NCBI GenBank assembly: GCA_964583105.1 | Contig: CAZOUV010000003.1 | Location: 14,946-78,945, forward strand | Length of the DNA stretch: 64,000 nucleotides | Source of the DNA: an uncultured Gammaproteobacteria bacterium | GTDB lineage: Bacteria; Patescibacteriota; Microgenomatia; UBA8517 | Direction: 5' to 3' | Shown: in pieces, positions 1 to 64,000 of the stretch | Layout: each line of letters opens with the position of its first letter | How positions within the stretch are numbered: the first letter of the stretch is position 1 | Position numbers and translations under genes: made by a program | The notes under the pieces: generated by a model | What the model was told of the DNA's origin: nothing | Seen by the model: the letters and a program-made list of their open reading frames with translations, nothing else | Databases searched by the model: none

Positions 1-89
1 CAAAATGTCACCTTTCGTAACATCAAAGATTCTTGTAAGCATGGGGATATGGGTTCCCGGCCTTACTTTTTTATTAACCTTATCAATAT

Positions 90-641
90 TCATTGTTTTA
101 CCCACCAATATGTTGGCGGCTCAAACATACCCCGGTCCCTAATGCCGTATGGTCTTGGATCAATAATATTGGGAGTAATTTTATGGGCTTTGGTATAAGC
201 ATCCACCGCATCGGGGACTTGAACTCTGAAAGTTGAATAGTAATCATCTCCGGAGACAATTCCCCCAGTTTTTACTTTTTTGCTCCAGATAATGAGGTCC
301 TGGATAACATAATCAAACGAATGGTTCGCGTCGATGAATACAAAATCCAGGCTGTTATCGGGAATATCGTTGGCCGCATCCAAACTCATTTTATTTATAA
401 TAACAGCGTTATATTTGGAGAGTTTCTGAGAGGCAATAGCTTTAAAATTTTTATTCCTTTCCCAACTCCCCGAAAGACGGTTCCCGTGGTAGGGTCTCCA
501 GATGTCAATGCAGTAAAGTTTAAGGTTAGGAATTGCCTTAAACATACTTTCGGAAAACTCTCCCTGGGCAACGCCGATTTCTGCCCCAATGGTAAATTTA
601 AGTTCGGCAAAATATTCTAAAAGTTCATATTTAGATTTCAT
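90..641 (-). CDS. class I SAM-dependent methyltransferase
   Basis: 183-aa ORF with 'GAEIGVAQGEFS' (motif I-like), 'LDFVFIDANHSF' and 'GGIVSGDDY', typical of Methyltransf_24-like enzymes. It overlaps the next gene by 4 nt. Confidence 0.7.
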   Translation of the reverse strand: MKSKYELLEYFAELKFTIGAEIGVAQGEFSESMFKAIPNLKLYCIDIWRPYHGNRLSGSWERNKNFKAIASQKLSKYNAVIINKMSLDAANDIPDNSLDFVFIDANHSFDYVIQDLIIWSKKVKTGGIVSGDDYYSTFRVQVPDAVDAYTKAHKITPNIIDPRPYGIRDRGMFEPPTYWWVKQ

Positions 642-1366
642 TTTGGTTTAAAGTATAATTTTAAAATATCTTCGGCACGGCCCCAATATGGAATCTCATA
701 GGCGCGGATGTCGCCAAGCCTTTTTCTTTCTCCCCGGCTTAAATAGCCAAACGCTTCCGGATGACTAAAAACAATATTTGTTCCGACGGTATAAAATTCT
801 TCCGACGGCCGAACTGTTACCCCCAATTTTTCTTCATAGCGGCCGGGGTCTCCCCAATAATGAAGCGGAACTTTTTCATCGGGAACCCCCTTAAATTTAT
901 TAAAACGTTCTTCAAGGGCTTCCACGAGCATATTGCGCGGCGCAATCAAACTATTTACGACTTTTCTTTTATTTCTGAATGAAAAAATAGGAGGATCGCT
1001 CCAGGTAAAAAGTGACCACTTGGCCATGTTAAACGAAAAAATATCGGATTGGGGGAGGTGATAATGAAAATGCTCATACGAATATAGAATGTCATCTTCA
1101 GCCATAGCTACATATTTTGTTTTGGCTTCTTTGCATCCAATTAAAATTTGCCGATAAAGATTTAAATGAGATCGGCCGATTTCGCCTACGCAAATATTTT
1201 TACCAAAAACAATCGGTTTTTGGGAAACCGAAATTAAGGGAAGATCTCCAATCGCCTTAAGAAGTTGTTTTTTGGTATTTTCCAAGAAGTAAGGATTATG
1301 AGCATCAAGCCAATTACTAGTATAATAAACAACTGTCAAGTCGTCTTTTGTTACTTTCACTCCCAT
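638..1366 (-). CDS. putative glycosyltransferase-like protein (GT-A-like, weak)
   Basis: 242-aa ORF with acidic 'AMAEDDILY' (DxD-like). It sits between a methyltransferase and GT2 genes. No firm family recognised. Confidence 0.4.
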   Translation of the reverse strand: MGVKVTKDDLTVVYYTSNWLDAHNPYFLENTKKQLLKAIGDLPLISVSQKPIVFGKNICVGEIGRSHLNLYRQILIGCKEAKTKYVAMAEDDILYSYEHFHYHLPQSDIFSFNMAKWSLFTWSDPPIFSFRNKRKVVNSLIAPRNMLVEALEERFNKFKGVPDEKVPLHYWGDPGRYEEKLGVTVRPSEEFYTVGTNIVFSHPEAFGYLSRGERKRLGDIRAYEIPYWGRAEDILKLYFKPK

Positions 1367-1435
1367 ATTACGCCGCCCTTTTTTTAATTCGAATATACAT
1401 CACACTGTGCCAGTAGTCTTGTTGAGCGAAGTTGT

Positions 1436-2152
1436 TCACAACAGTTTAATAAAACCGCCCTTTTTGATCGTTAAGACCCCGTATTCGTAACGGTCCAAGG
1501 CAATCCTTAAGTTTTTGATTAACATGGGATCATGGCCCTGGGGCGGATGATAAAGCAGTCGTTTTAGGTTTGATTCGAGGGAAAGATAGCGATAATTAAG
1601 AAGAAGTATTTTAGCCCTGACCCACCCTACGCCTTTAGGTAAGAAGGTTTCGTAGCGGCCGCGTCCAAATTTGATGTTGATGGTCGGATTAAAAACAATG
1701 GTTTTGTCAAAAAGACGGGTTCTGGCTCCAAATTTACATTCATCATAAATTTGACCTTTAGTGGTCGGAAATTTTTCCGAGTACATGGTGTAGCCGCAGG
1801 TTTTAATTGCTTTCGTACCACGTTTTTTTTGTTCATGTAAAACTTTTATGAGATACCGATTATAAATAAATTCGTCTGCATCGACGCACATCACCCAGTC
1901 AGCTTCCCTGCGGCTGTATTTTTTATAGAGTTTTTCGAAACAGGCATTGTATTCCGCTTCAACCGGCCAACCGGGGGAAAATTTGTAATTTAATAATCGG
2001 ACTTTTCTATTAGCTTTGGCAATTTTGACGGTGTTGTCGGTGCTTCCGTTATCAATGATGAAGATTTTATCGGCGAAAGTGGAATAGTGTTTTAAAAAAT
2101 AAGGCAGTAGATCTTCTTCGTTCCTCATGATGCTGTAAATATGAGTTTTCAT
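1436..2152 (-). CDS. glycosyltransferase family 2-like (Glyco_tranf_2_4 type)
   Basis: 238 aa with 'IFIIDNGSTDNT' and 'VMCVDADEFIY' (DxD). Confidence 0.65.
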   Translation of the reverse strand: MKTHIYSIMRNEEDLLPYFLKHYSTFADKIFIIDNGSTDNTVKIAKANRKVRLLNYKFSPGWPVEAEYNACFEKLYKKYSRREADWVMCVDADEFIYNRYLIKVLHEQKKRGTKAIKTCGYTMYSEKFPTTKGQIYDECKFGARTRLFDKTIVFNPTINIKFGRGRYETFLPKGVGWVRAKILLLNYRYLSLESNLKRLLYHPPQGHDPMLIKNLRIALDRYEYGVLTIKKGGFIKLL

Positions 2153-2195
2153 TTCGTCTAAATATTATCACATTTTTTCCAAAGTAGAATCTTCT

Positions 2196-2361
2196 TTATG
2201 GCTGACATACTACCACAACCAGGCCTTTTCTGCCAGTTGAAGGGGAATGTTCGATGGTTTCGAAAGAAACAATAATGTCTATCGGTTCTAGGGTGGGGGG
2301 GGAGATTGCCGGCATCGGAAAAAGTCACTGTTTGACCGTTACCATGGACTTTGCACAGGGG
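2196..2361 (-). pseudogene. C-terminal relic of a SAM-dependent methyltransferase, frame broken at a C8 tract
   Basis: On the minus strand, frame A reads '..TVTFSDAGNLPP' and frame A+1 reads 'PTLEPIDIIVSFETIEHSP..' (the MTase 'DxxxSxxxxEH' block). The two frames join if the C8 run (2295-2302) were C7. The N-terminal motif I part is absent. Confidence 0.4.
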
Positions 2362-2389
2362 TCAAGACGATATCTGTTGAGAATAAAAT

Positions 2390-3244
2390 TTAGGGTGTCC
2401 ATTTGTTTCTGTCCTCCGGCCAGCCCGGAACCGGCCAAAATCTTTCTATGAGCCAAGTAAAAGGAAGAGTTTGTTTATGCCAGGCGGTATTTGTCAGCCA
2501 CCTATTGGTATAATTTGCTCCTTTTTCAGATTCTCCTTTCTCCAAGGAATAGCCTCTTCCTTGGGTCTTGTGAAGATGGGCGTACCAGGTCTTTTTGTTG
2601 GTGACCACTCTTCCTCCCGATAGCCAGCATTTTAAACCAATTTCCTGAAATTCATTACTGAATGTCCCGTAATTTTCTTCGTCTTCAAGTTCAAGTTCGT
2701 AAAAATAATCTTTATTCATAAACCAACAAGATCCTTGAGCAGACATATTGTCATCAATCATTATTTTAGCTCTTTTTTTAGCTCTTTCCTCCCATATTCT
2801 TCCGTGCAGGCCATCTTGCCAATTACCACTTGCATTTGGATATGTTAGATATTCGTAATCAACATCCGGCTTTCCTACGTCCAGAATTTTCCATTTTTCC
2901 GCATCAAGTCTTTTTCTGCGGGGAATAACAACCCAATTGTCATTACAGTAGGACATGAGTTCTTTATCAAATCCCTCGGCAAACATGCAGTGGGCATCAC
3001 ATTTTAAGATATATTTACCCTTTGCTATGGCAACTGCGGAATTAATTGCTGCTCTCATTCCCTGAGGCTTTCCTCTATGAATAGTTACAATTCTATCATT
3101 CTTATCAAGTGGGGGATTGGGCCAGTATCCGTCAAGAACTACAACCACCTCTATTTCATCTTTCGCTTTTGACAAAATATCATTAACGGTTTTTCCTAAA
3201 TACTGCTCGTTTCTTGAAGGAATGATTATTGATAATTTCGGCAT
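2390..3244 (-). CDS. glycosyltransferase family 2
   Basis: 284 aa with 'LSIIIPSRNE', 'VVVLDG' and 'KCDAHCMF'. Confidence 0.8.
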   Translation of the reverse strand: MPKLSIIIPSRNEQYLGKTVNDILSKAKDEIEVVVVLDGYWPNPPLDKNDRIVTIHRGKPQGMRAAINSAVAIAKGKYILKCDAHCMFAEGFDKELMSYCNDNWVVIPRRKRLDAEKWKILDVGKPDVDYEYLTYPNASGNWQDGLHGRIWEERAKKRAKIMIDDNMSAQGSCWFMNKDYFYELELEDEENYGTFSNEFQEIGLKCWLSGGRVVTNKKTWYAHLHKTQGRGYSLEKGESEKGANYTNRWLTNTAWHKQTLPFTWLIERFWPVPGWPEDRNKWTP

Positions 3245-3322
3245 ATAAATTTGAAAAACAATTACAACTTTCTCTTAGCGGTATTAAACCAGAAATTAAT
3301 GCGGTAATCAATCAACTCTTTA

Positions 3323-3943
3323 TTAATGGAATATGTTATGGAAGTAGTCGTAGGAAAGAGTTTGGCGATTTTTCCAACTAATAGGAAAGTTTGAATCCCC
3401 TTTGGTGTAACGGAAAGAACCCGACATAGTATCTTCTTTCATTATGTACCAACCCCCGTATTTATCTACAAATCCGTAAAAAGAAACCTCTCCATAATTA
3501 TCAATTTCGCTTATTTTATAACTGTCAGTTGGTTTTAGCGATGAATTTTGGTTTGATGGTCCACTATCAAGTAGCGTTGCACCTTGATTAACAGATCTTC
3601 CTAGGAGCAAACTTTCAACCTTTTTGGTAAACAAGGAAAAAAGGAAAAAAGAAAATCCGGCCGCTCCGACAAGTTTCAGAAATGCTCTTTTGTCTATATC
3701 CACAATATCAACAGCTTTTCTCTCTGCACCATTATCCTGTTCAACGGCAACGACAAATTTCTCGGGGTTTGGGTTTTCACTTTTACGCCCGATGAATTTA
3801 AAAGCAAAATAAATAAGTGGGGGATAAAGCAAACTTGCAATTGCAAGTTGTGTGTAGTTTGATGCTGTTATAAAGGATATAACAATCATGGTTGCAACTA
3901 AAGCTACACAGATATAGGAGATAATTTTATTTGTTATTGTCAT
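3323..3943 (-). CDS. hypothetical membrane protein
   Basis: 206 aa with two or three hydrophobic segments. Its start overlaps the stop of the upstream gene (ATGA). Confidence 0.5.
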   Translation of the reverse strand: MTITNKIISYICVALVATMIVISFITASNYTQLAIASLLYPPLIYFAFKFIGRKSENPNPEKFVVAVEQDNGAERKAVDIVDIDKRAFLKLVGAAGFSFFLFSLFTKKVESLLLGRSVNQGATLLDSGPSNQNSSLKPTDSYKISEIDNYGEVSFYGFVDKYGGWYIMKEDTMSGSFRYTKGDSNFPISWKNRQTLSYDYFHNIFH

Positions 3944-5172
3944 ATGTTTTCGTTTTCTACAACTTCCACCAGATCTGAAAAAATATACCCTAGACCATCC
4001 TCAAGTTTTATTTGATACCAGCTGTTGGTAAGAGAAACATATTCAAATATCTCTCCGTCTTTGGCACTAGCAACTATTTTGGAGTCGAAAGAGGGGTTCT
4101 CACGAACATTAACGGATGAAAGCTCTTTATCATTAATTTTGACCGTTACTAATTTTGTATCTTTTTCTGTTTCAGTTCTTATCCCCGCAACAGATTCTTT
4201 AGGTATTGCTAGAGAAGTGTCTATATTTTGAGTTTCGATTTCGGGTGTTACCGGGGTTTGTCTATTTTTAAATGCAGTTTGAGCTATTCTTAGATACTTT
4301 GATACTATATCTGTATTGTTTGATCCTACAGTACTGCGTACATTGTTAAAACCGAACGAAAAAAGCAAAATATAGATAGATGTAGCCAGAGAAAACTTAA
4401 AAAAAGAATATCCAAACGACCCGTTTGACTTATTTTTTCTGTTTGAATAAGGATTATCCTTTTTATTTGGAGGCTGTCTCCTCACAAGATGAGCGTATTC
4501 TTTATCTAAAAATATACACTCGCAGAGTTTGAGATCTTTTTCATCCAAATCGTAATTTTCAACAAATTTTTGATAATTTTCGATACTTTTTATTTTGGAG
4601 TGTTGACTGTTGTTAAAAATTGTCAAAACCAAATTGCTATTTAGCCACGGAAGCTTGTTTTTTCCTGTATATACATCATAAGAAGAATATTTACTACTTT
4701 CTAAAGCCTCACGGTGTAAATAGTTGCTTAAATAAAGAAGAGAAGATTCATTTTCGATAAGGGCGGACTTATAGGGCCCCGCAAATAGGGGGCCTTGATG
4801 GTTGTATTTTTTATTGTAATACATAGAGTATCTTGTAGAAAGAGATCTCATAAATTTTTCCAAAAAACCACCAGCCAATTGACACAAAACAAGATGAAAA
4901 TGATTGGGGAAAAGTGTATATACTATAAGATCAATTTTATTATGGTAATTCTGGGGTTGATATGATATACCCCGGTATTTTTTACCACGGATCTCAAACT
5001 CTTTTTGAAAGAAATTCGGATCAGTAATGGGACTAAGATATTCCTTTAAAAAACCCAGGAAAATTTCGTAGTCTTGCTTGTCGTTAAAGATATTATTTCC
5101 GGAAATACTCTTGTTTGATATATGAAAGAATCCATTTTCTTTATCAATACGTTTGATATACTTGGCAGGCAT
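3940..5172 (-). CDS. HUH (IS200/RAYT-like Y1 transposase fold) domain fused to a TM segment and a C-terminal SH3b-like domain
   Basis: 410 aa. HUH 'NHFHLVL' and Tyr helix 'YLSNYLHRE' lie in the first ~170 aa. There is a hydrophobic 'FFKFSLATSIYILLFSFGF' segment. The C-terminal 'VNVRENPSFDSKIVASAKDGEIFEYV..WYQIKLEDGLGYIF' is SH3b-like. Confidence 0.6.
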   Translation of the reverse strand: MPAKYIKRIDKENGFFHISNKSISGNNIFNDKQDYEIFLGFLKEYLSPITDPNFFQKEFEIRGKKYRGISYQPQNYHNKIDLIVYTLFPNHFHLVLCQLAGGFLEKFMRSLSTRYSMYYNKKYNHQGPLFAGPYKSALIENESSLLYLSNYLHREALESSKYSSYDVYTGKNKLPWLNSNLVLTIFNNSQHSKIKSIENYQKFVENYDLDEKDLKLCECIFLDKEYAHLVRRQPPNKKDNPYSNRKNKSNGSFGYSFFKFSLATSIYILLFSFGFNNVRSTVGSNNTDIVSKYLRIAQTAFKNRQTPVTPEIETQNIDTSLAIPKESVAGIRTETEKDTKLVTVKINDKELSSVNVRENPSFDSKIVASAKDGEIFEYVSLTNSWYQIKLEDGLGYIFSDLVEVVENENI

Positions 5173-5637
5173 ATTTTCACAATACCTTTAAAGGATATAG
5201 ATTTCAAGTACCTTTTTGTGCCTAAAAAATGTACTTTAAAGCAGATAGCCTGTGTAAAAATTATTATAAGGTGTCTAAATAATAAGTTACCTAAGCGTTT
5301 TCTTGATATTCGATACAGAATTGTGTTCGGTTTCAAATTATTTAAAATTTAGCCTTGAAGTATAAGCTCCTTGGTGTATAAAATATGCAACATCAAAAGT
5401 GTTAAAAGAGTTTTTAATTACATTTGAATTATCTACATTTTTCTTTTAAAAACGGACACTTCCTTACTTATAAAAAATATAAATATACAAAATTTTTGTT
5501 AACCGTTTTTAAATAAACGTAGCGTTTAAATATTAATTTATATATTAAATCTATAGGTCTTTAAACAACCACCTTATGGTGTATTTTCTTAAAAACATGT
5601 TATATTTGTTGTAAGAGTATTTAAGGAGGTGAGTATA

Positions 5638-6147
5638 TTGATAAAAAAGAATTCAAAAATAATACTGATAATCATAGGTGTTATAGTTCTTTCATTGATT
5701 GCGTTTTTCCTACTTAAATCAAAAAACTCGGGCTCAGATAATACATCTCAAGGGACTGTTTTTGGTTCGATCAAGGATGCAATTTCCAAATCATTAAGTA
5801 TTAAATGCGAATATAAAGTAGGGGAGAGCACAACCATTGCCTATGTTAGGGGCAAGGAAATGAGAATTGATGGAAATTGGCAGGGACAAAGTAACTCCTC
5901 CGTAATTATCAAGGAAGACAAAATCTGGTCTTGGGATAATCTAAAGAAAGAGGGGGCCATTATTCCTATTAACAAAGACGAACAGGATCAAACCATATCG
6001 GAAGATTTCATAGATAGTCTTGAAGAACAGAGAGATTTCTGTAAAGTTTCCGTTTATTCCGATTCCGTATTCACACCCCCGGAAGACGTTAGCTTTCAGG
6101 ATTTGGGAGACTTAAATAATCTCATGGTTCCAGGGATTTCCGAATAA
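5638..6147 (+). CDS. hypothetical membrane-anchored/secreted protein
   Basis: The track ORF begins at GTG 5629, which abuts the AAGGAGG at 5623-5629. TTG 5638 has 8-nt spacing from that SD, so I prefer it as the start. There is an N-terminal signal-anchor 'IILIIIGVIVLSLIAFFLL'. Confidence 0.55.
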   Translation: MIKKNSKIILIIIGVIVLSLIAFFLLKSKNSGSDNTSQGTVFGSIKDAISKSLSIKCEYKVGESTTIAYVRGKEMRIDGNWQGQSNSSVIIKEDKIWSWDNLKKEGAIIPINKDEQDQTISEDFIDSLEEQRDFCKVSVYSDSVFTPPEDVSFQDLGDLNNLMVPGISE

Positions 6148-6169
6148 TTGGTTGTGATACTATAAAATA

Positions 6170-7630
6170 ATGTTGGTTTTAGTAGCGGTTTTTCCGCTTT
6201 TGCTGTTTGTAGTTCTTCTTTTGCTGGGGAAGCTTAAGGTTCTTTGGGCTTCAGTAATTTCTTTATTGGCCACGTCTGTCCTTACGTTTTATGTCTGGAA
6301 AATAGATTTAAAACTGTTTTTATCCAGTATATTAAAAGGTGGTTTTATATCTTTTGATATACTTTTAATCGTTTTCGGAGCGATCCTTTTTATAGGACTT
6401 CTAAAAAAGATAAATATTATAGAAAATCTTTGCTACTATCTCGGTACTTTTTCCCAGGATTTAAGAATTCAGGTAATACTTCTTGCATGGTTTTTGGAAA
6501 ATTTTCTGGAAGGAACGGCAGGGTTTGGAACTCCTTCTGCGGTTGTTGCCCCTATCCTTATAGGACTTGGAATAACTCCGATTTGGGCAGTTGCCATAGC
6601 GATGTTGGGGAACAGTGCAAGTGTTGTCTTTGGCGCGGCAGGAACTCCCATAAGGGTGGGATTTTCAGGACTTGATATTTCCCGGGTTCCATATTATTCG
6701 GGACTTTTTAATTTAGTCGGAATTTTAGTTCCCGTCTTTATGCTTTTTGCGGTGACTTATAAAAAGGAAAACTGGAAAAAGTATTTTTGGGAAGGACTTC
6801 CTTTTTCTGTTTTTTCGGGAGTTGCCTACAGTATTCCCGCTTTTTTGATAACTTATTTGGGACAGGAATTTCCCGCTATTTTAGGGTCTATAGTAGGAAT
6901 ATTATTTGTCATTCTTGCCATTAAATTTAAGTTTCTTCTTCCAAAAAATATAATGAAATCTAATAAACAAGAATTTACGGGTGAAAAAATTCCCTTGAAA
7001 AAAGTTATCTTTCCATATCTTCTTCTGGTTTCACTTTTGATTTTAGGAAAATTCCTTTTGGAAAAAGTAGGCTACAGTTTCTATTTCGGCCTTAACCATA
7101 GATTTAGTCTTTTTAATCCGGGAATTATATTTTTACTTACTTCTTTTATAGTTTTTCTTATTTGGAGGAAACACCTAAATGCCACAAAAATATTGATAAC
7201 AAATTCCATCAAAAAATCCATAGAACCCTTTTTGGTTGTTTTTTCCATGTCTGCCCTTGCCCAAATAATGATTAACTCTGGACAAACCGAGGTCATTGCT
7301 CAAAACCTGAAGACAAACCTGCTTCCTGTTATCTCTCCCTTTCTTGGAGCATTTGGTAGCTTCATGACAGGTTCCGCAACGGTATCTAACATAATGTTTG
7401 GTGGACTTCTTGCTAAAGCAGCAGTTGATCTGGGAATGATTCCTTCAATTATTCTTTCTTTGGGGGTTGTGGGTGCCGCCGCGGGAAATATGATTGCCCT
7501 AGCCGATATAATGCCGGCTCTGGCAGTTGTAAACTTAAAAGGCAAGGAAAGGAGTATTTTAAAAAGGGTGTTCGTTCCCTGTCTTATATATATTGCCTTG
7601 GTAGGTATTATTGGCCTTGCAGTAGTATAA
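6170..7630 (+). CDS. L-lactate permease (LctP family)
   Basis: 486-aa polytopic protein. 'LEGTAGFGTPSAVVAPILIGLGITP' and 'GSFMTGSATVSN' are LctP hallmarks. Confidence 0.75.
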   Translation: MLVLVAVFPLLLFVVLLLLGKLKVLWASVISLLATSVLTFYVWKIDLKLFLSSILKGGFISFDILLIVFGAILFIGLLKKINIIENLCYYLGTFSQDLRIQVILLAWFLENFLEGTAGFGTPSAVVAPILIGLGITPIWAVAIAMLGNSASVVFGAAGTPIRVGFSGLDISRVPYYSGLFNLVGILVPVFMLFAVTYKKENWKKYFWEGLPFSVFSGVAYSIPAFLITYLGQEFPAILGSIVGILFVILAIKFKFLLPKNIMKSNKQEFTGEKIPLKKVIFPYLLLVSLLILGKFLLEKVGYSFYFGLNHRFSLFNPGIIFLLTSFIVFLIWRKHLNATKILITNSIKKSIEPFLVVFSMSALAQIMINSGQTEVIAQNLKTNLLPVISPFLGAFGSFMTGSATVSNIMFGGLLAKAAVDLGMIPSIILSLGVVGAAAGNMIALADIMPALAVVNLKGKERSILKRVFVPCLIYIALVGIIGLAVV

Positions 7631-7641
7631 TTCCCCAAAGA

Positions 7642-8604
7642 ATGAAAACCTGGCAAAAGATAAAAAGAAATCCTGAATTAATATCCAAATATTTAATCAG
7701 GGAAGAAGTAATTGATAAAATTCGAAGTTTTTTTAAAGCCCACGGTTTTCGTGAGGTTTTTACTCCGATTTTAGTACCAGTTCCCTCAATAGAGCCAAAT
7801 TTGGAAGTTTTTGAAACGCAGTTAAAAACTTTAAGAGGATTAAAAAGAAAAGGATTTTTAATTATGAGTCCTGAGTATTCTATAAAGAAACTTTTAGCTG
7901 CAGGGATAGGGAACTGTTTTGAAATAACCAAATGTTTCAGAAATGAAGAAGAAATTTCCCCACTTCATAATCCGGAATTTACAATGCTTGAGTGGTACAG
8001 AGTAGGGGTGGACTACAAAAAAATAATGCAGGATTTTGAAAATTTGTTTTTACAAATAATCGGCAAAGACAAACTTACATATCAGGATGTAACTTATGAC
8101 TTGAGTTTGCCTTGGCCAAGAATAAGTTTTAAGGAAGCTTTCAAAAAATATGCAAATAAAGATATTGAAAAGATAAAAGACGAGGATTTCTATAAAATAT
8201 TTTTTAATGAGGTGGAACCGAATATTAAAAAACTTAAAAAACCTGTAATTTTATACGATTATCCGGTTTCTCAGGCATCTCTTGCAAGAAAATGTAAAGA
8301 GAATCCTAAATTTGCCGAAAGGTTTGAAATATTTTTGGCCGGTATTGAACTCGGAAACTGTTTTTCGGAACTAACGGATTACAAAGAACAAAGAAAAAGG
8401 TTCGAAAAAGATCTTCTGAAAAGAAGAAAAAAGGGAAAAACTAATTACCCAATTGATAATGATTTGATCGAAGCGTTGAGAGAGGGCATACCTGAAGTTT
8501 CCGGTATTGCAGTAGGAGTTGACAGGCTTATCATGCTTGCAACAGATGTACCTAGTATTTCCGAGACATTATTTTTCTCCGACAAGGAGTTGTTTGATTT
8601 GTAG
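7642..8604 (+). CDS. epmA: EF-P lysine aminoacylase EpmA (GenX/PoxA, truncated class II LysRS paralogue)
   Basis: 320 aa with 'CFRNEE..HNPEFTMLEWY', 'AERFEIFLAGIELGNCFSEL' and 'SGIAVGVDRLIMLAT'. It lies directly upstream of efp. Confidence 0.85.
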   Translation: MKTWQKIKRNPELISKYLIREEVIDKIRSFFKAHGFREVFTPILVPVPSIEPNLEVFETQLKTLRGLKRKGFLIMSPEYSIKKLLAAGIGNCFEITKCFRNEEEISPLHNPEFTMLEWYRVGVDYKKIMQDFENLFLQIIGKDKLTYQDVTYDLSLPWPRISFKEAFKKYANKDIEKIKDEDFYKIFFNEVEPNIKKLKKPVILYDYPVSQASLARKCKENPKFAERFEIFLAGIELGNCFSELTDYKEQRKRFEKDLLKRRKKGKTNYPIDNDLIEALREGIPEVSGIAVGVDRLIMLATDVPSISETLFFSDKELFDL

Positions 8605-8629
8605 GTCAAAATTAGGGTAAAATACACTA

Positions 8630-8660
8630 ATCGACCTTTTTGCGGGTCGATATATTTTTT
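8630..8660 (+). terminator. hairpin plus T-run between epmA and efp
   Basis: ATCGACC(8630-36)/GGTCGAT(8645-51) form a 7-bp stem followed by 'atatttttt'. The hairpin ends 5 nt before the efp ATG. Confidence 0.4.
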
Positions 8661-8664
8661 AAAT

Positions 8665-9228
8665 ATGGAAACGGTTAATGCGGGCAATATCACCAAAGGA
8701 AGCTATATTATTTTTAAGAGTGCTCCCGTAATGGTTACTAAAGCAGAGTTTATGTCTCCGGGAAAAGGCTCTCCCGTAATGAGAGTTAAATTTAAAAATG
8801 TACAAACAGGTTCTGCGGGGGAATATACCTATAAAACCAGCGAACAGGTTGAAGTTGCTGATATCTCCAAAAAAGAGATGCAGTTTCTTTACAGGGACGG
8901 AGGCGAACTTGTTTTTATGGATCCAAAATCTTACGACCAAGTATCAATCCCGGTTGGGCTTGTTGAAAAAGTCGGATATCTAATACCCAACCTTAAATGC
9001 TGGATTGTTTGGTACAAGGAAAAAGCAATAGGGGTAAATCTTCCTTCCCACGTAACCTTAAAAGTAGTCGAAAGTCCAAATGATGTTGCGGGAAACCGAG
9101 TAAATGCCCCCAAAAAGACGGTAAAATTAGAAACTGGAGTCGAAGCCCAAGTTCCACTTTTTATCAAAGTAGGAGAAAGTATTACACTAGACACTGAGAC
9201 AGATTCCTATCTTTCAAGAATACAGTGA
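8665..9228 (+). CDS. efp: elongation factor P
   Basis: 187 aa with the 'SPGKGSPVMRVKFKN' loop carrying the modifiable Lys, and an OB-domain C-terminus. Confidence 0.95.
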   Translation: METVNAGNITKGSYIIFKSAPVMVTKAEFMSPGKGSPVMRVKFKNVQTGSAGEYTYKTSEQVEVADISKKEMQFLYRDGGELVFMDPKSYDQVSIPVGLVEKVGYLIPNLKCWIVWYKEKAIGVNLPSHVTLKVVESPNDVAGNRVNAPKKTVKLETGVEAQVPLFIKVGESITLDTETDSYLSRIQ

Positions 9229-9232
9229 TTCC

Positions 9233-9616
9233 TTATACGTGATCTTCTTCGTCAGCCATTGCTTCAGCCTTTGTTGCATGAATTTTCCCGTCCGGATGAT
9301 TTGGAGGGGAGTAGATCGTGTAAAGTTTTAACTCCTCGGTTTCGGATGTATTAATCAAATTATGTTCTGTTCCTGCTGGAACAACAATTGAAATCCCATC
9401 TGAAAGAGCATTTTCTTCACCGTTCATAATAATTTTTCCCTGACCTTTCTCAACTCTAAAAAATTGATCGACTGTGTTATGTACTTCAACTCCGATATCT
9501 TCCTTCGGAAGAAGATTCATTACAACCAGCTGACAATATTTTCCTGTAAAAATAACCTGTCTGAAATTTTTGTTAGCTAAAGTAAGTTCTTCGATATTTC
9601 CTACGTATCCCGTCAT
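9233..9616 (-). CDS. cupin domain protein
   Basis: 127 aa with 'GVEVHNTVDQFFRVEKGQG' and 'VVPAGTEHNLIN' (cupin motifs 1 and 2). Confidence 0.7.
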   Translation of the reverse strand: MTGYVGNIEELTLANKNFRQVIFTGKYCQLVVMNLLPKEDIGVEVHNTVDQFFRVEKGQGKIIMNGEENALSDGISIVVPAGTEHNLINTSETEELKLYTIYSPPNHPDGKIHATKAEAMADEEDHV

Positions 9617-9620
9617 ATAA

Positions 9621-10154
9621 TCACCCCCTTACTAATTTATATTTATAGTACCATGAATTAGTCAGCCTGTAGCTTGCAAAGATGATACCCGTATAGAAAA
9701 GATCTCCCAACAAAGTATTTCGGAAAAATGGAAGAGCCATAATAAAACACTCAATAAGCCCGTTAATGTTTTTAAGATAAAGAGGAGTAAAAGCCCAAAC
9801 CGCGAAATTGGTAACAACAAAAAAAACTACCGATGAGGCAAATGAAGCAAGAATAATGTTTTTGTAGTTTAGATTCTTTTTGACAAATCTTCCTATAAAA
9901 ACCGTAATTAAAAAGCTTGCATATACAAAAATTCTCATTTGAATACTGTCAAAACCTATAAACATATCCGAAAGAAACATGATTAAAAGGGGAACGATAA
10001 ATGCCTGCCTTTTACTTAAGTAGGTTCCTCCAAATAAAGCCATGGCTCCCACGGGAGTAAAGTTGGGAACGTGGGGAATAAGTCTTGCCAAAGCTCCCAA
10101 TAATATAAAACTTACAGGGTTTATTAGTTTTTTTAAAATGTGTTTATTTGCCAT
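9621..10154 (-). CDS. small polytopic membrane protein (candidate vitamin-uptake substrate component)
   Basis: 177 aa with 5-6 TM segments. It is co-oriented with, and overlaps, the DUF4430 gene downstream of a B12-riboswitch-like leader. Confidence 0.45.
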   Translation of the reverse strand: MANKHILKKLINPVSFILLGALARLIPHVPNFTPVGAMALFGGTYLSKRQAFIVPLLIMFLSDMFIGFDSIQMRIFVYASFLITVFIGRFVKKNLNYKNIILASFASSVVFFVVTNFAVWAFTPLYLKNINGLIECFIMALPFFRNTLLGDLFYTGIIFASYRLTNSWYYKYKLVRG

Positions 10155-10540
10155 ACAATTTTATCTCCCGCCTTAATAATATAGCTTCCGGCACCTACTT
10201 CAGATGGTTTGTCATTGATAATAAGTTCCCAAAATTCGTTCTTTTTGGTATCCGCCATCCTTCCTTCAATAGATACGACATATGCATTTATTCCAGATCC
10301 TTCTGTTTTAATTTCTTTTACGGAAGTTTCGGTTGCATCAAGTGCGGTTTTTCCGATAAAGCCAGATATGTCAACAAGGGAGTATTCCGAAGAAGTTTTA
10401 ATAGTAAGAGTAGTTTCCTGATTTTGAACTTGATTCGTATTATCTTGATTTTTTTCAGATTTTGAAAAAGTTAAGAAGCTAATTACTGCAAATAGCAGAA
10501 TAACCGACAGGATTTTTAGAAGTTTTGTATGGTTTTTCAT
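10133..10540 (-). CDS. DUF4430 (transcobalamin-like) domain protein, membrane anchored
   Basis: 135 aa with an N-terminal anchor. 'YVVSIEGRMADTKKNEFWELIINDKPSEVGAGSYIIKAGDKIVWQ' matches the DUF4430 pattern. Confidence 0.6.
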   Translation of the reverse strand: MKNHTKLLKILSVILLFAVISFLTFSKSEKNQDNTNQVQNQETTLTIKTSSEYSLVDISGFIGKTALDATETSVKEIKTEGSGINAYVVSIEGRMADTKKNEFWELIINDKPSEVGAGSYIIKAGDKIVWQINTF

Positions 10541-10632
10541 ATATTCTGTGCTCGCAGTTTATCCTTTGGGTTCTGGGTATACAGTAGCGGCACTCCTGCA
10601 GATTTACGCTGCAATTCACCAAGTTACCCAAT
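10541..10632 (-). promoter_or_regulatory. putative cobalamin riboswitch (boundaries approximate)
   Basis: The minus strand reads 'GGGUAACUUGGUGAAUUGCAG..CUGCAGGAGUGCCGCUACUGUAUACCC..AAGGAUAAACUGCGAG' and runs up to the ATG. The elements 'GGUGAAUUGC', 'CCGCUACUGU' and a B12-box-like 'AAGGAUAAACUGC' are present. It is preceded by TTGACT(10659..10654)-17-ATAAAT(10636..10631). Confidence 0.6.
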
Positions 10633-10659
10633 TTATCTTAGTTAAGTATCTAAAGTCAA

Positions 10660-10689
10660 GCGGTAATATTGCGGTAAATATGCGGTAAT
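10660..10689. repeat. three direct copies of GCGGTAA(A)T at 11-bp phasing
   Basis: Copies start at 10660, 10671 and 10682. In minus-strand reading (ATTACCGC) they abut the -35 TTGACT of the riboswitch operon. Confidence 0.7.
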
Positions 10690-10707
10690 AGCTGAAGCTA
10701 AAAATGC

Positions 10708-11985
10708 TTAATCAAATAATGTTATTGTTTCGGGAGTAGGTTTAAAAACAATAGTTTCAAGAATAGATTTAACTTCTTGAAGCGTAGTCTCCGATTCAGT
10801 CTTAATATTTATCCAACCAATTTCTGTAGTATCGATATATCTCTCTTTGGTCTTTCCACAGACAATATATGATTTATCACTAGAATCTTTTGGTTCGCTT
10901 ATTCTCCAAAAATTGGGTTTACTAAGTTGAATATAAGATGAAAAAAATTTGCCAGCACCCATAAAAGTTGTGTAATCAACATCGTCATAATAAATGCAAT
11001 TTCCACCACCACCGACACCTTGAGTAATTGTAATTGTTTCACCATTCTGGTTTGTGAGAATGAGGGTTAAAGATTTTGTGGGTTCGGCTGAAACTAATTG
11101 TTCTTTAGCAGTCCATGAGGAAGGGTAATTTATTTGAAAAGGAGAAATATAATTTCCAGTTTCTGGAGAATTATATATTTTCCAATTTGAAACATCTTCT
11201 GTTTGGATAGAGAACTTAAATGTGGAGAGTATTTGGTCAAAAATATCAAAAATTGTATTTGCTCTGCTCGTTGCAGTTGAAATATGTATATTGTAGGCAT
11301 TTTCCTGATAAACAAAATAAATATATTTCCATGTTTGTGAATATAGATTCGTTGTTTTTTGATAAGTAAATTCTATTGCTGGTTGACCCAAAAATGTAGT
11401 TGCCACCTTTTCAATTTTAGTATCTGCCAATAACCAACTGAAAGTTTTGGAAAAACATTCGTCTAATGTTGTACATTTTTTATTGATGCTTGTAGGATCG
11501 AGCTCGTTTATTAGTATGTTGAAACCAGTTCCCGGATCTTCTCCCGGGAGATTTGGGTCAAAAAAATCGGCAACATTTTGTTCAGATATTTGTTCATCTG
11601 TTAAGTTACCGGGACCTCTATTAGGCTCCCAACCGTTGGGATATTTTATTGAATATCCATATTTAGTATTTGAATAGGTTTTCCAGTTTGCGGTTGGATC
11701 TGTGGTGGCAATAGGGATTGGGGTGGATTCTATGATTGGTCTTCTAGATGTCAAATAATTTTTGTATACCCAATAACCCACTAAGCCAAGTCCTAAAATC
11801 GCAAATAAAATAATTAAGACAGGTAATAGTTTACTTTTTGTTTTGGGTACTTCCGGTACAATAGGTTGTTCTGGCGGTGGGGGAGGAATCGGTTGTTGTT
11901 CGGTTTTCATCCCGGTTTGAAGAATATCGGGAGTTTGCGGTACCGACGTGCTTTGTTGTAAAGGTTGATTCTCGTTCATACTCAA
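10708..11985 (-). CDS. hypothetical secreted/anchored protein (Pro-rich N-terminus, TM, repeated beta-rich domain)
   Basis: 425 aa with 'QPIPPPPPEQPIVPEVP' followed by a TM. The motifs 'NWKTYSNTKYGYSIKYPNGW' and 'FDQILSTFKF' are shared with ORF 19330..19983. Confidence 0.6.
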   Translation of the reverse strand: MSMNENQPLQQSTSVPQTPDILQTGMKTEQQPIPPPPPEQPIVPEVPKTKSKLLPVLIILFAILGLGLVGYWVYKNYLTSRRPIIESTPIPIATTDPTANWKTYSNTKYGYSIKYPNGWEPNRGPGNLTDEQISEQNVADFFDPNLPGEDPGTGFNILINELDPTSINKKCTTLDECFSKTFSWLLADTKIEKVATTFLGQPAIEFTYQKTTNLYSQTWKYIYFVYQENAYNIHISTATSRANTIFDIFDQILSTFKFSIQTEDVSNWKIYNSPETGNYISPFQINYPSSWTAKEQLVSAEPTKSLTLILTNQNGETITITQGVGGGGNCIYYDDVDYTTFMGAGKFFSSYIQLSKPNFWRISEPKDSSDKSYIVCGKTKERYIDTTEIGWINIKTESETTLQEVKSILETIVFKPTPETITLFD

Positions 11986-12074
11986 ATAATATCACAGATC
12001 TAAAATTTTTAATTAACAAAGAGTGTTTTATAAGTATGTTGACTTTTGTGAACCAAGGTGTTAGCCTACGGCTA

Positions 12075-12533
12075 ATGAAAAGAGGACAGGTTCTTTTAGG
12101 CATATTTATAGTACTAGTTGTATTGGGAATTTTCTTTGGAACTAAAAAAGCCAGAGAACCTAAATTAAAAGTTACCGATACTGATACTGTTGAAACTCAG
12201 GAATTTGAAAACAGATTTAATATTACAATTCCTGATGATGTAGAAAAAATTGATCTTCAAGCCTCTTCCGGCTTTGAAGGTGCTGGAGTAGCTACAAGAA
12301 AGTTTGATAGAGGAAATTTTTCCCATGTAGTAATTGCTGATCTACCTGATCCCTCCTCTGGGAATTATCAAGCATGGCTTGTAAAAGACGATACTACAAA
12401 TATTTTTACCGGTTTGTTAAGGCTTGCTAAGGGGGGATATATTTTGGAATTTAATTCAAAGATAGATTATTCGGATTATAATAAAGTTGAGATAAGACTT
12501 CAGGATAAAATTGTGCTTTCGGGTTCATTCTGA
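12075..12533 (+). CDS. hypothetical membrane-anchored protein
   Basis: The track ORF starts at 11877 and overlaps the divergent gene. ATG 12075 ('MKRGQVLLGIFIVLVVLGIFF') gives a signal-anchor and is preceded by TTGACT-17-TAGCCT. Confidence 0.5.
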   Translation: MKRGQVLLGIFIVLVVLGIFFGTKKAREPKLKVTDTDTVETQEFENRFNITIPDDVEKIDLQASSGFEGAGVATRKFDRGNFSHVVIADLPDPSSGNYQAWLVKDDTTNIFTGLLRLAKGGYILEFNSKIDYSDYNKVEIRLQDKIVLSGSF

Positions 12534-12556
12534 TCAAAAAATGATAGAATGAAGTA

Positions 12557-13216
12557 ATGCTTTTTGTAAACTTCAAAACTTATCAAGAGGGAACGGGAAA
12601 AAACGCACTGGAACTTATCAAAGTATTGGAGGAAGTTGCGGAGAGCTCTCAGATAAAAATAATACCGGTAGTTCAGGCAACGGATATCAAAGAAGCGGTA
12701 GGAATATGCAAGCTTGAGATATGGGCCCAAAACGTAGATCCCGTAACATTCGGATCCCATACGGGATCTATTCTTGCTGAATCTGTCCTTGAGGATGGAG
12801 CTTTCGGAACATTTCTTAACCATTCAGAAAAGAAATTTACGGATTTAAATCTGCTTCAGGAAACGGTAAATAAATGTACAGAACTTGGCTTAAAAACTTT
12901 AGTATTTGCTTCAAGCCTTGAGGAACTGGGAAGTGTTTCTTCATTTAGTCCCACCTTTGTTGCATATGAGCCTCCGGAATTTATTGGAAGTACAACTTTA
13001 TCGGTTACATCTGCACAACCGGATGTGATTTTAAAAGCAGTCGAAATTGCTAAAACTCATAATTTACCATTAATAGTAGGTGCTGGAATTCATTCAAGAA
13101 ACGATGTTCAAAAAAGTTTGGAACTCGGGGCAACCGGAATTGCGGTTGCCAGGGATATTTTAAAAGCCGAAGATCCTAAAGCCGAACTTTTGGATCTAAT
13201 TGAAGGCTTTAAATAA
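12557..13216 (+). CDS. tpiA: triosephosphate isomerase, short archaeal-type
   Basis: 219 aa with 'FVNFKTYQEGTG', 'LNHSEKKF', 'VAYEPPEFIGS' and 'GAGIHSRNDV'. Confidence 0.85.
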   Translation: MLFVNFKTYQEGTGKNALELIKVLEEVAESSQIKIIPVVQATDIKEAVGICKLEIWAQNVDPVTFGSHTGSILAESVLEDGAFGTFLNHSEKKFTDLNLLQETVNKCTELGLKTLVFASSLEELGSVSSFSPTFVAYEPPEFIGSTTLSVTSAQPDVILKAVEIAKTHNLPLIVGAGIHSRNDVQKSLELGATGIAVARDILKAEDPKAELLDLIEGFK

Positions 13217-13241
13217 GGAAAACTTGTTAGGATATCAAAAA

Positions 13242-13691
13242 ATGAAAGTATTTTTGGGAGCCGATCACAGAGGTTACTACCTTAAAGAGAAAATTTCCAA
13301 ATGGTTATTTGAGTGGAAATATGATTATTTTGATGTGGGAGCTCAAAGCCTGGAATTGGGAGATGACTATACCAAATATGCTTCCGAAGTTGCTTCTTTG
13401 GTTGCAGATAACAAGGGGTCAAGGGGAATTGTTCTTTGCGGCTCGGGTGTCGGGGTTGATATTGTTACCAATAAATTTGACGGCATAAGAGCGTCTATGG
13501 GTAAAACCAAGGAGCAGATAAAAGAGGGAAGGGAAGATGATGATATGAATATTCTGGTTATTGCGGCAGATTACACAGACGAGTATGAAGCGAAGGATAT
13601 GCTTAAGGCGTTTTTGGAAACGAAATTTCTGGGAAAAGAAAGACATAGAAAAAGATTAAAGGAAATTGAGAAAATAGAGGTAAACAATTAA
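13242..13691 (+). CDS. rpiB: ribose-5-phosphate isomerase B
   Basis: 'MKVFLGADHRGYYLKEKI' and 'GIVLCGSGVGVDIVTNK'. I chose the internal ATG 13242 over the track start 13200. Confidence 0.85.
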   Translation: MKVFLGADHRGYYLKEKISKWLFEWKYDYFDVGAQSLELGDDYTKYASEVASLVADNKGSRGIVLCGSGVGVDIVTNKFDGIRASMGKTKEQIKEGREDDDMNILVIAADYTDEYEAKDMLKAFLETKFLGKERHRKRLKEIEKIEVNN

Positions 13692-13871
13692 TTAAACACC
13701 ATACTTCTCACTTATTTGTATACAATTGTCCCAAAAAGTGTCTACTGTGTCTTGGAAAACCCTGTTGACGTTTGGTCTACATTTACCTCCCTGTTGTCTT
13801 AGAATTTCAATTACCCTAATTCGTGCATCCAAAATAGCTTCAGGATTTCGGCCTCTTATGTATCTTTCCAT
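13692..13871 (-). CDS. possible 59-aa small protein (below the track threshold)
   Basis: An ATG..TAA ORF, 'MERYIRGRNPEAILDARIRVIEILRQQGGKCRPNVNRVFQDTVDTFWDNCIQISEKYGV', fills an otherwise empty 234-bp gap. No homology recognised. Confidence 0.25.
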   Translation of the reverse strand: MERYIRGRNPEAILDARIRVIEILRQQGGKCRPNVNRVFQDTVDTFWDNCIQISEKYGV

Positions 13872-13925
13872 ACTAACATTATAGGATTATTTACCTAAAA
13901 GTCAAACTTCTGCTAAACTAAACTG

Positions 13926-14897
13926 ATGATTGACCTGCCTCAAGTTGGTGATTTAGACGTATTAAATAAAAAAGTTATTGTTCGTGCAGACTTAGACATA
14001 GACATTGGAGAAAACTACCGTCTTGAAGCTCTTCTTCCTACACTTAATTATTTATCTTCCAAATCTGCAAAAATAATTATTATCGGACATCTTGGAAGAC
14101 CTCGGGGTAAAGTTGTTGAAGAACTTAAAATGAAGCCAGTTGAAGAGAGTTTAAGAAAAATTGCCGTGGGAATTGAATTTGAAGTATTAGAAAATCTTAG
14201 GTTTGATATTGGAGAAGAAGAAAGTAATTTAGATTATGCCAAAAAACTTGCATCTTTGGGGGATGTCTATGTTAATGAAGCTTTTGCCTCTTCCCATAGA
14301 AATTCCGCTTCAATAACTGTTCTTCCCACGCTTCTTCCGCATGCTGCGGGAGTAAGGTTTGTTGAGGAAGTAAATAATTTATCTAAAGTTTTTGAAAATC
14401 CCCAAAGACCAGTGCTTTTAATAGTCGGAGGAAGTAAAAAAGATAAACTTGATTATATTGAGGCCCTTAAAAGTGTTACCGATAAAATCTTGGTTGGAGG
14501 AAGACTTCCGGAATATTATGGCGATAAAGCTTTGGAAAGCGTAAGAATGACAATTAACGAAAAACTGGTTATAGCCAACCTTATTATGGATAAGGAAGAC
14601 ATAACTCTTCACTCAGTCGAAAGATTTGAAAAAGAAATAAAAAGTGCTGGAACAATTATTCTTGCTGGTCCCATGGGTAGATATGAAGACGAAGGACACA
14701 GACAGGGAACCGAAAGAATATTTAGGGCAGTTGCAAATTCCAATACTTTTAAGATTGTAGGCGGGGGAGACAGTTTATCTGTTCTTTCAATGTTTAATCT
14801 TAAAGATAAATTTGATTGGATATCGGTTGGGGGAGGATCTATGCTTGAATTTTTGGCAAAAGGTACTTTGCCCGGAATAGAGGCACTACTTTCTTAA
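13926..14897 (+). CDS. pgk: phosphoglycerate kinase (compact, 323 aa)
   Basis: 'VIVRADLDI', 'IIGHLGRPRG', 'NEAFASSHR', 'GGGDS' and 'VGGGSMLEFL'. Confidence 0.85.
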   Translation: MIDLPQVGDLDVLNKKVIVRADLDIDIGENYRLEALLPTLNYLSSKSAKIIIIGHLGRPRGKVVEELKMKPVEESLRKIAVGIEFEVLENLRFDIGEEESNLDYAKKLASLGDVYVNEAFASSHRNSASITVLPTLLPHAAGVRFVEEVNNLSKVFENPQRPVLLIVGGSKKDKLDYIEALKSVTDKILVGGRLPEYYGDKALESVRMTINEKLVIANLIMDKEDITLHSVERFEKEIKSAGTIILAGPMGRYEDEGHRQGTERIFRAVANSNTFKIVGGGDSLSVLSMFNLKDKFDWISVGGGSMLEFLAKGTLPGIEALLS

Positions 14898-14938
14898 TAC
14901 ATAAGTATGTTATTCTTAATTGGAAGGGGGTGAGAATA

Positions 14939-15139
14939 ATGAAGTTGAAAAATATTTCAAAATGGTTGGTGGTTATAGGGGCAGCTAATTGGGGATTGGT
15001 AGGACTTTTAAATTTTAATTTAGTTACGTTTTTATTCGGTGGCTGGCCAGTGATTGAGAGGATTATCTATATACTTGTTGGTATTGCAGGTTTTTGGGCC
15101 ATATACAACAAACTAACCAAACCCTCAAAGAAAAAATAG
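14939..15139 (+). CDS. DUF378 family small membrane protein
   Basis: 'VVIGAANWGLVGLLNFNLVTFLFG'. The SD GGAAGGGGG lies ~9 nt upstream of ATG 14939. Confidence 0.7.
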   Translation: MKLKNISKWLVVIGAANWGLVGLLNFNLVTFLFGGWPVIERIIYILVGIAGFWAIYNKLTKPSKKK

Positions 15140-15183
15140 CTATAGATACAAAATCGGAGCGAAATTGATGATATCATGAATAT

Positions 15184-16290
15184 ATGATTAAAGTTGGTAT
15201 TAACGGATTTGGACGTATCGGAAGAATTGCTTTTAGGATCGGAATAGTAAAACATTCAGACGAAGTTATTTTTTCTGCAATAAATACTTCTGGAAGTATG
15301 GATACGGCCGGATGGGCGCATTTGGTAAATTATGATTCGACTTACAGGAAGTTTGACTATGAAGTTAGGGGAGAGGAGGCAAAAACCCCAGATAAAGTAA
15401 CAGATGAGGACCCTCTGATTGGTTATCTTTCAGTTCAAGAAAGGGGAATAAAAGTTCCCTTGTTGGCACAAAAAGATCCCGAAAAAATTCCCTGGGGAAA
15501 ATATGGAGTAGATGTTGTTATTGAATCAACCGGAAAATTTGTGACAGAGGAAGATGCTAAGAAGCATGCAAGGGGGGGGGCTAAAAGAGTTGTAATTTCG
15601 GCGCCAACTAAAGGTGAAAATGTAGGGACATATGTCATAGGTGTTAATGAAGTTAAAGGTTCTCCGGAGGTTATTTCAAATTCTTCATGCACCACAAATT
15701 GTGTAGCACCTGTTATGGCTGTTCTTCATTCAAAATTTGGGGTTGAAAAAGCGGCCATGACAACAATTCATGCCTATACTGATGATCAGAATCTTCAGGA
15801 CGGATCTCACAAAGATTTAAGGAGGGCCCGTTCTGCTGCTCAAAATATAGTTCCCACAACAACTGGTGCCGCAATTTCAACAACGGAAACAATTCCTGAA
15901 TTAAAAAACATCTTTGATGGACGTGCCCTAAGAGTTCCGGTTATTTGTGGTTCCATTACCGACTTTGCAATTGTTACAAAAAGAAATACTACGGTTGAAG
16001 AGGTAAATAAAGCCTTTATTGATGCTTCTAATAATGTCTTGTATAAGGGAATATTAACTATTTCCGATCAACCTTTGGTATCAACAGACATTATAGGTAG
16101 GAGTGAATCTTCTATCGTTGATTTGTCATTAACTCAAGTAATTGGGGGAAATTTAATTAAGGTTTTTTCCTGGTACGACAATGAATGGGGTTATGCAAAT
16201 CGTTTGGTAGAGCAGGTAATAAGAATTGGTAGAAACATGACGGGAGGAAAAGTTCCAACCGACCCTTTAACATTATCCTTTAATTCTTAA
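15184..16290 (+). CDS. gap: glyceraldehyde-3-phosphate dehydrogenase, type I
   Basis: 'VGINGFGRIGR', 'SNSSCTTNC' and 'WYDNEWGY'. Confidence 0.95.
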   Translation: MIKVGINGFGRIGRIAFRIGIVKHSDEVIFSAINTSGSMDTAGWAHLVNYDSTYRKFDYEVRGEEAKTPDKVTDEDPLIGYLSVQERGIKVPLLAQKDPEKIPWGKYGVDVVIESTGKFVTEEDAKKHARGGAKRVVISAPTKGENVGTYVIGVNEVKGSPEVISNSSCTTNCVAPVMAVLHSKFGVEKAAMTTIHAYTDDQNLQDGSHKDLRRARSAAQNIVPTTTGAAISTTETIPELKNIFDGRALRVPVICGSITDFAIVTKRNTTVEEVNKAFIDASNNVLYKGILTISDQPLVSTDIIGRSESSIVDLSLTQVIGGNLIKVFSWYDNEWGYANRLVEQVIRIGRNMTGGKVPTDPLTLSFNS

Positions 16291-16884
16291 ATGGAAGAAA
16301 AATATCAAAGACACCTAATGAGAAACGTAGCGTTTTTTGGTGATGCCGATGTTTCCGAAAAAGACCCCGTTTTTAAATCTGCATTTGGGACGGCCAAAAT
16401 TCTTGCGGAGAATGGTTATACGATTGTTGATGGTGGAGGCCCCGGTGTAATGCATGCCGCAACCGCAGGGGCCCAAGAAGCCGACGGTCCTACATTAACC
16501 ATTACCTTCGATCCTGTTAATGCTCCCGGATATGAAGGAAGGTATCTAAAAAATGTTCCGGATAAAGAGATTGTAACAACCAATTACATAGACAGAATGT
16601 TTAAACTCATGGAATACGGAGATATATTCGTAATATTTAGGGGAGGGAGTGGAACAATTAGCGAATTTGGTGCCGCTTGGGCATTGGCAAAACTTTATTA
16701 CGGACACCACAAACCCTTTATCTTATATGGTAATTTTTGGGCGGAAATAATTGATTGTTTAAGGCATAATATGAATTTAAGCAGTAAGGAACTTTCGGTT
16801 TTTGAAATTGTAAATTCTCCCAAAGAGGTACTTGCCGCAATTGAAAAATTTGAAAGGAAAATATCCGATGGTAAAAAACTCTAA
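16291..16884 (+). CDS. LOG/TIGR00730 family Rossmann-fold protein
   Basis: 'VDGGGPGVMHAA' and 'FRGGSGTISE'. The start abuts the gap stop codon. Confidence 0.75.
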   Translation: MEEKYQRHLMRNVAFFGDADVSEKDPVFKSAFGTAKILAENGYTIVDGGGPGVMHAATAGAQEADGPTLTITFDPVNAPGYEGRYLKNVPDKEIVTTNYIDRMFKLMEYGDIFVIFRGGSGTISEFGAAWALAKLYYGHHKPFILYGNFWAEIIDCLRHNMNLSSKELSVFEIVNSPKEVLAAIEKFERKISDGKKL

Positions 16885-17680
16885 TGATTTATCTAAAACC
16901 GCAAAGGAGATAAGACAGGATATTATCAGAATGCTTCATCAATCGGGTTCAGGACATCCTGCAGGTTCTTTAAGTATGGTTGAAATACTGGTTGCCTTGT
17001 ATTTTAAAATTATGCACCATGATCCAAAAAATCCAGATTGGGAAGATAGGGACAGGTTGGTTGTATCGAACGGACACACATGCCCCACCCTTTATTCAGT
17101 TCTTGCACATTGCGGCTATTTCCCTTTACAGAAACTAAAAACTTATGCCAAGTTAGGTTCTTCACTACAAGGACATCCCGAGCGAGAAAAACTTCTTGGA
17201 CTTGAAACAACATCTGGTCCTTTAGGTTGCGGTTTGGCTCAAGCCGCCGGAATTGCCTGGGTAGGAAAATCAGACAATTTGCACTACAGAGTTTTTTGTA
17301 CGGTATCAGATGCGGAACATGACGAGGGAAATCATTGGGAGGCAGTCCTTTTTGCAGCCAAATACAAACTTTCAAATCTGACCCTAATAGTTGACAGAAA
17401 CAATATTCAGATAGAAGGAAATATTGAAGATACGCTACCCCTGGAACCATTAAAAGAAAAATATTTGGCTTTTAATTGGAATGTTTTAGAAATTGATGGC
17501 CATGATGTTTCTGCAATTATTACTGCCGTTGAAGAAGCAAGAAGGGTGGATGATAGGCCCACGGTAATTATTGCCCGTACGGTTGCGGGAAAAGGAATTT
17601 CTTTTATGGAAGGGAAATCCGAGTGGCACGCAAGAGCTCCCAATAAAGAGGAAACTATGCTAGCACTAAAAGAATTATGA
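16868..17680 (+). CDS. transketolase, N-terminal (TPP-binding) subunit
   Basis: 'SGSGHPAGSLS', 'VVSNGHTCPTLY' and 'SDAEHDEGNHWEA'. I chose the internal ATG 16868. Confidence 0.9.
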   Translation: MVKNSNDLSKTAKEIRQDIIRMLHQSGSGHPAGSLSMVEILVALYFKIMHHDPKNPDWEDRDRLVVSNGHTCPTLYSVLAHCGYFPLQKLKTYAKLGSSLQGHPEREKLLGLETTSGPLGCGLAQAAGIAWVGKSDNLHYRVFCTVSDAEHDEGNHWEAVLFAAKYKLSNLTLIVDRNNIQIEGNIEDTLPLEPLKEKYLAFNWNVLEIDGHDVSAIITAVEEARRVDDRPTVIIARTVAGKGISFMEGKSEWHARAPNKEETMLALKEL

Positions 17681-17708
17681 AAGATATAAATATTATTAGA
17701 ATGTATTA

Positions 17709-18662
17709 ATGATTAACGGTTTTAAATCTATTAGAGATGGATTTGGGGAAGCCTTGGTTGAGTTGGGAGAGAAAAACAAAAACATTGTCGTTCTTACAGC
17801 CGATCTAAAAGAATCAACAAGGGTTCATTTGTTTGCGGAAAAATTTCCCGAACGTTTTATCCAAGTTGGAGTTGCGGAGCAGGCTCTTGTTACGATTGCA
17901 TCCGGTATGGCAAAAGAAGGTAAAATTCCCTTTACCACAAGCTATGCCGCCTTTTCTCCCGGAAGAACACTTGATCAAATAAGAACAACGGTTGCATTAA
18001 ATAACCTCCCCGTAAAAATAGTTGGAGCACATGCGGGTCTGGGGGCCGGACCCTATGGTTCTACCCATCAGGCACTGGAAGACATTGCCATTATGAGAAC
18101 TGTTCCCAATATGGTCGTTGAAGTGCCTTGCGACTATGAGGAAGCAAAAAAGGCAACTTTTGAAATATCCAAAAACAAACTTCCTTCCTATTTAAGATTG
18201 GCAAGACAGGAATCTGGAATTGTTACCAAACCAAATTCTCCTTTTAAAATTGGACGGGCGGAGATTTTAAGAGATTTCAAAAATCCCCAAGCCACAATTA
18301 TTGCTTGCGGAACTTTGGTTTATGAAGCTTTGCTTGCGGCAGAAGAATTGGAGAAGAAGGGAATAGAGGTAATTGTAATTAATAATCGTACGATTAAACC
18401 CATGGATGAAAGAACAATAATAAGAGCGGCAAAAACTACGGGGGCGATTGTTACAGCAGAGGAACATCAGATAGACGGGGGAATGGGATCGGCAGTTTCG
18501 GAAATATTATCGAGAAATTTCCCTGTTCCCATTGAATTTATAGGAGTTCCGAACATTTTTGGAGAATCGGGAAAACCTAAGGAGCTTTTTAAAAAGTTCA
18601 AACTTACTTCAAAAGATATTGCTGAAGCCGTAAAAAGGGTTATTTCGCGCAAAAATTCTTGA
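17709..18662 (+). CDS. transketolase, C-terminal (pyrimidine-binding) subunit
   Basis: 'FIQVGVAEQALV', 'GSTHQALEDIAIMR' and 'VTAEEH'. Confidence 0.9.
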   Translation: MINGFKSIRDGFGEALVELGEKNKNIVVLTADLKESTRVHLFAEKFPERFIQVGVAEQALVTIASGMAKEGKIPFTTSYAAFSPGRTLDQIRTTVALNNLPVKIVGAHAGLGAGPYGSTHQALEDIAIMRTVPNMVVEVPCDYEEAKKATFEISKNKLPSYLRLARQESGIVTKPNSPFKIGRAEILRDFKNPQATIIACGTLVYEALLAAEELEKKGIEVIVINNRTIKPMDERTIIRAAKTTGAIVTAEEHQIDGGMGSAVSEILSRNFPVPIEFIGVPNIFGESGKPKELFKKFKLTSKDIAEAVKRVISRKNS

Positions 18663-18675
18663 CACAGGACCCGTG

Positions 18676-18697
18676 TTGTACTAACATTGTACTAACA
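18676..18697 (+). promoter_or_regulatory. perfect tandem 11-bp direct repeat TTGTACTAACA x2 abutting the antitoxin ATG (operator candidate)
   Basis: Copies at 18676-86 and 18687-97, with TTGACA at 18659-64 upstream. Confidence 0.5.
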
Positions 18698-18936
18698 TGC
18701 AAACACAGACTGTTTTTAGGGCCGGCAACAGCAAAGTAATGTCTCTTCCAGATGAATTAGGATTTAATTTTGGTGACAAAATTGTGGTAAATAGGGGACT
18801 TAAAAGGGGAACGGCGTTTATTAGTAAGGTTGGAACTGGTGTCTCCGTTTCTTCTGTAACTCCCGAATTTATCAGCATTCTTAATGGTATCAACAAAAGG
18901 TATGGCAAAGTACTTTCTGAACTTGCCAAAAGATAA
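18697..18936 (+). CDS. AbrB/MazE/SpoVT-type antitoxin
   Basis: 79 aa with 'VFRAGNSKVMSLPDEL'. It lies 4 nt upstream of the doc toxin. Confidence 0.7.
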   Translation: MQTQTVFRAGNSKVMSLPDELGFNFGDKIVVNRGLKRGTAFISKVGTGVSVSSVTPEFISILNGINKRYGKVLSELAKR

Positions 18937-18940
18937 ATAA

Positions 18941-19333
18941 GTGATTAATACAGTTTTTCTAACCTTCGAACAAATTTTGGCAATTCATGATAGTCAGATC
19001 GAAATGTATGGTGGCAGTCATGGTATAAGAGAACTTTCCCTTCTTGAATCAGCAGTTATGCGTCCCCAAACAACTTTTGCGGGACGAGATCTTTATTCTT
19101 CCTTATTTGAAAAAACGGCCGTTTTGACATACTCATTGATTATAAATCATCCCTTTGTTGACGGAAACAAAAGAACGGGGATAGTTGCTGCACTTATATT
19201 TACTGAGATCAATGGTTTCAAAATAGTCTGCAGTGACAAAGAATTGTTATCATTATCTTTACGCGTAGTATCAAAAAAGATTAATTTACAGAATTTGGCG
19301 GATTGGTTTAAAAAACATTCAAAAAAAATCTAA
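18941..19333 (+). CDS. doc: death-on-curing (Doc/Fic-fold) toxin
   Basis: 130 aa with 'GIRELSLLESAVMRPQ' and 'HPFVDGNKRTG' (Doc motif). Confidence 0.85.
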   Translation: MINTVFLTFEQILAIHDSQIEMYGGSHGIRELSLLESAVMRPQTTFAGRDLYSSLFEKTAVLTYSLIINHPFVDGNKRTGIVAALIFTEINGFKIVCSDKELLSLSLRVVSKKINLQNLADWFKKHSKKI

Positions 19334-19983
19334 TCAGTTGTGGGTGTTGCTACATCTTTTGTTTCTACAAAATTAAAAGTCGAAAGGATTTGATCAAAAA
19401 TTTGCAGTTCTGAAGATTCAGTCACTGTTGTTTCCATTTTGATTGCAGCTTCGTTATATTTAAAAAGTGCAGTTGTAACTTGCTGTCCTTGACCATATCC
19501 CGGCCCCAGTTCTCCCGATATTTTAATTCCGTTTTCAAATTCTTCCTTTTTAACTTTTATGAGATTTTCTTCTGTTATTTCAATAGCTTGATCATAATTT
19601 TTGTAGCTTCCTGCAAGCCTCGCGTCTATTGAGACAAAAACACTTGAAGGGTTTTCAAAATCCGTCAGTAAAACAAAATAATCTTTTTCTCTTTCATCTA
19701 AAAAAAGGTTTGGAGGATAACTGAAACTGAATAGTTTTGAGTTAGATATCTTCCAGTCAGAAATTGGGTTTGTGGATGGGGAAGGAATTGGGGTTAATTG
19801 TGTTTGGTTTTGCGAAATTTGTTTGGAAAGTTTCTGAATCTGGACGTAAAAAAGACTGGCAATGGCAACCGAAACCATAAGAAGGATGGACATAATAATT
19901 ATCAAAGAACCTTTAGAATATCTGTTTGACGTAGTAATAGACGCAATTTTTATTTTCGATTGCTCTCCGATTTGAGATTCCAT
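19330..19983 (-). CDS. hypothetical membrane-anchored secreted protein (paralogue of 10708..11985)
   Basis: 217 aa with a TM ('LIIIMSILLMVSVAIASLF'), 'DWKISNSKLFSFSYPPNLF' and 'IFDQILSTFNF'. Confidence 0.55.
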   Translation of the reverse strand: MESQIGEQSKIKIASITTSNRYSKGSLIIIMSILLMVSVAIASLFYVQIQKLSKQISQNQTQLTPIPSPSTNPISDWKISNSKLFSFSYPPNLFLDEREKDYFVLLTDFENPSSVFVSIDARLAGSYKNYDQAIEITEENLIKVKKEEFENGIKISGELGPGYGQGQQVTTALFKYNEAAIKMETTVTESSELQIFDQILSTFNFVETKDVATPTTD

Positions 19984-20013
19984 AAGCCTATTGTATCATG
20001 ATAGAATTTATGT

Positions 20014-20985
20014 ATGAAAGAAACTGCCCAAAATTTAGCGACTTCACCAAAGGGTATTTTGGCTGCCGATGAGAGCACCAAAACAATAACAAAAAGATTC
20101 GAATCAATAGGTTTAATTTCAAACCCCGATCTTAATAAAAAATACAGAGAAATGCTTTTTACTACTCCCAAGATAGAGCAATTTATAAGTGGAGTAATTT
20201 TATATGATGAGACAATAAAACAAGGACTTGGAAAGATATTACAAAATAAAGGAATTGTTGTGGGAATTAAAGTTGACGAGGGTTTGGAACCTTTTAATGA
20301 AAGTGAAGAACAAACAACAAAAGGCTTAACGGGTTTAGAAGAAAGACTAGAAAAGTATTTGGGTATGGGAGCAAAATTTACCAAATGGAGGGGAGTATTT
20401 AAGATTTCAGATATTTATCCTTCTGATATCTTTTTAGAAGAAAATCTTAAAAGAATGGTTGAATATGCAAAAGTTTCTCAATCTGCGGGTCTTGTTCCAA
20501 TAGTTGAACCAGAAATACTTCTTGATGGAAACCACACAACAACAAGATGTGAGGAAATTGAAACAAAGGTGTTAAAACTTCTCTTTAATAGACTAATTTC
20601 CGAAAAAGTTGATTTAACCTCACTTTTGTTAAAAACAAGCATGATACTTCCCGGAAAAAATAGTGGTGTTAAGGCCGAACCTCTTGAAGTTGCCAAAGCT
20701 ACAGTAAGGACTCTTAAAAACTCTGTTCCCTCCGAAATTGCGGGAATTGTTTTTCTTTCCGGTGGACAATCTCCAGATGATGCAACTAATAATTTAAATG
20801 AAATTGAAAATAATTTGGACGGAATTACTTTCCCTGCTTCTTTCTCTTTTGCTAGAGCTCTTCAGGAAGAAGCATTAAATATTTGGAAGGGTAAAGATGA
20901 AAATATTAAAGAAGCACAGCAAGTATTTTACGATAGGGCAAGACTTGTTTCTCTTGCCAGGGAAGGAAAATTAAAAAATGGATGA
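20014..20985 (+). CDS. fba: fructose-bisphosphate aldolase, class I
   Basis: 'KGILAADESTKTITKRF' and 'VPIVEPEIL'. Confidence 0.9.
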   Translation: MKETAQNLATSPKGILAADESTKTITKRFESIGLISNPDLNKKYREMLFTTPKIEQFISGVILYDETIKQGLGKILQNKGIVVGIKVDEGLEPFNESEEQTTKGLTGLEERLEKYLGMGAKFTKWRGVFKISDIYPSDIFLEENLKRMVEYAKVSQSAGLVPIVEPEILLDGNHTTTRCEEIETKVLKLLFNRLISEKVDLTSLLLKTSMILPGKNSGVKAEPLEVAKATVRTLKNSVPSEIAGIVFLSGGQSPDDATNNLNEIENNLDGITFPASFSFARALQEEALNIWKGKDENIKEAQQVFYDRARLVSLAREGKLKNG

Positions 20986-21979
20986 AAATATAAATACATT
21001 TGATTTGCTAACTATTGGGGATGCAACCGTAGATGTATTTATGACTCCCTTAGAGACGGAAACGGTTTGTACGCTTGATAAAAAGGAATGTAAAATTTGT
21101 TTTTCCTACGGAGATAAAATTCCGGTAAGGGATTTGGAATTTACAATAGGGGGAAATGCCGCCAATAATGCGGTAGGAACATCAAGATTAGGACTTAAAG
21201 ACGCAATCGTTTTGACTTTGGGTGGAGATACTGTGGGAGATCTGATAATCGAAAGACTTATCAAAGAAAAAGTTGATACAGCATATGTTTCCAGACAACT
21301 CGCAACATCATCAAATTATTCAACAATTGTTAATTATTCCGGAGAAAGAACAATTTTTACATACCATGCCCCTAGAAGTTATGAGTTTCCCGTTTCTCTT
21401 CCCAAAACCCCATGGATATATTTAACCAGTATGGGTGAGACCTTTAAGCCTTTTTACAATCATTTTTTGGACTGGTTCAGGAAAAACCCCGGTATAAAAC
21501 TGGCTTTCAATCCTGGTACCTGGCAGATGAAAGGTGGTCTTGAGAGCATAAAAGACGTTCTTTCATTAAGTTATATTTTATATGTCAATAGAGAAGAAGC
21601 CGAAAAGTTAACTAATTTTCCAGATTCTCACGGAAAGGAAAGAGAGCTATTAACCATGGTCTCAAAACTCGGACCTAAAATATCGATTGTAACCGACGGA
21701 CCCGAAGGATCCTTGGCATATGATGGACAAAAGTTTATCAAATGCGGAATATATCCACAGGAAGTAACCGAAAGAACCGGAGCTGGAGACTCTTTTGGAA
21801 GCGGAATGGTTGCAGCACTTATTAAAGGAAAAACTCTAGATGAGGCACTTATTTGGGGAACAATAAATTCAGCGTCCGTCGTTTCTTTTGTCGGGGCACA
21901 AAAAGGACTTTTGAAAGAAACTGAAATGCGGGAGTGGCTTGAAAGAGGTAAAGATCAGGTTAAAGTTTCAGAATTTTAA
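20978..21979 (+). CDS. PfkB-family carbohydrate kinase
   Basis: 'GGNAANNAVG' and 'TGAGDSFGSG'. Confidence 0.8.
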   Translation: MDENINTFDLLTIGDATVDVFMTPLETETVCTLDKKECKICFSYGDKIPVRDLEFTIGGNAANNAVGTSRLGLKDAIVLTLGGDTVGDLIIERLIKEKVDTAYVSRQLATSSNYSTIVNYSGERTIFTYHAPRSYEFPVSLPKTPWIYLTSMGETFKPFYNHFLDWFRKNPGIKLAFNPGTWQMKGGLESIKDVLSLSYILYVNREEAEKLTNFPDSHGKERELLTMVSKLGPKISIVTDGPEGSLAYDGQKFIKCGIYPQEVTERTGAGDSFGSGMVAALIKGKTLDEALIWGTINSASVVSFVGAQKGLLKETEMREWLERGKDQVKVSEF

Positions 21980-21983
21980 CATT

Positions 21984-22970
21984 ATGAAAGTATTTGTAAC
22001 CAGAAAAATTCCAGGGGATCATTTAGACAAATTTATTGCTGCGGGGTATGACTGCGATATTTCAATATTTGCCAGACCACTTCTACCTGAAGAATTGATA
22101 CAAAAAGTAAAAGGAGTTGATGCAATAATTTCTCTCCTTAATGACAAAATTGATGGAGAAATTATGGATATTGCAGGATCAAATTTAAAAATTATTTCCA
22201 ACTATGCGGTGGGGTTTGATAATATCGAAGTTAGAGAAGCAACCGATCGAGGCATTGTTGTCACCAATACTTCCAATACTCAGGTTGATGAATCCGTGGC
22301 GGAACATACGTGGGCTTTAATATTATGCCTTGCAAGAAGAATAATTGAGGCAGATGAAGCTACCCGCAGGGGAACTTTTAAGGGTTGGGAACCGGATATT
22401 TTTTTGGGGGTAAACTTGGTGGGTAAAACTCTCGGAATAATAGGTTTGGGGAAGATCGGATCTTTTGTTGCTAAAAGGGCCAGGGGGTATGGCATGAATG
22501 TTTTATATAACAAACACAGTCCCGATATGGAAGCCGAGAAAGAACTTGGTATTAAATTTGCTTCTCTTGATGAATTATTAAGTAGCAGCGATTTCGTAAC
22601 CCTCCACGTTCCTTTAACGGAAGAGACGAGACATATGATTAATACGGCGACAATTTCCAAAATGAAAAAAGGATCCTACCTTATTAATACCGCAAGAGGC
22701 GCAATTGTTGAAGAAAGAGCCTTAGTTGACCTTCTAAGAAGCGGACACTTAGGGGGAGCGGCACTTGACGTCTTTGAAAATGAACCCGATATTCATCCGG
22801 AACTAATTAATATGCAAAATGTAATTACCACCCCCCATATAGCATCCGCAACCTATGAGGCTAGAGACATGATGAGTAAGCAAGCAGTGGAAGCTATTTT
22901 AGACTCTCTTTCCGGCAAAAAACCTCAAAATATAATTAATCCCGAGGTTTGGGAGAAAAGAAGAACATGA
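21984..22970 (+). CDS. D-isomer-specific 2-hydroxyacid dehydrogenase (glyoxylate/hydroxypyruvate reductase-like)
   Basis: 'GIIGLGKIGSFVA', 'NTARGAIV' and 'LDVFENEP'. I chose the internal ATG 21984. Confidence 0.85.
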   Translation: MKVFVTRKIPGDHLDKFIAAGYDCDISIFARPLLPEELIQKVKGVDAIISLLNDKIDGEIMDIAGSNLKIISNYAVGFDNIEVREATDRGIVVTNTSNTQVDESVAEHTWALILCLARRIIEADEATRRGTFKGWEPDIFLGVNLVGKTLGIIGLGKIGSFVAKRARGYGMNVLYNKHSPDMEAEKELGIKFASLDELLSSSDFVTLHVPLTEETRHMINTATISKMKKGSYLINTARGAIVEERALVDLLRSGHLGGAALDVFENEPDIHPELINMQNVITTPHIASATYEARDMMSKQAVEAILDSLSGKKPQNIINPEVWEKRRT

Positions 22971-23899
22971 GAATATTTGGCAGAAAAAAAGAGGAAGAAG
23001 AACCCGTCTCCAATAAAGACACGAAATCTAAACTTAAAGATTTGAAGCCGGAAAACAAAAAAAAGAGAAAAGAACCTGAAAAACCCTGGGGAAAAAAGGA
23101 AAGATTACTTATTCTTTTTCTGCTTCTAATTTCAGTTTTAATTTCCATTCTTTTTTCTTTCTCATCCGGAAATTTTAAAATTCCAAAATTCCCGGATTTT
23201 AGTTTGGATAATATTTTTAAAGGAGAAACCGTAGTTATCGGAAACAAAGAGGCGGCCGAAAGGATATTAAGTGAAAACAAGGCAAATGAAATAATTAAGG
23301 AATTTGAAGATCTGACAGATGACCTAGAAGGAATATATGCTTTTGAAGTGATCGATCTATCAAGTGGATTCAAATTTGGAATAAATCAAAACGAAATAAT
23401 GCAGGCAGCTTCTTTAATAAAACTTCCACTAATGCTTTATTCTCAAGGAAAAATTGATAATTCCAAGATAGAGCTGATGGGTAAAAGAAGTGATAACACT
23501 GTTTTTAATGAGCTTGTAACCAAGTTTGGTAAAACTGTGATTCAGGATTACATTGCTAGCTTGGATATGAAAGAAACATCCTTGGAAGAAAACACAACAA
23601 CAGCCAACGAGATAGCAGATTTGTTTCTAAAAATTTACAAAGAAGATAATCAAAAAATTCTGGATTATCTTACTGATACAATTTTCGAAAAATGGATCAG
23701 AGCAGGAATCCCCCAAGATATTAAAGTTTCCCATAAATACGGTAGGGAAACGGGGGTTGTAAACGATGCGGGAATTGTCTATTCCCAAAAACCTTTTGTT
23801 TTGGTTATTTTGAGTCAGAATGCTGATGTTATCGAGGCAGATAAAATTATACCCGAGCTTACGGAAATGATATACTTAAAACATGAGGATCTTTTTTAA
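22967..23899 (+). CDS. class A beta-lactamase-like serine hydrolase, membrane anchored
   Basis: 'AASLIKLP' (SxxK), 'SDN' and 'HKYGRETG' (KTG-like). The ATG overlaps the previous stop (ATGA). Confidence 0.6.
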   Translation: MRIFGRKKEEEEPVSNKDTKSKLKDLKPENKKKRKEPEKPWGKKERLLILFLLLISVLISILFSFSSGNFKIPKFPDFSLDNIFKGETVVIGNKEAAERILSENKANEIIKEFEDLTDDLEGIYAFEVIDLSSGFKFGINQNEIMQAASLIKLPLMLYSQGKIDNSKIELMGKRSDNTVFNELVTKFGKTVIQDYIASLDMKETSLEENTTTANEIADLFLKIYKEDNQKILDYLTDTIFEKWIRAGIPQDIKVSHKYGRETGVVNDAGIVYSQKPFVLVILSQNADVIEADKIIPELTEMIYLKHEDLF

Positions 23900-24791
23900 G
23901 GCAATTTTAAGAAAACCAAAAACATTTGCAAGAACTTATTGGAAAAGCTTAACCAATCCTTCTTACTACAAAGACATTAAAGAAGCAAAGCTTTCTTTTT
24001 CAATAAAATATCTCTTTTTCCTATTTTTAATCGTCTCGTTTATTGTCGGACTTGGAATATCGTTAAGAATATTAGGTTTTATTTCCCAATCTCCGAAATT
24101 TGTTGGAGACACGAAAAATTTTGTTATTGAAACATATCCGGATGAACTCAAATTAACCCTGAAAGAAAATAAGATTACAACCAATGTTAAAGAACCTTAT
24201 TTTATAGACTTGAAGGAAGATAAAAAAACTTCAATTCAACCATTTGATCATCTAATAACTATTAATACCAAAGGTAAAGCGGAAGATATAAAAGAATATG
24301 ATTCTTTGTTTCTTATAACTGCAGATAATTTAATTGTCTCTGAAGGAAGTCCAAGCGCAAGTTATAGGGTTGTCCCGCTTAATGAAGCTCTCTCAAAAAT
24401 TCCCAATGGTATAAGTATGGATAAAACTCTTTTTACATCGGTTTTAGAAAGTTTTACCCCCTACCTTATAAAGTTTTTACCCAGAATAATCGTTGCAATA
24501 TCACTGCTAGTTCTTATCCTCTATCCTTTTTTGAGAGGAACTTTCGGTTTTATCTTTCAGGTTATTTTCCTCCTTCCAATATCGCTGCTTTTGTTTATTC
24601 TGGTTAAGATATTAAAGAAAAATCTTTCCTTTGCTAAAACCTATCAGATGTCCCTGCATGGGGCTACAATTCCGGTTACTTTATCTTTCATTTTTACTTT
24701 TCCTTCGCTTTATCCGCTTATAACAATTGTTTCCTGGTTGGTATTTTTTGTCTTTATGTTTTTGGTTATATCCAAACTCGACAAATCTTAA
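23883..24791 (+). CDS. DUF1189-like polytopic membrane protein
   Basis: 302 aa. The N-terminal 'FFKAILRKPKTFARTYWKS' followed by TMs fits the family; the assignment is tentative. Confidence 0.45.
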   Translation: MRIFFKAILRKPKTFARTYWKSLTNPSYYKDIKEAKLSFSIKYLFFLFLIVSFIVGLGISLRILGFISQSPKFVGDTKNFVIETYPDELKLTLKENKITTNVKEPYFIDLKEDKKTSIQPFDHLITINTKGKAEDIKEYDSLFLITADNLIVSEGSPSASYRVVPLNEALSKIPNGISMDKTLFTSVLESFTPYLIKFLPRIIVAISLLVLILYPFLRGTFGFIFQVIFLLPISLLLFILVKILKKNLSFAKTYQMSLHGATIPVTLSFIFTFPSLYPLITIVSWLVFFVFMFLVISKLDKS

Positions 24792-24795
24792 AAGT

Positions 24796-27078
24796 TTAAG
24801 GGAGATTTACTTCAATCATTGCTCCAGTATCAAGTATTTGGGATTGACCATCTGGATGTGGAGTTGGGGAAGGAATCGGCAAACATGCAGGAACATTTTC
24901 TTTTAAGAAGTATTCGGTTTTTCCATAGCAATTTTTAACAACAAGTCCGTTAGGAATTTCCCAATTTTGGCTTGGAGTATTTCCGAGAAGATTGGTCATT
25001 ATTTTGTTCCAAATAGGGGAAGCTCCGGTTACCCCGGAGGCAATCCTGGACATTGGAGACGAGTCGTTATTTCCAACCCAGACCGCAACCAAATAATTCT
25101 GATTGAAGCCGATTGTAAGATTGTCTTTAAGATCATTACTGGTTCCGGTTTTTACGGCAACTTCAGGATGATTTGTTATAACCAAATAAGATCTGGTTCC
25201 AAATTCGGGAGATCTTGCATTATTGTCTTTAAGGATGTCTATCAGCTGATATGCAACCTCTGGGTTTATGACTTCCTCAAAATCATGATTTTTGTTTTTT
25301 TCTAATATTTTCCCTCTGTAATTTTTAATTTCGGAAATTGCAGACAGCTCCGGTTTCTTACCCATATTGGCAAGAGTTGCAAAGGTTTGGGCAAGTTCGA
25401 TAAGTTTGACATCTCCACCTCCAAGCGTAAGAGAAAGGCCATATTTCGATGGATCCTGCCATGAAGTAATTCCCATCAGCCTTCCCTGTTCAAGCATTTT
25501 AGTAACACCGTAGGAGGCCAAAACTTTAACTGCAGGAACATTTCGCGATTGGGCCAAAGCGTTTCTTAAGGTTATTTTTCCATGGTACTCTCCGTCATAA
25601 TTTTTAGGTATGTAGGCGGGAAGCCCTGCTACTTTAAATACCGTAGGTGAGTCGTCAAGAATTGATGCCGGGGTAAATCCATGCGATAGAGCGTAGGAAT
25701 AATTTACAATTTTTATGGATGATCCGGGTTGTCTTAACCTTAAAGTTACATTTACATTTCCTCCTTGACTGTCGAAATAATCTTTGGACCCGACCATTCC
25801 CAGAATCTCTCCTGTTTGAGGGTTAATTATTAATGCCGCACCATTTCCTACTTTAAGGTTTTTGAGCCTATCTACTTCTTCCTTGACTATTTGCTGAGCC
25901 ATTTCCTGAATTTCATAGTCGAGGGTAGTTGTTACTTCCAAGCCCCCCTTTTCAACTAGATCCTCACCATATTTATCTACCAGAATTTGTCTGACGAACA
26001 TAACGAAATGTGGAGCTTTAATGTTTTTATTTCCGGGAACAATTTTAATTTCCTCGTTTTTTGCTTCTTCTTCCTGCTCAACTGTTATAAATTTATTTAT
26101 TCTCATAAGATTTAAGACATCATCCCTTCTTTGGATCGCAAGTTCAGGACTACCCCCAAAAGGAGAATATTTGGAAGGACTTTTGGTAAGTCCGGCAAGA
26201 TATGCGGCTTCAGATAAAGTTAAATTATGAAGATTTTTGTTAAAATACTCTTCTGCTCCTTCCTTGATGCCATATGCGGTTCCTCCGTAGGAAACTTCAT
26301 TTAGATACATTTCAAGAATCTGATCTTTTGTATACATTCGTTCAGTTTGCATAGCAAGAATAATTTCTTTTACTTTTCTTATTATGGTTTTTTCGGAAGA
26401 TAATAGTGCGTTTTTAACAAGCTGTTGGGTTATGGTAGAGCCACCCGATAATTCATCGGTTTTAATATTCCTGACAACTGCCCTGACAATGCCTCTAATG
26501 GAATAGCCTGAATGTGAATAAAATTCCGCATCTTCGGCAGCCAGGGTTGCAAGTCTGACATGAAGTGGGATTTCGTTTAAAGTTGCGGGAGTTCTATTTT
26601 GGTCCTTAAATATTTTATATAAAAGTACTCCATTTCTATCGTAAATTTTTGTAGATACCTCCAGTGGTCTTGAAACAAGATTCTTGGGGGAGGGAAGGCC
26701 CTTAAATATTGTTATGTAGAAAAAAAAGAAGATACAAATCAGGCAAAATAATCCAATTATTATTTTAGGTTTAAGTTTTAAGGTAGGAAATTTGATTCTA
26801 AAAGAGGGTAATTTAAATTTTGGAAATTTGAATTTGGGCAATCTAATTTTTGGAAATTTGATTTTACCTTTGGGAGCTTTGTAAACAACCTTTTTAAATT
26901 TTCGAAGTTTGAATTTGGGAAAGGTTATTTTTTTAATTTTTATTTTAAATTTTGAAAGACTAAAAAGTATATTTACAACAAAAGAAAAAAGACCCAAAAC
27001 AGAAATAGCCACAAAAGAAAGACTCCAATATAACGGGCGGCCAATTAAAAAAAGCACTTTTTTTACTGCCTTGAGCAT
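24796..27078 (-). CDS. penicillin-binding protein 1A (bifunctional transglycosylase/transpeptidase)
   Basis: 'EDAEFYSHSGY', 'GGSTITQQLVKN', 'PGSSIK', 'SRN' and 'KTGTSND'. I prefer the start at ATG 27078 (MLKAVKK). Confidence 0.9.
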   Translation of the reverse strand: MLKAVKKVLFLIGRPLYWSLSFVAISVLGLFSFVVNILFSLSKFKIKIKKITFPKFKLRKFKKVVYKAPKGKIKFPKIRLPKFKFPKFKLPSFRIKFPTLKLKPKIIIGLFCLICIFFFFYITIFKGLPSPKNLVSRPLEVSTKIYDRNGVLLYKIFKDQNRTPATLNEIPLHVRLATLAAEDAEFYSHSGYSIRGIVRAVVRNIKTDELSGGSTITQQLVKNALLSSEKTIIRKVKEIILAMQTERMYTKDQILEMYLNEVSYGGTAYGIKEGAEEYFNKNLHNLTLSEAAYLAGLTKSPSKYSPFGGSPELAIQRRDDVLNLMRINKFITVEQEEEAKNEEIKIVPGNKNIKAPHFVMFVRQILVDKYGEDLVEKGGLEVTTTLDYEIQEMAQQIVKEEVDRLKNLKVGNGAALIINPQTGEILGMVGSKDYFDSQGGNVNVTLRLRQPGSSIKIVNYSYALSHGFTPASILDDSPTVFKVAGLPAYIPKNYDGEYHGKITLRNALAQSRNVPAVKVLASYGVTKMLEQGRLMGITSWQDPSKYGLSLTLGGGDVKLIELAQTFATLANMGKKPELSAISEIKNYRGKILEKNKNHDFEEVINPEVAYQLIDILKDNNARSPEFGTRSYLVITNHPEVAVKTGTSNDLKDNLTIGFNQNYLVAVWVGNNDSSPMSRIASGVTGASPIWNKIMTNLLGNTPSQNWEIPNGLVVKNCYGKTEYFLKENVPACLPIPSPTPHPDGQSQILDTGAMIEVNLP

Positions 27079-27169
27079 GTGGCGGTATTGTAGCACTTTA
27101 CGGCTAATAAAAAAGAAATTAATCAAGTGAATCTTGACATGCAAACGATGTACATATAAGATATGTACA

Positions 27170-27475
27170 ATGAAGATCAGGGGTAAGATAGTTGGCTTTG
27201 AATGGGATAAGGGAAATTTAGATAAAAGTTACAAGAAACATGGAATTGAGCCAAAGCAGACAGAAGAAGTATTTATTGACAGCGAATCGATTGTTTTACC
27301 GGATGTTAGACACTCTCAAAAAGAGGATAGATTTATTATTATTGGCAGGACATTGGAAAAAAAACATCTTTTCATAATCTTTACGTTCAGGGGAAGCAAT
27401 GTCCGAGTAATTTCAGCAAGAAGAATGCACAAAAAGGAGGTGGAAAGATATGAAAAACTTAAAAAGAATACCTAA
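27170..27475 (+). CDS. brnT: BrnT (DUF497) ribonuclease toxin
   Basis: 'FEWDKGNLDKSYKKHGI' and 'RVISARRMHKKE'. Confidence 0.8.
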   Translation: MKIRGKIVGFEWDKGNLDKSYKKHGIEPKQTEEVFIDSESIVLPDVRHSQKEDRFIIIGRTLEKKHLFIIFTFRGSNVRVISARRMHKKEVERYEKLKKNT

Positions 27476-27710
27476 ATTTAAAACCGAAGAGGAAGAAAGG
27501 AAATTCTGGCAAAAAGCCGACTCTACTGAATATGTAGATTGGTCAAAAGCGGAGAAATGGGTATTTCCTGACCTAAAACTAACATCCACACCGATAACCA
27601 TAAGAATTCCAGAATCTCTGCTTAGCAGAGTAAAAACTAAAGCCCACCAGAGAGATATTCCGTACCAATCTTTGATAAAACAATATATTTATAGGGGTTT
27701 GGAGGTTTAA
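27450..27710 (+). CDS. brnA: BrnA (CopG/RHH) antitoxin
   Basis: 'IPKFKTEEEERKFWQKADSTEYVD' and 'ITIRIPESLLSRVKTKA'. It overlaps brnT. Confidence 0.8.
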   Translation: MKNLKRIPKFKTEEEERKFWQKADSTEYVDWSKAEKWVFPDLKLTSTPITIRIPESLLSRVKTKAHQRDIPYQSLIKQYIYRGLEV

Positions 27711-27946
27711 TTAATCTTTTCAAATTCGAGTTTTGAGATGCACTTGTCGTAGTCCGAGCTGGTCTGGGTTCCATTTCCTTTATTACAGCCTCTAGTTAAA
27801 ATTTCCTGTTTCGGTGCACATTCCCTGCTGTAGATTTCATTAACAACTGAGCCATTTTCCGAAATCTGTGTAACAGAAATCTTAATAATAGGAGGTTCGG
27901 CTAATCTTCCTGCTTTTCTGCAATTTGAACACTTTTTTTCTTGCAT
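27707..27946 (-). CDS. hypothetical Cys-rich small protein
   Basis: 79 aa with 6 Cys ('CSNC', 'ECAP', 'GCNKG', 'KC'). A promoter-like TTGACA-19-TAGACT lies 7 nt before the ATG. Confidence 0.4.
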   Translation of the reverse strand: MQEKKCSNCRKAGRLAEPPIIKISVTQISENGSVVNEIYSRECAPKQEILTRGCNKGNGTQTSSDYDKCISKLEFEKIN

Positions 27947-27963
27947 ACCCCGTAGTCTAGGCA

Positions 27964-27976
27964 GTGTGTGTGTGTG
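27964..27976. repeat. (GT/CA)6 dinucleotide repeat
   Basis: 'gtgtgtgtgtgtg' sits inside the spacer between the putative -35 and -10 of the small Cys-rich ORF. Confidence 0.9.
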
Positions 27977-27986
27977 AATGTCAAGA

Positions 27987-30194
27987 TTAGAGGGGGTATC
28001 TAATTACTGCCGAGGTTGAAGCGATGGGGCATTCCATGCAGTAAATAGTCCCTAAAGGATCTATATAAACGGCTTTGTTTTGCGTAGATATTTGATCCGG
28101 GGGGGTATCCTGAGTTGCCTGTTGTTGTGTTGAATTAAGAATTGTAATATCCATTCGTTGTCCTGTTGTTTTTTCGGGGATAGATCCTTCCATAAAGTAT
28201 TCAAATCTGGTAGGACAACCCGCAGCTTCTCCTTCACCCAGAGGTAAAAGTCCATCAACCGCGCAAACCGTTTTTCCAATAATTGAGTCCGGTTGGCCCG
28301 GCCATGAATGACCTTCCTCTTCTTTGTTATATATTCCTTTCTCGGATTTATCTAGAACAGCTTTCATAATTTTATTCCAAATAGGTGAAGCTCCTGAAAC
28401 TCCCGAAACAGCTCCTCCCATGGGGGCGTTATCGTTGTTCCCGACCCAGGTTACAACCACCGCTTGGGGAGTAAATCCAATTGTCCAATTATCACGTCTG
28501 TCGTTAGTTGTTCCGGTTTTGACCGATACTTCGGGATGGCCCTTGACATTTAAGTATGAGGATTCTCCAAAAGCCTGCATTCTAGCATTATTATCAAGTA
28601 GTGCATGAGATATTAAAAAAGTTACGTCTGGAGGAAGCACTCTTTCACCATTAAGTTCAATATCTGCGATTTTTGTTTCCTGGTAAACTTTTCCCTTCCA
28701 GTCAGTGACCTTGGTTATAGCGATTAAATCCTCTTTGATTCCACTGTTTGCAAAAACTCCGAAGGCAACTGCCATGTCGTAGGGTCTAACTTCTCCTCCC
28801 CCTAAAGTCAAAGAAAGTCCGTATTGATCAGGATCCGTTAAGGTGGTTAAACCCATTTGATTGGCAAAATAAACAAGATTGTCAACACCGTTTAAAGCAA
28901 GAATTCTGACGGCAGGAATATTGTATGAATTTCCCAATGCAAATCTTGCCTGTACAAGCCCATGGAATGTTCCGTCATAATTTACGGGACAATAATCGGG
29001 TTGGCCGGCAACCTTAAAACAAGTTGGTACATCCGCAAGAGCTGTTGCCAAATTTATTTTGTTGTCCTTTAGGGCCAAAGCGTAGTTAATAGGTTTTATT
29101 GACGAACCGGGTTGTCTTTTGGCTAAGATAACATTTACTTTCCCATCTTCGTCTTCAGCAAAGTAGTCATAAGAACCCACCATCGCCAAAATCTCTCCAG
29201 TTGCCGGTTTTGTAACAATTGCCGCACCGTTTCCAACCTTTTGTTTTTTAAGTTTTGCAACTTCAGTAGCAACTGTAGCTTGGGCCAGATCTTGTAAATC
29301 AAGATCGAGGGTGGTATTAACTCTTAATCCACCTTGTTCTACAAGCCTTTCTCCGTATTTTTCAGTTAAAAGTTCTTTTACCCAAAGGGCAAAATGCGGC
29401 GATTTTGGAGGGGTGATGTTTGCATACTTAAGTTCTTCGGCCAAAGTTTTATCAGCTTCTTCTTGGGTTATTTTTTTGTTTTCAACCATATTTTTAAGTA
29501 CTGTTTTTTGTCTCTCTTTTGCATATTCGGGATGTGCACCAAAGGGGGAATATCTTGTCGGGGATTGGGGAAGGCCCGCTAAAAGAGCCGCTTCGGCAAG
29601 ACTTAAGTCTTTGGCGGATTTATCAAAATAAAGTTCGCTGGCTGTTTCAATTCCGTATGCTGTTGAGCCATAGGGGATTTGATTTAAATACATCTCAAGT
29701 ATCTTATCTTTGGTATAGATGGTTTCAACAACTAAAGTTAATGCGAACTCCCGGATTTTTCTTCTGATAGTTCTTTCCTGAGTTAAAAGCGAATTTTTGA
29801 CAAGTTGTTGGGTCAAGGTGGAGCCTCCTTGAAGTTTTCTTTTAAAAACAATATTAAAAACACTTCTTATTATCCCTGTCGTCGAAAATCCAGAATGTTT
29901 ATAAAAGTCCTTGTCTTCAATAGATATTGTTGCATCTATTACATGTTTGGGAATATCTTTTAGGTCGATAGGACTTCTTCTTTGCTGGGTGTAAATTTCG
30001 TAAATTAATTTTCCATTTCTGTCAAATAATTTTGTTGAAACAGGAATTGCGTCCGATGAAAGTTTGGTGGGAAGCGGTATTCCCCAGAACAACCAGAGAA
30101 ATAGAGAAATTGTAACGGTAAAAAAAATTAACTTTTTTCGGTTTTTCTCTACCTTTAAAAATAATTTTACTTTTTCGAAAAAACTAACTCTCAT
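27987..30194 (-). CDS. penicillin-binding protein 1A (second paralogue)
   Basis: 'EDKDFYKHSGF', 'GGSTLTQQLVKN', 'PGSSIK', 'SYN' and 'KTGTTND'. Confidence 0.9.
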   Translation of the reverse strand: MRVSFFEKVKLFLKVEKNRKKLIFFTVTISLFLWLFWGIPLPTKLSSDAIPVSTKLFDRNGKLIYEIYTQQRRSPIDLKDIPKHVIDATISIEDKDFYKHSGFSTTGIIRSVFNIVFKRKLQGGSTLTQQLVKNSLLTQERTIRRKIREFALTLVVETIYTKDKILEMYLNQIPYGSTAYGIETASELYFDKSAKDLSLAEAALLAGLPQSPTRYSPFGAHPEYAKERQKTVLKNMVENKKITQEEADKTLAEELKYANITPPKSPHFALWVKELLTEKYGERLVEQGGLRVNTTLDLDLQDLAQATVATEVAKLKKQKVGNGAAIVTKPATGEILAMVGSYDYFAEDEDGKVNVILAKRQPGSSIKPINYALALKDNKINLATALADVPTCFKVAGQPDYCPVNYDGTFHGLVQARFALGNSYNIPAVRILALNGVDNLVYFANQMGLTTLTDPDQYGLSLTLGGGEVRPYDMAVAFGVFANSGIKEDLIAITKVTDWKGKVYQETKIADIELNGERVLPPDVTFLISHALLDNNARMQAFGESSYLNVKGHPEVSVKTGTTNDRRDNWTIGFTPQAVVVTWVGNNDNAPMGGAVSGVSGASPIWNKIMKAVLDKSEKGIYNKEEEGHSWPGQPDSIIGKTVCAVDGLLPLGEGEAAGCPTRFEYFMEGSIPEKTTGQRMDITILNSTQQQATQDTPPDQISTQNKAVYIDPLGTIYCMECPIASTSAVIRYPL

Positions 30195-30212
30195 GATATA
30201 TTGATATTATAT

Positions 30213-30698
30213 ATGGACGAGAGCCTTAAAAAGAAGTCTTGGTGGCTAAATTTGGAAACAGATATCCAAGAACTTCTAGAAGAGTCTTTTTTACTCCTCG
30301 AACTTTTTGAAAAAGAACCGGGAAAATTTAAAGATTATTCCTTCGTGGTTTTCCCTGCGGCCAAAGCATATGAGGGATTCCTTAAAAAATTGTTTTTGGA
30401 TAAAGGTTTCATTACAAAAGAGGATTACTTCGGAAAAAAATTTAGAATAGGTAAATCCCTAAATCCTTATTTGGATAAAGAACTAAGAGACGAAAGTGTA
30501 TATGACAAGATAGTAGCTCATTGCGGCGGTAAATTTCTGGCAGATCTTTTCTGGGAAACTTGGAAAAGTTGTCGAAATATTGTTTTTCATTGGTTTCCCG
30601 ATGAAAAAAATATAGTTACACTACCTGAGGCTGGGCAAAAACTGGAAATGATAGTTACTGCAATTGATGAAGCAAATAAAGCGTGCCATACTAAATAA
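30213..30698 (+). CDS. hypothetical helical protein with HEPN-like Rx4H motif
   Basis: The C-terminal 'CRNIVFHW' fits Rx4H. The start is TTG 30201 or ATG 30213. The stop abuts the start of the CPBP gene. Confidence 0.35.
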   Translation: MDESLKKKSWWLNLETDIQELLEESFLLLELFEKEPGKFKDYSFVVFPAAKAYEGFLKKLFLDKGFITKEDYFGKKFRIGKSLNPYLDKELRDESVYDKIVAHCGGKFLADLFWETWKSCRNIVFHWFPDEKNIVTLPEAGQKLEMIVTAIDEANKACHTK

Positions 30699-31346
30699 AT
30701 GCTTAAAAAAGAGAAAATAATCAAAAACATTACCGTATACGCGATTTATATACTGATTATCTGGGGTTTTTATAGAGTTTTATTTAAACTTCCCGATAAT
30801 TTAGAAGAACTGATATTAAAACCGATCATCTGGCTTACTCCACTTATATTTCTTCTTAAAAAGGAAAAACTAGGGATCGGTTCTTTGGGAGTAACCCTAA
30901 AGAACTTATTCCCTGCAGTTTATTTAAGTTTGGGTCTGGGTGCAATTTTTGCAATTGAAGCAATATTTTTAAATTTCTTAAAATATAAAACTTTTAATTT
31001 TGGATCAAACATTGGGGAGGGGGGATTGGTGCTATCGCTGATTATTTCTTTCGCAACAGCCTTTTCAGAGGAAATTTCTTTTAGGGGTTATATCTTTAAC
31101 AGATTATGGAGTGTTTTGAATAACGAATGGCTTGCCAATTTTGTTACTAGTACTATCTGGTCACTGGTTCATGTGCCGATAACCATATTTGTTTGGAAGT
31201 TAAGTTTATCTGCAGCAATTTTATACCTATTTCTGACATTTCTTTTTGGGCTTGGATCGGCCTTTGTCTTTGCTAAAACCAAAAACGTATTTTCCTCAGT
31301 TTTTCTCCATGTCCTCTGGCAGTGGCCGATTATTCTTTTTAGATAA
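30699..31346 (+). CDS. CPBP family intramembrane glutamic endopeptidase (CAAX/Abi)
   Basis: 'FSEEISFRGYIFNRL', 'LVHVP' and 'FLHVLWQ'. Confidence 0.8.
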   Translation: MLKKEKIIKNITVYAIYILIIWGFYRVLFKLPDNLEELILKPIIWLTPLIFLLKKEKLGIGSLGVTLKNLFPAVYLSLGLGAIFAIEAIFLNFLKYKTFNFGSNIGEGGLVLSLIISFATAFSEEISFRGYIFNRLWSVLNNEWLANFVTSTIWSLVHVPITIFVWKLSLSAAILYLFLTFLFGLGSAFVFAKTKNVFSSVFLHVLWQWPIILFR

Positions 31347-31406
31347 CAACTTTTCTTAATTTTGTTTGACTTAGATTGAGTAAAGAAGTAGTATTGTTAC
31401 TACCTG

Positions 31407-32048
31407 ATGTTAAAAAGGATTGCGTTAATTTTGTCCACAGTTATTTTTGCATTCTTTATTCTTTCAATTTCTGTTTTAAGATCTTCAGCAATAAGACCCA
31501 ACATTAGAGTTTATTCCGCAACCCCAAGACCCGAGTTAAACAAAGAAGGCGTAGATAATAATATTGAAGTGCTTTATATCATGCCTTATTGTGGAAGAAT
31601 CCTTCCCGATAGTCCAATTTGGCCATTAAAGGCGTTAAGGGACAGGCTTTGGATGCTTGTAACAACAAATAACATGAGGAAGGCCGAACTTTCTTTGTTA
31701 TTTGCAGATAAAAGATTAATGTCATCATATGAACTTTTCAAATTAAACAAACCCCAAATAGCTTTAACGACACTGACAAAAGCAGAAAAATACTTAGAGG
31801 AAGCAAGTATTATTGAGAAGGAAGAAAGGGCAAGGGGGGTGGATACAAAATCATTTTTAATTACTTTAGCAACTGCCTCCTTGAAACACCGTGAAGTTAT
31901 TGAAGAGATGTTAGCCTTTGTTCCTGATGACATAAAACCGAGTGTTATAAAAACAGAAGATTATGCCAAGATTATATTTAAGGAGACCCATGAAGTTCTA
32001 CAATCCTTTGGAATATCTACGCCCGAAAGCCCCTTCGATATCAACTAA
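31407..32048 (+). CDS. DUF5667-like secreted protein
   Basis: Signal-anchor followed by 'LPDSPIWPLKALRDRLWMLVT..AELSLLFADKRL'. Confidence 0.55.
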   Translation: MLKRIALILSTVIFAFFILSISVLRSSAIRPNIRVYSATPRPELNKEGVDNNIEVLYIMPYCGRILPDSPIWPLKALRDRLWMLVTTNNMRKAELSLLFADKRLMSSYELFKLNKPQIALTTLTKAEKYLEEASIIEKEERARGVDTKSFLITLATASLKHREVIEEMLAFVPDDIKPSVIKTEDYAKIIFKETHEVLQSFGISTPESPFDIN

Positions 32049-32195
32049 ATTTCTCTTTTGGTATTAATTATTTCTCCATGTATTTTTTGTTAAGTTTTGT
32101 TTTTTGATAATTACCGAAAAATTATTGCGGTAATATCAACTTTTTCAGGCATAACCTGAATTTGAAGTGATCTTTTTTGACACAATTATTGCTAG

Positions 32196-32248
32196 TTGAC
32201 TGTCCATAAGTGGTGTTGATATATGTGTACTGTAACTATAGATAGTGT
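32196..32248 (+). promoter_or_regulatory. nrdR-nrdJ promoter with candidate NrdR box
   Basis: TTGACT(32196-201)-17/18-(A)TATAT(G). 'TAACTATAGATAGTGT' (32233-48) matches 13/16 positions of the NrdR-box consensus as I recall it (acaCwAtATaTwgtgt). A weaker half-site 'ATATGTGT' ends 20 bp upstream. Confidence 0.35.
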
Positions 32249-32282
32249 TTTTTGTTTTCATTAGTGAAACCGGAAAATCAAT

Positions 32283-32741
32283 ATGAAGTGTCCTTTTTGT
32301 AAATTTAACGATTCTGAAGTTTTGGAGTCAAGGGTTACCGAAAACGGAAGTTGCATAAGAAGAAGGAGGTCTTGCCCTAAATGCAAAAAAAGATTTACAA
32401 CACAGGAAAAGATTAAAGATTCGGTTATTTGGGTGATTAAAAAAGACGGAAGACGGGAACTTTTTGATAGAGAAAAAGTAAAAAGGGGGATTGTAAGGGC
32501 TTTGGAAAAAAGACCGGTGGGAATGAACGTTGTTGACGAGATAGTTAACGAAATCGAAAGAGAGATGCTTGGAGAGGAAAAGGAAGAAATTCCCACAACG
32601 GTAATTGGAAAAGCGGTTTTAAGAAAACTTAAGAAAATCGACAAAGTAGCGTGGTTGAGGTTTGCAAGTGTCTATTTTGAATTTGAAAATTTGGATGATT
32701 TCGAAAAGATAATTGATAAAAAACAAATGGGCAAAAAATAA
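32283..32741 (+). CDS. nrdR: transcriptional repressor NrdR
   Basis: 'MKCPFCKFNDSEVLESR..RRRRSCPKCKKRFTTQE' forms a zinc ribbon, followed by an ATP-cone. Confidence 0.95.
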   Translation: MKCPFCKFNDSEVLESRVTENGSCIRRRRSCPKCKKRFTTQEKIKDSVIWVIKKDGRRELFDREKVKRGIVRALEKRPVGMNVVDEIVNEIEREMLGEEKEEIPTTVIGKAVLRKLKKIDKVAWLRFASVYFEFENLDDFEKIIDKKQMGKK

Positions 32742-32742
32742 A

Positions 32743-35307
32743 ATGTTGCAAAAAATTACAAAAGAAAAAAATAAACAAAGAAAAACCGCTATTAAAAAAA
32801 GTTATACAAACGGTACAAACGGTCACTCAAAAAATTTTCATCTTTCTCTAGATTCATTGGTTTTTTTACCCTACGAAAAGATAAAAGAAGAGATACATAA
32901 AAAAATAGGTTACATGCCAGATAAACCCAAAGATTTGAAAAAGGGTTTTTGGACAGAACAAGCTGTTAAGGTATTAAGTGAGAGATATTTAATGAAAGAC
33001 GCTAAAGGGAAGATTATTGAAACACCTGAAGATTTGTGCTGGAGAGTTGCCTGGGAAGTTGCTTCCGCTGAAGCAAGATGGGGAAAAACCAAAAAGGAAG
33101 TATTAGATATTGCTAAAACATTTTACAACCTTTTGATTGGCCATGAATTTCTTCCTAACTCTCCGACACTAATGAATGCTGGAACGGAAAACCATTTACA
33201 ATATTCTGCCTGTTTCGTGATTCCAGTTGAAGATTCAATTGAAGGGATTTTTGATGCACTGAAATATCAAGCACTGATTCATAAAACCGGAGGAGGAACA
33301 GGATTTTCTTTTTCAAGACTTAGGCCCAACGGGTCGATGGTTAAAACTTCTTCAGGTACAGCATCGGGCCCAGTTTCTTTTATGAGGATTTTTGATGCTG
33401 CCACCAATGAAGTGAAACAGGGCGGTAAAAGAAGGGGTGCAAACATGGGCATTTTAAGAGTTGACCATCCTGATATTTTGGAATTTATTCATTGCAAGGA
33501 AAATGGAGGAATAACGAATTTTAATATTTCAGTGGGGATTACAGATAAATTTATGCATGCTTACAAAGAAGGAAAGGAATATGAACTTGTTAATCCCAAA
33601 ACAAAAGAAGTTTCAGGAAAACTTTCGGCAAAAAAGGTTTTCGATGAAATTGTCAAACTTGCTTGGAAAACGGGAGACCCGGGAATAATATTTATAGACA
33701 GAATTAATACGGGTTCTGCAAATCCAATTCCTTCATTGGGACCAATAGAATCAACAAACCCTTGCGGAGAACAGCCTTTATACCCCTTTGATTCATGTAA
33801 TTTGGGAAGTATTTTTTTAAATTATTTTGTTAAAAAAGAAGAAAATAAAAGCACTATTGATTGGGATAAGTTGGAGCAGGTAACCAAAAAAGCTGTAAGG
33901 TTTTTAGATAATGTAATCGAAGTCAATCCATATACTCTTCCCCAAATAAGACAAACAACGCTTGCCATAAGAAGAATTGGGCTTGGGGTAGCCGGTTGGG
34001 CGGACCTTTTGATTGAATTAGGAATTTCCTATGGTAGTCAGGAGGCCTTAGATCTTGCTAAAAAGTTAATGAGTTTTGTTAACCAAAAAGCAAAAGAAGA
34101 GTCGTATCAGCTTGCTAAAGAAAGAGGACCGTTTCCTCTTTGGCAGGAAAGTATTTACAAAGATGATTTTCCCAGAAGAAATTCGACACTTACAACAATT
34201 GCTCCGACCGGGACAATATCAATAATTGCAGGTTCTTCTAGTGGGATTGAACCCCTTTTTGCAATTGCATATGAACATATAGTTAGGGATAAACACCTGG
34301 ATAGAAAACTTGCTTTTGTTAACCCGAAATTTGAAGAAGTATTAAGAGAAAAGGAAATTTGGTCTGATGAAATTAAGAATAAGCTGGCAAAAACAGGAGT
34401 AGTTGGGCAAATAGCAGAAATTCCTGAAGAGATAAGAAAAGTTTTTTCAACTGCCCATGAAATTGAACCCGTTTGGCATATCAAAATGCAGGCCGTGTTT
34501 CAAGAAAATACCGAGAATGCGGTTTCAAAAACAATTAATCTAAGACATGATTCTAGGGAAGAAGATGTTAAAAATGCGTATCTTCTTGCCTGGGATATGG
34601 GATGTAAGGGAATAACCATATTTAGGGACGGCAGTAAGGGAGAACAAGTTTTAAACCTTGGTTTAAACGATAAAAAAGAAACAAACGGAGTTGTCAAAGA
34701 ATCTCACAATGAGCCCTTAGTAACAAGACCATATAAAGTTTCCGGTTCAACCTACAGAATTACAACTCCGGTAGGAACAGCGTTTATTACAATTAATGAA
34801 AACGAAAGTAAAGAACCGATTGAACTTTTTATAAATATTGGGAAAGCGGGAAGTGATCTTGCCGCAATGGCTGAGGCTTTAGGAAGAACAATTTCGACCG
34901 CCTTTAGGTTTCGAGGAGAACTTTCCCCCAAAGAAAGGGCTAAAGAAATTGCCTTTCAACTTTCGGGAATTGGAGGAAGAAGGTCGATAGGTTTCGGACC
35001 CGCAAAAATTCTTTCTCTTCCGGATGCGGTGAGCATTGCTCTTTCCAGTCATTACAATTTTAAAATCAACGGAAATTTAATGGTCGGAAGTATTTTAGGA
35101 GGAAACGGGGTCTTAGCAAGCGGAACCGTACCTACTGTGAGGGCTACCCAGCATCAGGAAACTGATGCAACCTTAGACCCCGCAGCAGTTGCGATTTCGC
35201 TTAGTGAGACTCATGTAGGAGATATCTGCCCGTCCTGCGGGGCATCGGCTCTTGTCAACGAAGAAGGCTGTTCCAAGTGTCATGCTTGCGGACATTCGGA
35301 GTGTTAG
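32743..35307 (+). CDS. nrdJ: adenosylcobalamin-dependent ribonucleotide reductase (class II)
   Basis: 'LPNSPTLMNAG', 'ESTNPCGEQPL' and the C-terminal 'CPSCGAS..CSKCHACGHSEC'. I prefer ATG 32743, just after the nrdR stop. Confidence 0.9.
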   Translation: MLQKITKEKNKQRKTAIKKSYTNGTNGHSKNFHLSLDSLVFLPYEKIKEEIHKKIGYMPDKPKDLKKGFWTEQAVKVLSERYLMKDAKGKIIETPEDLCWRVAWEVASAEARWGKTKKEVLDIAKTFYNLLIGHEFLPNSPTLMNAGTENHLQYSACFVIPVEDSIEGIFDALKYQALIHKTGGGTGFSFSRLRPNGSMVKTSSGTASGPVSFMRIFDAATNEVKQGGKRRGANMGILRVDHPDILEFIHCKENGGITNFNISVGITDKFMHAYKEGKEYELVNPKTKEVSGKLSAKKVFDEIVKLAWKTGDPGIIFIDRINTGSANPIPSLGPIESTNPCGEQPLYPFDSCNLGSIFLNYFVKKEENKSTIDWDKLEQVTKKAVRFLDNVIEVNPYTLPQIRQTTLAIRRIGLGVAGWADLLIELGISYGSQEALDLAKKLMSFVNQKAKEESYQLAKERGPFPLWQESIYKDDFPRRNSTLTTIAPTGTISIIAGSSSGIEPLFAIAYEHIVRDKHLDRKLAFVNPKFEEVLREKEIWSDEIKNKLAKTGVVGQIAEIPEEIRKVFSTAHEIEPVWHIKMQAVFQENTENAVSKTINLRHDSREEDVKNAYLLAWDMGCKGITIFRDGSKGEQVLNLGLNDKKETNGVVKESHNEPLVTRPYKVSGSTYRITTPVGTAFITINENESKEPIELFINIGKAGSDLAAMAEALGRTISTAFRFRGELSPKERAKEIAFQLSGIGGRRSIGFGPAKILSLPDAVSIALSSHYNFKINGNLMVGSILGGNGVLASGTVPTVRATQHQETDATLDPAAVAISLSETHVGDICPSCGASALVNEEGCSKCHACGHSEC

Positions 35308-35319
35308 TAAAAACTTCTA

Positions 35320-35865
35320 ATGACAATCTATACCAAAAAAGGGGATAGGGGAAAAACAGGATTATATTCAACACATAAATCCAAAAATATTAGAGTTGGT
35401 AAGGATTCTTTGATAATCGAAGCAATTGGTTGTATTGATGAGACAAACACTTTTTTGGGTCTTGCAACCTCTTTTATTAAATTCGGTAAACTCAAAAACA
35501 AAGTAATTGAAATACAAAAACATCTTTTTGAAGTGGGGGCAATTCTGGCCGGAGCAAACTTAAATTTAGATGACAGAATTGTTTTACAGATGGAAAAAGA
35601 AATTGATGAAATGGATAAAACGCTCCCAACATTAAAACATTTTATTCTTCCAGGAGGGGGATATGCGGGGAGTCTTTTATTTATGGCCAGAACTTTTGTG
35701 AGACGTGCTGAAAGACGAGTGGTGACAATTTCTAAAAAAAGTAAATTAAATCCCGATTTACTAATTTATCTCAATAGGCTTTCAGATTATGTATTTACCT
35801 TAGCAAGATACTCAAATTTTAAAGAGGGCGGGAAAGAAGAGATTTGGAAGAGCTTTGGGAAATGA
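35320..35865 (+). CDS. pduO: ATP:cob(I)alamin adenosyltransferase, PduO type
   Basis: 'IYTKKGDRGKTGL' and 'FILPGG'. Confidence 0.9.
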   Translation: MTIYTKKGDRGKTGLYSTHKSKNIRVGKDSLIIEAIGCIDETNTFLGLATSFIKFGKLKNKVIEIQKHLFEVGAILAGANLNLDDRIVLQMEKEIDEMDKTLPTLKHFILPGGGYAGSLLFMARTFVRRAERRVVTISKKSKLNPDLLIYLNRLSDYVFTLARYSNFKEGGKEEIWKSFGK

Positions 35866-35880
35866 TACAATTGATGTGCC

Positions 35881-36201
35881 ATGCCCATATTTCCCGAAAG
35901 AGAAAAAAATGTAATTGAAACACCCGAAGAGGCCTCGGCCTTAACTATTGAAAGAAAAGAAGTTGTAACTCCAATTCCAGTTTCTTTTTCCAAACAAGTA
36001 AAAACCGATTCCGGAAAGCCCCTCATGGAAATTCCGGGTCAAGGGGGGAAGATTAAAATAACAATACCCAAGTCTCAGGTTGAATTAGAAACTCTTTCAA
36101 AAGGATCTGTATCAGATTCCATTACCTGGTTTGCTGCGTTTTGGATTAGAATGATTAAGAAAGCTCTGCATTTCGGATGGGAGCTTTTGGGTGGTCACTA
36201 G
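35881..36201 (+). CDS. hypothetical small protein with C-terminal amphipathic/hydrophobic helix
   Basis: 106 aa with 'ITWFAAFWIRMIKKALHFGW'. Its stop lies 1 nt before the ATPase ATG. Confidence 0.45.
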   Translation: MPIFPEREKNVIETPEEASALTIERKEVVTPIPVSFSKQVKTDSGKPLMEIPGQGGKIKITIPKSQVELETLSKGSVSDSITWFAAFWIRMIKKALHFGWELLGGH

Positions 36202-36202
36202 T

Positions 36203-38539
36203 ATGGTTACAGAAACGTTATTTGATTACAATTTAATTATTAATATTCTCCTTTTTTCGGGAGTAGCAGCTACTTTATTTGTCGCATTGTGGCAAATTGC
36301 TTTAACCTTTTTTAAACACAGGGGTAGAGAAGAAAGAAGTGTTGACTCGGTTCTTCTTCAGATTGCACTGCCAAGAAATAACGAAACCAAGATTGATGCC
36401 ATGGAACAAGTATTTTCTTCTCTATATTCGATTAAAAAAGGTGGATGGAAACAAAGATTTTCGGTTCAACCTACCGTCTCTTTTGAAATTGTGGCCATGC
36501 AGGAAGACATAAGATTCTTTGTCTGGTGCCCCAAAAAACTTCAAGATCTTTTGGAAAAGCAGATTAACGGAGGTTTTCCGGAAGCGGAAATTAAGGAAGT
36601 TCCCGAAGTTGATATTTTTAAAGAAAAAGGTAAGGTTGCCTATAAATCCCTTCAGCTTTCCAAGGCAAATTTCTATCCCCTTAAAACCTTTAAAGATTTG
36701 GCAACTGATCCACTAAGTTCGGTTACATCTACCTTGGCTAAAATGGGACCCGATGAAGCCGCATCCGTTCAGATACTTGTATCTCCTGCTGAAAGTGCTT
36801 GGCAAAAATCGGGAAGTAAATTTATTTCTGATACCAAAAAACAGGAATCCGATCCTGAGAAAGCAAAATTTTCAACCTCAGCAAAAACTTTGGAAGCGGT
36901 TGAAAGTAAAATTGCAAAACCCGGATTTGAGACATCAATAAGAATTGTTGTTGTCTCCGAAACATCGGAAATTGCAAAATCACATCTTGATAATATTGCA
37001 TCCTCCTTTAGCCAATTTGCATCAGATACAAATCTTTTAAAGAAGAGAAAAATTGTCAATAAAGGTGCTTTCATGGAAGATTTTCTTTACAGGTATCAGC
37101 CGATGTTTAATATGCCCGGCAATAGAATGTCTGTTTTAAATTCTGAGGAACTTGCAACAATATATCATTTTCCCAATAAACAAGTCACAACCCCGCATAT
37201 TTTTTGGCTTAACGCAAAAACAGCCCCGGCCCCTTCTCAAATACCCATGGAGGGAATGTTTTTAGGCAATAGTATTTATAGGGGAATTAAAAGACCAGTC
37301 TTTATTTCCAACGAGGACAGGATGAGACACGTTTATATTATTGGTAAAACCGGAACCGGAAAATCCGAACTACAAAAAGAAATGATAATTCAGGATATTA
37401 AAGATGGTAACGGCCTTTGTTTTATAGATCCTCACGGAGATGCTCTTCAGGAGATATTAAAACAGGTGCCTCCTGAAAGAGCAGAGGATGTAATTTACTT
37501 TAATCCTGCAGATACCGAGCGTCCCATGGGACTTAACCTTCTAGAGGCAAAAACAGAAGATGAAAAACACTTCGCCGCAACATCAATTATCAATATGATG
37601 TATAAACTTTTCGATCCTTATAAAACAGGTATTGTGGGTCCCCGTTTTGAACACGGAGTCAGAAACGCAATGCTCACGGCAATGAGTGAAGAAGGTAACA
37701 CCTTTGTTGAAGTAATGCGCATAATGACCGACTCGCGCTATGTCCAAGAGCTTCTTCCCAAGGTTCAGGACCCCATTGTTAGAAGATACTGGACCGATCA
37801 GATTGCCCAAACCGCGGACTTTCATAAATCCGAAGTTTTAGATTATACGGTTTCCAAATTCGGAAGGTTTGTTACAAATAGACTCATAAGAAACATTATC
37901 GGTCAATCAAAATCGGCATTTGATTTCAGGCAAATTATGGATCAGGGTAAAATTCTCCTTATCAGTCTTGCCAAGGGAGAGCTGGGAGAGGAAAACTCAA
38001 ACTTTTTGGGACTTATTTTAATTCCCAGGATTTTGATGGCGGCCATGAGTAGGGCCGATATGCCTAAGGAGCAAAGACGAGACTTTTTCCTTTACGTAGA
38101 TGAGTTTCAGAATTTTGCCACCCCCGATTTTGCAACCATTCTTTCTGAGGCAAGAAAATACAGCTTGGGTCTTTGTGTAGCAAATCAGTTTATAGGTCAG
38201 GTGGAAGAGGAAGTTAAAAATGCGGTATTTGGTAATGTCGGAACAATAGTTGCATTCAGAGTGGGAGTGACGGATGCAAACTATTTACAGCATGAATTTA
38301 CTCCGACGTTTGCGGAAGATGATTTATTAAACATTGAAAGATATCATGCTTATATAAAAACCACGGTTCATAATGAACCAGTTCCTCCTTTTTCCATGGA
38401 TTTGACCAAAGACATGGCTCAACAAAAAGCTTCCGAAAATGAAAGAGTTGCAGAAATAATAAAAGAAATGAGTAGGATAAAGTACGGTAGGGATGGGAGA
38501 ATAGTTGAGGCGGAGATTGCAAGACGTTCTAACCTATGA
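36203..38539 (+). CDS. VirD4/TraD/TraG-like (type IV coupling protein-like) membrane ATPase
   Basis: N-terminal TM 'IINILLFSGVAATLFVALWQIALTFF', Walker A 'IGKTGTGKS', Walker B 'FFLYVDEFQNF' and 'CVANQFIGQ'. The first ~330 aa are unassigned. Confidence 0.7.
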   Translation: MVTETLFDYNLIINILLFSGVAATLFVALWQIALTFFKHRGREERSVDSVLLQIALPRNNETKIDAMEQVFSSLYSIKKGGWKQRFSVQPTVSFEIVAMQEDIRFFVWCPKKLQDLLEKQINGGFPEAEIKEVPEVDIFKEKGKVAYKSLQLSKANFYPLKTFKDLATDPLSSVTSTLAKMGPDEAASVQILVSPAESAWQKSGSKFISDTKKQESDPEKAKFSTSAKTLEAVESKIAKPGFETSIRIVVVSETSEIAKSHLDNIASSFSQFASDTNLLKKRKIVNKGAFMEDFLYRYQPMFNMPGNRMSVLNSEELATIYHFPNKQVTTPHIFWLNAKTAPAPSQIPMEGMFLGNSIYRGIKRPVFISNEDRMRHVYIIGKTGTGKSELQKEMIIQDIKDGNGLCFIDPHGDALQEILKQVPPERAEDVIYFNPADTERPMGLNLLEAKTEDEKHFAATSIINMMYKLFDPYKTGIVGPRFEHGVRNAMLTAMSEEGNTFVEVMRIMTDSRYVQELLPKVQDPIVRRYWTDQIAQTADFHKSEVLDYTVSKFGRFVTNRLIRNIIGQSKSAFDFRQIMDQGKILLISLAKGELGEENSNFLGLILIPRILMAAMSRADMPKEQRRDFFLYVDEFQNFATPDFATILSEARKYSLGLCVANQFIGQVEEEVKNAVFGNVGTIVAFRVGVTDANYLQHEFTPTFAEDDLLNIERYHAYIKTTVHNEPVPPFSMDLTKDMAQQKASENERVAEIIKEMSRIKYGRDGRIVEAEIARRSNL

Positions 38540-38552
38540 TAATCTTTCCGTT

Positions 38553-39398
38553 ATGAATATTGGAGTAATTGGCTGGGGTTTTGTGGGTCAGGCAACCGGA
38601 AAAGGACTTGCCACAAACAAAAAAAACAAAATCTTTGTTTATGATAAACAAAGAACAAGCCCATTAACCTTAGAGGAAGTTGTAGAAAAATCGGAATTTA
38701 TCTTTATTTGTGTGCCTACCCCGATGTATTCAGACTACTCCGGAATGAGTATGGCTATTGTAGAAGAAGTTGCGGGACAGATTGCAAAAGTAGCCAAGGG
38801 AACGGATAAAATAGCGATTGTTAAATCTACGGTTCTTCCGGGCCTTACTCAAAGTTTCATTAAAAAATACCCCAAAGTTAATTGGGCAATGAATCCGGAA
38901 TTTCTTACACAGAACAATGCAAACTATGATTTTATGCACCCCGCAAGAACGGTTATTGGAGCCTCATCCAAGAAAGTGGGGGAAAGGATAAAAGCTCTTT
39001 ATCAAACAATTTACCCCAATGATCAAACATATTTCATAATGGACGTAACCAGCGCAGAACTTACAAAGTATATGAGCAATAACATGCTTGCCTCACAGAT
39101 AATTGTTGCAAACGAGTTTTACTTCTTAGCTAAAAAAGTAGGAGCTGATTATGAAAAAGTAAAGGAAGCCGTTGGGGCTGATAAAAGAATAGGGAGATTT
39201 TTACAAGTGCCAGGTTGGGATGGAGATTTTGGTTTTGGACAAGCTTGTTTCCCAAAGGACATGATTGGTATTTTGGGTCACGCCAAAAAATTAAAAGTAG
39301 ATATGTCAGCCTTATCTGCAATATGGCAAAAGAATTTAAAAATAAGAAAAAACAGAGACTGGGAACACATGACTTCTGCCTTCAGAAAGAAAAATTAA
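38553..39398 (+). CDS. UDP-glucose/GDP-mannose dehydrogenase family protein lacking the C-terminal domain
   Basis: 'IGVIGWGFVGQATG' and catalytic-Cys block 'GFGQACFPKD'. It is only ~281 aa. Confidence 0.7.
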   Translation: MNIGVIGWGFVGQATGKGLATNKKNKIFVYDKQRTSPLTLEEVVEKSEFIFICVPTPMYSDYSGMSMAIVEEVAGQIAKVAKGTDKIAIVKSTVLPGLTQSFIKKYPKVNWAMNPEFLTQNNANYDFMHPARTVIGASSKKVGERIKALYQTIYPNDQTYFIMDVTSAELTKYMSNNMLASQIIVANEFYFLAKKVGADYEKVKEAVGADKRIGRFLQVPGWDGDFGFGQACFPKDMIGILGHAKKLKVDMSALSAIWQKNLKIRKNRDWEHMTSAFRKKN

Positions 39399-39678
39399 TT
39401 TTTTGTTAAGGGGATGGAAAGAAGGTCATCAAATCTTATTAAACCCAACATCGTACCTCGTTCTGTGACTGAGTTACAATGGAGGGAATCCATGCTTTCT
39501 CCAGTTGTTGGGGACATCAGGTCTGGGGGAAAAATTCTTTCAGTTTGCATAAACAATGGCATGGTTTATTATAATGTTTGTATGAGTTATCGTTATTGTC
39601 GCCAATGTAGCGATCAGGATTATTGTTCGGAAAGATCAATTGGAACTTCAAATCTGCTATAATTTCATCGTAGTTTTC

Positions 39679-39749
39679 GGATCCGTCGTTTAACGGCAAG
39701 ACGGGTCTCTTATAAAGACCAAACGATAGTTCGACTCTATCCGGATCCA
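39679..39749 (+). tRNA. tRNA-Ile (anticodon UAU)
   Basis: Acceptor GGATCCG/CGGATCC, U8, D stem GTTT/AGAC, anticodon stem GGTCT/AGACC with loop CTTATAA, T arm GATAG-TTCGACT-CTATC, discriminator A, no encoded CCA. TGcTATAAT lies at 39655-63 upstream. Confidence 0.85.
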
Positions 39750-39770
39750 CTCAAAAAAGTTTTATTTTGA

Positions 39771-40013
39771 TTACTTTTTAGTATTTAATTTTGATCCAGG
39801 AAGGTGTAGTTCCAATAAACCAAATACACCTCGAAAGGTCATCTCACCCTCAACCACTGGATTAATTGCTCGACCCGGAATTGGGAGAGTTACTACTCCA
39901 GCCACAAAACCCGCTATACCTATCGCAAGATTATCTCTTGTAAAGCCTAAAAAGTTCCGTGGTTTATTTTCAAGTAATTTTTCTCTTTCAGACACTTTAT
40001 ATTTATAATTCAA
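39771..40013 (-). CDS. hypothetical small protein (uncertain)
   Basis: 80-aa ORF with a hydrophobic 'LAIGIAGFVAGVVTLPIPG' segment. It overlaps the Xer stop by 11 nt. No homology recognised. Confidence 0.3.
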   Translation of the reverse strand: MNYKYKVSEREKLLENKPRNFLGFTRDNLAIGIAGFVAGVVTLPIPGRAINPVVEGEMTFRGVFGLLELHLPGSKLNTKK

Positions 40014-40866
40014 TTAGGACCTGCCTCTTTCCTGATTCAGTTACTCCTGCAAGTTCAAGGTAACGTTCTGTTGTTGAAAGCCTTCTGTGTCCCGAAACTT
40101 GTGAAAGAAGAACAAGATCAACACCTCCTTTGATGTTTTCAATCATGAATGTTGTTCTTAAATCATTTACTGAATAATTTGGGATTTCCGCTCTTTGCAT
40201 GTACCTGTCAATTGCTGCCCTTATGTTTCTTACGGCAATGGGTTTTCCGGACTTACTTATAAATACATATTCAGATTGAACTTTTGGTCTATTTGTAAGA
40301 TATAAATCAAGCGCGTCTTTGGCGGGTTTGTTTAAAGGAATTGTCCTTTCTGCTTGTGTTGCATATGCTTCTATTTTTACGGTTCCGTCCTTGACGTCTT
40401 CGGTTTTAAGATTGGCTACTTCCGAAATTCTTATTCCGGTTTGCAATATGAGTTCAACCATGGCTGCAATTCTGGTATCGCCCCTTACAACATCTCTCAA
40501 GGCTCTGTATTCCAGTTGTGACAGAAATTTGGGAAGAGAGCTTTCAACTTTTGGGTGAGAAACCGTATTTGAGGTATCACTTGTAAGGAGTCCCTCAGAA
40601 ACAAGCCATCTGAAAAATGTTTTAACGGCATTTAGTTTTCTTGAAACCGACTTAGGAGTATATTTTTGGGTCAAAAGGGTATCTCTAAAACTTTCCAAAT
40701 CAGATGAAACAACCTGGTCTATTAAAGGTTTGTTTTTGTTTAGAAGAAATGCAACTAATTGATCAAGATCTGCTCTATAGGCAATAACCGTTGAGGGAGA
40801 TCTTCCTTTTACCTTTAAACTCTCGATAAATTTCGGAACAAGGTTTTTAACCGTTTCTTGTGTCAT
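40003..40866 (-). CDS. tyrosine recombinase XerC/XerD-like
   Basis: 287 aa with an N-terminal SAM-like 'PSTVIAYRADLDQLVAFL', 'TGIRISE' and 'GHRRLSTTERY' (catalytic Tyr). Confidence 0.85.
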   Translation of the reverse strand: MTQETVKNLVPKFIESLKVKGRSPSTVIAYRADLDQLVAFLLNKNKPLIDQVVSSDLESFRDTLLTQKYTPKSVSRKLNAVKTFFRWLVSEGLLTSDTSNTVSHPKVESSLPKFLSQLEYRALRDVVRGDTRIAAMVELILQTGIRISEVANLKTEDVKDGTVKIEAYATQAERTIPLNKPAKDALDLYLTNRPKVQSEYVFISKSGKPIAVRNIRAAIDRYMQRAEIPNYSVNDLRTTFMIENIKGGVDLVLLSQVSGHRRLSTTERYLELAGVTESGKRQVLIEL

Positions 40867-40929
40867 AATACTATTTAAACGTGGGTAGTGATCCTATATT
40901 ATAGTTACAATTTTCTTTAAGTCAACACT

Positions 40930-41316
40930 ATGGGAGAAAAACTAAAACAAAAATTTGTAAAAGCAAGAATTTACTTACTCATTCTTTTTATCATTCTTTT
41001 TACCCTTTCCCTTTTTAGAAATATTTTGAAAATCAATCGTGCTAAAGAAAGAATTGAAAACGAAAAAGAAAAAGTTGTTGAGTTGGAGAGTCAGGGCAGA
41101 ATTCTGGAAGAGGAATTAAGAAAAATGCAAGGAAACAAATATTTAGAGGATCAATTAAGGGATAAACTGGGACTTGCCAAAGAAGGAGAAAGCATAGTTA
41201 TTTTGCCGGATCCGGAAATTCTTAAAAGTCTGGTTCCTAATATCCCCGATGAAAAAGATTACTTGCCCGATCCGACTTATGTAAAATGGCTAAAGTTGTT
41301 TGATATGAAAATATGA
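40930..41316 (+). CDS. septum formation initiator (FtsB/DivIC-like)
   Basis: TM followed by a coiled coil, with 'LEDQLRDKLGLAKEGESIVILP'. Confidence 0.65.
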   Translation: MGEKLKQKFVKARIYLLILFIILFTLSLFRNILKINRAKERIENEKEKVVELESQGRILEEELRKMQGNKYLEDQLRDKLGLAKEGESIVILPDPEILKSLVPNIPDEKDYLPDPTYVKWLKLFDMKI

Positions 41317-41600
41317 CATTTATTAAAAAGGAAGAAGATTTTGTCTGCAAAGTTTGCGGAACAAAAGTAAAAGGAACGGGATATACCAACCATTGTCCGA
41401 ATTGTCTTTGGAGTTTACATGTAGATGAAGTTATCCCGGGGGATAGACTATCTGAGTGTAAAGGACTTATGGAACCAATTAATGCGGAAATGAAAAACGG
41501 AGAATACATAATTATCCACAGATGCCAGAAATGTAAAAAAACAATTAAAAACAAGGCTTCGGAAAACGACAATATTGAAGAGATAATTAAACTTCTATAA
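41313..41600 (+). CDS. RNHCP domain zinc-ribbon protein
   Basis: 'CKVCGTKV..YTNHCPNCLWSLHVD' and 'CQKCKK'. Confidence 0.7.
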   Translation: MTFIKKEEDFVCKVCGTKVKGTGYTNHCPNCLWSLHVDEVIPGDRLSECKGLMEPINAEMKNGEYIIIHRCQKCKKTIKNKASENDNIEEIIKLL

Positions 41601-41608
41601 AACTTCTG

Positions 41609-41678
41609 TTGCGGAGCCAGGAGTTGAACCTGGCCTGCGAGATTATGAGCCTCGCGTGCAGCCGTACACTACCCCGCA
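41609..41678 (-). tRNA. tRNA with CAU anticodon (Met; initiator-like weak U1:A72 pair)
   Basis: Minus strand: UGCGGGG-UA-GUGU-ACGGCU-GCAC-G-CGAGG-CUCAUAA-UCUCG-CAGG-CCAGG-UUCAACU-CCUGG-CUCCGCA-A. No encoded CCA. Confidence 0.8.
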
Positions 41679-41749
41679 TATAACTAACATGGCTATTATA
41701 ACATACGGGTTTGTGAGTAGCTTTCCTTTAAGGTAAAATACTTAATTAA

Positions 41750-41821
41750 GCCAACGTAGCTCAGTGGTAGAGCGGAGCCCTCATAAAGCTTAGGCCGAAG
41801 GTTCAATCCCTTCCGTTGGCA
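41750..41821 (+). tRNA. tRNA with CAU anticodon (elongator Met or Ile2)
   Basis: GCCAACG-TA-GCTC-AGTGGTA-GAGC-G-GAGCC-CTCATAA-AGCTT-AGGCC-GAAGG-TTCAATC-CCTTC-CGTTGGC-A. There is a C31:A39 mismatch. Confidence 0.8.
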
Positions 41822-41868
41822 CTCTTCTAGTTTTTAGTTATTGACTTATTGGCATACATTGTATTACA

Positions 41869-42153
41869 ATGAAATCTGGTAAGAGTATGAAACTGGTTTG
41901 GGACGAGTGGAACAAGGAACATATTAAAAAACATAAAGTTTCCGTTTCTGAAGTCAAACAGGCCTGTAAGAACGAGATTGTTACTAAACAATCATATCTA
42001 AACAGGCAAATGATTTTAGGAGTAACGAAAAACAAGAGACTTTTGACAGTATTTCTCTCTTTTGAGAAACAGAAAGAAGGATATGTTGTGTCAGCAAGAG
42101 ATATGAGTTTAAAAGAAAGGAAAGTTTATTATGAAAAGACCAAAACCAATTAA
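41869..42153 (+). CDS. brnT: BrnT-like (DUF497) toxin, second copy
   Basis: 'LVWDEWNKEHIKKHKVS' and 'VVSARDMSLKERKVY'. Confidence 0.7.
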   Translation: MKSGKSMKLVWDEWNKEHIKKHKVSVSEVKQACKNEIVTKQSYLNRQMILGVTKNKRLLTVFLSFEKQKEGYVVSARDMSLKERKVYYEKTKTN

Positions 42154-42412
42154 ACCATTTAAATCTTTGAAAGAAGAAGCCAATTTTTGGGATACTCACG
42201 ATGTAAGTAAAGTATTTAAAAATCCAAAAATTTCTCTTTCCGAATTATTATCCCTTGAACCTAAAAAGGAAGTAATAATGACCTTAAGGGTTCAGAAAGT
42301 GGTTAAAGAAAAAATAGACAAAGTAGCAAAAATAAAAGGGATTAACCCCGCAACTCTTTCCAGAATGTGGCTTGTGGAAAGATTGACAAGGGAAGAAGGT
42401 TTGGTATACTAA
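42131..42412 (+). CDS. brnA: BrnA-like antitoxin, second copy
   Basis: 'KPFKSLKEEANFWDTHD' with a C-terminal RHH-like 'MTLRVQKVVKEKIDKVA'. It overlaps brnT. Confidence 0.7.
   Translation: MKRPKPIKPFKSLKEEANFWDTHDVSKVFKNPKISLSELLSLEPKKEVIMTLRVQKVVKEKIDKVAKIKGINPATLSRMWLVERLTREEGLVY
42383..42410 (+). promoter_or_regulatory. sigma70-like promoter for the T-box leader
   Basis: TTGACA(42383-88)-16 nt-TATACT(42405-10), embedded in the 3' end of brnA. Confidence 0.55.
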
Positions 42413-42417
42413 CGCTA

Positions 42418-42683
42418 GTTTTATAAATGCTTTGAGAAGATCGGTTGGGATCTTTGAATAGCTGGCAAAGCTACTCGAAAGAGATGTCGAGCCCAGAGGC
42501 GAAACTGTAAAAGTCAGCAACGAGTGTCGGAAACGGAGCTCGTCAAGAATAAGGTTTTCTTATCTTAACGATCTCGCTTTGGCGAGATTTTTGATTTAAG
42601 ACAACAAAAATAGGGTGGTACCCCCGAGAGGGCCCTTGTAAATTAACGATTTGTTTCGTTGGTTTGCAAGGGCTTTTTTGTTT
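42418..42683 (+). promoter_or_regulatory. T-box riboswitch leader (predicted Trp-specific, transcription-termination type)
   Basis: K-turn-like 'UUUGAGAAGAUC'; hairpin 42437-54 with loop GGUUGG; Stem III 42571-88; T-box 'AAAUAGGGUGGUACCCCCGAGAGGGCCCU' folding as AGGG[UGGUACC]CCC-GAGA-GGG-CCCU; and a competing terminator. Confidence 0.85.
42632..42683 (+). terminator. intrinsic terminator of the T-box leader
   Basis: An 18-bp stem (42632-49 pairs with 42656-73, including 4 G:U) with a 6-nt loop, followed by TTTTTTGTTT. Confidence 0.85.
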
Positions 42684-42755
42684 GGGAATGTAGCTCAAGG
42701 GCAGAGTATCCGTCTCCAAAACGGAAGATTGAGGGTTCAAGTCCCTCCATTCCCA
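42684..42755 (+). tRNA. tRNA-Trp (anticodon CCA)
   Basis: GGGAATG-TA-GCTC-AAGGGCA-GAGT-A-TCCGT-CTCCAAA-ACGGA-AGATT-GAGGG-TTCAAGT-CCCTC-CATTCCC-A. No encoded CCA. Confidence 0.95.
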
Positions 42756-42831
42756 CATATGGAAAGAATTAAATTTATAACACCGGCTATGTTAATTAGA
42801 AAGGAAACCTCGCAAGAGGGGTATCTCTGGC

Positions 42832-44238
42832 ATGACTATGTTTGGAATAAATATATTACTTAAACATATAAATAATAACTCTTTTATTGATAGGGAAGTT
42901 TCAGGTGCCCTAAAAAGAAGAGGGGAGAAAGAAATCTTTAATAGATTTTTGGTATCAGAACTTTCTTCGGGAGATAAAGTCATCGATTTTATGCTCAAAG
43001 AAGTTAAACAAAATACTAAAAACCTTTTAAAAGAAGGAATAATTATACCTGATCAGGTTTTACTTGATTTTACTATCTCAATTTTGAAGGCGGGTGGGAG
43101 TGAGAAACTGAATACCTACGACACAATTGTCAGGAAAATTATTGAACAAGAAAGCCCAAGATTTAAAAAACTTCACAACGATATAGATAAAGGCAGGTTT
43201 GACGGCAGATTACCCTTTGGGTATCCGGATGCAAGCAAAAGGGCGGCAGGGATGTTAACTGCCAAGATAAAAGATACTGCTCAAGATGTTAGAGAAGATT
43301 ATTTGGAGCAAAAATTTGTTGGAGATAAGATTAGAGAATTTTCCAAAGAAATGTTTTACGGAATTAATAAATTGGACCTATCGGGTAATGAACTGGTTAG
43401 ATATTTGAACATTCTCTATGGACTATCTCTTGTGCAAGTTGCACCTACGGAAAACCCCATACTTTTAAAAAGTAGAATATGTGAGGCCATAAGACAAAAA
43501 GAGCCAATTGATCTTGTGTATATAAAAAGCTTACGTTATTCCTATCCAGGGGGAAAAGGCATGAAATTAGTTAACCACCTTAATGAAGAAGAGACATTAA
43601 ATTTAGACGGGACAAAAAGGAAGTATTTCAGCGAGCATTTAATATTAGAAAGATTAGGTAAATTTGTTCAAATTTTTAATAATGCAGATGTAAAAGTTCA
43701 CTTAAATATAATAATTGCAGATAATGATCTTGATATTCTTTTCCCTATCGGTAGCGGTTTTGTGCCCGACAGCGATATTTATACAGCAAAAGAAGATATT
43801 AATTATTATCTGGAAAATTTTTGTCGTACCTGTGAGAATATGCACGCTGATGTTTATCTTTTAACAGATTTTATTAAACAAAAACATCTTGAGGGTAGTT
43901 ATACAAAGATGGTTAAATTTATTTATTCGGATGTTAAAAATCAAAGAAACATCATATCTGAAAGAGAAATCGAAGAAAGAGTAAATTTCAGATATGAATT
44001 TTTTGGACAGATCTATGGAAAAAAGTATTCAAGGGAATGTGCAAGAGAGGCAATGTATAACCAAATTGCAAATGTTATGGCCCTGTCAGAAGTTTTTAAT
44101 TCTTTTAAAAAACCTCCGGTTGTGGTGATTGATTACAGGGGACTGGAGAATAAAATGATTGGTGGACTAGAACCAAATTCCAGAAGCGTGTTCTTGACCA
44201 AACTTAAAGAGCCAACGATAATAGAGAAAGTGAAATGA
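42832..44238 (+). CDS. hypothetical cytoplasmic protein, function unknown
   Basis: 468-aa ORF with no TM segments and no motif I recognise. Its stop overlaps the trpS ATG (ATGA). Confidence 0.7.
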   Translation: MTMFGINILLKHINNNSFIDREVSGALKRRGEKEIFNRFLVSELSSGDKVIDFMLKEVKQNTKNLLKEGIIIPDQVLLDFTISILKAGGSEKLNTYDTIVRKIIEQESPRFKKLHNDIDKGRFDGRLPFGYPDASKRAAGMLTAKIKDTAQDVREDYLEQKFVGDKIREFSKEMFYGINKLDLSGNELVRYLNILYGLSLVQVAPTENPILLKSRICEAIRQKEPIDLVYIKSLRYSYPGGKGMKLVNHLNEEETLNLDGTKRKYFSEHLILERLGKFVQIFNNADVKVHLNIIIADNDLDILFPIGSGFVPDSDIYTAKEDINYYLENFCRTCENMHADVYLLTDFIKQKHLEGSYTKMVKFIYSDVKNQRNIISEREIEERVNFRYEFFGQIYGKKYSRECAREAMYNQIANVMALSEVFNSFKKPPVVVIDYRGLENKMIGGLEPNSRSVFLTKLKEPTIIEKVK

Positions 44239-45218
44239 AAAAAAGAGTATTTTCAGGTACAAGAGCAACCGGAAGGTTGCATTTGGGTAATTATCTTGGA
44301 GCCGTAAAAGGTTACCTTGAACTTCAGGATAATTCCAATTATGAAACCATTTATATGGTTATGGATTTGCATGCCATAACGACACCGTTTGACAAAGAAA
44401 AACTATCCAATAATACAAAAAACGTAATTATGGATTATCTGGCCTGTGGTCTTGATCCTGAAAAATCTATAATTACTGTTCAATCTTTGGTTCCGGAACA
44501 CACTTATTTGGCCCAAATTCTTTCCTCCGAAATAACGGTTGCCAGAATGCAGCACTTGCCTACATTTAAGGACAAGGTAAAACAATACCCCAAAAATGTT
44601 TCCATGGCCCTTCTTAATTATTCGGTTCTCATGGCTGCCGATATTCTTCTTTATAAGGCATCTTTGGTTCCCGTGGGGATTGATCAGGAACCGCATTTGG
44701 AAGTTGCCCGAGAAATTGCACGAAAAATGAACGAAAAATACGGTACGGATTTTCCTGAACCAACTAGGTTTTCAACAAAAGGAGAATATGTACCCTCATT
44801 GGTTGGAGAAGGCAAGATGAGTAAGGGCGTTGAGGGAAGCTATATAAACATTACCGATGACTTAGAAACCATCAAAAGTAGATTGGCACAGGCTCCAACC
44901 GATAGCGGGAAGGGAGATAAAATTCCCAAAGAAGGGGGAGTTGCAAACCTACTTACCTTTGTTGAGCTTTTTGAAGGAGAAGATAAAAGAAAGAAATATG
45001 AGAAAGATTATATTGGAAATGGTATTAGATACGGAGAATTAAAGGAAGAACTTGCGAAAGCCATATATAAAGAACTTAAGCCAATACAGGAAAAAAGAAA
45101 AGAATTTGAAAACAATCCTTTTTTAGTAGATGAAATAATTAAAGAAGGAGCCCAGAAAGCAAGTAGAATTGCTAAAGAAACCATTAAAGAAGTAAAAAAG
45201 AAAATTGGTCTTATTTAA
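44235..45218 (+). CDS. trpS: tryptophan--tRNA ligase
   Basis: 'GRLHLGNYLG' (HIGH) and 'KMSKG' (KMSKS); 327 aa. Confidence 0.95.
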   Translation: MKKRVFSGTRATGRLHLGNYLGAVKGYLELQDNSNYETIYMVMDLHAITTPFDKEKLSNNTKNVIMDYLACGLDPEKSIITVQSLVPEHTYLAQILSSEITVARMQHLPTFKDKVKQYPKNVSMALLNYSVLMAADILLYKASLVPVGIDQEPHLEVAREIARKMNEKYGTDFPEPTRFSTKGEYVPSLVGEGKMSKGVEGSYINITDDLETIKSRLAQAPTDSGKGDKIPKEGGVANLLTFVELFEGEDKRKKYEKDYIGNGIRYGELKEELAKAIYKELKPIQEKRKEFENNPFLVDEIIKEGAQKASRIAKETIKEVKKKIGLI

Positions 45219-45219
45219 T

Positions 45220-45573
45220 ATGGATACTATTTCATTTGACGATTTTCAAAAGGTTGATATAAGGGTTGGAACCGTTATTAAGGCGGAAGTTCCTTCTTGG
45301 AGCCATTGGGTGATGAAAATTACTGCCGATTTGGGTCCCGAAATTGGCGAAAAAGTTTGTTTTTCAGGAATAATGAAGTTTTTTAAGCCCGTTAGTTTTG
45401 TAGGTAAACAGTTTCCTTTTGTTGTTAATTTAGAGCCTAAAAAGATTGGACCGGAGAAGGATTTTTCTGAGGTTATGATGATTATGGCCTGCCCCGGAGG
45501 AGATGACAACGACATTGCTCCTGTTTTATTTAAACTTCAGAAAAAGGTTCCAAATGGAACAAAAGTCTTTTAG
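45220..45573 (+). CDS. tRNA-binding domain protein (CsaA/Trbp111-like OB fold)
   Basis: 'FDDFQKVDIRVGTVIKAE' and 'VVNLEPKKIGP'. ATG 45220 lies 1 nt after the trpS stop. Confidence 0.8.
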   Translation: MDTISFDDFQKVDIRVGTVIKAEVPSWSHWVMKITADLGPEIGEKVCFSGIMKFFKPVSFVGKQFPFVVNLEPKKIGPEKDFSEVMMIMACPGGDDNDIAPVLFKLQKKVPNGTKVF

Positions 45574-47448
45574 ATGCTACAATTCCTCCGTATGAAGAAA
45601 AAGAAAGAACTCTCAAAAAGAAAGGGGGTCCAGGTTAAGATTAGAATTAATTTAAGAAGTATTCTTTTAGGCATATTTTTGCTTTTATTTATTCTTCCTG
45701 CAATTTTTTCCTTTCTTGATTTAAAAGGTGGTAGTTCCAAGGTGGAACTTTCTCAGGCCCTTTTGGATTTGAAAGAAGGAAAAATAGAAAAAGTAACCAT
45801 TCAGGAAAACAAACTTCTTTTGGGTTACAAAGATGGAAATTTAAAATATACAACCAAGGAAGAAAGCGATAGTTTTGTGTCCCTTTTAGAAAAGGTGGAT
45901 ATGGATCCTACTAAAGTAAACTACACAATTGCAGACTCAACCTTGACAAAAGCTTTTGGCGGGGTTTTGGGGACACTTCTGCCTATTCTTTTAATGATAG
46001 GGGCCTTTTATTTTATTTTTAAGCTTCAGAGTCGAGGTGCCCAGGACATTTTCTCATTTGGAAGAAGCAAAGCAAAACTTTTTGCCAAAGGAAAACAGGA
46101 TATAACTTTTAAAGACGTTGCGGGAGTAGATGATGCCAAAAAGGAACTTGAGGAAGTTGTAGATTTTCTTAAAAACCCAGCAAAGTACAGAAAGATAGGA
46201 GCAAGAACACCCAAAGGGGTGCTTCTTTTTGGTCCATCCGGAGTTGGTAAAACACTTCTTGCAAAGGCGGTTGCTGGAGAGGCCAATGTGCCGTTTTTTA
46301 GTATGGCAGGCTCTGAATTTATGGAAATGCTCGTAGGTGTGGGCGCTAGCAGAGTTCGTGATTTATTCCAAAATGCCAAAGCTTCTGCTCCATCCATTAT
46401 TTTTATAGACGAAATAGATGCAATAGGAAGGCAGCGTGGAAGAGGGCTTATGGGGGGGCACGACGAAAGAGAACAAACCTTAAATCAAATACTTGTTGAG
46501 ATGGACGGTTTTACCCCCAATGACAATGTTTTGGTAATGGCAGCAACCAACAGGGGAGATTTATTGGATCCAGCACTTCTTCGACCAGGAAGATTTGATA
46601 GAAGAGTTACTTTGGATATGCCGGACAAAGAAGGAAGACTGGCAATTCTTACGATTCACGCCAAAGGAAAGAAATTTACAAAAGGAATTAATTGGCTAAA
46701 GATTGCAGACAGAACCGTAGGTTTTTCAGGAGCAGATCTTGAAAACATGCTTAATGAAGCTGCAATTACGGCAGCAAGAAACGGCAAGGATGCAATTGAT
46801 ATGCTTGATCTGGAGGAATCTGCCACAAAGGTAAAATTAGGCCCCGCTAAGAAAAAGATTCAAACCCAAGAGGATAGAAACTTGACAGCATATCATGAAG
46901 CGGGACATGCTCTTGTTTCCCATAAACTTACTAAAACAGATCCCGTGCAAAGAATTTCCATTGTTGCCCGGGGAATGAGCTTGGGACATACGGAAATTTC
47001 TCCAGAAACGGGTGATAGAACTCACGAAACTAAAACAAGACTTACTCAGGCCATAACAGCAATGCTTGGAGGCAGGGCTGCAGAACAGATAGTATTCAAT
47101 GAACTTACCGCTGGAGCTTCTAATGACATAAAAGTTGCTACAAAATATGCAAAGGCAATGGTGGTTGATTTTGGAATGAGCCCCTTGGGACCGGTTAATT
47201 TGGGAGGAAACAGTGAAATGGGTGACTTTGGCAATTTGGAGTGGTACGAGGGCTCACAGATCTCCCCAGCCTTTGCTGAGAAGGTAGACAACGAAATATC
47301 AAAGATATTAGACAAATCCTATAAAGAAGCAGAAACGATTATTAAAAAGAACAGAAAGACTTTGGATGCAATTGTTAAAAAACTAATGGAGAAAGAAACA
47401 TTAGATAAAGATGAATTTGAGAAGATAGTTGGGAAGAAAATAGTATAA
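45574..47448 (+). CDS. ftsH: ATP-dependent zinc metalloprotease FtsH
   Basis: '[18 protein letters not shown]', 'IIFIDEIDA' and 'HEAGHAL'. Confidence 0.95.
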
Positions 47449-47459
47449 TCGAGAAAATT

Positions 47460-47678
47460 ATGGTGGAATCTGAACTTAAACCAAAACAAAAAAGGAGTGA
47501 AGAAGGTAAAAAAAATGAGAAAGCACCTGTTGATTTAACTAATCTTCGTGCAGAAGTCAGAAAAGTTATTGATTTCATTAATCCAAATCCTCTATCACAA
47601 GGATGCTGTGAACCAGTTGGTTATTCACAATATGGGTCAGTGATAGACGAAGACGGCCACGATCCAGATAATGATTGA
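47460..47678 (+). CDS. hypothetical small acidic/basic protein
   Basis: 72-aa ORF with no recognised homology. Confidence 0.3.
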   Translation: MVESELKPKQKRSEEGKKNEKAPVDLTNLRAEVRKVIDFINPNPLSQGCCEPVGYSQYGSVIDEDGHDPDND

Positions 47679-47717
47679 TTTTGTGCTTCGCTGAATTTAA
47701 GTTAAAATAACCTCATA

Positions 47718-48611
47718 ATGAGCAAGCTTGTATTAATTGATGCCTTTGCAATTCTTCACAGAGCCTTCCATGCAATTCCTCCCTTAACCAATAAAAAAGG
47801 AGAGCCTACTAATGCCATATACGGCTTTGTTTCTATGATTTTAAGAGTGATTACGGATTTAAAGCCCGATTCTTTAGCTGTTTGTTTTGATGTTAAAGTT
47901 CCCACATTCAGACATAAAGAATTTAAAAAATATCAATCCCAAAGGCCTCCAATGGCAGATGAACTTACTGGTCAAATTCAAAAAGCAAAAGATTTTTTGA
48001 TAGCTGCAAATATCCCCATTTACCTTAAAGAAGGTTATGAAGCGGATGATCTCTTGGGAACTATTGCGAAAAAGGCAAAGGTAGACGAAGTAGTTATTGC
48101 AACAGGGGATAAAGATATACTTCAGCTTGTTGACGAAAAAATAAAAATCTATATGCCGATTGTGGGACTTTCTTCTGCCAAGCTTTTCGGAAGGGAAGAG
48201 GCCAAAGAAAGAATGGGGGTAGACCCCATACAGATTCCCGACTATAAAGCTTTAGTTGGAGACCCTTCCGATAACTATCCGGGAGTAGCAGGAATTGGTC
48301 CTAAGACAGCGATAGGACTTTTAGAGAAGTATTTAAATATTGATAAAATATATGCACATTTAAAGGATATAGAACCGAAATTAAGGGAAAAACTTGAAAG
48401 GGGTAAAAAGGATGTTATTCTCTTTCATAGGCTTGCAACTATAGTTAAAGATGTTGATATTAAAATAGACTTTGAGGAAATGAAGAAGTGGAATATTAAG
48501 TCTTCCAATGTATTAAAATTGTTTGAGGAGTTTGGTTTTAAAACTTTAACCAAAAGAATTAAGGAAGTAGGAGAAAAAATAGATCAGGAGAAACAAGGAA
48601 GTTTATTTTAA
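47718..48611 (+). CDS. 5'-3' exonuclease (Pol I N-terminal/FEN-like)
   Basis: 'LIDAFAILHRAFHA', 'GYEADDLLGT', 'TGDKDILQL' and 'GVAGIGPKTA'. Confidence 0.85.
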   Translation: MSKLVLIDAFAILHRAFHAIPPLTNKKGEPTNAIYGFVSMILRVITDLKPDSLAVCFDVKVPTFRHKEFKKYQSQRPPMADELTGQIQKAKDFLIAANIPIYLKEGYEADDLLGTIAKKAKVDEVVIATGDKDILQLVDEKIKIYMPIVGLSSAKLFGREEAKERMGVDPIQIPDYKALVGDPSDNYPGVAGIGPKTAIGLLEKYLNIDKIYAHLKDIEPKLREKLERGKKDVILFHRLATIVKDVDIKIDFEEMKKWNIKSSNVLKLFEEFGFKTLTKRIKEVGEKIDQEKQGSLF

Positions 48612-48615
48612 ATAT

Positions 48616-49728
48616 ATGAAAATTGCTTTAGTTCATGATTATATAAAAGAGTTTGGGGGAGCAGAGAGGGTATTAAAAACCCTCTCCGAAATGTATCCCG
48701 ATGCTCCTATTTACACTGCATTTTGTCTAAAAGGATCCACCGCAGAAAAGGAGTTTAGAGGAAAGAAAATAATCGAAAGCAAGTTCGCTCCGATATTAAA
48801 AATCTGGAAATTATATTCTCCTTTAAGGTTTTTGATTCCTCAGATTTGGGGAAGTTTTGATTTAAGTAAGTATGACTTAGTAGTTACTTCCTCAAGTTGG
48901 TATGTTACAAGGGGTTTTAAGGTAGGGAAAAATACAAAGGTAATAGATTATTGCCACACACCCCCAAGATGGCTTTACGGATATGAAACCTCCATCGGAT
49001 TTACAAAGTACTGGCCGGTAAAGGTTTATGCCGCAATTGTTGGACATTTTATAAGAATGTTTGATTTTAAAACAGCCCAAGAAGTTAACTATTTTATAGC
49101 CAATTCAAAAAACGTTGCCGAAAGAATCAAGAAATTTTACAGGAGGGATTCAACCGTAATTTATCCTCCCTGCGATGTAGAAAAAATAATCAATTTAACC
49201 AAGGGTGTCAAAAAAGAAGATTTCTATCTTTTTGCAGGAAGAATAACGGGCGCAAAAGGAATCGAGGAAGTAATAAAGGTTTCCCAAAAAATAGGTTTTA
49301 AGGTAAAGATTGCAGGTGAAGCTTCTGGCTACTCAAAAATATTTAAGGAAAATAAAAACAAAGTTGAATTTCTGGGAAGGCTTAGTGATGAAGAACTATT
49401 TGAAACCTATGCCAAGGCAAAAGCATTTTTCGCATTGGCCCGTGATGAAGATTTCGGAATGACAGTAATTGAAGCACAAGCTGCGGGAACTCCTGTTATT
49501 GCATTTAATGGTGGAGGTTTTAAGGAAACGGTGACTAATGGGCTAACGGGTGTATTTGTAGATGAAACGAACGAAGAAGAATTAAGGAAGGCGATGGAAA
49601 GGATATCTAAAACGAAATGGAATAAGGAAAAATTAATACAAAACGCAAAAAGATTTTCCAAAGAGAACTTTATCAAAAAGATGACAAATTTTGTTAGTTC
49701 TTCTTATTATATAGCCAAGACACCTTAA
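48616..49728 (+). CDS. glycosyltransferase family 4 (GT-B)
   Basis: 'EDFGMTVIEAQAAGTPVIA' (EX7E region). Confidence 0.8.
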   Translation: MKIALVHDYIKEFGGAERVLKTLSEMYPDAPIYTAFCLKGSTAEKEFRGKKIIESKFAPILKIWKLYSPLRFLIPQIWGSFDLSKYDLVVTSSSWYVTRGFKVGKNTKVIDYCHTPPRWLYGYETSIGFTKYWPVKVYAAIVGHFIRMFDFKTAQEVNYFIANSKNVAERIKKFYRRDSTVIYPPCDVEKIINLTKGVKKEDFYLFAGRITGAKGIEEVIKVSQKIGFKVKIAGEASGYSKIFKENKNKVEFLGRLSDEELFETYAKAKAFFALARDEDFGMTVIEAQAAGTPVIAFNGGGFKETVTNGLTGVFVDETNEEELRKAMERISKTKWNKEKLIQNAKRFSKENFIKKMTNFVSSSYYIAKTP

Positions 49729-49778
49729 AAATCACAGTTACCCTTCATATTTTAAAAAAATGGGTTATGAGGAGAAAT

Positions 49779-50288
49779 TTATTTATGAGTAATTGTTCTT
49801 TGACCAAATATCCACAACCAATTTTTAATATGATCCAGTTGTTTAATATCATCCAACAGATCGAATATTAAATGAGTTAAGATACCTCCCGAAGAAAGAA
49901 GCAGAAAACGGTTTTGCGTAGAAGTTGAGTAAATAAAAACGATGACGGTTAAAGTTAACCCTGCCAGATTATGAAAGATCAAACGGTTAAATTTTTTGTG
50001 ATGTATTGTGGCAAGCTCTGCGGCCTCTTTATATTTTCCTTCTTTAATTGTTTTAAAAATGAGTTTAGCTTCCGGAATACCTTTGCATGTTGTGGAGAGT
50101 GATACTAACGAGTCAAGATCAACCAAGTATGTTCCAAAAATGAATATCAAAACATTCTTTAAAAGAAGGGGGATATTAAATACAAGACTTAAAAAAAAGA
50201 ATCCCAATATTGCTATGAAGAAATGTTGGCTATAATGCCTCAAAGCCTTGTCTTTGGCAAAGTATTTGGTGTATAAAGTAGTAAACAT
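49779..50288 (-). CDS. hypothetical His-rich membrane protein (YdjM/DUF457-like?)
   Basis: 169 aa with 4-5 TMs and conserved-looking His residues ('IHHKKF', 'FHNLAG', 'THLIFDLLDD'). Confidence 0.4.
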   Translation of the reverse strand: MFTTLYTKYFAKDKALRHYSQHFFIAILGFFFLSLVFNIPLLLKNVLIFIFGTYLVDLDSLVSLSTTCKGIPEAKLIFKTIKEGKYKEAAELATIHHKKFNRLIFHNLAGLTLTVIVFIYSTSTQNRFLLLSSGGILTHLIFDLLDDIKQLDHIKNWLWIFGQRTITHK

Positions 50289-51042
50289 GTCCGTAACCAG
50301 TTCAATTATAGATTCTAAGGATGATCTTGTAAAACCGAGTAAAAAGAGTTATTGGGGTTATGATTTGTCGGTTGAGATTGTTGACAGCAATAAAATATCC
50401 CAAAAAGTCAGACTCCTACCATCCGAAGAAAGGGCCGTCGCTCACGAACTTTCCGGAAAAGAACCTGTAGAGGAGGTAATTATTCTTAAAAACATCAAAA
50501 AGTCCTTAGGAAGGCTTACCACAAACCAAATAAAAGAAATCTTGGATGATATGGGTTTTAATGTGGACCCCACATTTTCGGGTAAACATTTTGCCGATTT
50601 CGAAGCGGTTATGAACATAGGCGGATATTCCGTTCCCGGGTGGGTAAAGTTTGCAAGAGCGGTTGCCAAAATTTTTCCTTCACAGGAGAAGGATTTACTT
50701 TTAAAACTTGCACCAGGTAAGGACAGACTTCATTTAAGAGTTTTTGAAATGAACGATGGAAGTTGGATGATAATTTCCCACACCGATTTTAATTGGATTA
50801 ATTTGAACATACCTAGAATATATAAAGCTCATATAAATTCCGGAGGACCGGTGGGGAGTGGAGATTATATAACAGGAACCATCATGCTCTTTGTACTTTT
50901 TAAAAAATTTGTGGAGTTTCTTAAAAGAGATAAAAACCTTCCCTATGCCGAAATAGAAATGCTCACCAGATGGGCATATAACCGAAGCCTTTCTCAAAAA
51001 CTGGGAAGAATTTTAAACATTTCTCCTGCCCTAAGTCTATAA
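50287..51042 (+). CDS. hypothetical protein
   Basis: ORF with no recognised motif. The start is uncertain (50248 or 50287). Confidence 0.45.
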   Translation: MSVTSSIIDSKDDLVKPSKKSYWGYDLSVEIVDSNKISQKVRLLPSEERAVAHELSGKEPVEEVIILKNIKKSLGRLTTNQIKEILDDMGFNVDPTFSGKHFADFEAVMNIGGYSVPGWVKFARAVAKIFPSQEKDLLLKLAPGKDRLHLRVFEMNDGSWMIISHTDFNWINLNIPRIYKAHINSGGPVGSGDYITGTIMLFVLFKKFVEFLKRDKNLPYAEIEMLTRWAYNRSLSQKLGRILNISPALSL

Positions 51043-51049
51043 TATTTGT

Positions 51050-51892
51050 ATGCCTGAACTTCCAGAGGTAGAAACAATAAAACTACAGCTTGAAAAATAC
51101 CTTAAAGGAAAGAAAATTATATCGGTTGATGTAAAAAACAGAAAACTATTTCGGGGGGATGAAAGTAATTTAGTTGGTGGAGAGGTTTCCACTGTTAGGA
51201 GATTTGGAAAGGTTACTTCAATTGATTTATCAAACGGTTATTCGATTCTTACACATGTTAAATTAACAGGACAATATATTTATCGTGGCCCTGAACTTAA
51301 AAACACAATTCTTTCTAAAAAAGTTATCGGCGGTATTCCGGGATTCCACACGCATGTAATTTTTAAATTTAATAAAGGCGTTCTTTACTATAATGACGTC
51401 AGACGTTTCGGTTGGGTAAGGGTAGTCAAAACACTTGATGTGGAGACAGAGCCTTTTATTAAAAAACTCGGTCCGGAACCCTTTAAGGATTTAACTCTTG
51501 ATATGTTTTCCGAAATTCTTTCCAAAACAGGACGTGCCATAAAACTTGTTCTGATGGATCAGGAAAAAATCGGGGGGGTGGGCAATATCTATGCCAATGA
51601 TGCCCTTTGGTTTGCAAAGATTAATCCTAAAAGGAAATCAAATACATTGAATCAGAAAGAAAAAGGAGACCTTTATGATGCAATACTTGAAGTTTTAAAA
51701 AACGGGCTTAAATATGGAGGAGCCAGTGAACTTGCCTTTGTTACTCCTGACGGAAAAGAAGGGGAATATCAAAAACATACGCTTGCATATGGAAACGAAG
51801 GAAGTCTGTGTCAAAGGTGTAAAAAGGAAAAAATAGAGAAATTCTTTTTGTCGGCTAGGGGAACTTACTTTTGTCCCTCGTGTCAAAAATAG
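51050..51892 (+). CDS. mutM: formamidopyrimidine-DNA glycosylase
   Basis: 'MPELPEVE' and a C-terminal zinc finger 'CQRCKK..YFCPSCQ'. Confidence 0.9.
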   Translation: MPELPEVETIKLQLEKYLKGKKIISVDVKNRKLFRGDESNLVGGEVSTVRRFGKVTSIDLSNGYSILTHVKLTGQYIYRGPELKNTILSKKVIGGIPGFHTHVIFKFNKGVLYYNDVRRFGWVRVVKTLDVETEPFIKKLGPEPFKDLTLDMFSEILSKTGRAIKLVLMDQEKIGGVGNIYANDALWFAKINPKRKSNTLNQKEKGDLYDAILEVLKNGLKYGGASELAFVTPDGKEGEYQKHTLAYGNEGSLCQRCKKEKIEKFFLSARGTYFCPSCQK

Positions 51893-53000
51893 TATATTTC
51901 TTAAATGTGGTGTATAAATCAAGAAGTTTTTGAGCTGTTGCCTTAGCTGAAAAACTTAAAGAATATTCATAAGTTTTTTGTGAAAGGTTGTAATAGTATT
52001 CCCTGTTTTTTAACATTTCACTTATTTTTTCGGCGATTTCTCTTGAATTCTTTTCGCAAATAAATCCCGATTTATTATCAATTACTATTTCCTCAAGACC
52101 TGAATTTTTTAAGGCTAAGGTTGGAATTCCCGATGCCATAGCTTCCAGAATGGAAAGCGGCATGACTTCGGAAAGTGAAGGTGTCACAAAAAGATGAACC
52201 GATTTGTATATTTCCGGAATAAGCTTCCTGTCGACGGTTCCCGTAAAAGTTATATTTTCTTCAAGACCCATTTTTAAAGTTTGATCCTGCATTTTTTGAA
52301 AGAGAAGTCCTGAACCCAAAATCCAGAATTTAAAATTCGGAGTTGTCTTTTTAAGATCTCTGGCAATTTTAATAAGTTCAAAAGGATTCTTTTCTCTTTC
52401 AAGCCTTCCCGTAAAAGCTAGAGTCGGGGGATTAAGAGGTTTTTCTTTAGGTTTAGCAAAAAAGTAATCTTCAACACCGTTATTTATGACAATAGTGTTT
52501 TTAATTCCGTGTTTAAGTAATCTTTTTTCGGTATTAACGGAAGGACAAATTACTCTCTTTGATTTTTGAGACATCTTAATAAGATCTTTAATTAACATCT
52601 TTGAAGTTAGGTCATAACCTCTGGGGAAATAGTAATTAAGATATTGTTCGTATTGGGTATGGGCGGTAAAAAAAAGAGGTTTATCCAGTTTTTCTGCCAT
52701 CTGCGAAGCTGCTTGCCCGATTACCAAAGGGTGATGTGTATGAATAACGTCTATTTTTAATCTTTTTAATTTTCTTAAGGATAAAAAGGGAATTCCAACA
52801 GGGTAGTTTTTGATGAATGGATTGGGCAAAGACGGATAACGGATTACGTCTTTATCTAAATCTCGATATCCAGGAAAAGACGGGGCAAGAATATATACCT
52901 TGTGACCCATTTTTCTTAAAGCCTGAGCCGTCGACGAAATATGAAAGGTTACGCCGTTTGCGGTTGGTAGATAAGACGCTGTAACAAACAAAATACGCAT
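51855..53000 (-). CDS. glycosyltransferase family 4 (GT-B)
   Basis: 'MRILFVTASYLPTANGV' and 'SEVMPLSILEAMASGIPTLA'. Confidence 0.8.
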   Translation of the reverse strand: MRILFVTASYLPTANGVTFHISSTAQALRKMGHKVYILAPSFPGYRDLDKDVIRYPSLPNPFIKNYPVGIPFLSLRKLKRLKIDVIHTHHPLVIGQAASQMAEKLDKPLFFTAHTQYEQYLNYYFPRGYDLTSKMLIKDLIKMSQKSKRVICPSVNTEKRLLKHGIKNTIVINNGVEDYFFAKPKEKPLNPPTLAFTGRLEREKNPFELIKIARDLKKTTPNFKFWILGSGLLFQKMQDQTLKMGLEENITFTGTVDRKLIPEIYKSVHLFVTPSLSEVMPLSILEAMASGIPTLALKNSGLEEIVIDNKSGFICEKNSREIAEKISEMLKNREYYYNLSQKTYEYSLSFSAKATAQKLLDLYTTFKKYTIFDTRDKSKFP

Positions 53001-53023
53001 AAGGTGTATTATACTTCTTAAGT

Positions 53024-54079
53024 ATGATTAAAAGCATAAATTTGGTCAATTTTAGAAATTTTAAGAAAAAATCAATTGATTTTTCCAATGAGTTGACTGT
53101 TATTGTTGGTCCTAATGCCAGCGGTAAAACAAATATTTTGGAATCTCTATTTCTTCTTTCGTCAGGTAAAAGTTTTAAGGCACAAATTGAAGAGGAGGTG
53201 GTTAATTATTCCGCAGATATAGCAAGAGTAAAAGGGAAAACCGAAAAGGAAATATTGGAATCTGTTGTAACCAGAGGTTTTTTGGATCCGGGAAACGGAA
53301 ATCCCGAGAAAATTGCCAGAAAGAAACTGTTGGTTTCGGGAGTTCCCAAACGTTTAATTGATTTTGCTGGAAATTTCAAAGTTGTTCTATTCGGCCCCTG
53401 GGATTTGGATTTGGTTACCGAAAGCCCTTCCTTAAGAAGAAAATTTTTGGATATGGTTTTGTCTCAAGTGGATAGAGAGTATAGAAGAGCCATTCTTTCC
53501 TACGAAAAGGGCTTAAGACAGAGAAACAGACTTCTTTTTAGGATTAGAGAAGAAGGACTTTCCAGAAGCCAGCTATTATTCTGGAATCAACTTTTAATCA
53601 AAAATGGAGACTACATATCAGAAAAAAGAGAAGGCTTAATTAGTTTTATCAATTCCGAAAAGGATTTAAACAACACCAAGTTTGAAATATCTTACGATAA
53701 AAGTTCAATATCAGAAGGAAGATTAAATGAATATGCGGAAGAAGAAATTGCTGCGGCGACAACTTTAGTAGGGCCCCATAGAGATGATTTTTCTTTTAGG
53801 ATTCAAACAAATAAAAAAGAAACAAGAGACCTTGCAACTTACGGGTCACGCGGAGAGCAGAGAATGGGGATTCTCTGGTTAAAATTGAGAGAACTGGCAT
53901 ATGTTGAAGAAAAAACAAACGAAAAACCAACTCTTCTTTTAGACGATATTTTCTCAGAACTTGACCACCAGCACCGCGAAGTAGTACTATCGTTAGTAGA
54001 TAACCAACAAACCATAATAACAACAGCCGATGAACATTTTATCAAGGGTTTTGGAAAGAAAAATGTTATAAAATTATGA
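53024..54079 (+). CDS. recF: DNA replication and repair protein RecF
   Basis: 'NFRNF..VIVGPNASGKTNILE', 'GSRGEQR' and 'LLLDDIFSELD'. Confidence 0.9.
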   Translation: MIKSINLVNFRNFKKKSIDFSNELTVIVGPNASGKTNILESLFLLSSGKSFKAQIEEEVVNYSADIARVKGKTEKEILESVVTRGFLDPGNGNPEKIARKKLLVSGVPKRLIDFAGNFKVVLFGPWDLDLVTESPSLRRKFLDMVLSQVDREYRRAILSYEKGLRQRNRLLFRIREEGLSRSQLLFWNQLLIKNGDYISEKREGLISFINSEKDLNNTKFEISYDKSSISEGRLNEYAEEEIAAATTLVGPHRDDFSFRIQTNKKETRDLATYGSRGEQRMGILWLKLRELAYVEEKTNEKPTLLLDDIFSELDHQHREVVLSLVDNQQTIITTADEHFIKGFGKKNVIKL

Positions 54080-54336
54080 TGTCAGGAGAAAGACCTCTTT
54101 ATAAAAGAAATTGGTGGAATGGTAAAAAGATAAGGATTGGGTCTTATGGAAGTGGACATAATGATCCAATAGACGAAAATCCTCCACCCGGTTTAAGTAA
54201 GGATCAACTTACTACCCAGCCTCCACGCACATTGGCTGGCGTAACTTCAGAACAACTGGAACGTTCGGTGCAAAAAGGGGGTCCTTCTACTTCAGCAGCC
54301 CACATAGAGGAAGCTCTAGAGAAAAAAGAGGACTGA
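54076..54336 (+). CDS. hypothetical small protein
   Basis: 86-aa ORF with an ATGA overlap with recF. No homology recognised. Confidence 0.35.
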   Translation: MMSGERPLYKRNWWNGKKIRIGSYGSGHNDPIDENPPPGLSKDQLTTQPPRTLAGVTSEQLERSVQKGGPSTSAAHIEEALEKKED

Positions 54337-54376
54337 TCTATTGTATTTCCCGCATTATTTGCGGTATATTTAAAGC

Positions 54377-55438
54377 ATGTATTCTCCAAAGTATGTGATT
54401 TCGAATAAAATTCTTAAAAATATCGGTGCTATTGAGGCCTCTAAGGAAGTTATTGAATCTGCTCCTTTGGTTCCTACATTTCAAAAACAGTTTCAAACAG
54501 ACGCTGTTATTAAAACAGTTCATCACGGAACACATATTGAAGGAAACGACCTAACCCTACTTCAAACTAAAAAAATTCTTGAGGGAGGAGAAGTTTACGG
54601 CAGACCCAGAGATATTCAGGAAGTTATCAATTACAGAAATGTTGTTACCCTTCTTGACGAACTTGCTTTTAAAAGGGGAGGCTATGAATCCGAAATGCTC
54701 AAGGAAATACATAAATTAACTGTGGAAAAAATAGTTGCTTCCGAGAAAGTTGGAGTTTTTAGGACTTCTCAGGTAGTAATTAAAGATGAAGTAACTGGAG
54801 AAGTTGTTTTTTCCCCACCCCCATTTGTGGAAGTTCCTTACCTGTTGGACGATTTCTTTGCCTGGCTTAATTCGACAGAAGCCTTGGAGGTACACCCCAT
54901 CTTAAAAGCCGGAATTACGCACTATATCTTAGTTGCAATCCATCCTTTTGTGGAAGGAAACGGAAGAGTCTCAAGAGCATTCACCACATTAATTCTTATT
55001 AGAGACGGATATGATATCAAAAAATTCTTTTCGATCGAGGAACACTTTGATAATGACCCGGCTTCTTACTATCAGGCATTTTCCCAGGTTGACAAACAAT
55101 CAAGTAATATTGGAGCCAGGGATTTAACGGCTTGGCTCGAATACTTCACACAAGCTGTTGCTTCCGAACTTTCAAAAATAAAAGAAAAGGTTAAAAAACT
55201 CTCAATCGATACAAGACTTAAGGTAAAAATGGGGGAGCAGGTGTCACTTAGCGAAAGACAGGTTAGGCTTTTTGAGTATGTTTCAGACCAGGGATCAGCC
55301 GGAATGCTTGATCTTAAGAAGGTTTTACCTATGGTTTCAGATGACACAATTTTAAGGGACGTAAGAGATTTATTGGAAAAGGGTATTATCAAAAAAACAG
55401 GAAGCACGAAAGCGTCGCGTTATGTAATTGCAAAATAA
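54377..55438 (+). CDS. Fic family protein (AMPylase-type) with C-terminal wHTH
   Basis: Fic motif 'HPFVEGNGRVSRAF'. There is also an N-terminal 'THIEGNDLT' (Fic_N-like). Confidence 0.85.
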   Translation: MYSPKYVISNKILKNIGAIEASKEVIESAPLVPTFQKQFQTDAVIKTVHHGTHIEGNDLTLLQTKKILEGGEVYGRPRDIQEVINYRNVVTLLDELAFKRGGYESEMLKEIHKLTVEKIVASEKVGVFRTSQVVIKDEVTGEVVFSPPPFVEVPYLLDDFFAWLNSTEALEVHPILKAGITHYILVAIHPFVEGNGRVSRAFTTLILIRDGYDIKKFFSIEEHFDNDPASYYQAFSQVDKQSSNIGARDLTAWLEYFTQAVASELSKIKEKVKKLSIDTRLKVKMGEQVSLSERQVRLFEYVSDQGSAGMLDLKKVLPMVSDDTILRDVRDLLEKGIIKKTGSTKASRYVIAK

Positions 55439-55439
55439 T

Positions 55440-55646
55440 ATGTCAGCACTTGATCCGCAGTTTATGTACATGATTCTTATTTTACCCTCTATTTTTGGTC
55501 TTACTTTAATCGGGGAGGGAATAAACAAGCTTATTCATGAAGAATGGGGAGGAATAATATCGGTCATCTTCGGTGTTGTTTTTGTAGGAATGGTTGTTTT
55601 TGCATACCTCTTCTTTTCAAGCTATTTAGCCAGCAAAATGGTCTAA
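55440..55646 (+). CDS. hypothetical small two-TM protein
   Basis: 'MYMILILPSIFGLTLIG' and 'VIFGVVFVGMVVFAYLFF'. Confidence 0.4.
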   Translation: MSALDPQFMYMILILPSIFGLTLIGEGINKLIHEEWGGIISVIFGVVFVGMVVFAYLFFSSYLASKMV

Positions 55647-55942
55647 TAACTTTTCATACCAAGAGTGACACAATGATAGCACTTACTATAATAACATGAA
55701 GCAGTACCTTTTGTTTCATCAACTTCGTCTAAAGGTATCGACTCGAAAGGCATACCAGAAAGAGTCGGATCTTTCCACATTTTGCACAAAACTTTATCGC
55801 CGGATCTTTCCATGGCTGGTAGAGGTACTCTCATACAACCATGAATTTGTGTGAGGTTTATAGGATTTTCTGTAGCCACGCGGTGATTATACATAATTAT
55901 AATCATAATAATCAAATTTTGGGTTTCTGGTGTTTTAAACAA
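55643..55942 (-). CDS. hypothetical Cys/His-containing protein
   Basis: 99-aa ORF. The start is uncertain and no homology was recognised. Confidence 0.3.
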   Translation of the reverse strand: MFKTPETQNLIIMIIIMYNHRVATENPINLTQIHGCMRVPLPAMERSGDKVLCKMWKDPTLSGMPFESIPLDEVDETKGTASCYYSKCYHCVTLGMKSY

Positions 55943-56021
55943 ACGTGTCGACTGTTTTTTGACATGTACTTAAAATCAATAAATAATCGTTTAAGTGTTT
56001 TCGAAGGGGTATAATAGGCAT

Positions 56022-57725
56022 ATGCTTATTAAGGAACTTTCGGAATATCTTGAAAGACTTGAAAAAACGTCTTCCCGTATTGAAATAACCGAGATCCTTT
56101 CAAAACTTTTTAAAAAGACTCCGGTTGATGAAATAGATAAAGTCTGTTATTTGGTCTTAGGGGGTCTTGCTCCAAGCTATGAAAGTGTAATTTTAAATAT
56201 TGCCGAAAAAATGATGTTTAGGGTTATTGCCATGGCATATGGTAAAGATATTTCAGAAATAATAAAAACTTATAAAGAAAAAGGAGATTTGGGAAACACC
56301 GCCTTTAGTTTAGCCAAGAAAAATGCAGACAAATTAAGCGTTTTACGGGTTCATGAAGAGCTTGTGAAGGTTGCAAAAGAAGGTGGAGAGGGAAGTCAGG
56401 AAAGAAAAGTGGACCTTTTAGCAAATCTTCTTAAAAATCTTGATCCACTCTCGTCTAAATATGTCTCCAGAATTCCTGTAGGCCGTCTTAGACTGGGCTT
56501 TTCTGATAAAACGGTACTTGATGCTCTTTCGTGGATGCAGACGGGAAATAAAAGCCTAAAACCATTATTGGAAAAGGCATATCAGGTTCTTCCGGATGTT
56601 GGACTTTTAGCTCGTAGTGTAAAAGAAAAGGGAGTAGAGAAAGCTTGTAAGGGAATTGTACCTGTCGTCGGAATTCCGGTTTTACCCATGCTTGCCCAAA
56701 GAATTAAATCACCCTCCGAAATGATTGAAAAAATGGGAGAGGTTGATGTAGAACCCAAACTGGATGGCCTTAGAATACTGATCCATTTTGTCAGAGGTAA
56801 ATTTATTAAAGCTTTTACTAGAAACTTAAATGAGACTTCCCATATGTTTCCTGAACTGACAAGGATGGAAAAATTTGTTGACTGCGATTCGGCTATTTTT
56901 GACTGTGAGGCTGTTGGACTTGATGAAAAAACTAAACTTATGGCCAACTTTCAGACAACCATGACAAGAAGAAGAAAGCACGATATAGGAGAAACCTCAA
57001 AAAAAGTTGCAATTGAATTTTTTATTTTTGACATCATTTCCAAAGACGGGGAGAGCTTGATGGATAAGAACTATCCTGAAAGAAGGAAGTTTATGGAAGA
57101 AACCATAAAGTTTGGGGGACCTTTCAAATTGGTTCCCTATGAATTAACCAAAAGCCCAGAAAGAATTGGAGAGCTTTATCTACAAAGAATAAAAGAAGGA
57201 TATGAAGGAATTATGGTCAAGAAAGTTACCTCAGGCTATATTCCGGGACGTACAGGTTGGAGATGGGTAAAAATGAAGCAGGGGGAAGAAGCTAAGGGAA
57301 AACTTGCAGATACCATGGACGTTGTTGTCATGGGCTATACCGTTGGTCGGGGAAAAAGAGTAGGTTTCGGGGTAGGACAGTTTTTGATAGGAGTAAGAGA
57401 CGGAGAAAGAATAAAAACCGCTTCAAAAATAGGAACGGGACTAACAGATGAACAGTTTAGGGAAATGAAGAGAAGACTTACAAAATTGGAAGTAAAAAAT
57501 AAACCCAAAGAATATGAAGTACATAAAAACTACACTCCGGACTACTGGGTAACCCCATCTTTGGTTGTAGAGATTGCAGCCGATGAAATAACCAAAAGCC
57601 CAACCCATACCGCAGGAATTGCCTTAAGATTTCCAAGACTTGTAAGGTTCAGAGATGACAGAAGCCCAAATGATGTAACAACCCTAAAAGAACTTAAAAG
57701 GCTTTTTGATTTGCAAAAGTCATAA
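56022..57725 (+). CDS. ATP-dependent DNA ligase (archaeal/eukaryal Lig1-like)
   Basis: 'VEPKLDGLR' (KxDG), 'EGIMVK' and 'LRFPRLVRFRDD'. TATAAT lies 6 nt before ATG 56022. Confidence 0.9.
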   Translation: MLIKELSEYLERLEKTSSRIEITEILSKLFKKTPVDEIDKVCYLVLGGLAPSYESVILNIAEKMMFRVIAMAYGKDISEIIKTYKEKGDLGNTAFSLAKKNADKLSVLRVHEELVKVAKEGGEGSQERKVDLLANLLKNLDPLSSKYVSRIPVGRLRLGFSDKTVLDALSWMQTGNKSLKPLLEKAYQVLPDVGLLARSVKEKGVEKACKGIVPVVGIPVLPMLAQRIKSPSEMIEKMGEVDVEPKLDGLRILIHFVRGKFIKAFTRNLNETSHMFPELTRMEKFVDCDSAIFDCEAVGLDEKTKLMANFQTTMTRRRKHDIGETSKKVAIEFFIFDIISKDGESLMDKNYPERRKFMEETIKFGGPFKLVPYELTKSPERIGELYLQRIKEGYEGIMVKKVTSGYIPGRTGWRWVKMKQGEEAKGKLADTMDVVVMGYTVGRGKRVGFGVGQFLIGVRDGERIKTASKIGTGLTDEQFREMKRRLTKLEVKNKPKEYEVHKNYTPDYWVTPSLVVEIAADEITKSPTHTAGIALRFPRLVRFRDDRSPNDVTTLKELKRLFDLQKS

Positions 57726-59214
57726 CTCGAATTCCGTCGAAGCTCTTTTCTTCCAGTAATTTTCCTGTTTTATTTATATTTTTAATTGCATTATCTTTGT
57801 ATAAAGAAGGAATTCTTGGTGTTTCGTCTACTATCAAAAACATGTATTTTTCTTTCCCTGTGGTTTTTTTGAGTGTGTTATAGGGTGTAAGTTGATCTCC
57901 TCCCAACCATGAGGGCTTATAACCCCATTTATTTCCATACCAGTCATAGTTCCATGCCCAAACGGCATTTATATAAAGAGGATTTGTGACAGTATCTATT
58001 GCAAAAAGTTCACCTTCCGATTTTTCATAAGTGTATTTCATTGCCTCAATTTGTCTTGAAAGAATAGCTGCTTTATCTGGTTCCAATAAAGGTTGTCCCG
58101 ATCCATATGAGTTTTTAATTGCGGAAAGATTCATATAAATAAAAAATAAAATAACGGGAATAAATATAAGCTTTGGTTTTATCTTGGAAATTAAGTATAC
58201 CCCCATGATAATTCCTGCCCCCTGCCTTCCTATTAAAAACCATGGTGCATTGTGAGATCCTAATATCAGCATGATGATGGGGGAGAAGAGCCAGACAAGA
58301 AGAAAAAGATTTCTTTTTCTTATCTTTTTATCTTTTTTTTCTTTAATAATCTCATAAATAAAAAACAAAACTACAATTAAACCAAAAGCAAGACCAAACC
58401 CTTTATTTTGAGGCCAGAAGTTTAAATAAAAAGTTTCCCATTTGGTAAGCAGGAATTCTTTTAAAAGTGGGATAAACCCCGCATGGGTTTCTCCTACAAG
58501 TTTCCCTGCCCCTAATAAGCTTAATATTCCTGTAAATCGAAATTTAATTTCGGTTGCGATCATTGTCGAAAGTGATGCAAGAAGAATAAACACGGAAATA
58601 AATATTGTTTTTATGTTTGGAAACCTAGGTTTAAGAACGAACCATAAAATAAAAAATACTGGAATTAAATAAATAAAGAAAAGTTCAAGTTGAATCGAAA
58701 GTCCCAAAGAAACCATTGAAAGAAAAAGTCCCCATTTTTTCTTTTCGTAATATTCCCAAATTCCAAAAAAGAATAGAGGAACGGAAAGAAGAGTAAGAGT
58801 TGGGTTTGAAAGCCAGCCCGCAAAGGAAACATAGTAATATGAAACTGCAGTTAGGATACCTGCAGTTATTCCTACTTTTTTACTCTTAAATAAATCCTTG
58901 GCAAGTAAAAAAATTACAACTGCAGAGAAGGCATTAAAAAGAGAGTTCCATAAAACAATGTATATGGGATTATGGGAGAAAATAAGGGGAATTGCCGTAA
59001 AATACAGCCAGAAAACTCCATGATGTAGATTTGGGTTATTACCTGCAGTAGGACCTATTATTTTCAAATCTCCCTGAAGAATTTTTAAAGAATCAAACAA
59101 ATCTCTTGCCTGATCGAAACCTATTATTGTATTTGCGGGCCAGACGGAAATAAACCTGACCGCAAATGCAAAAAGAAATATTAAAAGTGAAATGGTTAAT
59201 ACTTTTTTATTCAT
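57694..59214 (-). CDS. ArnT/PMT-like (GT39/GT83) membrane glycosyltransferase
   Basis: 506 aa, about 11-13 TMs, with an N-terminal loop 'GFDQARDL'. Confidence 0.7.
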   Translation of the reverse strand: MNKKVLTISLLIFLFAFAVRFISVWPANTIIGFDQARDLFDSLKILQGDLKIIGPTAGNNPNLHHGVFWLYFTAIPLIFSHNPIYIVLWNSLFNAFSAVVIFLLAKDLFKSKKVGITAGILTAVSYYYVSFAGWLSNPTLTLLSVPLFFFGIWEYYEKKKWGLFLSMVSLGLSIQLELFFIYLIPVFFILWFVLKPRFPNIKTIFISVFILLASLSTMIATEIKFRFTGILSLLGAGKLVGETHAGFIPLLKEFLLTKWETFYLNFWPQNKGFGLAFGLIVVLFFIYEIIKEKKDKKIRKRNLFLLVWLFSPIIMLILGSHNAPWFLIGRQGAGIIMGVYLISKIKPKLIFIPVILFFIYMNLSAIKNSYGSGQPLLEPDKAAILSRQIEAMKYTYEKSEGELFAIDTVTNPLYINAVWAWNYDWYGNKWGYKPSWLGGDQLTPYNTLKKTTGKEKYMFLIVDETPRIPSLYKDNAIKNINKTGKLLEEKSFDGIRVMTFANQKAF

Positions 59215-59299
59215 TCGAACTTAAAAAGATTGTAACATGTTCTTGACTAGTATAAGCATCTTGTGAAAAGATGAAAACAGAATTGGGGGTGAGAAGAAA

Positions 59300-59620
59300 A
59301 TGAAGGGAACAGGTCTTAAAAAAGAAACAGCAGCCGCTCTTTCCTATGTATTGGGTCCTATTACGGGTATTATCTTTCTTGTTTTAGAGAAAGATCCATT
59401 TGTTAGATTCCACGCAATGCAGTCGATAGTTGTTTTTGTAATAATGTTTGGCTTGCAGTGGGTTTTAACACTTACAATAATTTTGGTATTTCTAGTTCCT
59501 CTTATTGGAATTGTTACATTCATTCTTTGGTTACTACTTATTTACAAAGCTTGGATGGGAGAAAGCTGGGAAGTGCCAATACTTGGAAAATTAGCAAAAA
59601 AACTACTAAAGAAAGCTTAA
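59300..59620 (+). CDS. DUF4870 family membrane protein
   Basis: 'AAALSYVLGPITGIIFLVLEKDPFVRFHAMQS'. Confidence 0.65.
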   Translation: MKGTGLKKETAAALSYVLGPITGIIFLVLEKDPFVRFHAMQSIVVFVIMFGLQWVLTLTIILVFLVPLIGIVTFILWLLLIYKAWMGESWEVPILGKLAKKLLKKA

Positions 59621-59989
59621 GGAGTAGGATGTTTGGTTCTTGGGTGTATTTTTTTTCTAAAGTTATTGTGTCTGTATAGTTGTCTAACACAAGTCTTATT
59701 TTTTGTTGCAGTATTGGTTCGTTTAGTTGTGGGGTGCGGGGGTTTTGCGAAGAGAACACATTTTACAACAGGCTTCATTATTTATTCCCCTGCAGTGGAA
59801 ACTGATTCCCCCCCTTTCATTAAGTTTATATTCAATAAGTCCAGAAGTTATTGCTTTACGCCGACCCCTAAGGGGACATATTGTAGGTGTCCAGTATTTT
59901 GCAAGCAATAAATATATTTCTTGGCGACCCATATTTTTCAGATTCTATTTCCCCTTCTACTTGTTGTCAAGTTCGGTTAAAATTGAAAC

Positions 59990-60463
59990 ATGAAACTAAT
60001 TATCGGTCTTGGAAACCCGGGGGAGAAGTACAAAAATAACCGTCACAATGTTGGTTATATGGTTGTTGATAGAATAAAAGAAAGGGGTTTGAGAATTAAG
60101 GATGCAGTTATAGTCAAAACCAATACGTTCATGAACGATTCGGGGACTTCAGTTGGGGAAATTATAAGTAAAAATAAAGTGGATTTAGGGAATTTATATA
60201 TTATTCACGACGATCTTGATTTACCCTTAGGAACTTGGAAAATCCAGTATGCAAAAGGGCCCAAAGATAACGGAGGAATTAACTCAATTGAGCAAATTTT
60301 GAGTACGGAAAACTTCTGGAGAATAAGAGTGGGAATTGATAACAGAAATCCCGAAAAAAGAATTTCAGGGGAGGAATATGTTTTGCAGGATTTTACCACT
60401 GAAGAGAAAATTATTTTAGATGGGGTACTTAATGAAATATGCAGCAAATTGGAGACATTATAA
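59990..60463 (+). CDS. pth: peptidyl-tRNA hydrolase (short form)
   Basis: 'LIIGLGNPGEKYKNNRHNVG' and 'IIHDDLDLPLG'. Confidence 0.9.
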   Translation: MKLIIGLGNPGEKYKNNRHNVGYMVVDRIKERGLRIKDAVIVKTNTFMNDSGTSVGEIISKNKVDLGNLYIIHDDLDLPLGTWKIQYAKGPKDNGGINSIEQILSTENFWRIRVGIDNRNPEKRISGEEYVLQDFTTEEKIILDGVLNEICSKLETL

Positions 60464-60714
60464 AAAAGTTTGAGAGCAACAAAGACAAATATATATCTCA
60501 GGAGTTTCAGAAATATGGATACGATTTGGCACAAGAGTTGGGAGATCCCAAAAACGTTTCGATGTATATAAAACTTGCCAAAATTTCTCCGAGGGCATAC
60601 CTTGAAATTGCCCGTAATTTTGTCAAGGATGCCTATAAAGTAAAAAGCAGGCCCGCCTTGTTTCTTTGGAAACTGAAAGAATTAAATAAAGAAGCTTATG
60701 GGAAATTACATTGA
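60439..60714 (+). CDS. hypothetical protein
   Basis: 91-aa ORF that overlaps the pth 3' end. No homology recognised. Confidence 0.35.
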   Translation: MQQIGDIIKKFESNKDKYISQEFQKYGYDLAQELGDPKNVSMYIKLAKISPRAYLEIARNFVKDAYKVKSRPALFLWKLKELNKEAYGKLH

Positions 60715-61657
60715 TTTAATTATTATTTTGGTTTTAATCTATTTTGCAACGGAAGCGTGGCGTCACGGCTTCTGGGTCATAATAGTTGATTTCATTTCTT
60801 TTTTAAGTTCAATACTAATATCTTTAAGTCTATATAAATACGTATCCGTTTTTTTAAGAAGCAATTTTTCCCTTTCAAGTTCAATTTCCAATGCGGTGGG
60901 TTTTTTAGTAGCAGCAATTATTATTGAAGGGATACTGGGGTTTATTCTGGCAAGAATTCTTCATAGATTTCCGGAGAAAATTAAGGAAGGGTTTTTACTT
61001 AGAGTTATGGCAACAATCCCCGCAATAGGCGAGGGTTTTATTTTAATTGCTTTTTTCTTAACTCTTGCAGTTGCTTTTCCTTTAAAACCCTCAATTAAAG
61101 CAGATATTATCGGATCAAAAATTGGCAGCATAATTCTTAACAAAACGGTTATTGTCGAAAAGTCCGTTAATGAAATATTTGGGGGAGTAATTGAGGATTC
61201 CTTAACCTATCTTACAGTGAAGCCCGGAAGCAACGAACGGGTACAATTAGATTCACCCAATAATGTTCTTAGTAGGGATGAAAAAAGCGCAAAAGAAATG
61301 TTTAATCTAATTAATAACGAGAGAGATAGGTTGGGAATTTCAAAACTTTCATGGGATGAAAAATTGGCGGTATTATCATCAAACTACGCTTTATATATGT
61401 GGGAGAATTACTATTTTGGTCATACGGATTCATTCGGAAACGATGTTGGTGATAGACTTGAGGATTCCAAAATACAATACTCCATTGCAGGAGAAAATCT
61501 TGCCCTTGCTCCAACCTTAGTTTTTGCCCATAACGGACTTATGAATTCAGAGGGCCACAGGGAAAATATTTTGAATGAGAAGTTCGATAAAATTGGTATA
61601 GGGGTTGTTGATAATGGTGTATACGGAAAAATTTTTGTCCAAGTCTTTACCAACTGA
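60698..61657 (+). CDS. CvpA-like membrane domain fused to CAP/SCP (YkwD-like) domain
   Basis: N-terminal 4 TMs (CvpA-like). The C-terminal 'GHTDSFGN..GENLA..NSEGHRENIL' is CAP-like. Confidence 0.7.
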   Translation: MGNYIDLIIILVLIYFATEAWRHGFWVIIVDFISFLSSILISLSLYKYVSVFLRSNFSLSSSISNAVGFLVAAIIIEGILGFILARILHRFPEKIKEGFLLRVMATIPAIGEGFILIAFFLTLAVAFPLKPSIKADIIGSKIGSIILNKTVIVEKSVNEIFGGVIEDSLTYLTVKPGSNERVQLDSPNNVLSRDEKSAKEMFNLINNERDRLGISKLSWDEKLAVLSSNYALYMWENYYFGHTDSFGNDVGDRLEDSKIQYSIAGENLALAPTLVFAHNGLMNSEGHRENILNEKFDKIGIGVVDNGVYGKIFVQVFTN

Positions 61658-61672
61658 TGCTAGAATAAATTA

Positions 61673-62149
61673 ATGAAACGTATTTTCTTTATTCATGTTT
61701 CCTTTCTTGTTTCTTTTTTTATTATTCTTTCTCTTATTAATTCCTGGTTTAATTTATCTTTTTGGCCTCTTTGGCTGGGGGCTTTAATCGGAAGTTTTCT
61801 TCCTGAGCTTGACAGCCTTATTTACATATTTTTTGTTAATTCTCAGGAATTAACATCCCAAAGAGTAATCTTTTATTTTAAAAAGGGGAGTTTTTTAACT
61901 GCGTTGAAACTTTTGTTTGACACAAGCGCAGAAAGAGTTAATCTGGTGTTTCATTCTCTTTCATTTATTACTGTTTTATATATTCTTCTTTTCTGGCTTG
62001 TAACATCATCTGGAAGCATATTCGGAAAAGGGGTTGTTTTTGCCATGCTTTTACACCTGATTGTTTCCGAACTGATAAAAAGGAAATATCCTTTCTGGTA
62101 TCCGCTAATTGGCCTGGGAATACTTCTTGTGTTGGGGGTAATGGCTTAG
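61673..62149 (+). CDS. hypothetical polytopic membrane protein
   Basis: 158 aa with 4-5 TMs. Confidence 0.45.
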   Translation: MKRIFFIHVSFLVSFFIILSLINSWFNLSFWPLWLGALIGSFLPELDSLIYIFFVNSQELTSQRVIFYFKKGSFLTALKLLFDTSAERVNLVFHSLSFITVLYILLFWLVTSSGSIFGKGVVFAMLLHLIVSELIKRKYPFWYPLIGLGILLVLGVMA

Positions 62150-62165
62150 TATCATAGGACCTTGT

Positions 62166-63410
62166 ATGATTTCGGCTTATGTCAACTCTCAAAAACAACT
62201 TTCTCAGGTAGTTTCTTTTTTGGAAAAAGAATATTCGGATAAAAAAAGATTTCAAAAAGCTGTTTTACTTCTTAAAAAACCCCAAAGATTGTTATCGAAA
62301 AATTTATCAATAAAATTAGATAGTGGAAAAACAAAGTTGTTTAAGGCATATAGAAGTCAATTTAACGACGCCAGAGGCCCATTTAAAGGTGGAATAAGAT
62401 ATCACCCCAATGTTTCTGAAGATGAAGTAAAAGCCCTTTCTTTTTGGATGGCAGTTAAATGTGCCGTAGTGGGGATTCCCTATGGAGGAGCCAAAGGGGG
62501 AATTGTCGTTGACACTTCAACCTTAAGCCAAAATGAATTAAAGAGATTGTCATATGCTTATGCGGAGTTTCTTACTCCTTATATTGGCCCTTGGATTGAC
62601 GTTCCTGCTCCTGATGTAAATACAGATGGACAAATAATGGCTTGGCTACTTGAGGCCTACGAGAATAAGATCGGACACCAATCTCCCGCTACATTTACCG
62701 GAAAGCCTCTTGAACTTGGCGGTTCTCAGGGAAGAACTGAAGCAACAGGATTAGGGGGGGTGGTTGTTCTAAAAGAATACCTCAAGAAAAAAGGACTAAA
62801 TCCCAAAAAAACCACAATTGCCGTACAGGGCATAGGCAATGTAGGCTATTTTTTTGCGAAGATAGCTCAGGAAGAGGGATTGAAAGTAGTTGCCATATCG
62901 GATTCAAAAGGTGGAATTTACAATCCTAAAGGACTAAATATTGAAAAAATTAAAGAAGAGAAAGAAAAAACTGGAAAGATTAAAGCAAATATTACAAATG
63001 AGGAACTTTTAACCTTACCTGTAGATATCTTAGTTCCCGCAGCTTTGGAAAATACAATAACAAAGGAGAATGCAAATAGGATAAAAGCAAAAGTTGTATT
63101 TGAAATGGCCAATGGTCCCACAACTTCGGGGGCAGACGAAATTTTAGAAAAAAGGAAAATAGACGTAATTCCCGATGTTTTGACAAATGCAGGAGGAGTA
63201 ACTGTATCCTATTTCGAATGGGCCCAAAACCTAAACGGATATTATTGGGAGAAGGAAGATGTGCTGACAAAAGAAAGAAAAATAATGATTGAAGCATTTA
63301 ACGATATCTATGATGAGGCAAAAGAAAGAAAGATAACATACAGGAAAGCAGCTTTTATACTTGCTGTTAAAAGAATAATTGACGCAATGATACTTCGGGG
63401 GAGGGTTTAA
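62166..63410 (+). CDS. gdhA: glutamate dehydrogenase
   Basis: 'FKGGIRYHP', 'PYGGAKGG' and 'VQGIGNVG'. Confidence 0.9.
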   Translation: MISAYVNSQKQLSQVVSFLEKEYSDKKRFQKAVLLLKKPQRLLSKNLSIKLDSGKTKLFKAYRSQFNDARGPFKGGIRYHPNVSEDEVKALSFWMAVKCAVVGIPYGGAKGGIVVDTSTLSQNELKRLSYAYAEFLTPYIGPWIDVPAPDVNTDGQIMAWLLEAYENKIGHQSPATFTGKPLELGGSQGRTEATGLGGVVVLKEYLKKKGLNPKKTTIAVQGIGNVGYFFAKIAQEEGLKVVAISDSKGGIYNPKGLNIEKIKEEKEKTGKIKANITNEELLTLPVDILVPAALENTITKENANRIKAKVVFEMANGPTTSGADEILEKRKIDVIPDVLTNAGGVTVSYFEWAQNLNGYYWEKEDVLTKERKIMIEAFNDIYDEAKERKITYRKAAFILAVKRIIDAMILRGRV

Positions 63411-63667
63411 TAGATATTTCCTCTAAAATCAATCTCTCTTATATAAATTACATTCTCTTTTTGATCAATTTGATAGATGATTCTGAATTTTCTATATCTT
63501 AGTCTGTAACTCGAACGGGTATTTAATAATTTTTTAATATCCATATTACCGGTTTTGAAGGGATCTCGAGCTATTCTTTCGATTTTTGAAACAAGAACCA
63601 GAAGATCCTTTTTAGCTATTTTTTTAAAAAATTTAAAAACTGCAGGATGGTAGAGTAATTTATACAT
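63407..63667 (-). CDS. relE: RelE/ParE family toxin
   Basis: 86 aa with 'YRLRYRKFRIIYQIDQKENVIYIREIDFRGNIY'. Confidence 0.8.
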   Translation of the reverse strand: MYKLLYHPAVFKFFKKIAKKDLLVLVSKIERIARDPFKTGNMDIKKLLNTRSSYRLRYRKFRIIYQIDQKENVIYIREIDFRGNIY

Positions 63668-63926
63668 GACCTAGGAGCTTTTTGACATCTTCGTGTTTTA
63701 CCCAACCTACTTTTGAAGCATCCTCTTTCTCATATTCCTCTGCCCTGAGAGATAAATAGTAATCTTCAAGCTGCTCTGAGATTTTATTGAACTCTTCGAC
63801 AGAAAGAATTACAGCGCGGGGAGTACTTCTGTTAAATAAGAAAAGAGGGGATAGGTCGGCTTTAGCCAATACTTCTTCTGTCTTAAATCTTAAGTCGGAT
63901 ATTGTACTTATGTTTGTAGATAACAT
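63660..63926 (-). CDS. Phd/YefM family antitoxin
   Basis: 'ISDLRFKTEEVL..PLFLFNRSTPRAVILSVEEF'. It overlaps the toxin start. Confidence 0.8.
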   Translation of the reverse strand: MLSTNISTISDLRFKTEEVLAKADLSPLFLFNRSTPRAVILSVEEFNKISEQLEDYYLSLRAEEYEKEDASKVGWVKHEDVKKLLGHV

Positions 63927-64000
63927 ATTTATAACACAATTATAATCTTTTATGATAGAATGTCAAGAGTAGATAAATTTATTCCCTGCAGCAGTCAAGG

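What the first reader, a model, noticed from the sequence alone, without database searches (positions are those of the whole stretch)
42832..44238. Unknown 468-aa protein wedged between tRNA-Trp and trpS and translationally coupled to trpS
The ORF is long, uninterrupted and soluble-looking. It carries none of the motifs I checked by eye: no HIGH/KMSKS, no PP-loop SGGxDS (TilS-like), no GGxVRD/DxD CCA-adding motif, no P-loop and no TM segments. Its stop overlaps the trpS start (ATGA) and it sits downstream of the T-box terminator and tRNA-Trp. Its expression is therefore predicted to depend on tRNA-Trp charging status. There is a precedent that T-box(Trp) units can carry non-aaRS regulators: the Bacillus subtilis rtpA-ycbK (anti-TRAP) operon. 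A tRNA-Trp- or Trp-related function (tRNA modification or handling, TrpRS partner, regulator) is a reasonable but untested hypothesis.
Basis: inference. Interest (0 to 1): 0.65.

Follow-up and report, generated by a model that had tools for sequence, protein, structure and literature searches.

The report
Tryptophan-free synthetase-like enzyme beside trpS
The 468-residue ORF is real and founds an unannotated protein family with a tRNA-synthetase-like fold that contains no tryptophan at all, always sits between the tRNA-Trp gene and the tryptophanyl-tRNA synthetase gene, and appears to be switched on, possibly through a ribosomal frameshift at a tryptophan codon, when charged tRNA-Trp runs short.

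Summary
In detail: ORF 42832-44238 (468 aa), its TGA overlapping the trpS ATG, lies downstream of tRNA-Trp and a divergent T-box(Trp) leader.

The family is rare and confined to Microgenomates-type Patescibacteria. In about 25 distinct loci, down to 24% identity, the order tRNA-Trp -> small ORF -> this gene -> trpS is kept.

Two new findings:
- All 55 full-length members contain zero Trp in 25,265 residues (165-270 expected).
- The small ORF starting right after the tRNA carries a UGG in a prfB-like context (SD-like, 2-4 nt, GUU UGG C) leading +1 into the big ORF. Five loci have no start codon for the big ORF.

Best reading: a Trp-limitation-induced enzyme acting on Trp or Trp-tRNATrp. Its chemistry is unresolved. 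This is a new branch of a known superfamily with a possibly unprecedented hungry-codon frameshift sensor.

The parts
42383..42410 (+). Promoter-like site TTGACA-16-TATACT (TG-extended) upstream of the leader
   Evidence: 11 of 12 matches. No other promoter-like site lies between it and tRNA-Trp.
42423..42639 (+). Divergent T-box(Trp) leader. It has a short specifier hairpin at 42437-42454 with UGG at 42446-42448 in the loop, and the T-box bulge AGGGTGGTACC at 42612-42622.
   Evidence: Rfam RF00230 gives a full-length but sub-threshold hit (21 bits). Orthologous leaders score 37.6 and 35.3 bits. The 13-locus alignment A6 shows invariant GGTGG.A, the terminator, and a covarying hairpin with a conserved UGG-purine loop.
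42629..42682 (+). Intrinsic terminator of the T-box (20-bp stem plus T-run), ending just before the tRNA
   Evidence: It is conserved as GCCCTTG...CAAGGGCTTTTTT in all loci.
42684..42756 (+). tRNA-Trp (CCA anticodon; G1-C72, A73; CCA not encoded)
   Evidence: ARAGORN; Rfam 71.6 bits; ends analysed.
42759..42863 (+). Small ORF, 34 codons (MERIKFITPAMLIRKETSQEGYLWHDYVWNKYIT*). It starts 3 nt after the tRNA discriminator, has no SD, and overlaps the start of the big ORF in the -1 register, so the big ORF is its +1 frame.
   Evidence: An equivalent ORF is present in all 24 loci examined, and its frame is stop-free across the whole spacer in 11 of the 13 loci tested, while the other two frames always contain stops. 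The peptide is conserved with synonymous codon variation.
42816..42831 (+). Candidate +1 frameshift / Trp-sensing site: SD-like GAGGGG (42816-42821), UAU, CUC (42825-42827), UGG (42828-42830), C (42831)
   Evidence: Anchored profile of 24 loci: an SD-like element 2-4 nt upstream in 23 of 24; codon before UGG is GUU 19, CUU 2, CUC 2, CCC 1; UGG 24 of 24; next base C 21, U 3. This stretch is more conserved than the following start codon. L040 reads GGGG UAU CUU UGG C, against the E. coli prfB site GGGGG UAU CUU UGA C.
42832..44238 (+). The 468-aa ORF (family 'X'): the finding itself
42832..43497 (+). N-terminal all-helical domain (residues 1-222), including the conserved loop LPFGYPDASK..G.L.AKIKD (about residues 127-148)
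43498..44235 (+). C-terminal class-Ic aaRS-like Rossmann domain (residues 223-468)
43525..43548 (+). Signature motif K232-S233-L-R235-Y-S-Y238-P239, directly after Rossmann strand beta1
   Evidence: K232, R235 and Y238 are invariant in 53 sequences. Residue 233 is Cys in 38 and Ser in 15, and nothing else. The strand position comes from DSSP of the model.
43720..43728 (+). D297-N-D299 at the C-terminal end of the next parallel strand
   Evidence: Both Asp are 96% conserved; DSSP.
44140..44151 (+). G437-L-E439-N440 after the fourth strand; possible counterpart of the class-Ic GxDQ motif
   Evidence: Conservation G 89%, E 79%, N 77%. The equivalence to GxDQ (window TrpRS VPVGIDQ) is inferred from topology only.
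44235..45218 (+). trpS: bacterial-type TrpRS, 327 aa, also Trp-free

Best explanation
The ORF encodes a member of a previously unannotated, rare protein family of Microgenomates-type Patescibacteria.

Architecture. The protein has a novel N-terminal helical domain of about 220 aa. Its C-terminal domain of about 245 aa is a Rossmann domain of the class-Ic aminoacyl-tRNA-synthetase type. The same fold branch holds TrpRS/TyrRS, cyclodipeptide synthases and PvcA/IsnA isonitrile synthases. It has lost the ATP motifs HIGH and KMSKS. At the same active-site crest it carries its own invariant polar constellation: K232-[Cys/Ser]233-L-R235-x-x-Y238-P, E268, D297-x-D299, Y326, E381, R405. It is therefore an enzyme or specific ligand binder, not a relic.

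Context. The gene is locked into a module: promoter -> T-box(Trp) -> tRNA-Trp -> small ORF -> X -> trpS.

Proposed working:
(1) When charged tRNA-Trp falls, the T-box reads through.
(2) Ribosomes translating the small ORF reach a UGG placed in a prfB/Ty1-like context (SD-like element, short spacer, GUU/CUU/CUC, UGG, C). With the A site starved they shift +1 into X. This adds to ordinary initiation at the AUG at 42832.
(3) X and TrpRS contain no Trp, so they can be completed without Trp-tRNA.
(4) X binds Trp, or the aminoacylated 3' end of tRNA-Trp, in its class-Ic pocket. It uses Cys/Ser233 for covalent (acyl-enzyme) chemistry that supports the supply or fidelity of Trp-tRNATrp during Trp limitation.

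Status of each step. Shown: the fold, the conserved site, the linkage, the leader anatomy and the Trp-free composition. Inferred: the frameshift (my estimate about 0.55), the substrate (Trp or tRNA-Trp, about 0.8) and the acyl-enzyme chemistry on aminoacyl-tRNA (about 0.3).

For: Active-site-like conservation. Residue 233 is Cys or Ser only. In AlbC the nucleophile Ser37 sits in the loop after the first Rossmann strand, and the S37C variant still forms the covalent intermediate.

Linkage: tRNA-Trp within 1 kb upstream in 24 of 26 judgeable loci, and trpS downstream on the same strand in all but L028. This holds where the flanking synteny is lost and across three TrpRS types only 33-40% identical to each other. 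It holds even for the remote relative P0074.

Regulation: promoter and terminator; T-box features.

Small ORF.

Frameshift-like site. Five loci (L026, L027, L028, L037, L041) have an intact big ORF whose conserved N-terminal FG motif lies upstream of any canonical start codon. Close relatives carry ATG at the same position.

Trp-free: 0 W in 25,265 residues of 55 members, against 0.65-1.08% background. Remote relatives outside the tRNA-Trp context have 6-10 W each. Only 3 of 27 window ORFs of at least 300 aa are W-free, and two of them are X and TrpRS.
Against: No sequence-level link exists to any aaRS, CDPS or PvcA family, so residue equivalences rest on topology, not on a superposition. Most loci (15 of 24, including the window) have an ATG or GTG immediately after the UGG-C at ideal SD spacing, so ordinary initiation may suffice. 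The window's codon before UGG is CUC, which re-pairs poorly in the +1 frame. No in-frame fusion of the small and big ORFs was found. The T-box bulge does not covary cleanly with the discriminator base. The family co-occurs with TrpRS already fused to editing domains, which weakens a simple 'editing factor' reading. An enzyme that consumes Trp-tRNA would make little sense under Trp limitation, so the direction of the chemistry is uncertain. No experimental data of any kind exist.
Confidence: 0.5

Rival explanations
1. The small ORF is a conventional Trp-codon leader peptide (as for B. subtilis anti-TRAP, or trp attenuation) and no frameshift occurs. The big ORF is always initiated at its own AUG/GUG, and the conserved GGAGG is just its Shine-Dalgarno.
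For: ATG or GTG follows UGG-C directly in 15 of 24 loci, and a start codon lies within 2-4 codons in four more. SD-to-AUG spacing of about 9 nt is ideal. The T-box plus leader-peptide combination is an established way of sensing uncharged tRNA-Trp (PMC4027176). The window's CUC is a poor slippery codon.
Against: Five independent loci have no start codon before the conserved N-terminal motif, yet their ORFs are intact. GUU-UGG-C is more conserved than the start codon. The SD-like element is retained where no AUG exists. Geometry is also a problem. A ribosome stalled with UGG in its A site covers both the SD and the AUG 1 nt downstream. Starvation would then block the gene, which is opposite to the T-box logic and to the Trp-free design.
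Confidence: 0.35
2. It is a cyclodipeptide-synthase-like secondary-metabolite enzyme that consumes Trp-tRNATrp, for example to make cyclo(Trp-X).
Against: There is no Pfam CDPS match in 45 members and relatives. The protein is twice the size, with an extra domain. No tailoring genes are nearby. The gene is embedded in a housekeeping operon that is induced when charged tRNA-Trp is LOW, and the protein is strictly Trp-free. That is the wrong logic for an enzyme that drains Trp-tRNA.
Confidence: 0.1
3. It is a PvcA/IsnA-like enzyme acting on free tryptophan with a phosphorylated co-substrate, modifying or salvaging Trp rather than touching tRNA.
Against: No DIT1_PvcA Pfam match appears even at E<=10. 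No PvcB/IsnB-type oxygenase partner is present in any locus. The invariable adjacency to the tRNA-Trp gene itself is not explained.
Confidence: 0.15
4. It is a catalytically inert TrpRS-derived paralogue that acts as a partner, chaperone or regulator of TrpRS or tRNA-Trp (a pseudo-synthetase).
For: It is tandem to trpS, has the same fold class, and has lost HIGH and KMSKS. It is co-regulated with trpS.
Against: A set of invariant charged and nucleophilic residues sits at the strand ends, which is typical of catalysis. The family co-occurs with three TrpRS types only 33-40% identical to each other, with or without fused editing domains. That argues against a specific TrpRS-binding surface. hhalign finds no residual similarity to TrpRS.
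Confidence: 0.15
5. The linkage is only inherited gene order in one lineage and says nothing about function.
For: XerC, DivIC, tRNA_bind and FtsH synteny is also conserved among the closer genomes.
Against: The tRNA-Trp / X / trpS triad persists where all other synteny is gone (L009, L011-L013, L015, L042) and across replacement of the TrpRS type. The Trp-free composition and the UGG leader tie the gene to Trp independently of gene order.
Confidence: 0.04

Closest known systems
Cyclodipeptide synthases (AlbC, Rv2275, and others)
   Different: No sequence or Pfam similarity. An extra 220-aa N-terminal domain. A different conserved residue set (K, R, Y, DxD, E, R instead of G-x-S, Y178, E182, Y202). 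A housekeeping, starvation-induced context instead of biosynthetic clusters. Trp-free composition.
PvcA / IsnA / Dit1 isonitrile synthases
   Different: No Pfam DIT1_PvcA match, no oxygenase partner gene, and linkage to tRNA-Trp and trpS.
Class-Ic aminoacyl-tRNA synthetases (TrpRS, TyrRS)
   Different: No HIGH, no KMSKS and no anticodon-binding domain. No detectable sequence homology (hhalign probability 0.1%).
prfB (RF2) autoregulatory +1 programmed frameshift; yeast Ty1 CUU_AGG_C hungry-codon shift
   Same: An SD-like element lies 2-4 nt upstream of a shifty codon ending in U (or CCC), followed by a slow-to-decode codon beginning with U and then a C. L040 differs from the E. coli prfB site by one base. 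As in Ty1, the +1 codon is GGC. The sensed component is made by the same operon (RF2 there; Trp-tRNATrp via TrpRS and tRNA-Trp here).
   Different: The slow codon is a sense codon (UGG), not a stop. The usual preceding codon is GUU, not CUU. Most loci also keep a start codon for the downstream frame. The 0-frame product is a separate small ORF that begins right after a tRNA gene. Untested experimentally.
B. subtilis anti-TRAP (rtpA) operon
   Same: A non-aaRS protein under a T-box(Trp), plus a Trp-codon leader peptide, giving tandem transcriptional and translational sensing of uncharged tRNA-Trp (PMC4027176).
   Different: Unrelated protein (a small zinc protein versus an aaRS-like enzyme). 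Here the leader's UGG abuts the start codon, so the rtpLP-type 'expose the SD by stalling upstream' geometry does not apply. A tRNA gene lies inside the regulated transcript.

Membership tests
Class-Ic aaRS (TrpRS/TyrRS; Pfam tRNA-synt_1b) | Rossmann catalytic-domain fold | tested here: met
Class-Ic aaRS (TrpRS/TyrRS; Pfam tRNA-synt_1b) | HIGH and KMSKS ATP-binding signatures | tested here: not met
   No match by regex. The positions after beta1 and beta5 carry K[CS]LR and TKL instead.
Class-Ic aaRS (TrpRS/TyrRS; Pfam tRNA-synt_1b) | Profile match to PF00579 / detectable homology to TrpRS | tested here: not met
   No Pfam hit at E<=10 in 15 members. hhalign against the neighbouring TrpRS family gives probability 0.1%.
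Class-Ic aaRS (TrpRS/TyrRS; Pfam tRNA-synt_1b) | C-terminal helical anticodon-binding domain | tested here: not met
   The protein ends right after the fifth strand. The N-terminal helical domain resembles no anticodon-binding domain.
Cyclodipeptide synthase | Fold: class-Ic-like Rossmann domain lacking the ATP motifs | tested here: met
Cyclodipeptide synthase | Profile match to the CDPS family | tested here: not met
   No CDPS Pfam hit in 15 members or 30 distant relatives.
Cyclodipeptide synthase | Catalytic Ser after the first Rossmann strand, plus the Tyr/Glu pair lining the pocket | tested here: inconclusive
   Cys/Ser233 is strictly conserved right after beta1, and Y238, Y326 and E381 are conserved. 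No coordinate superposition could be made, so the equivalence to S37, Y178 and E182 is unverified.
Cyclodipeptide synthase | Uses aminoacyl-tRNA and forms a covalent aminoacyl-enzyme | not testable with these tools
   Needs biochemistry.
DIT1_PvcA / IsnA isonitrile synthase | Profile match to PF05141 | tested here: not met
   No hit at E<=10.
DIT1_PvcA / IsnA isonitrile synthase | Fold | tested here: met
DIT1_PvcA / IsnA isonitrile synthase | Adjacent Fe/2OG oxygenase partner (PvcB/IsnB) | tested here: not met
   None in any annotated neighbourhood.
T-box leader (RF00230) | Reaches the Rfam gathering score | tested here: not met
   21, 35.3 and 37.6 bits against a gathering score of 93.
T-box leader (RF00230) | T-box bulge (GGUGGNACC) in an antiterminator that competes with an intrinsic terminator | tested here: met
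   Invariant in 13 leaders; terminator.
T-box leader (RF00230) | Specifier codon matching the regulated amino acid | tested here: met
   A conserved UGG-purine sits in the loop of a covarying short hairpin near the 5' end in all 11 leaders whose aligned sequence reaches that region. Its assignment as the specifier is inferred.
T-box leader (RF00230) | Bulge base covaries with the tRNA discriminator | tested here: inconclusive
   UGGU pairs with A73 in 7 loci, and UGGC with G73 in L002. But UGGC faces A73 in 5 loci, and UGGU faces G73 in L008.
prfB-type +1 programmed frameshift | Internal SD-like element a few nt upstream of the shift codon | tested here: met
   Found 2-4 nt upstream in 23 of 24 loci, and 3 nt upstream in the window. 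prfB has 3 nt.
prfB-type +1 programmed frameshift | Slippery P-site codon that re-pairs in the +1 frame | tested here: inconclusive
   GUU 19, CUU 2, CCC 1, CUC 2. CUU and CCC are classic shifty codons. GUU is plausible. CUC, as in the window, is poor.
prfB-type +1 programmed frameshift | Slow-to-decode A-site codon followed by C | tested here: met
   UGG in 24 of 24 loci, followed by C in 21 and U in 3. UGG is slow only when Trp-tRNA is limiting, which is an inference.
prfB-type +1 programmed frameshift | The downstream frame cannot be expressed without the shift | tested here: inconclusive
   True in 5 of 24 loci (L026, L027, L028, L037, L041). Not true in the window, which has an AUG at 42832.
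prfB-type +1 programmed frameshift | Trans-frame product observed | not testable with these tools
   Needs a reporter assay or proteomics.

The most novel reading that the evidence does not exclude
The module is a natural 'hungry-codon' +1 programmed frameshift. Shortage of Trp-tRNATrp is read directly by the ribosome at a UGG codon in a leader ORF that begins at the 3' end of the tRNA-Trp gene. The shift diverts the ribosome into a strictly Trp-free, aaRS-derived enzyme of a new family, and onward to TrpRS. That enzyme performs a so far undescribed reaction on Trp or tRNA-Trp that rescues the supply or fidelity of Trp-tRNATrp in amino-acid-scavenging Patescibacteria. This would be the first natural sense-codon frameshift sensor of aminoacyl-tRNA supply. 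The 2016 recoding review states that no examples are known (PMC5009743). It would also be a fourth functional branch of the class-Ic aaRS-like superfamily.
Probability: 0.4. Interest if true: 0.9.

Novelty: new variant of a known kind. Interest (0 to 1): 0.8.

Why it matters
The class-Ic aaRS fold has so far given rise to three functional branches: the synthetases, the cyclodipeptide synthases and the isonitrile synthases. A fourth branch hard-wired to tRNA-Trp and TrpRS would extend the list of aaRS-derived enzymes. It would also point to an unknown step in tryptophan or tRNA-Trp handling in Patescibacteria, organisms that cannot make amino acids.

The complete absence of Trp from a 460-residue family is one of the cleanest examples of 'starvation-proof' protein composition.

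If the UGG site is a real frameshift sensor, it gives a directly testable natural case of aminoacyl-tRNA-sensing recoding. That idea has been discussed for decades without a natural example. It would also give a compact genetic part that reports Trp-tRNA charging.

Tried and rejected
- **Sequence libraries.** Pfam, NCBIfam, PADLOC and PDB searches by sequence, with single sequences and with profiles, found nothing significant. A weak RGS-like hit to the N-domain (E=0.07-0.15) was treated as chance.
- **Distant relatives.** A Pfam scan of 40 distant relatives found no bridging family.
- **hhalign.** Comparison of the family with the neighbouring TrpRS family gave probability 0.1%.
- **afdb50 fold search.** The library was unavailable.
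- **Spacer hairpin.** A hairpin in the tRNA-to-ORF spacer as the conserved feature was rejected: no compensatory pairs, and MFE z-score 0.05.
- **T-box covariation.** Bulge/discriminator covariation as a clean proof of the T-box was not clean.
- **Second Trp codon.** The second Trp codon of the small ORF is not an independent sensor. It is explained as a by-product of the big ORF's conserved F4-G5 (TTTGG), since FG is kept where the small ORF ends earlier.
- **In-frame fusions.** A search for small ORF + big ORF in-frame fusions among the called proteins found none.
- **prfB in the window.** No prfB-like CTTTGA site is present in the window for comparison.
- **Literature.** Searches found no description of this family, of TrpRS editing fusions, or of a Trp-codon frameshift sensor.
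Full report
**1. Observation.** The ORF 42832..44238 (+) is there, with an ATG start and 468 codons. Its TGA overlaps the ATG of the next ORF. That next ORF is a bacterial-type TrpRS (Pfam tRNA-synt_1b E=4e-58; E=3e-63 to solved bacterial TrpRS). tRNA-Trp(CCA) lies at 42684-42756. The protein has no HIGH, KMSKS, P-loop or PP-loop and no hydrophobic segment.

**2. No sequence family.**
- Pfam, NCBIfam, PADLOC and PDB sequences give nothing significant, for the protein, for a profile of 15 homologues, or for each homologue alone.
- The family is rare. There are 15 clusters in the 5.8-billion-protein word search. The exhaustive profile search of 1.84 billion representatives finds 97 clusters at E<=1e-3, 57 of them at E<=1e-30.
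- No source gives these proteins a name.
- Genome hits are MAGs of Woesebacteria, Shapirobacteria, Amesbacteria and unclassified Patescibacteria.

**3. Fold.**
- With the 15-sequence alignment, AlphaFold2 gives a confident model (pLDDT 87.2, pTM 0.82). Residues about 17-222 are all-helical. Residues 223-468 form a five-stranded parallel alpha/beta domain.
- The C-terminal domain is therefore a class-Ic aaRS-type catalytic domain, about equally distant from the three known branches.
- The relationship is invisible at sequence level. hhalign of a 53-member alignment against the neighbouring TrpRS family gives probability 0.1%.

**4. A conserved, enzyme-like site.**
- In 53 members, down to 21% identity, K232, R235 and Y238 are invariant. 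E268, D297, D299, Y326, E381 and R405 are at least 96% conserved.
- Residue 233 is Cys in 38 and Ser in 15, and never anything else.
- K-[C/S]-L-R-x-x-Y-P follows the first Rossmann strand directly. DxD follows the next strand, and G-x-E-N follows the fourth. These are the strand ends where class-I enzymes bind substrates.
- The Cys/Ser-only position recalls the CDPS nucleophile Ser37, whose S37C variant still forms the acyl-enzyme.
- That equivalence, and GxEN = GxDQ, are inferred from topology. No superposition was possible with these tools.

**5. Linkage.**
- I collected 27 distinct family loci (tally).
- tRNA-Trp lies within 1 kb upstream in 24 of 26 judgeable loci, usually 70-140 nt away. 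The exceptions are L010 and the fragmentary L039.
- trpS follows on the same strand in every locus with enough sequence except L028. There a convergent distant paralogue takes its place (hhalign 97.8%).
- The triad survives where XerC, DivIC and FtsH synteny is lost.
- It also survives replacement of TrpRS by forms only 33-40% identical, some fused to YbaK-like or B3_4 editing domains.
- Even the remote relative P0074 has tRNA-Trp directly upstream and an editing-domain TrpRS divergently next to it.
- The most remote relatives (P0068, P0091) sit instead with SAM methyltransferases.
- The constant partners are tRNA-Trp and Trp, not one particular TrpRS.

**6. Transcription control.**
- A near-consensus promoter (42383-42410) precedes a conserved leader. 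The leader ends in a 20-bp terminator (42629-42676) 8 nt before the tRNA, with no promoter in between.
- Rfam's T-box model matches the leader end to end but below threshold: 21 bits here, and 37.6 and 35.3 bits in L009 and L016.
- The 13-locus alignment shows the invariant GGUGG.A bulge and the terminator. It also shows a short 5' hairpin with covarying stem and a conserved UGG-purine loop.
- I read this as a T-box(Trp) with an ultrashort Stem I. Discriminator covariation is imperfect.
- Unusually, the tRNA-Trp gene itself lies downstream of the T-box terminator.

**7. The small ORF.**
- One to four nucleotides after the tRNA, a 23-40-codon ORF begins without an SD. In L005 the gap is 21 nt.
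- Its frame is stop-free over the whole spacer in 11 of the 13 loci tested, while both other frames always have stops. Per-locus shuffle P is 0.007-0.03.
- Its peptide (M.ER.I[ST]...L[VI]...RKE.VW) is conserved with synonymous codon changes.
- In L002 the T-box lies between the tRNA and the small ORF, and there the ORF has its own strong SD.
- A proposed spacer hairpin has no covariation support.

**8. A frameshift-like site.** Anchoring 24 loci on the small ORF's first UGG gives the following profile:

| Element | Count |
|---|---|
| SD-like element (GGAGG, GGGG or GGUGA) 2-4 nt upstream of the preceding codon | 23 of 24 loci |
| Codon preceding UGG | GUU 19, CUU 2, CUC 2, CCC 1 |
| UGG | 24 of 24 |
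| Base after UGG | C 21, U 3 |

- The big ORF is in the +1 frame, so a shift reads GGY and then the big ORF.
- These positions carry more information than the start codon that follows.
- The start codon is present directly after the site in only 15 loci. In three more an ATG follows within 2-4 codons, and in L002 a GTG lies three codons upstream.
- In L026, L027, L028, L037 and L041 there is no canonical start between the upstream stop and the conserved FG motif, although the ORFs are intact.
- Close relatives have ATG at that very position.
- L040 reads GGGG UAU CUU UGG C, one base from the E. coli prfB site. The window reads GAGGGG UAU CUC UGG C AUG.
- The prfB motif is an SD-like element, 3 nt, CTTT, then a stop followed by C (PMC12421855). 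Ty1 uses CUU_AGG_C with a hungry AGG and +1 codon GGC (PMC5009743).
- The same review says of hungry-codon frameshifting that yields functional trans-frame proteins that "no examples are known".

**9. Trp-free composition.**
- All 55 full-length members contain zero Trp in 25,265 residues. Background is 1.08% in the window's long ORFs and 0.65% in the loci, so 165-270 would be expected.
- The window TrpRS is also Trp-free. Only 3 of the 27 window ORFs of at least 300 aa are Trp-free, and the third is a transketolase subunit.
- Remote relatives outside the tRNA-Trp context have 6-10 Trp each.
- The family has therefore been kept free of UGG codons, as expected for a protein that must be finished when Trp-tRNA is scarce.

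**10. Synthesis.**
- Shown: the new family, the fold, the conserved site, the linkage, the T-box-like leader, the UGG-bearing small ORF and the Trp-free composition.
- Inferred: low Trp-tRNATrp gives T-box read-through. Ribosomes on the small ORF then starve at UGG and shift +1 into the big ORF. In the window this also feeds the overlapping trpS start.
- This is more coherent than an rtpLP-type occlusion model. A ribosome stalled at this UGG would cover the SD and the AUG, and so silence the gene exactly when the T-box and the composition say it is needed.
- Ordinary initiation at AUG 42832 probably coexists with the shift.
- The enzyme's reaction is unknown. My best guess is covalent catalysis by Cys/Ser233 on the tryptophanyl, or a mis-acylated, 3' end of tRNA-Trp, in aid of supply or fidelity.
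- This guess fits the fold, the nucleophile-like residue, and the evident pressure for editing in this clade, shown by the TrpRS-editing fusions. TrpRS mischarging under Trp depletion is known in human cells (PMC8942854, abstract seen).
- I put it at only about 0.3.

**11. Rivals and comparison.**
- A CDPS-type consumer of Trp-tRNA fits the fold but not the regulation.
- A PvcA-like enzyme on free Trp fits the best structural hit but not the tRNA linkage or the missing partner gene.
- An inert pseudo-TrpRS does not fit the invariant polar site or the co-occurrence with three TrpRS types.
- Membership in the aaRS, CDPS and PvcA families fails at sequence level while the fold criterion is met.
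- The protein is best filed as a new branch of the class-Ic aaRS-like superfamily.
- The regulatory design is closest to the B. subtilis anti-TRAP operon (T-box plus Trp leader peptide; PMC4027176) and, for the site itself, to prfB and Ty1.

**12. Verdict.** The finding is more interesting than first thought. The protein's chemistry and the frameshift both still need experiments.

Noticed in passing
L004 2324-4042; L005 2094-3593; L008 4245-5690; L010 4801-6258; L018 3-809 (-): TrpRS in sister lineages is fused at its N-terminus to editing-type domains: B3_4 in L004, and YbaK-like tRNA_edit in L005, L008, L010 and L018. TrpRS is not normally an editing synthetase. I found no literature on this.
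   Followed up: partly
window 44235-45218 versus L001 7377-8381 and L009 5403-6407: Three TrpRS types only 33-40% identical occupy the same slot downstream of the family gene in otherwise syntenic genomes (FtsH about 70% identical). This suggests in-situ replacement of trpS.
   Followed up: partly
window 42684-42756 and the orthologous tRNAs: tRNA-Trp has G1-C72 and discriminator A73, an archaeal/eukaryal-like identity set from my own knowledge, although the TrpRS is bacterial-type. L002 instead has A1-U72, G73 and an encoded CCA. The tRNA gene also lies downstream of a T-box terminator, an unusual placement.
   Followed up: partly
window 42423-42639 and alignment A6: The T-box leader appears to have an ultrashort Stem I with the UGG specifier in a hairpin loop. 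This explains why Rfam misses it, and such Patescibacterial T-boxes may be systematically under-annotated.
   Followed up: partly
L008 2159-2334 (+); L002 4718-4926 (-): Group I introns (Rfam 81.5 and 66.8 bits) lie in the tRNA-rich region upstream of the module. The host gene was not identified.
   Followed up: no
L028 2485-4152 (-): A 555-aa distant paralogue of the family (hhalign 97.8%) lies convergent to the family gene in the one locus that lacks trpS downstream. Its signature motif is altered (MLCCINQFDY).
   Followed up: partly
L019 360-4104; L021 1377-5809: The remotest relatives (622-839 aa, normal Trp content) head operons with SAM methyltransferases, one fused to NUDIX, and an alpha/beta hydrolase. 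This suggests a small-molecule pathway for the wider superfamily.
   Followed up: no
window 39679-39750; 41608-41678 (-); 41750-41822: tRNA-Ile(UAU) and two tRNA-Met(CAU) genes cluster just upstream. An RNHCP-domain zinc-ribbon protein (41313-41600) and a XerC-like recombinase (40003-40866, -) are conserved neighbours.
   Followed up: no
window 45205-45573: A Trbp111/CsaA-like tRNA_bind protein (122 aa) follows trpS and overlaps its end. Unlike X and TrpRS, it contains two Trp.
   Followed up: no
window 17709-18659: The only other Trp-free ORF of at least 300 aa in the window is a transketolase C-terminal subunit. This is probably chance.
   Followed up: yes
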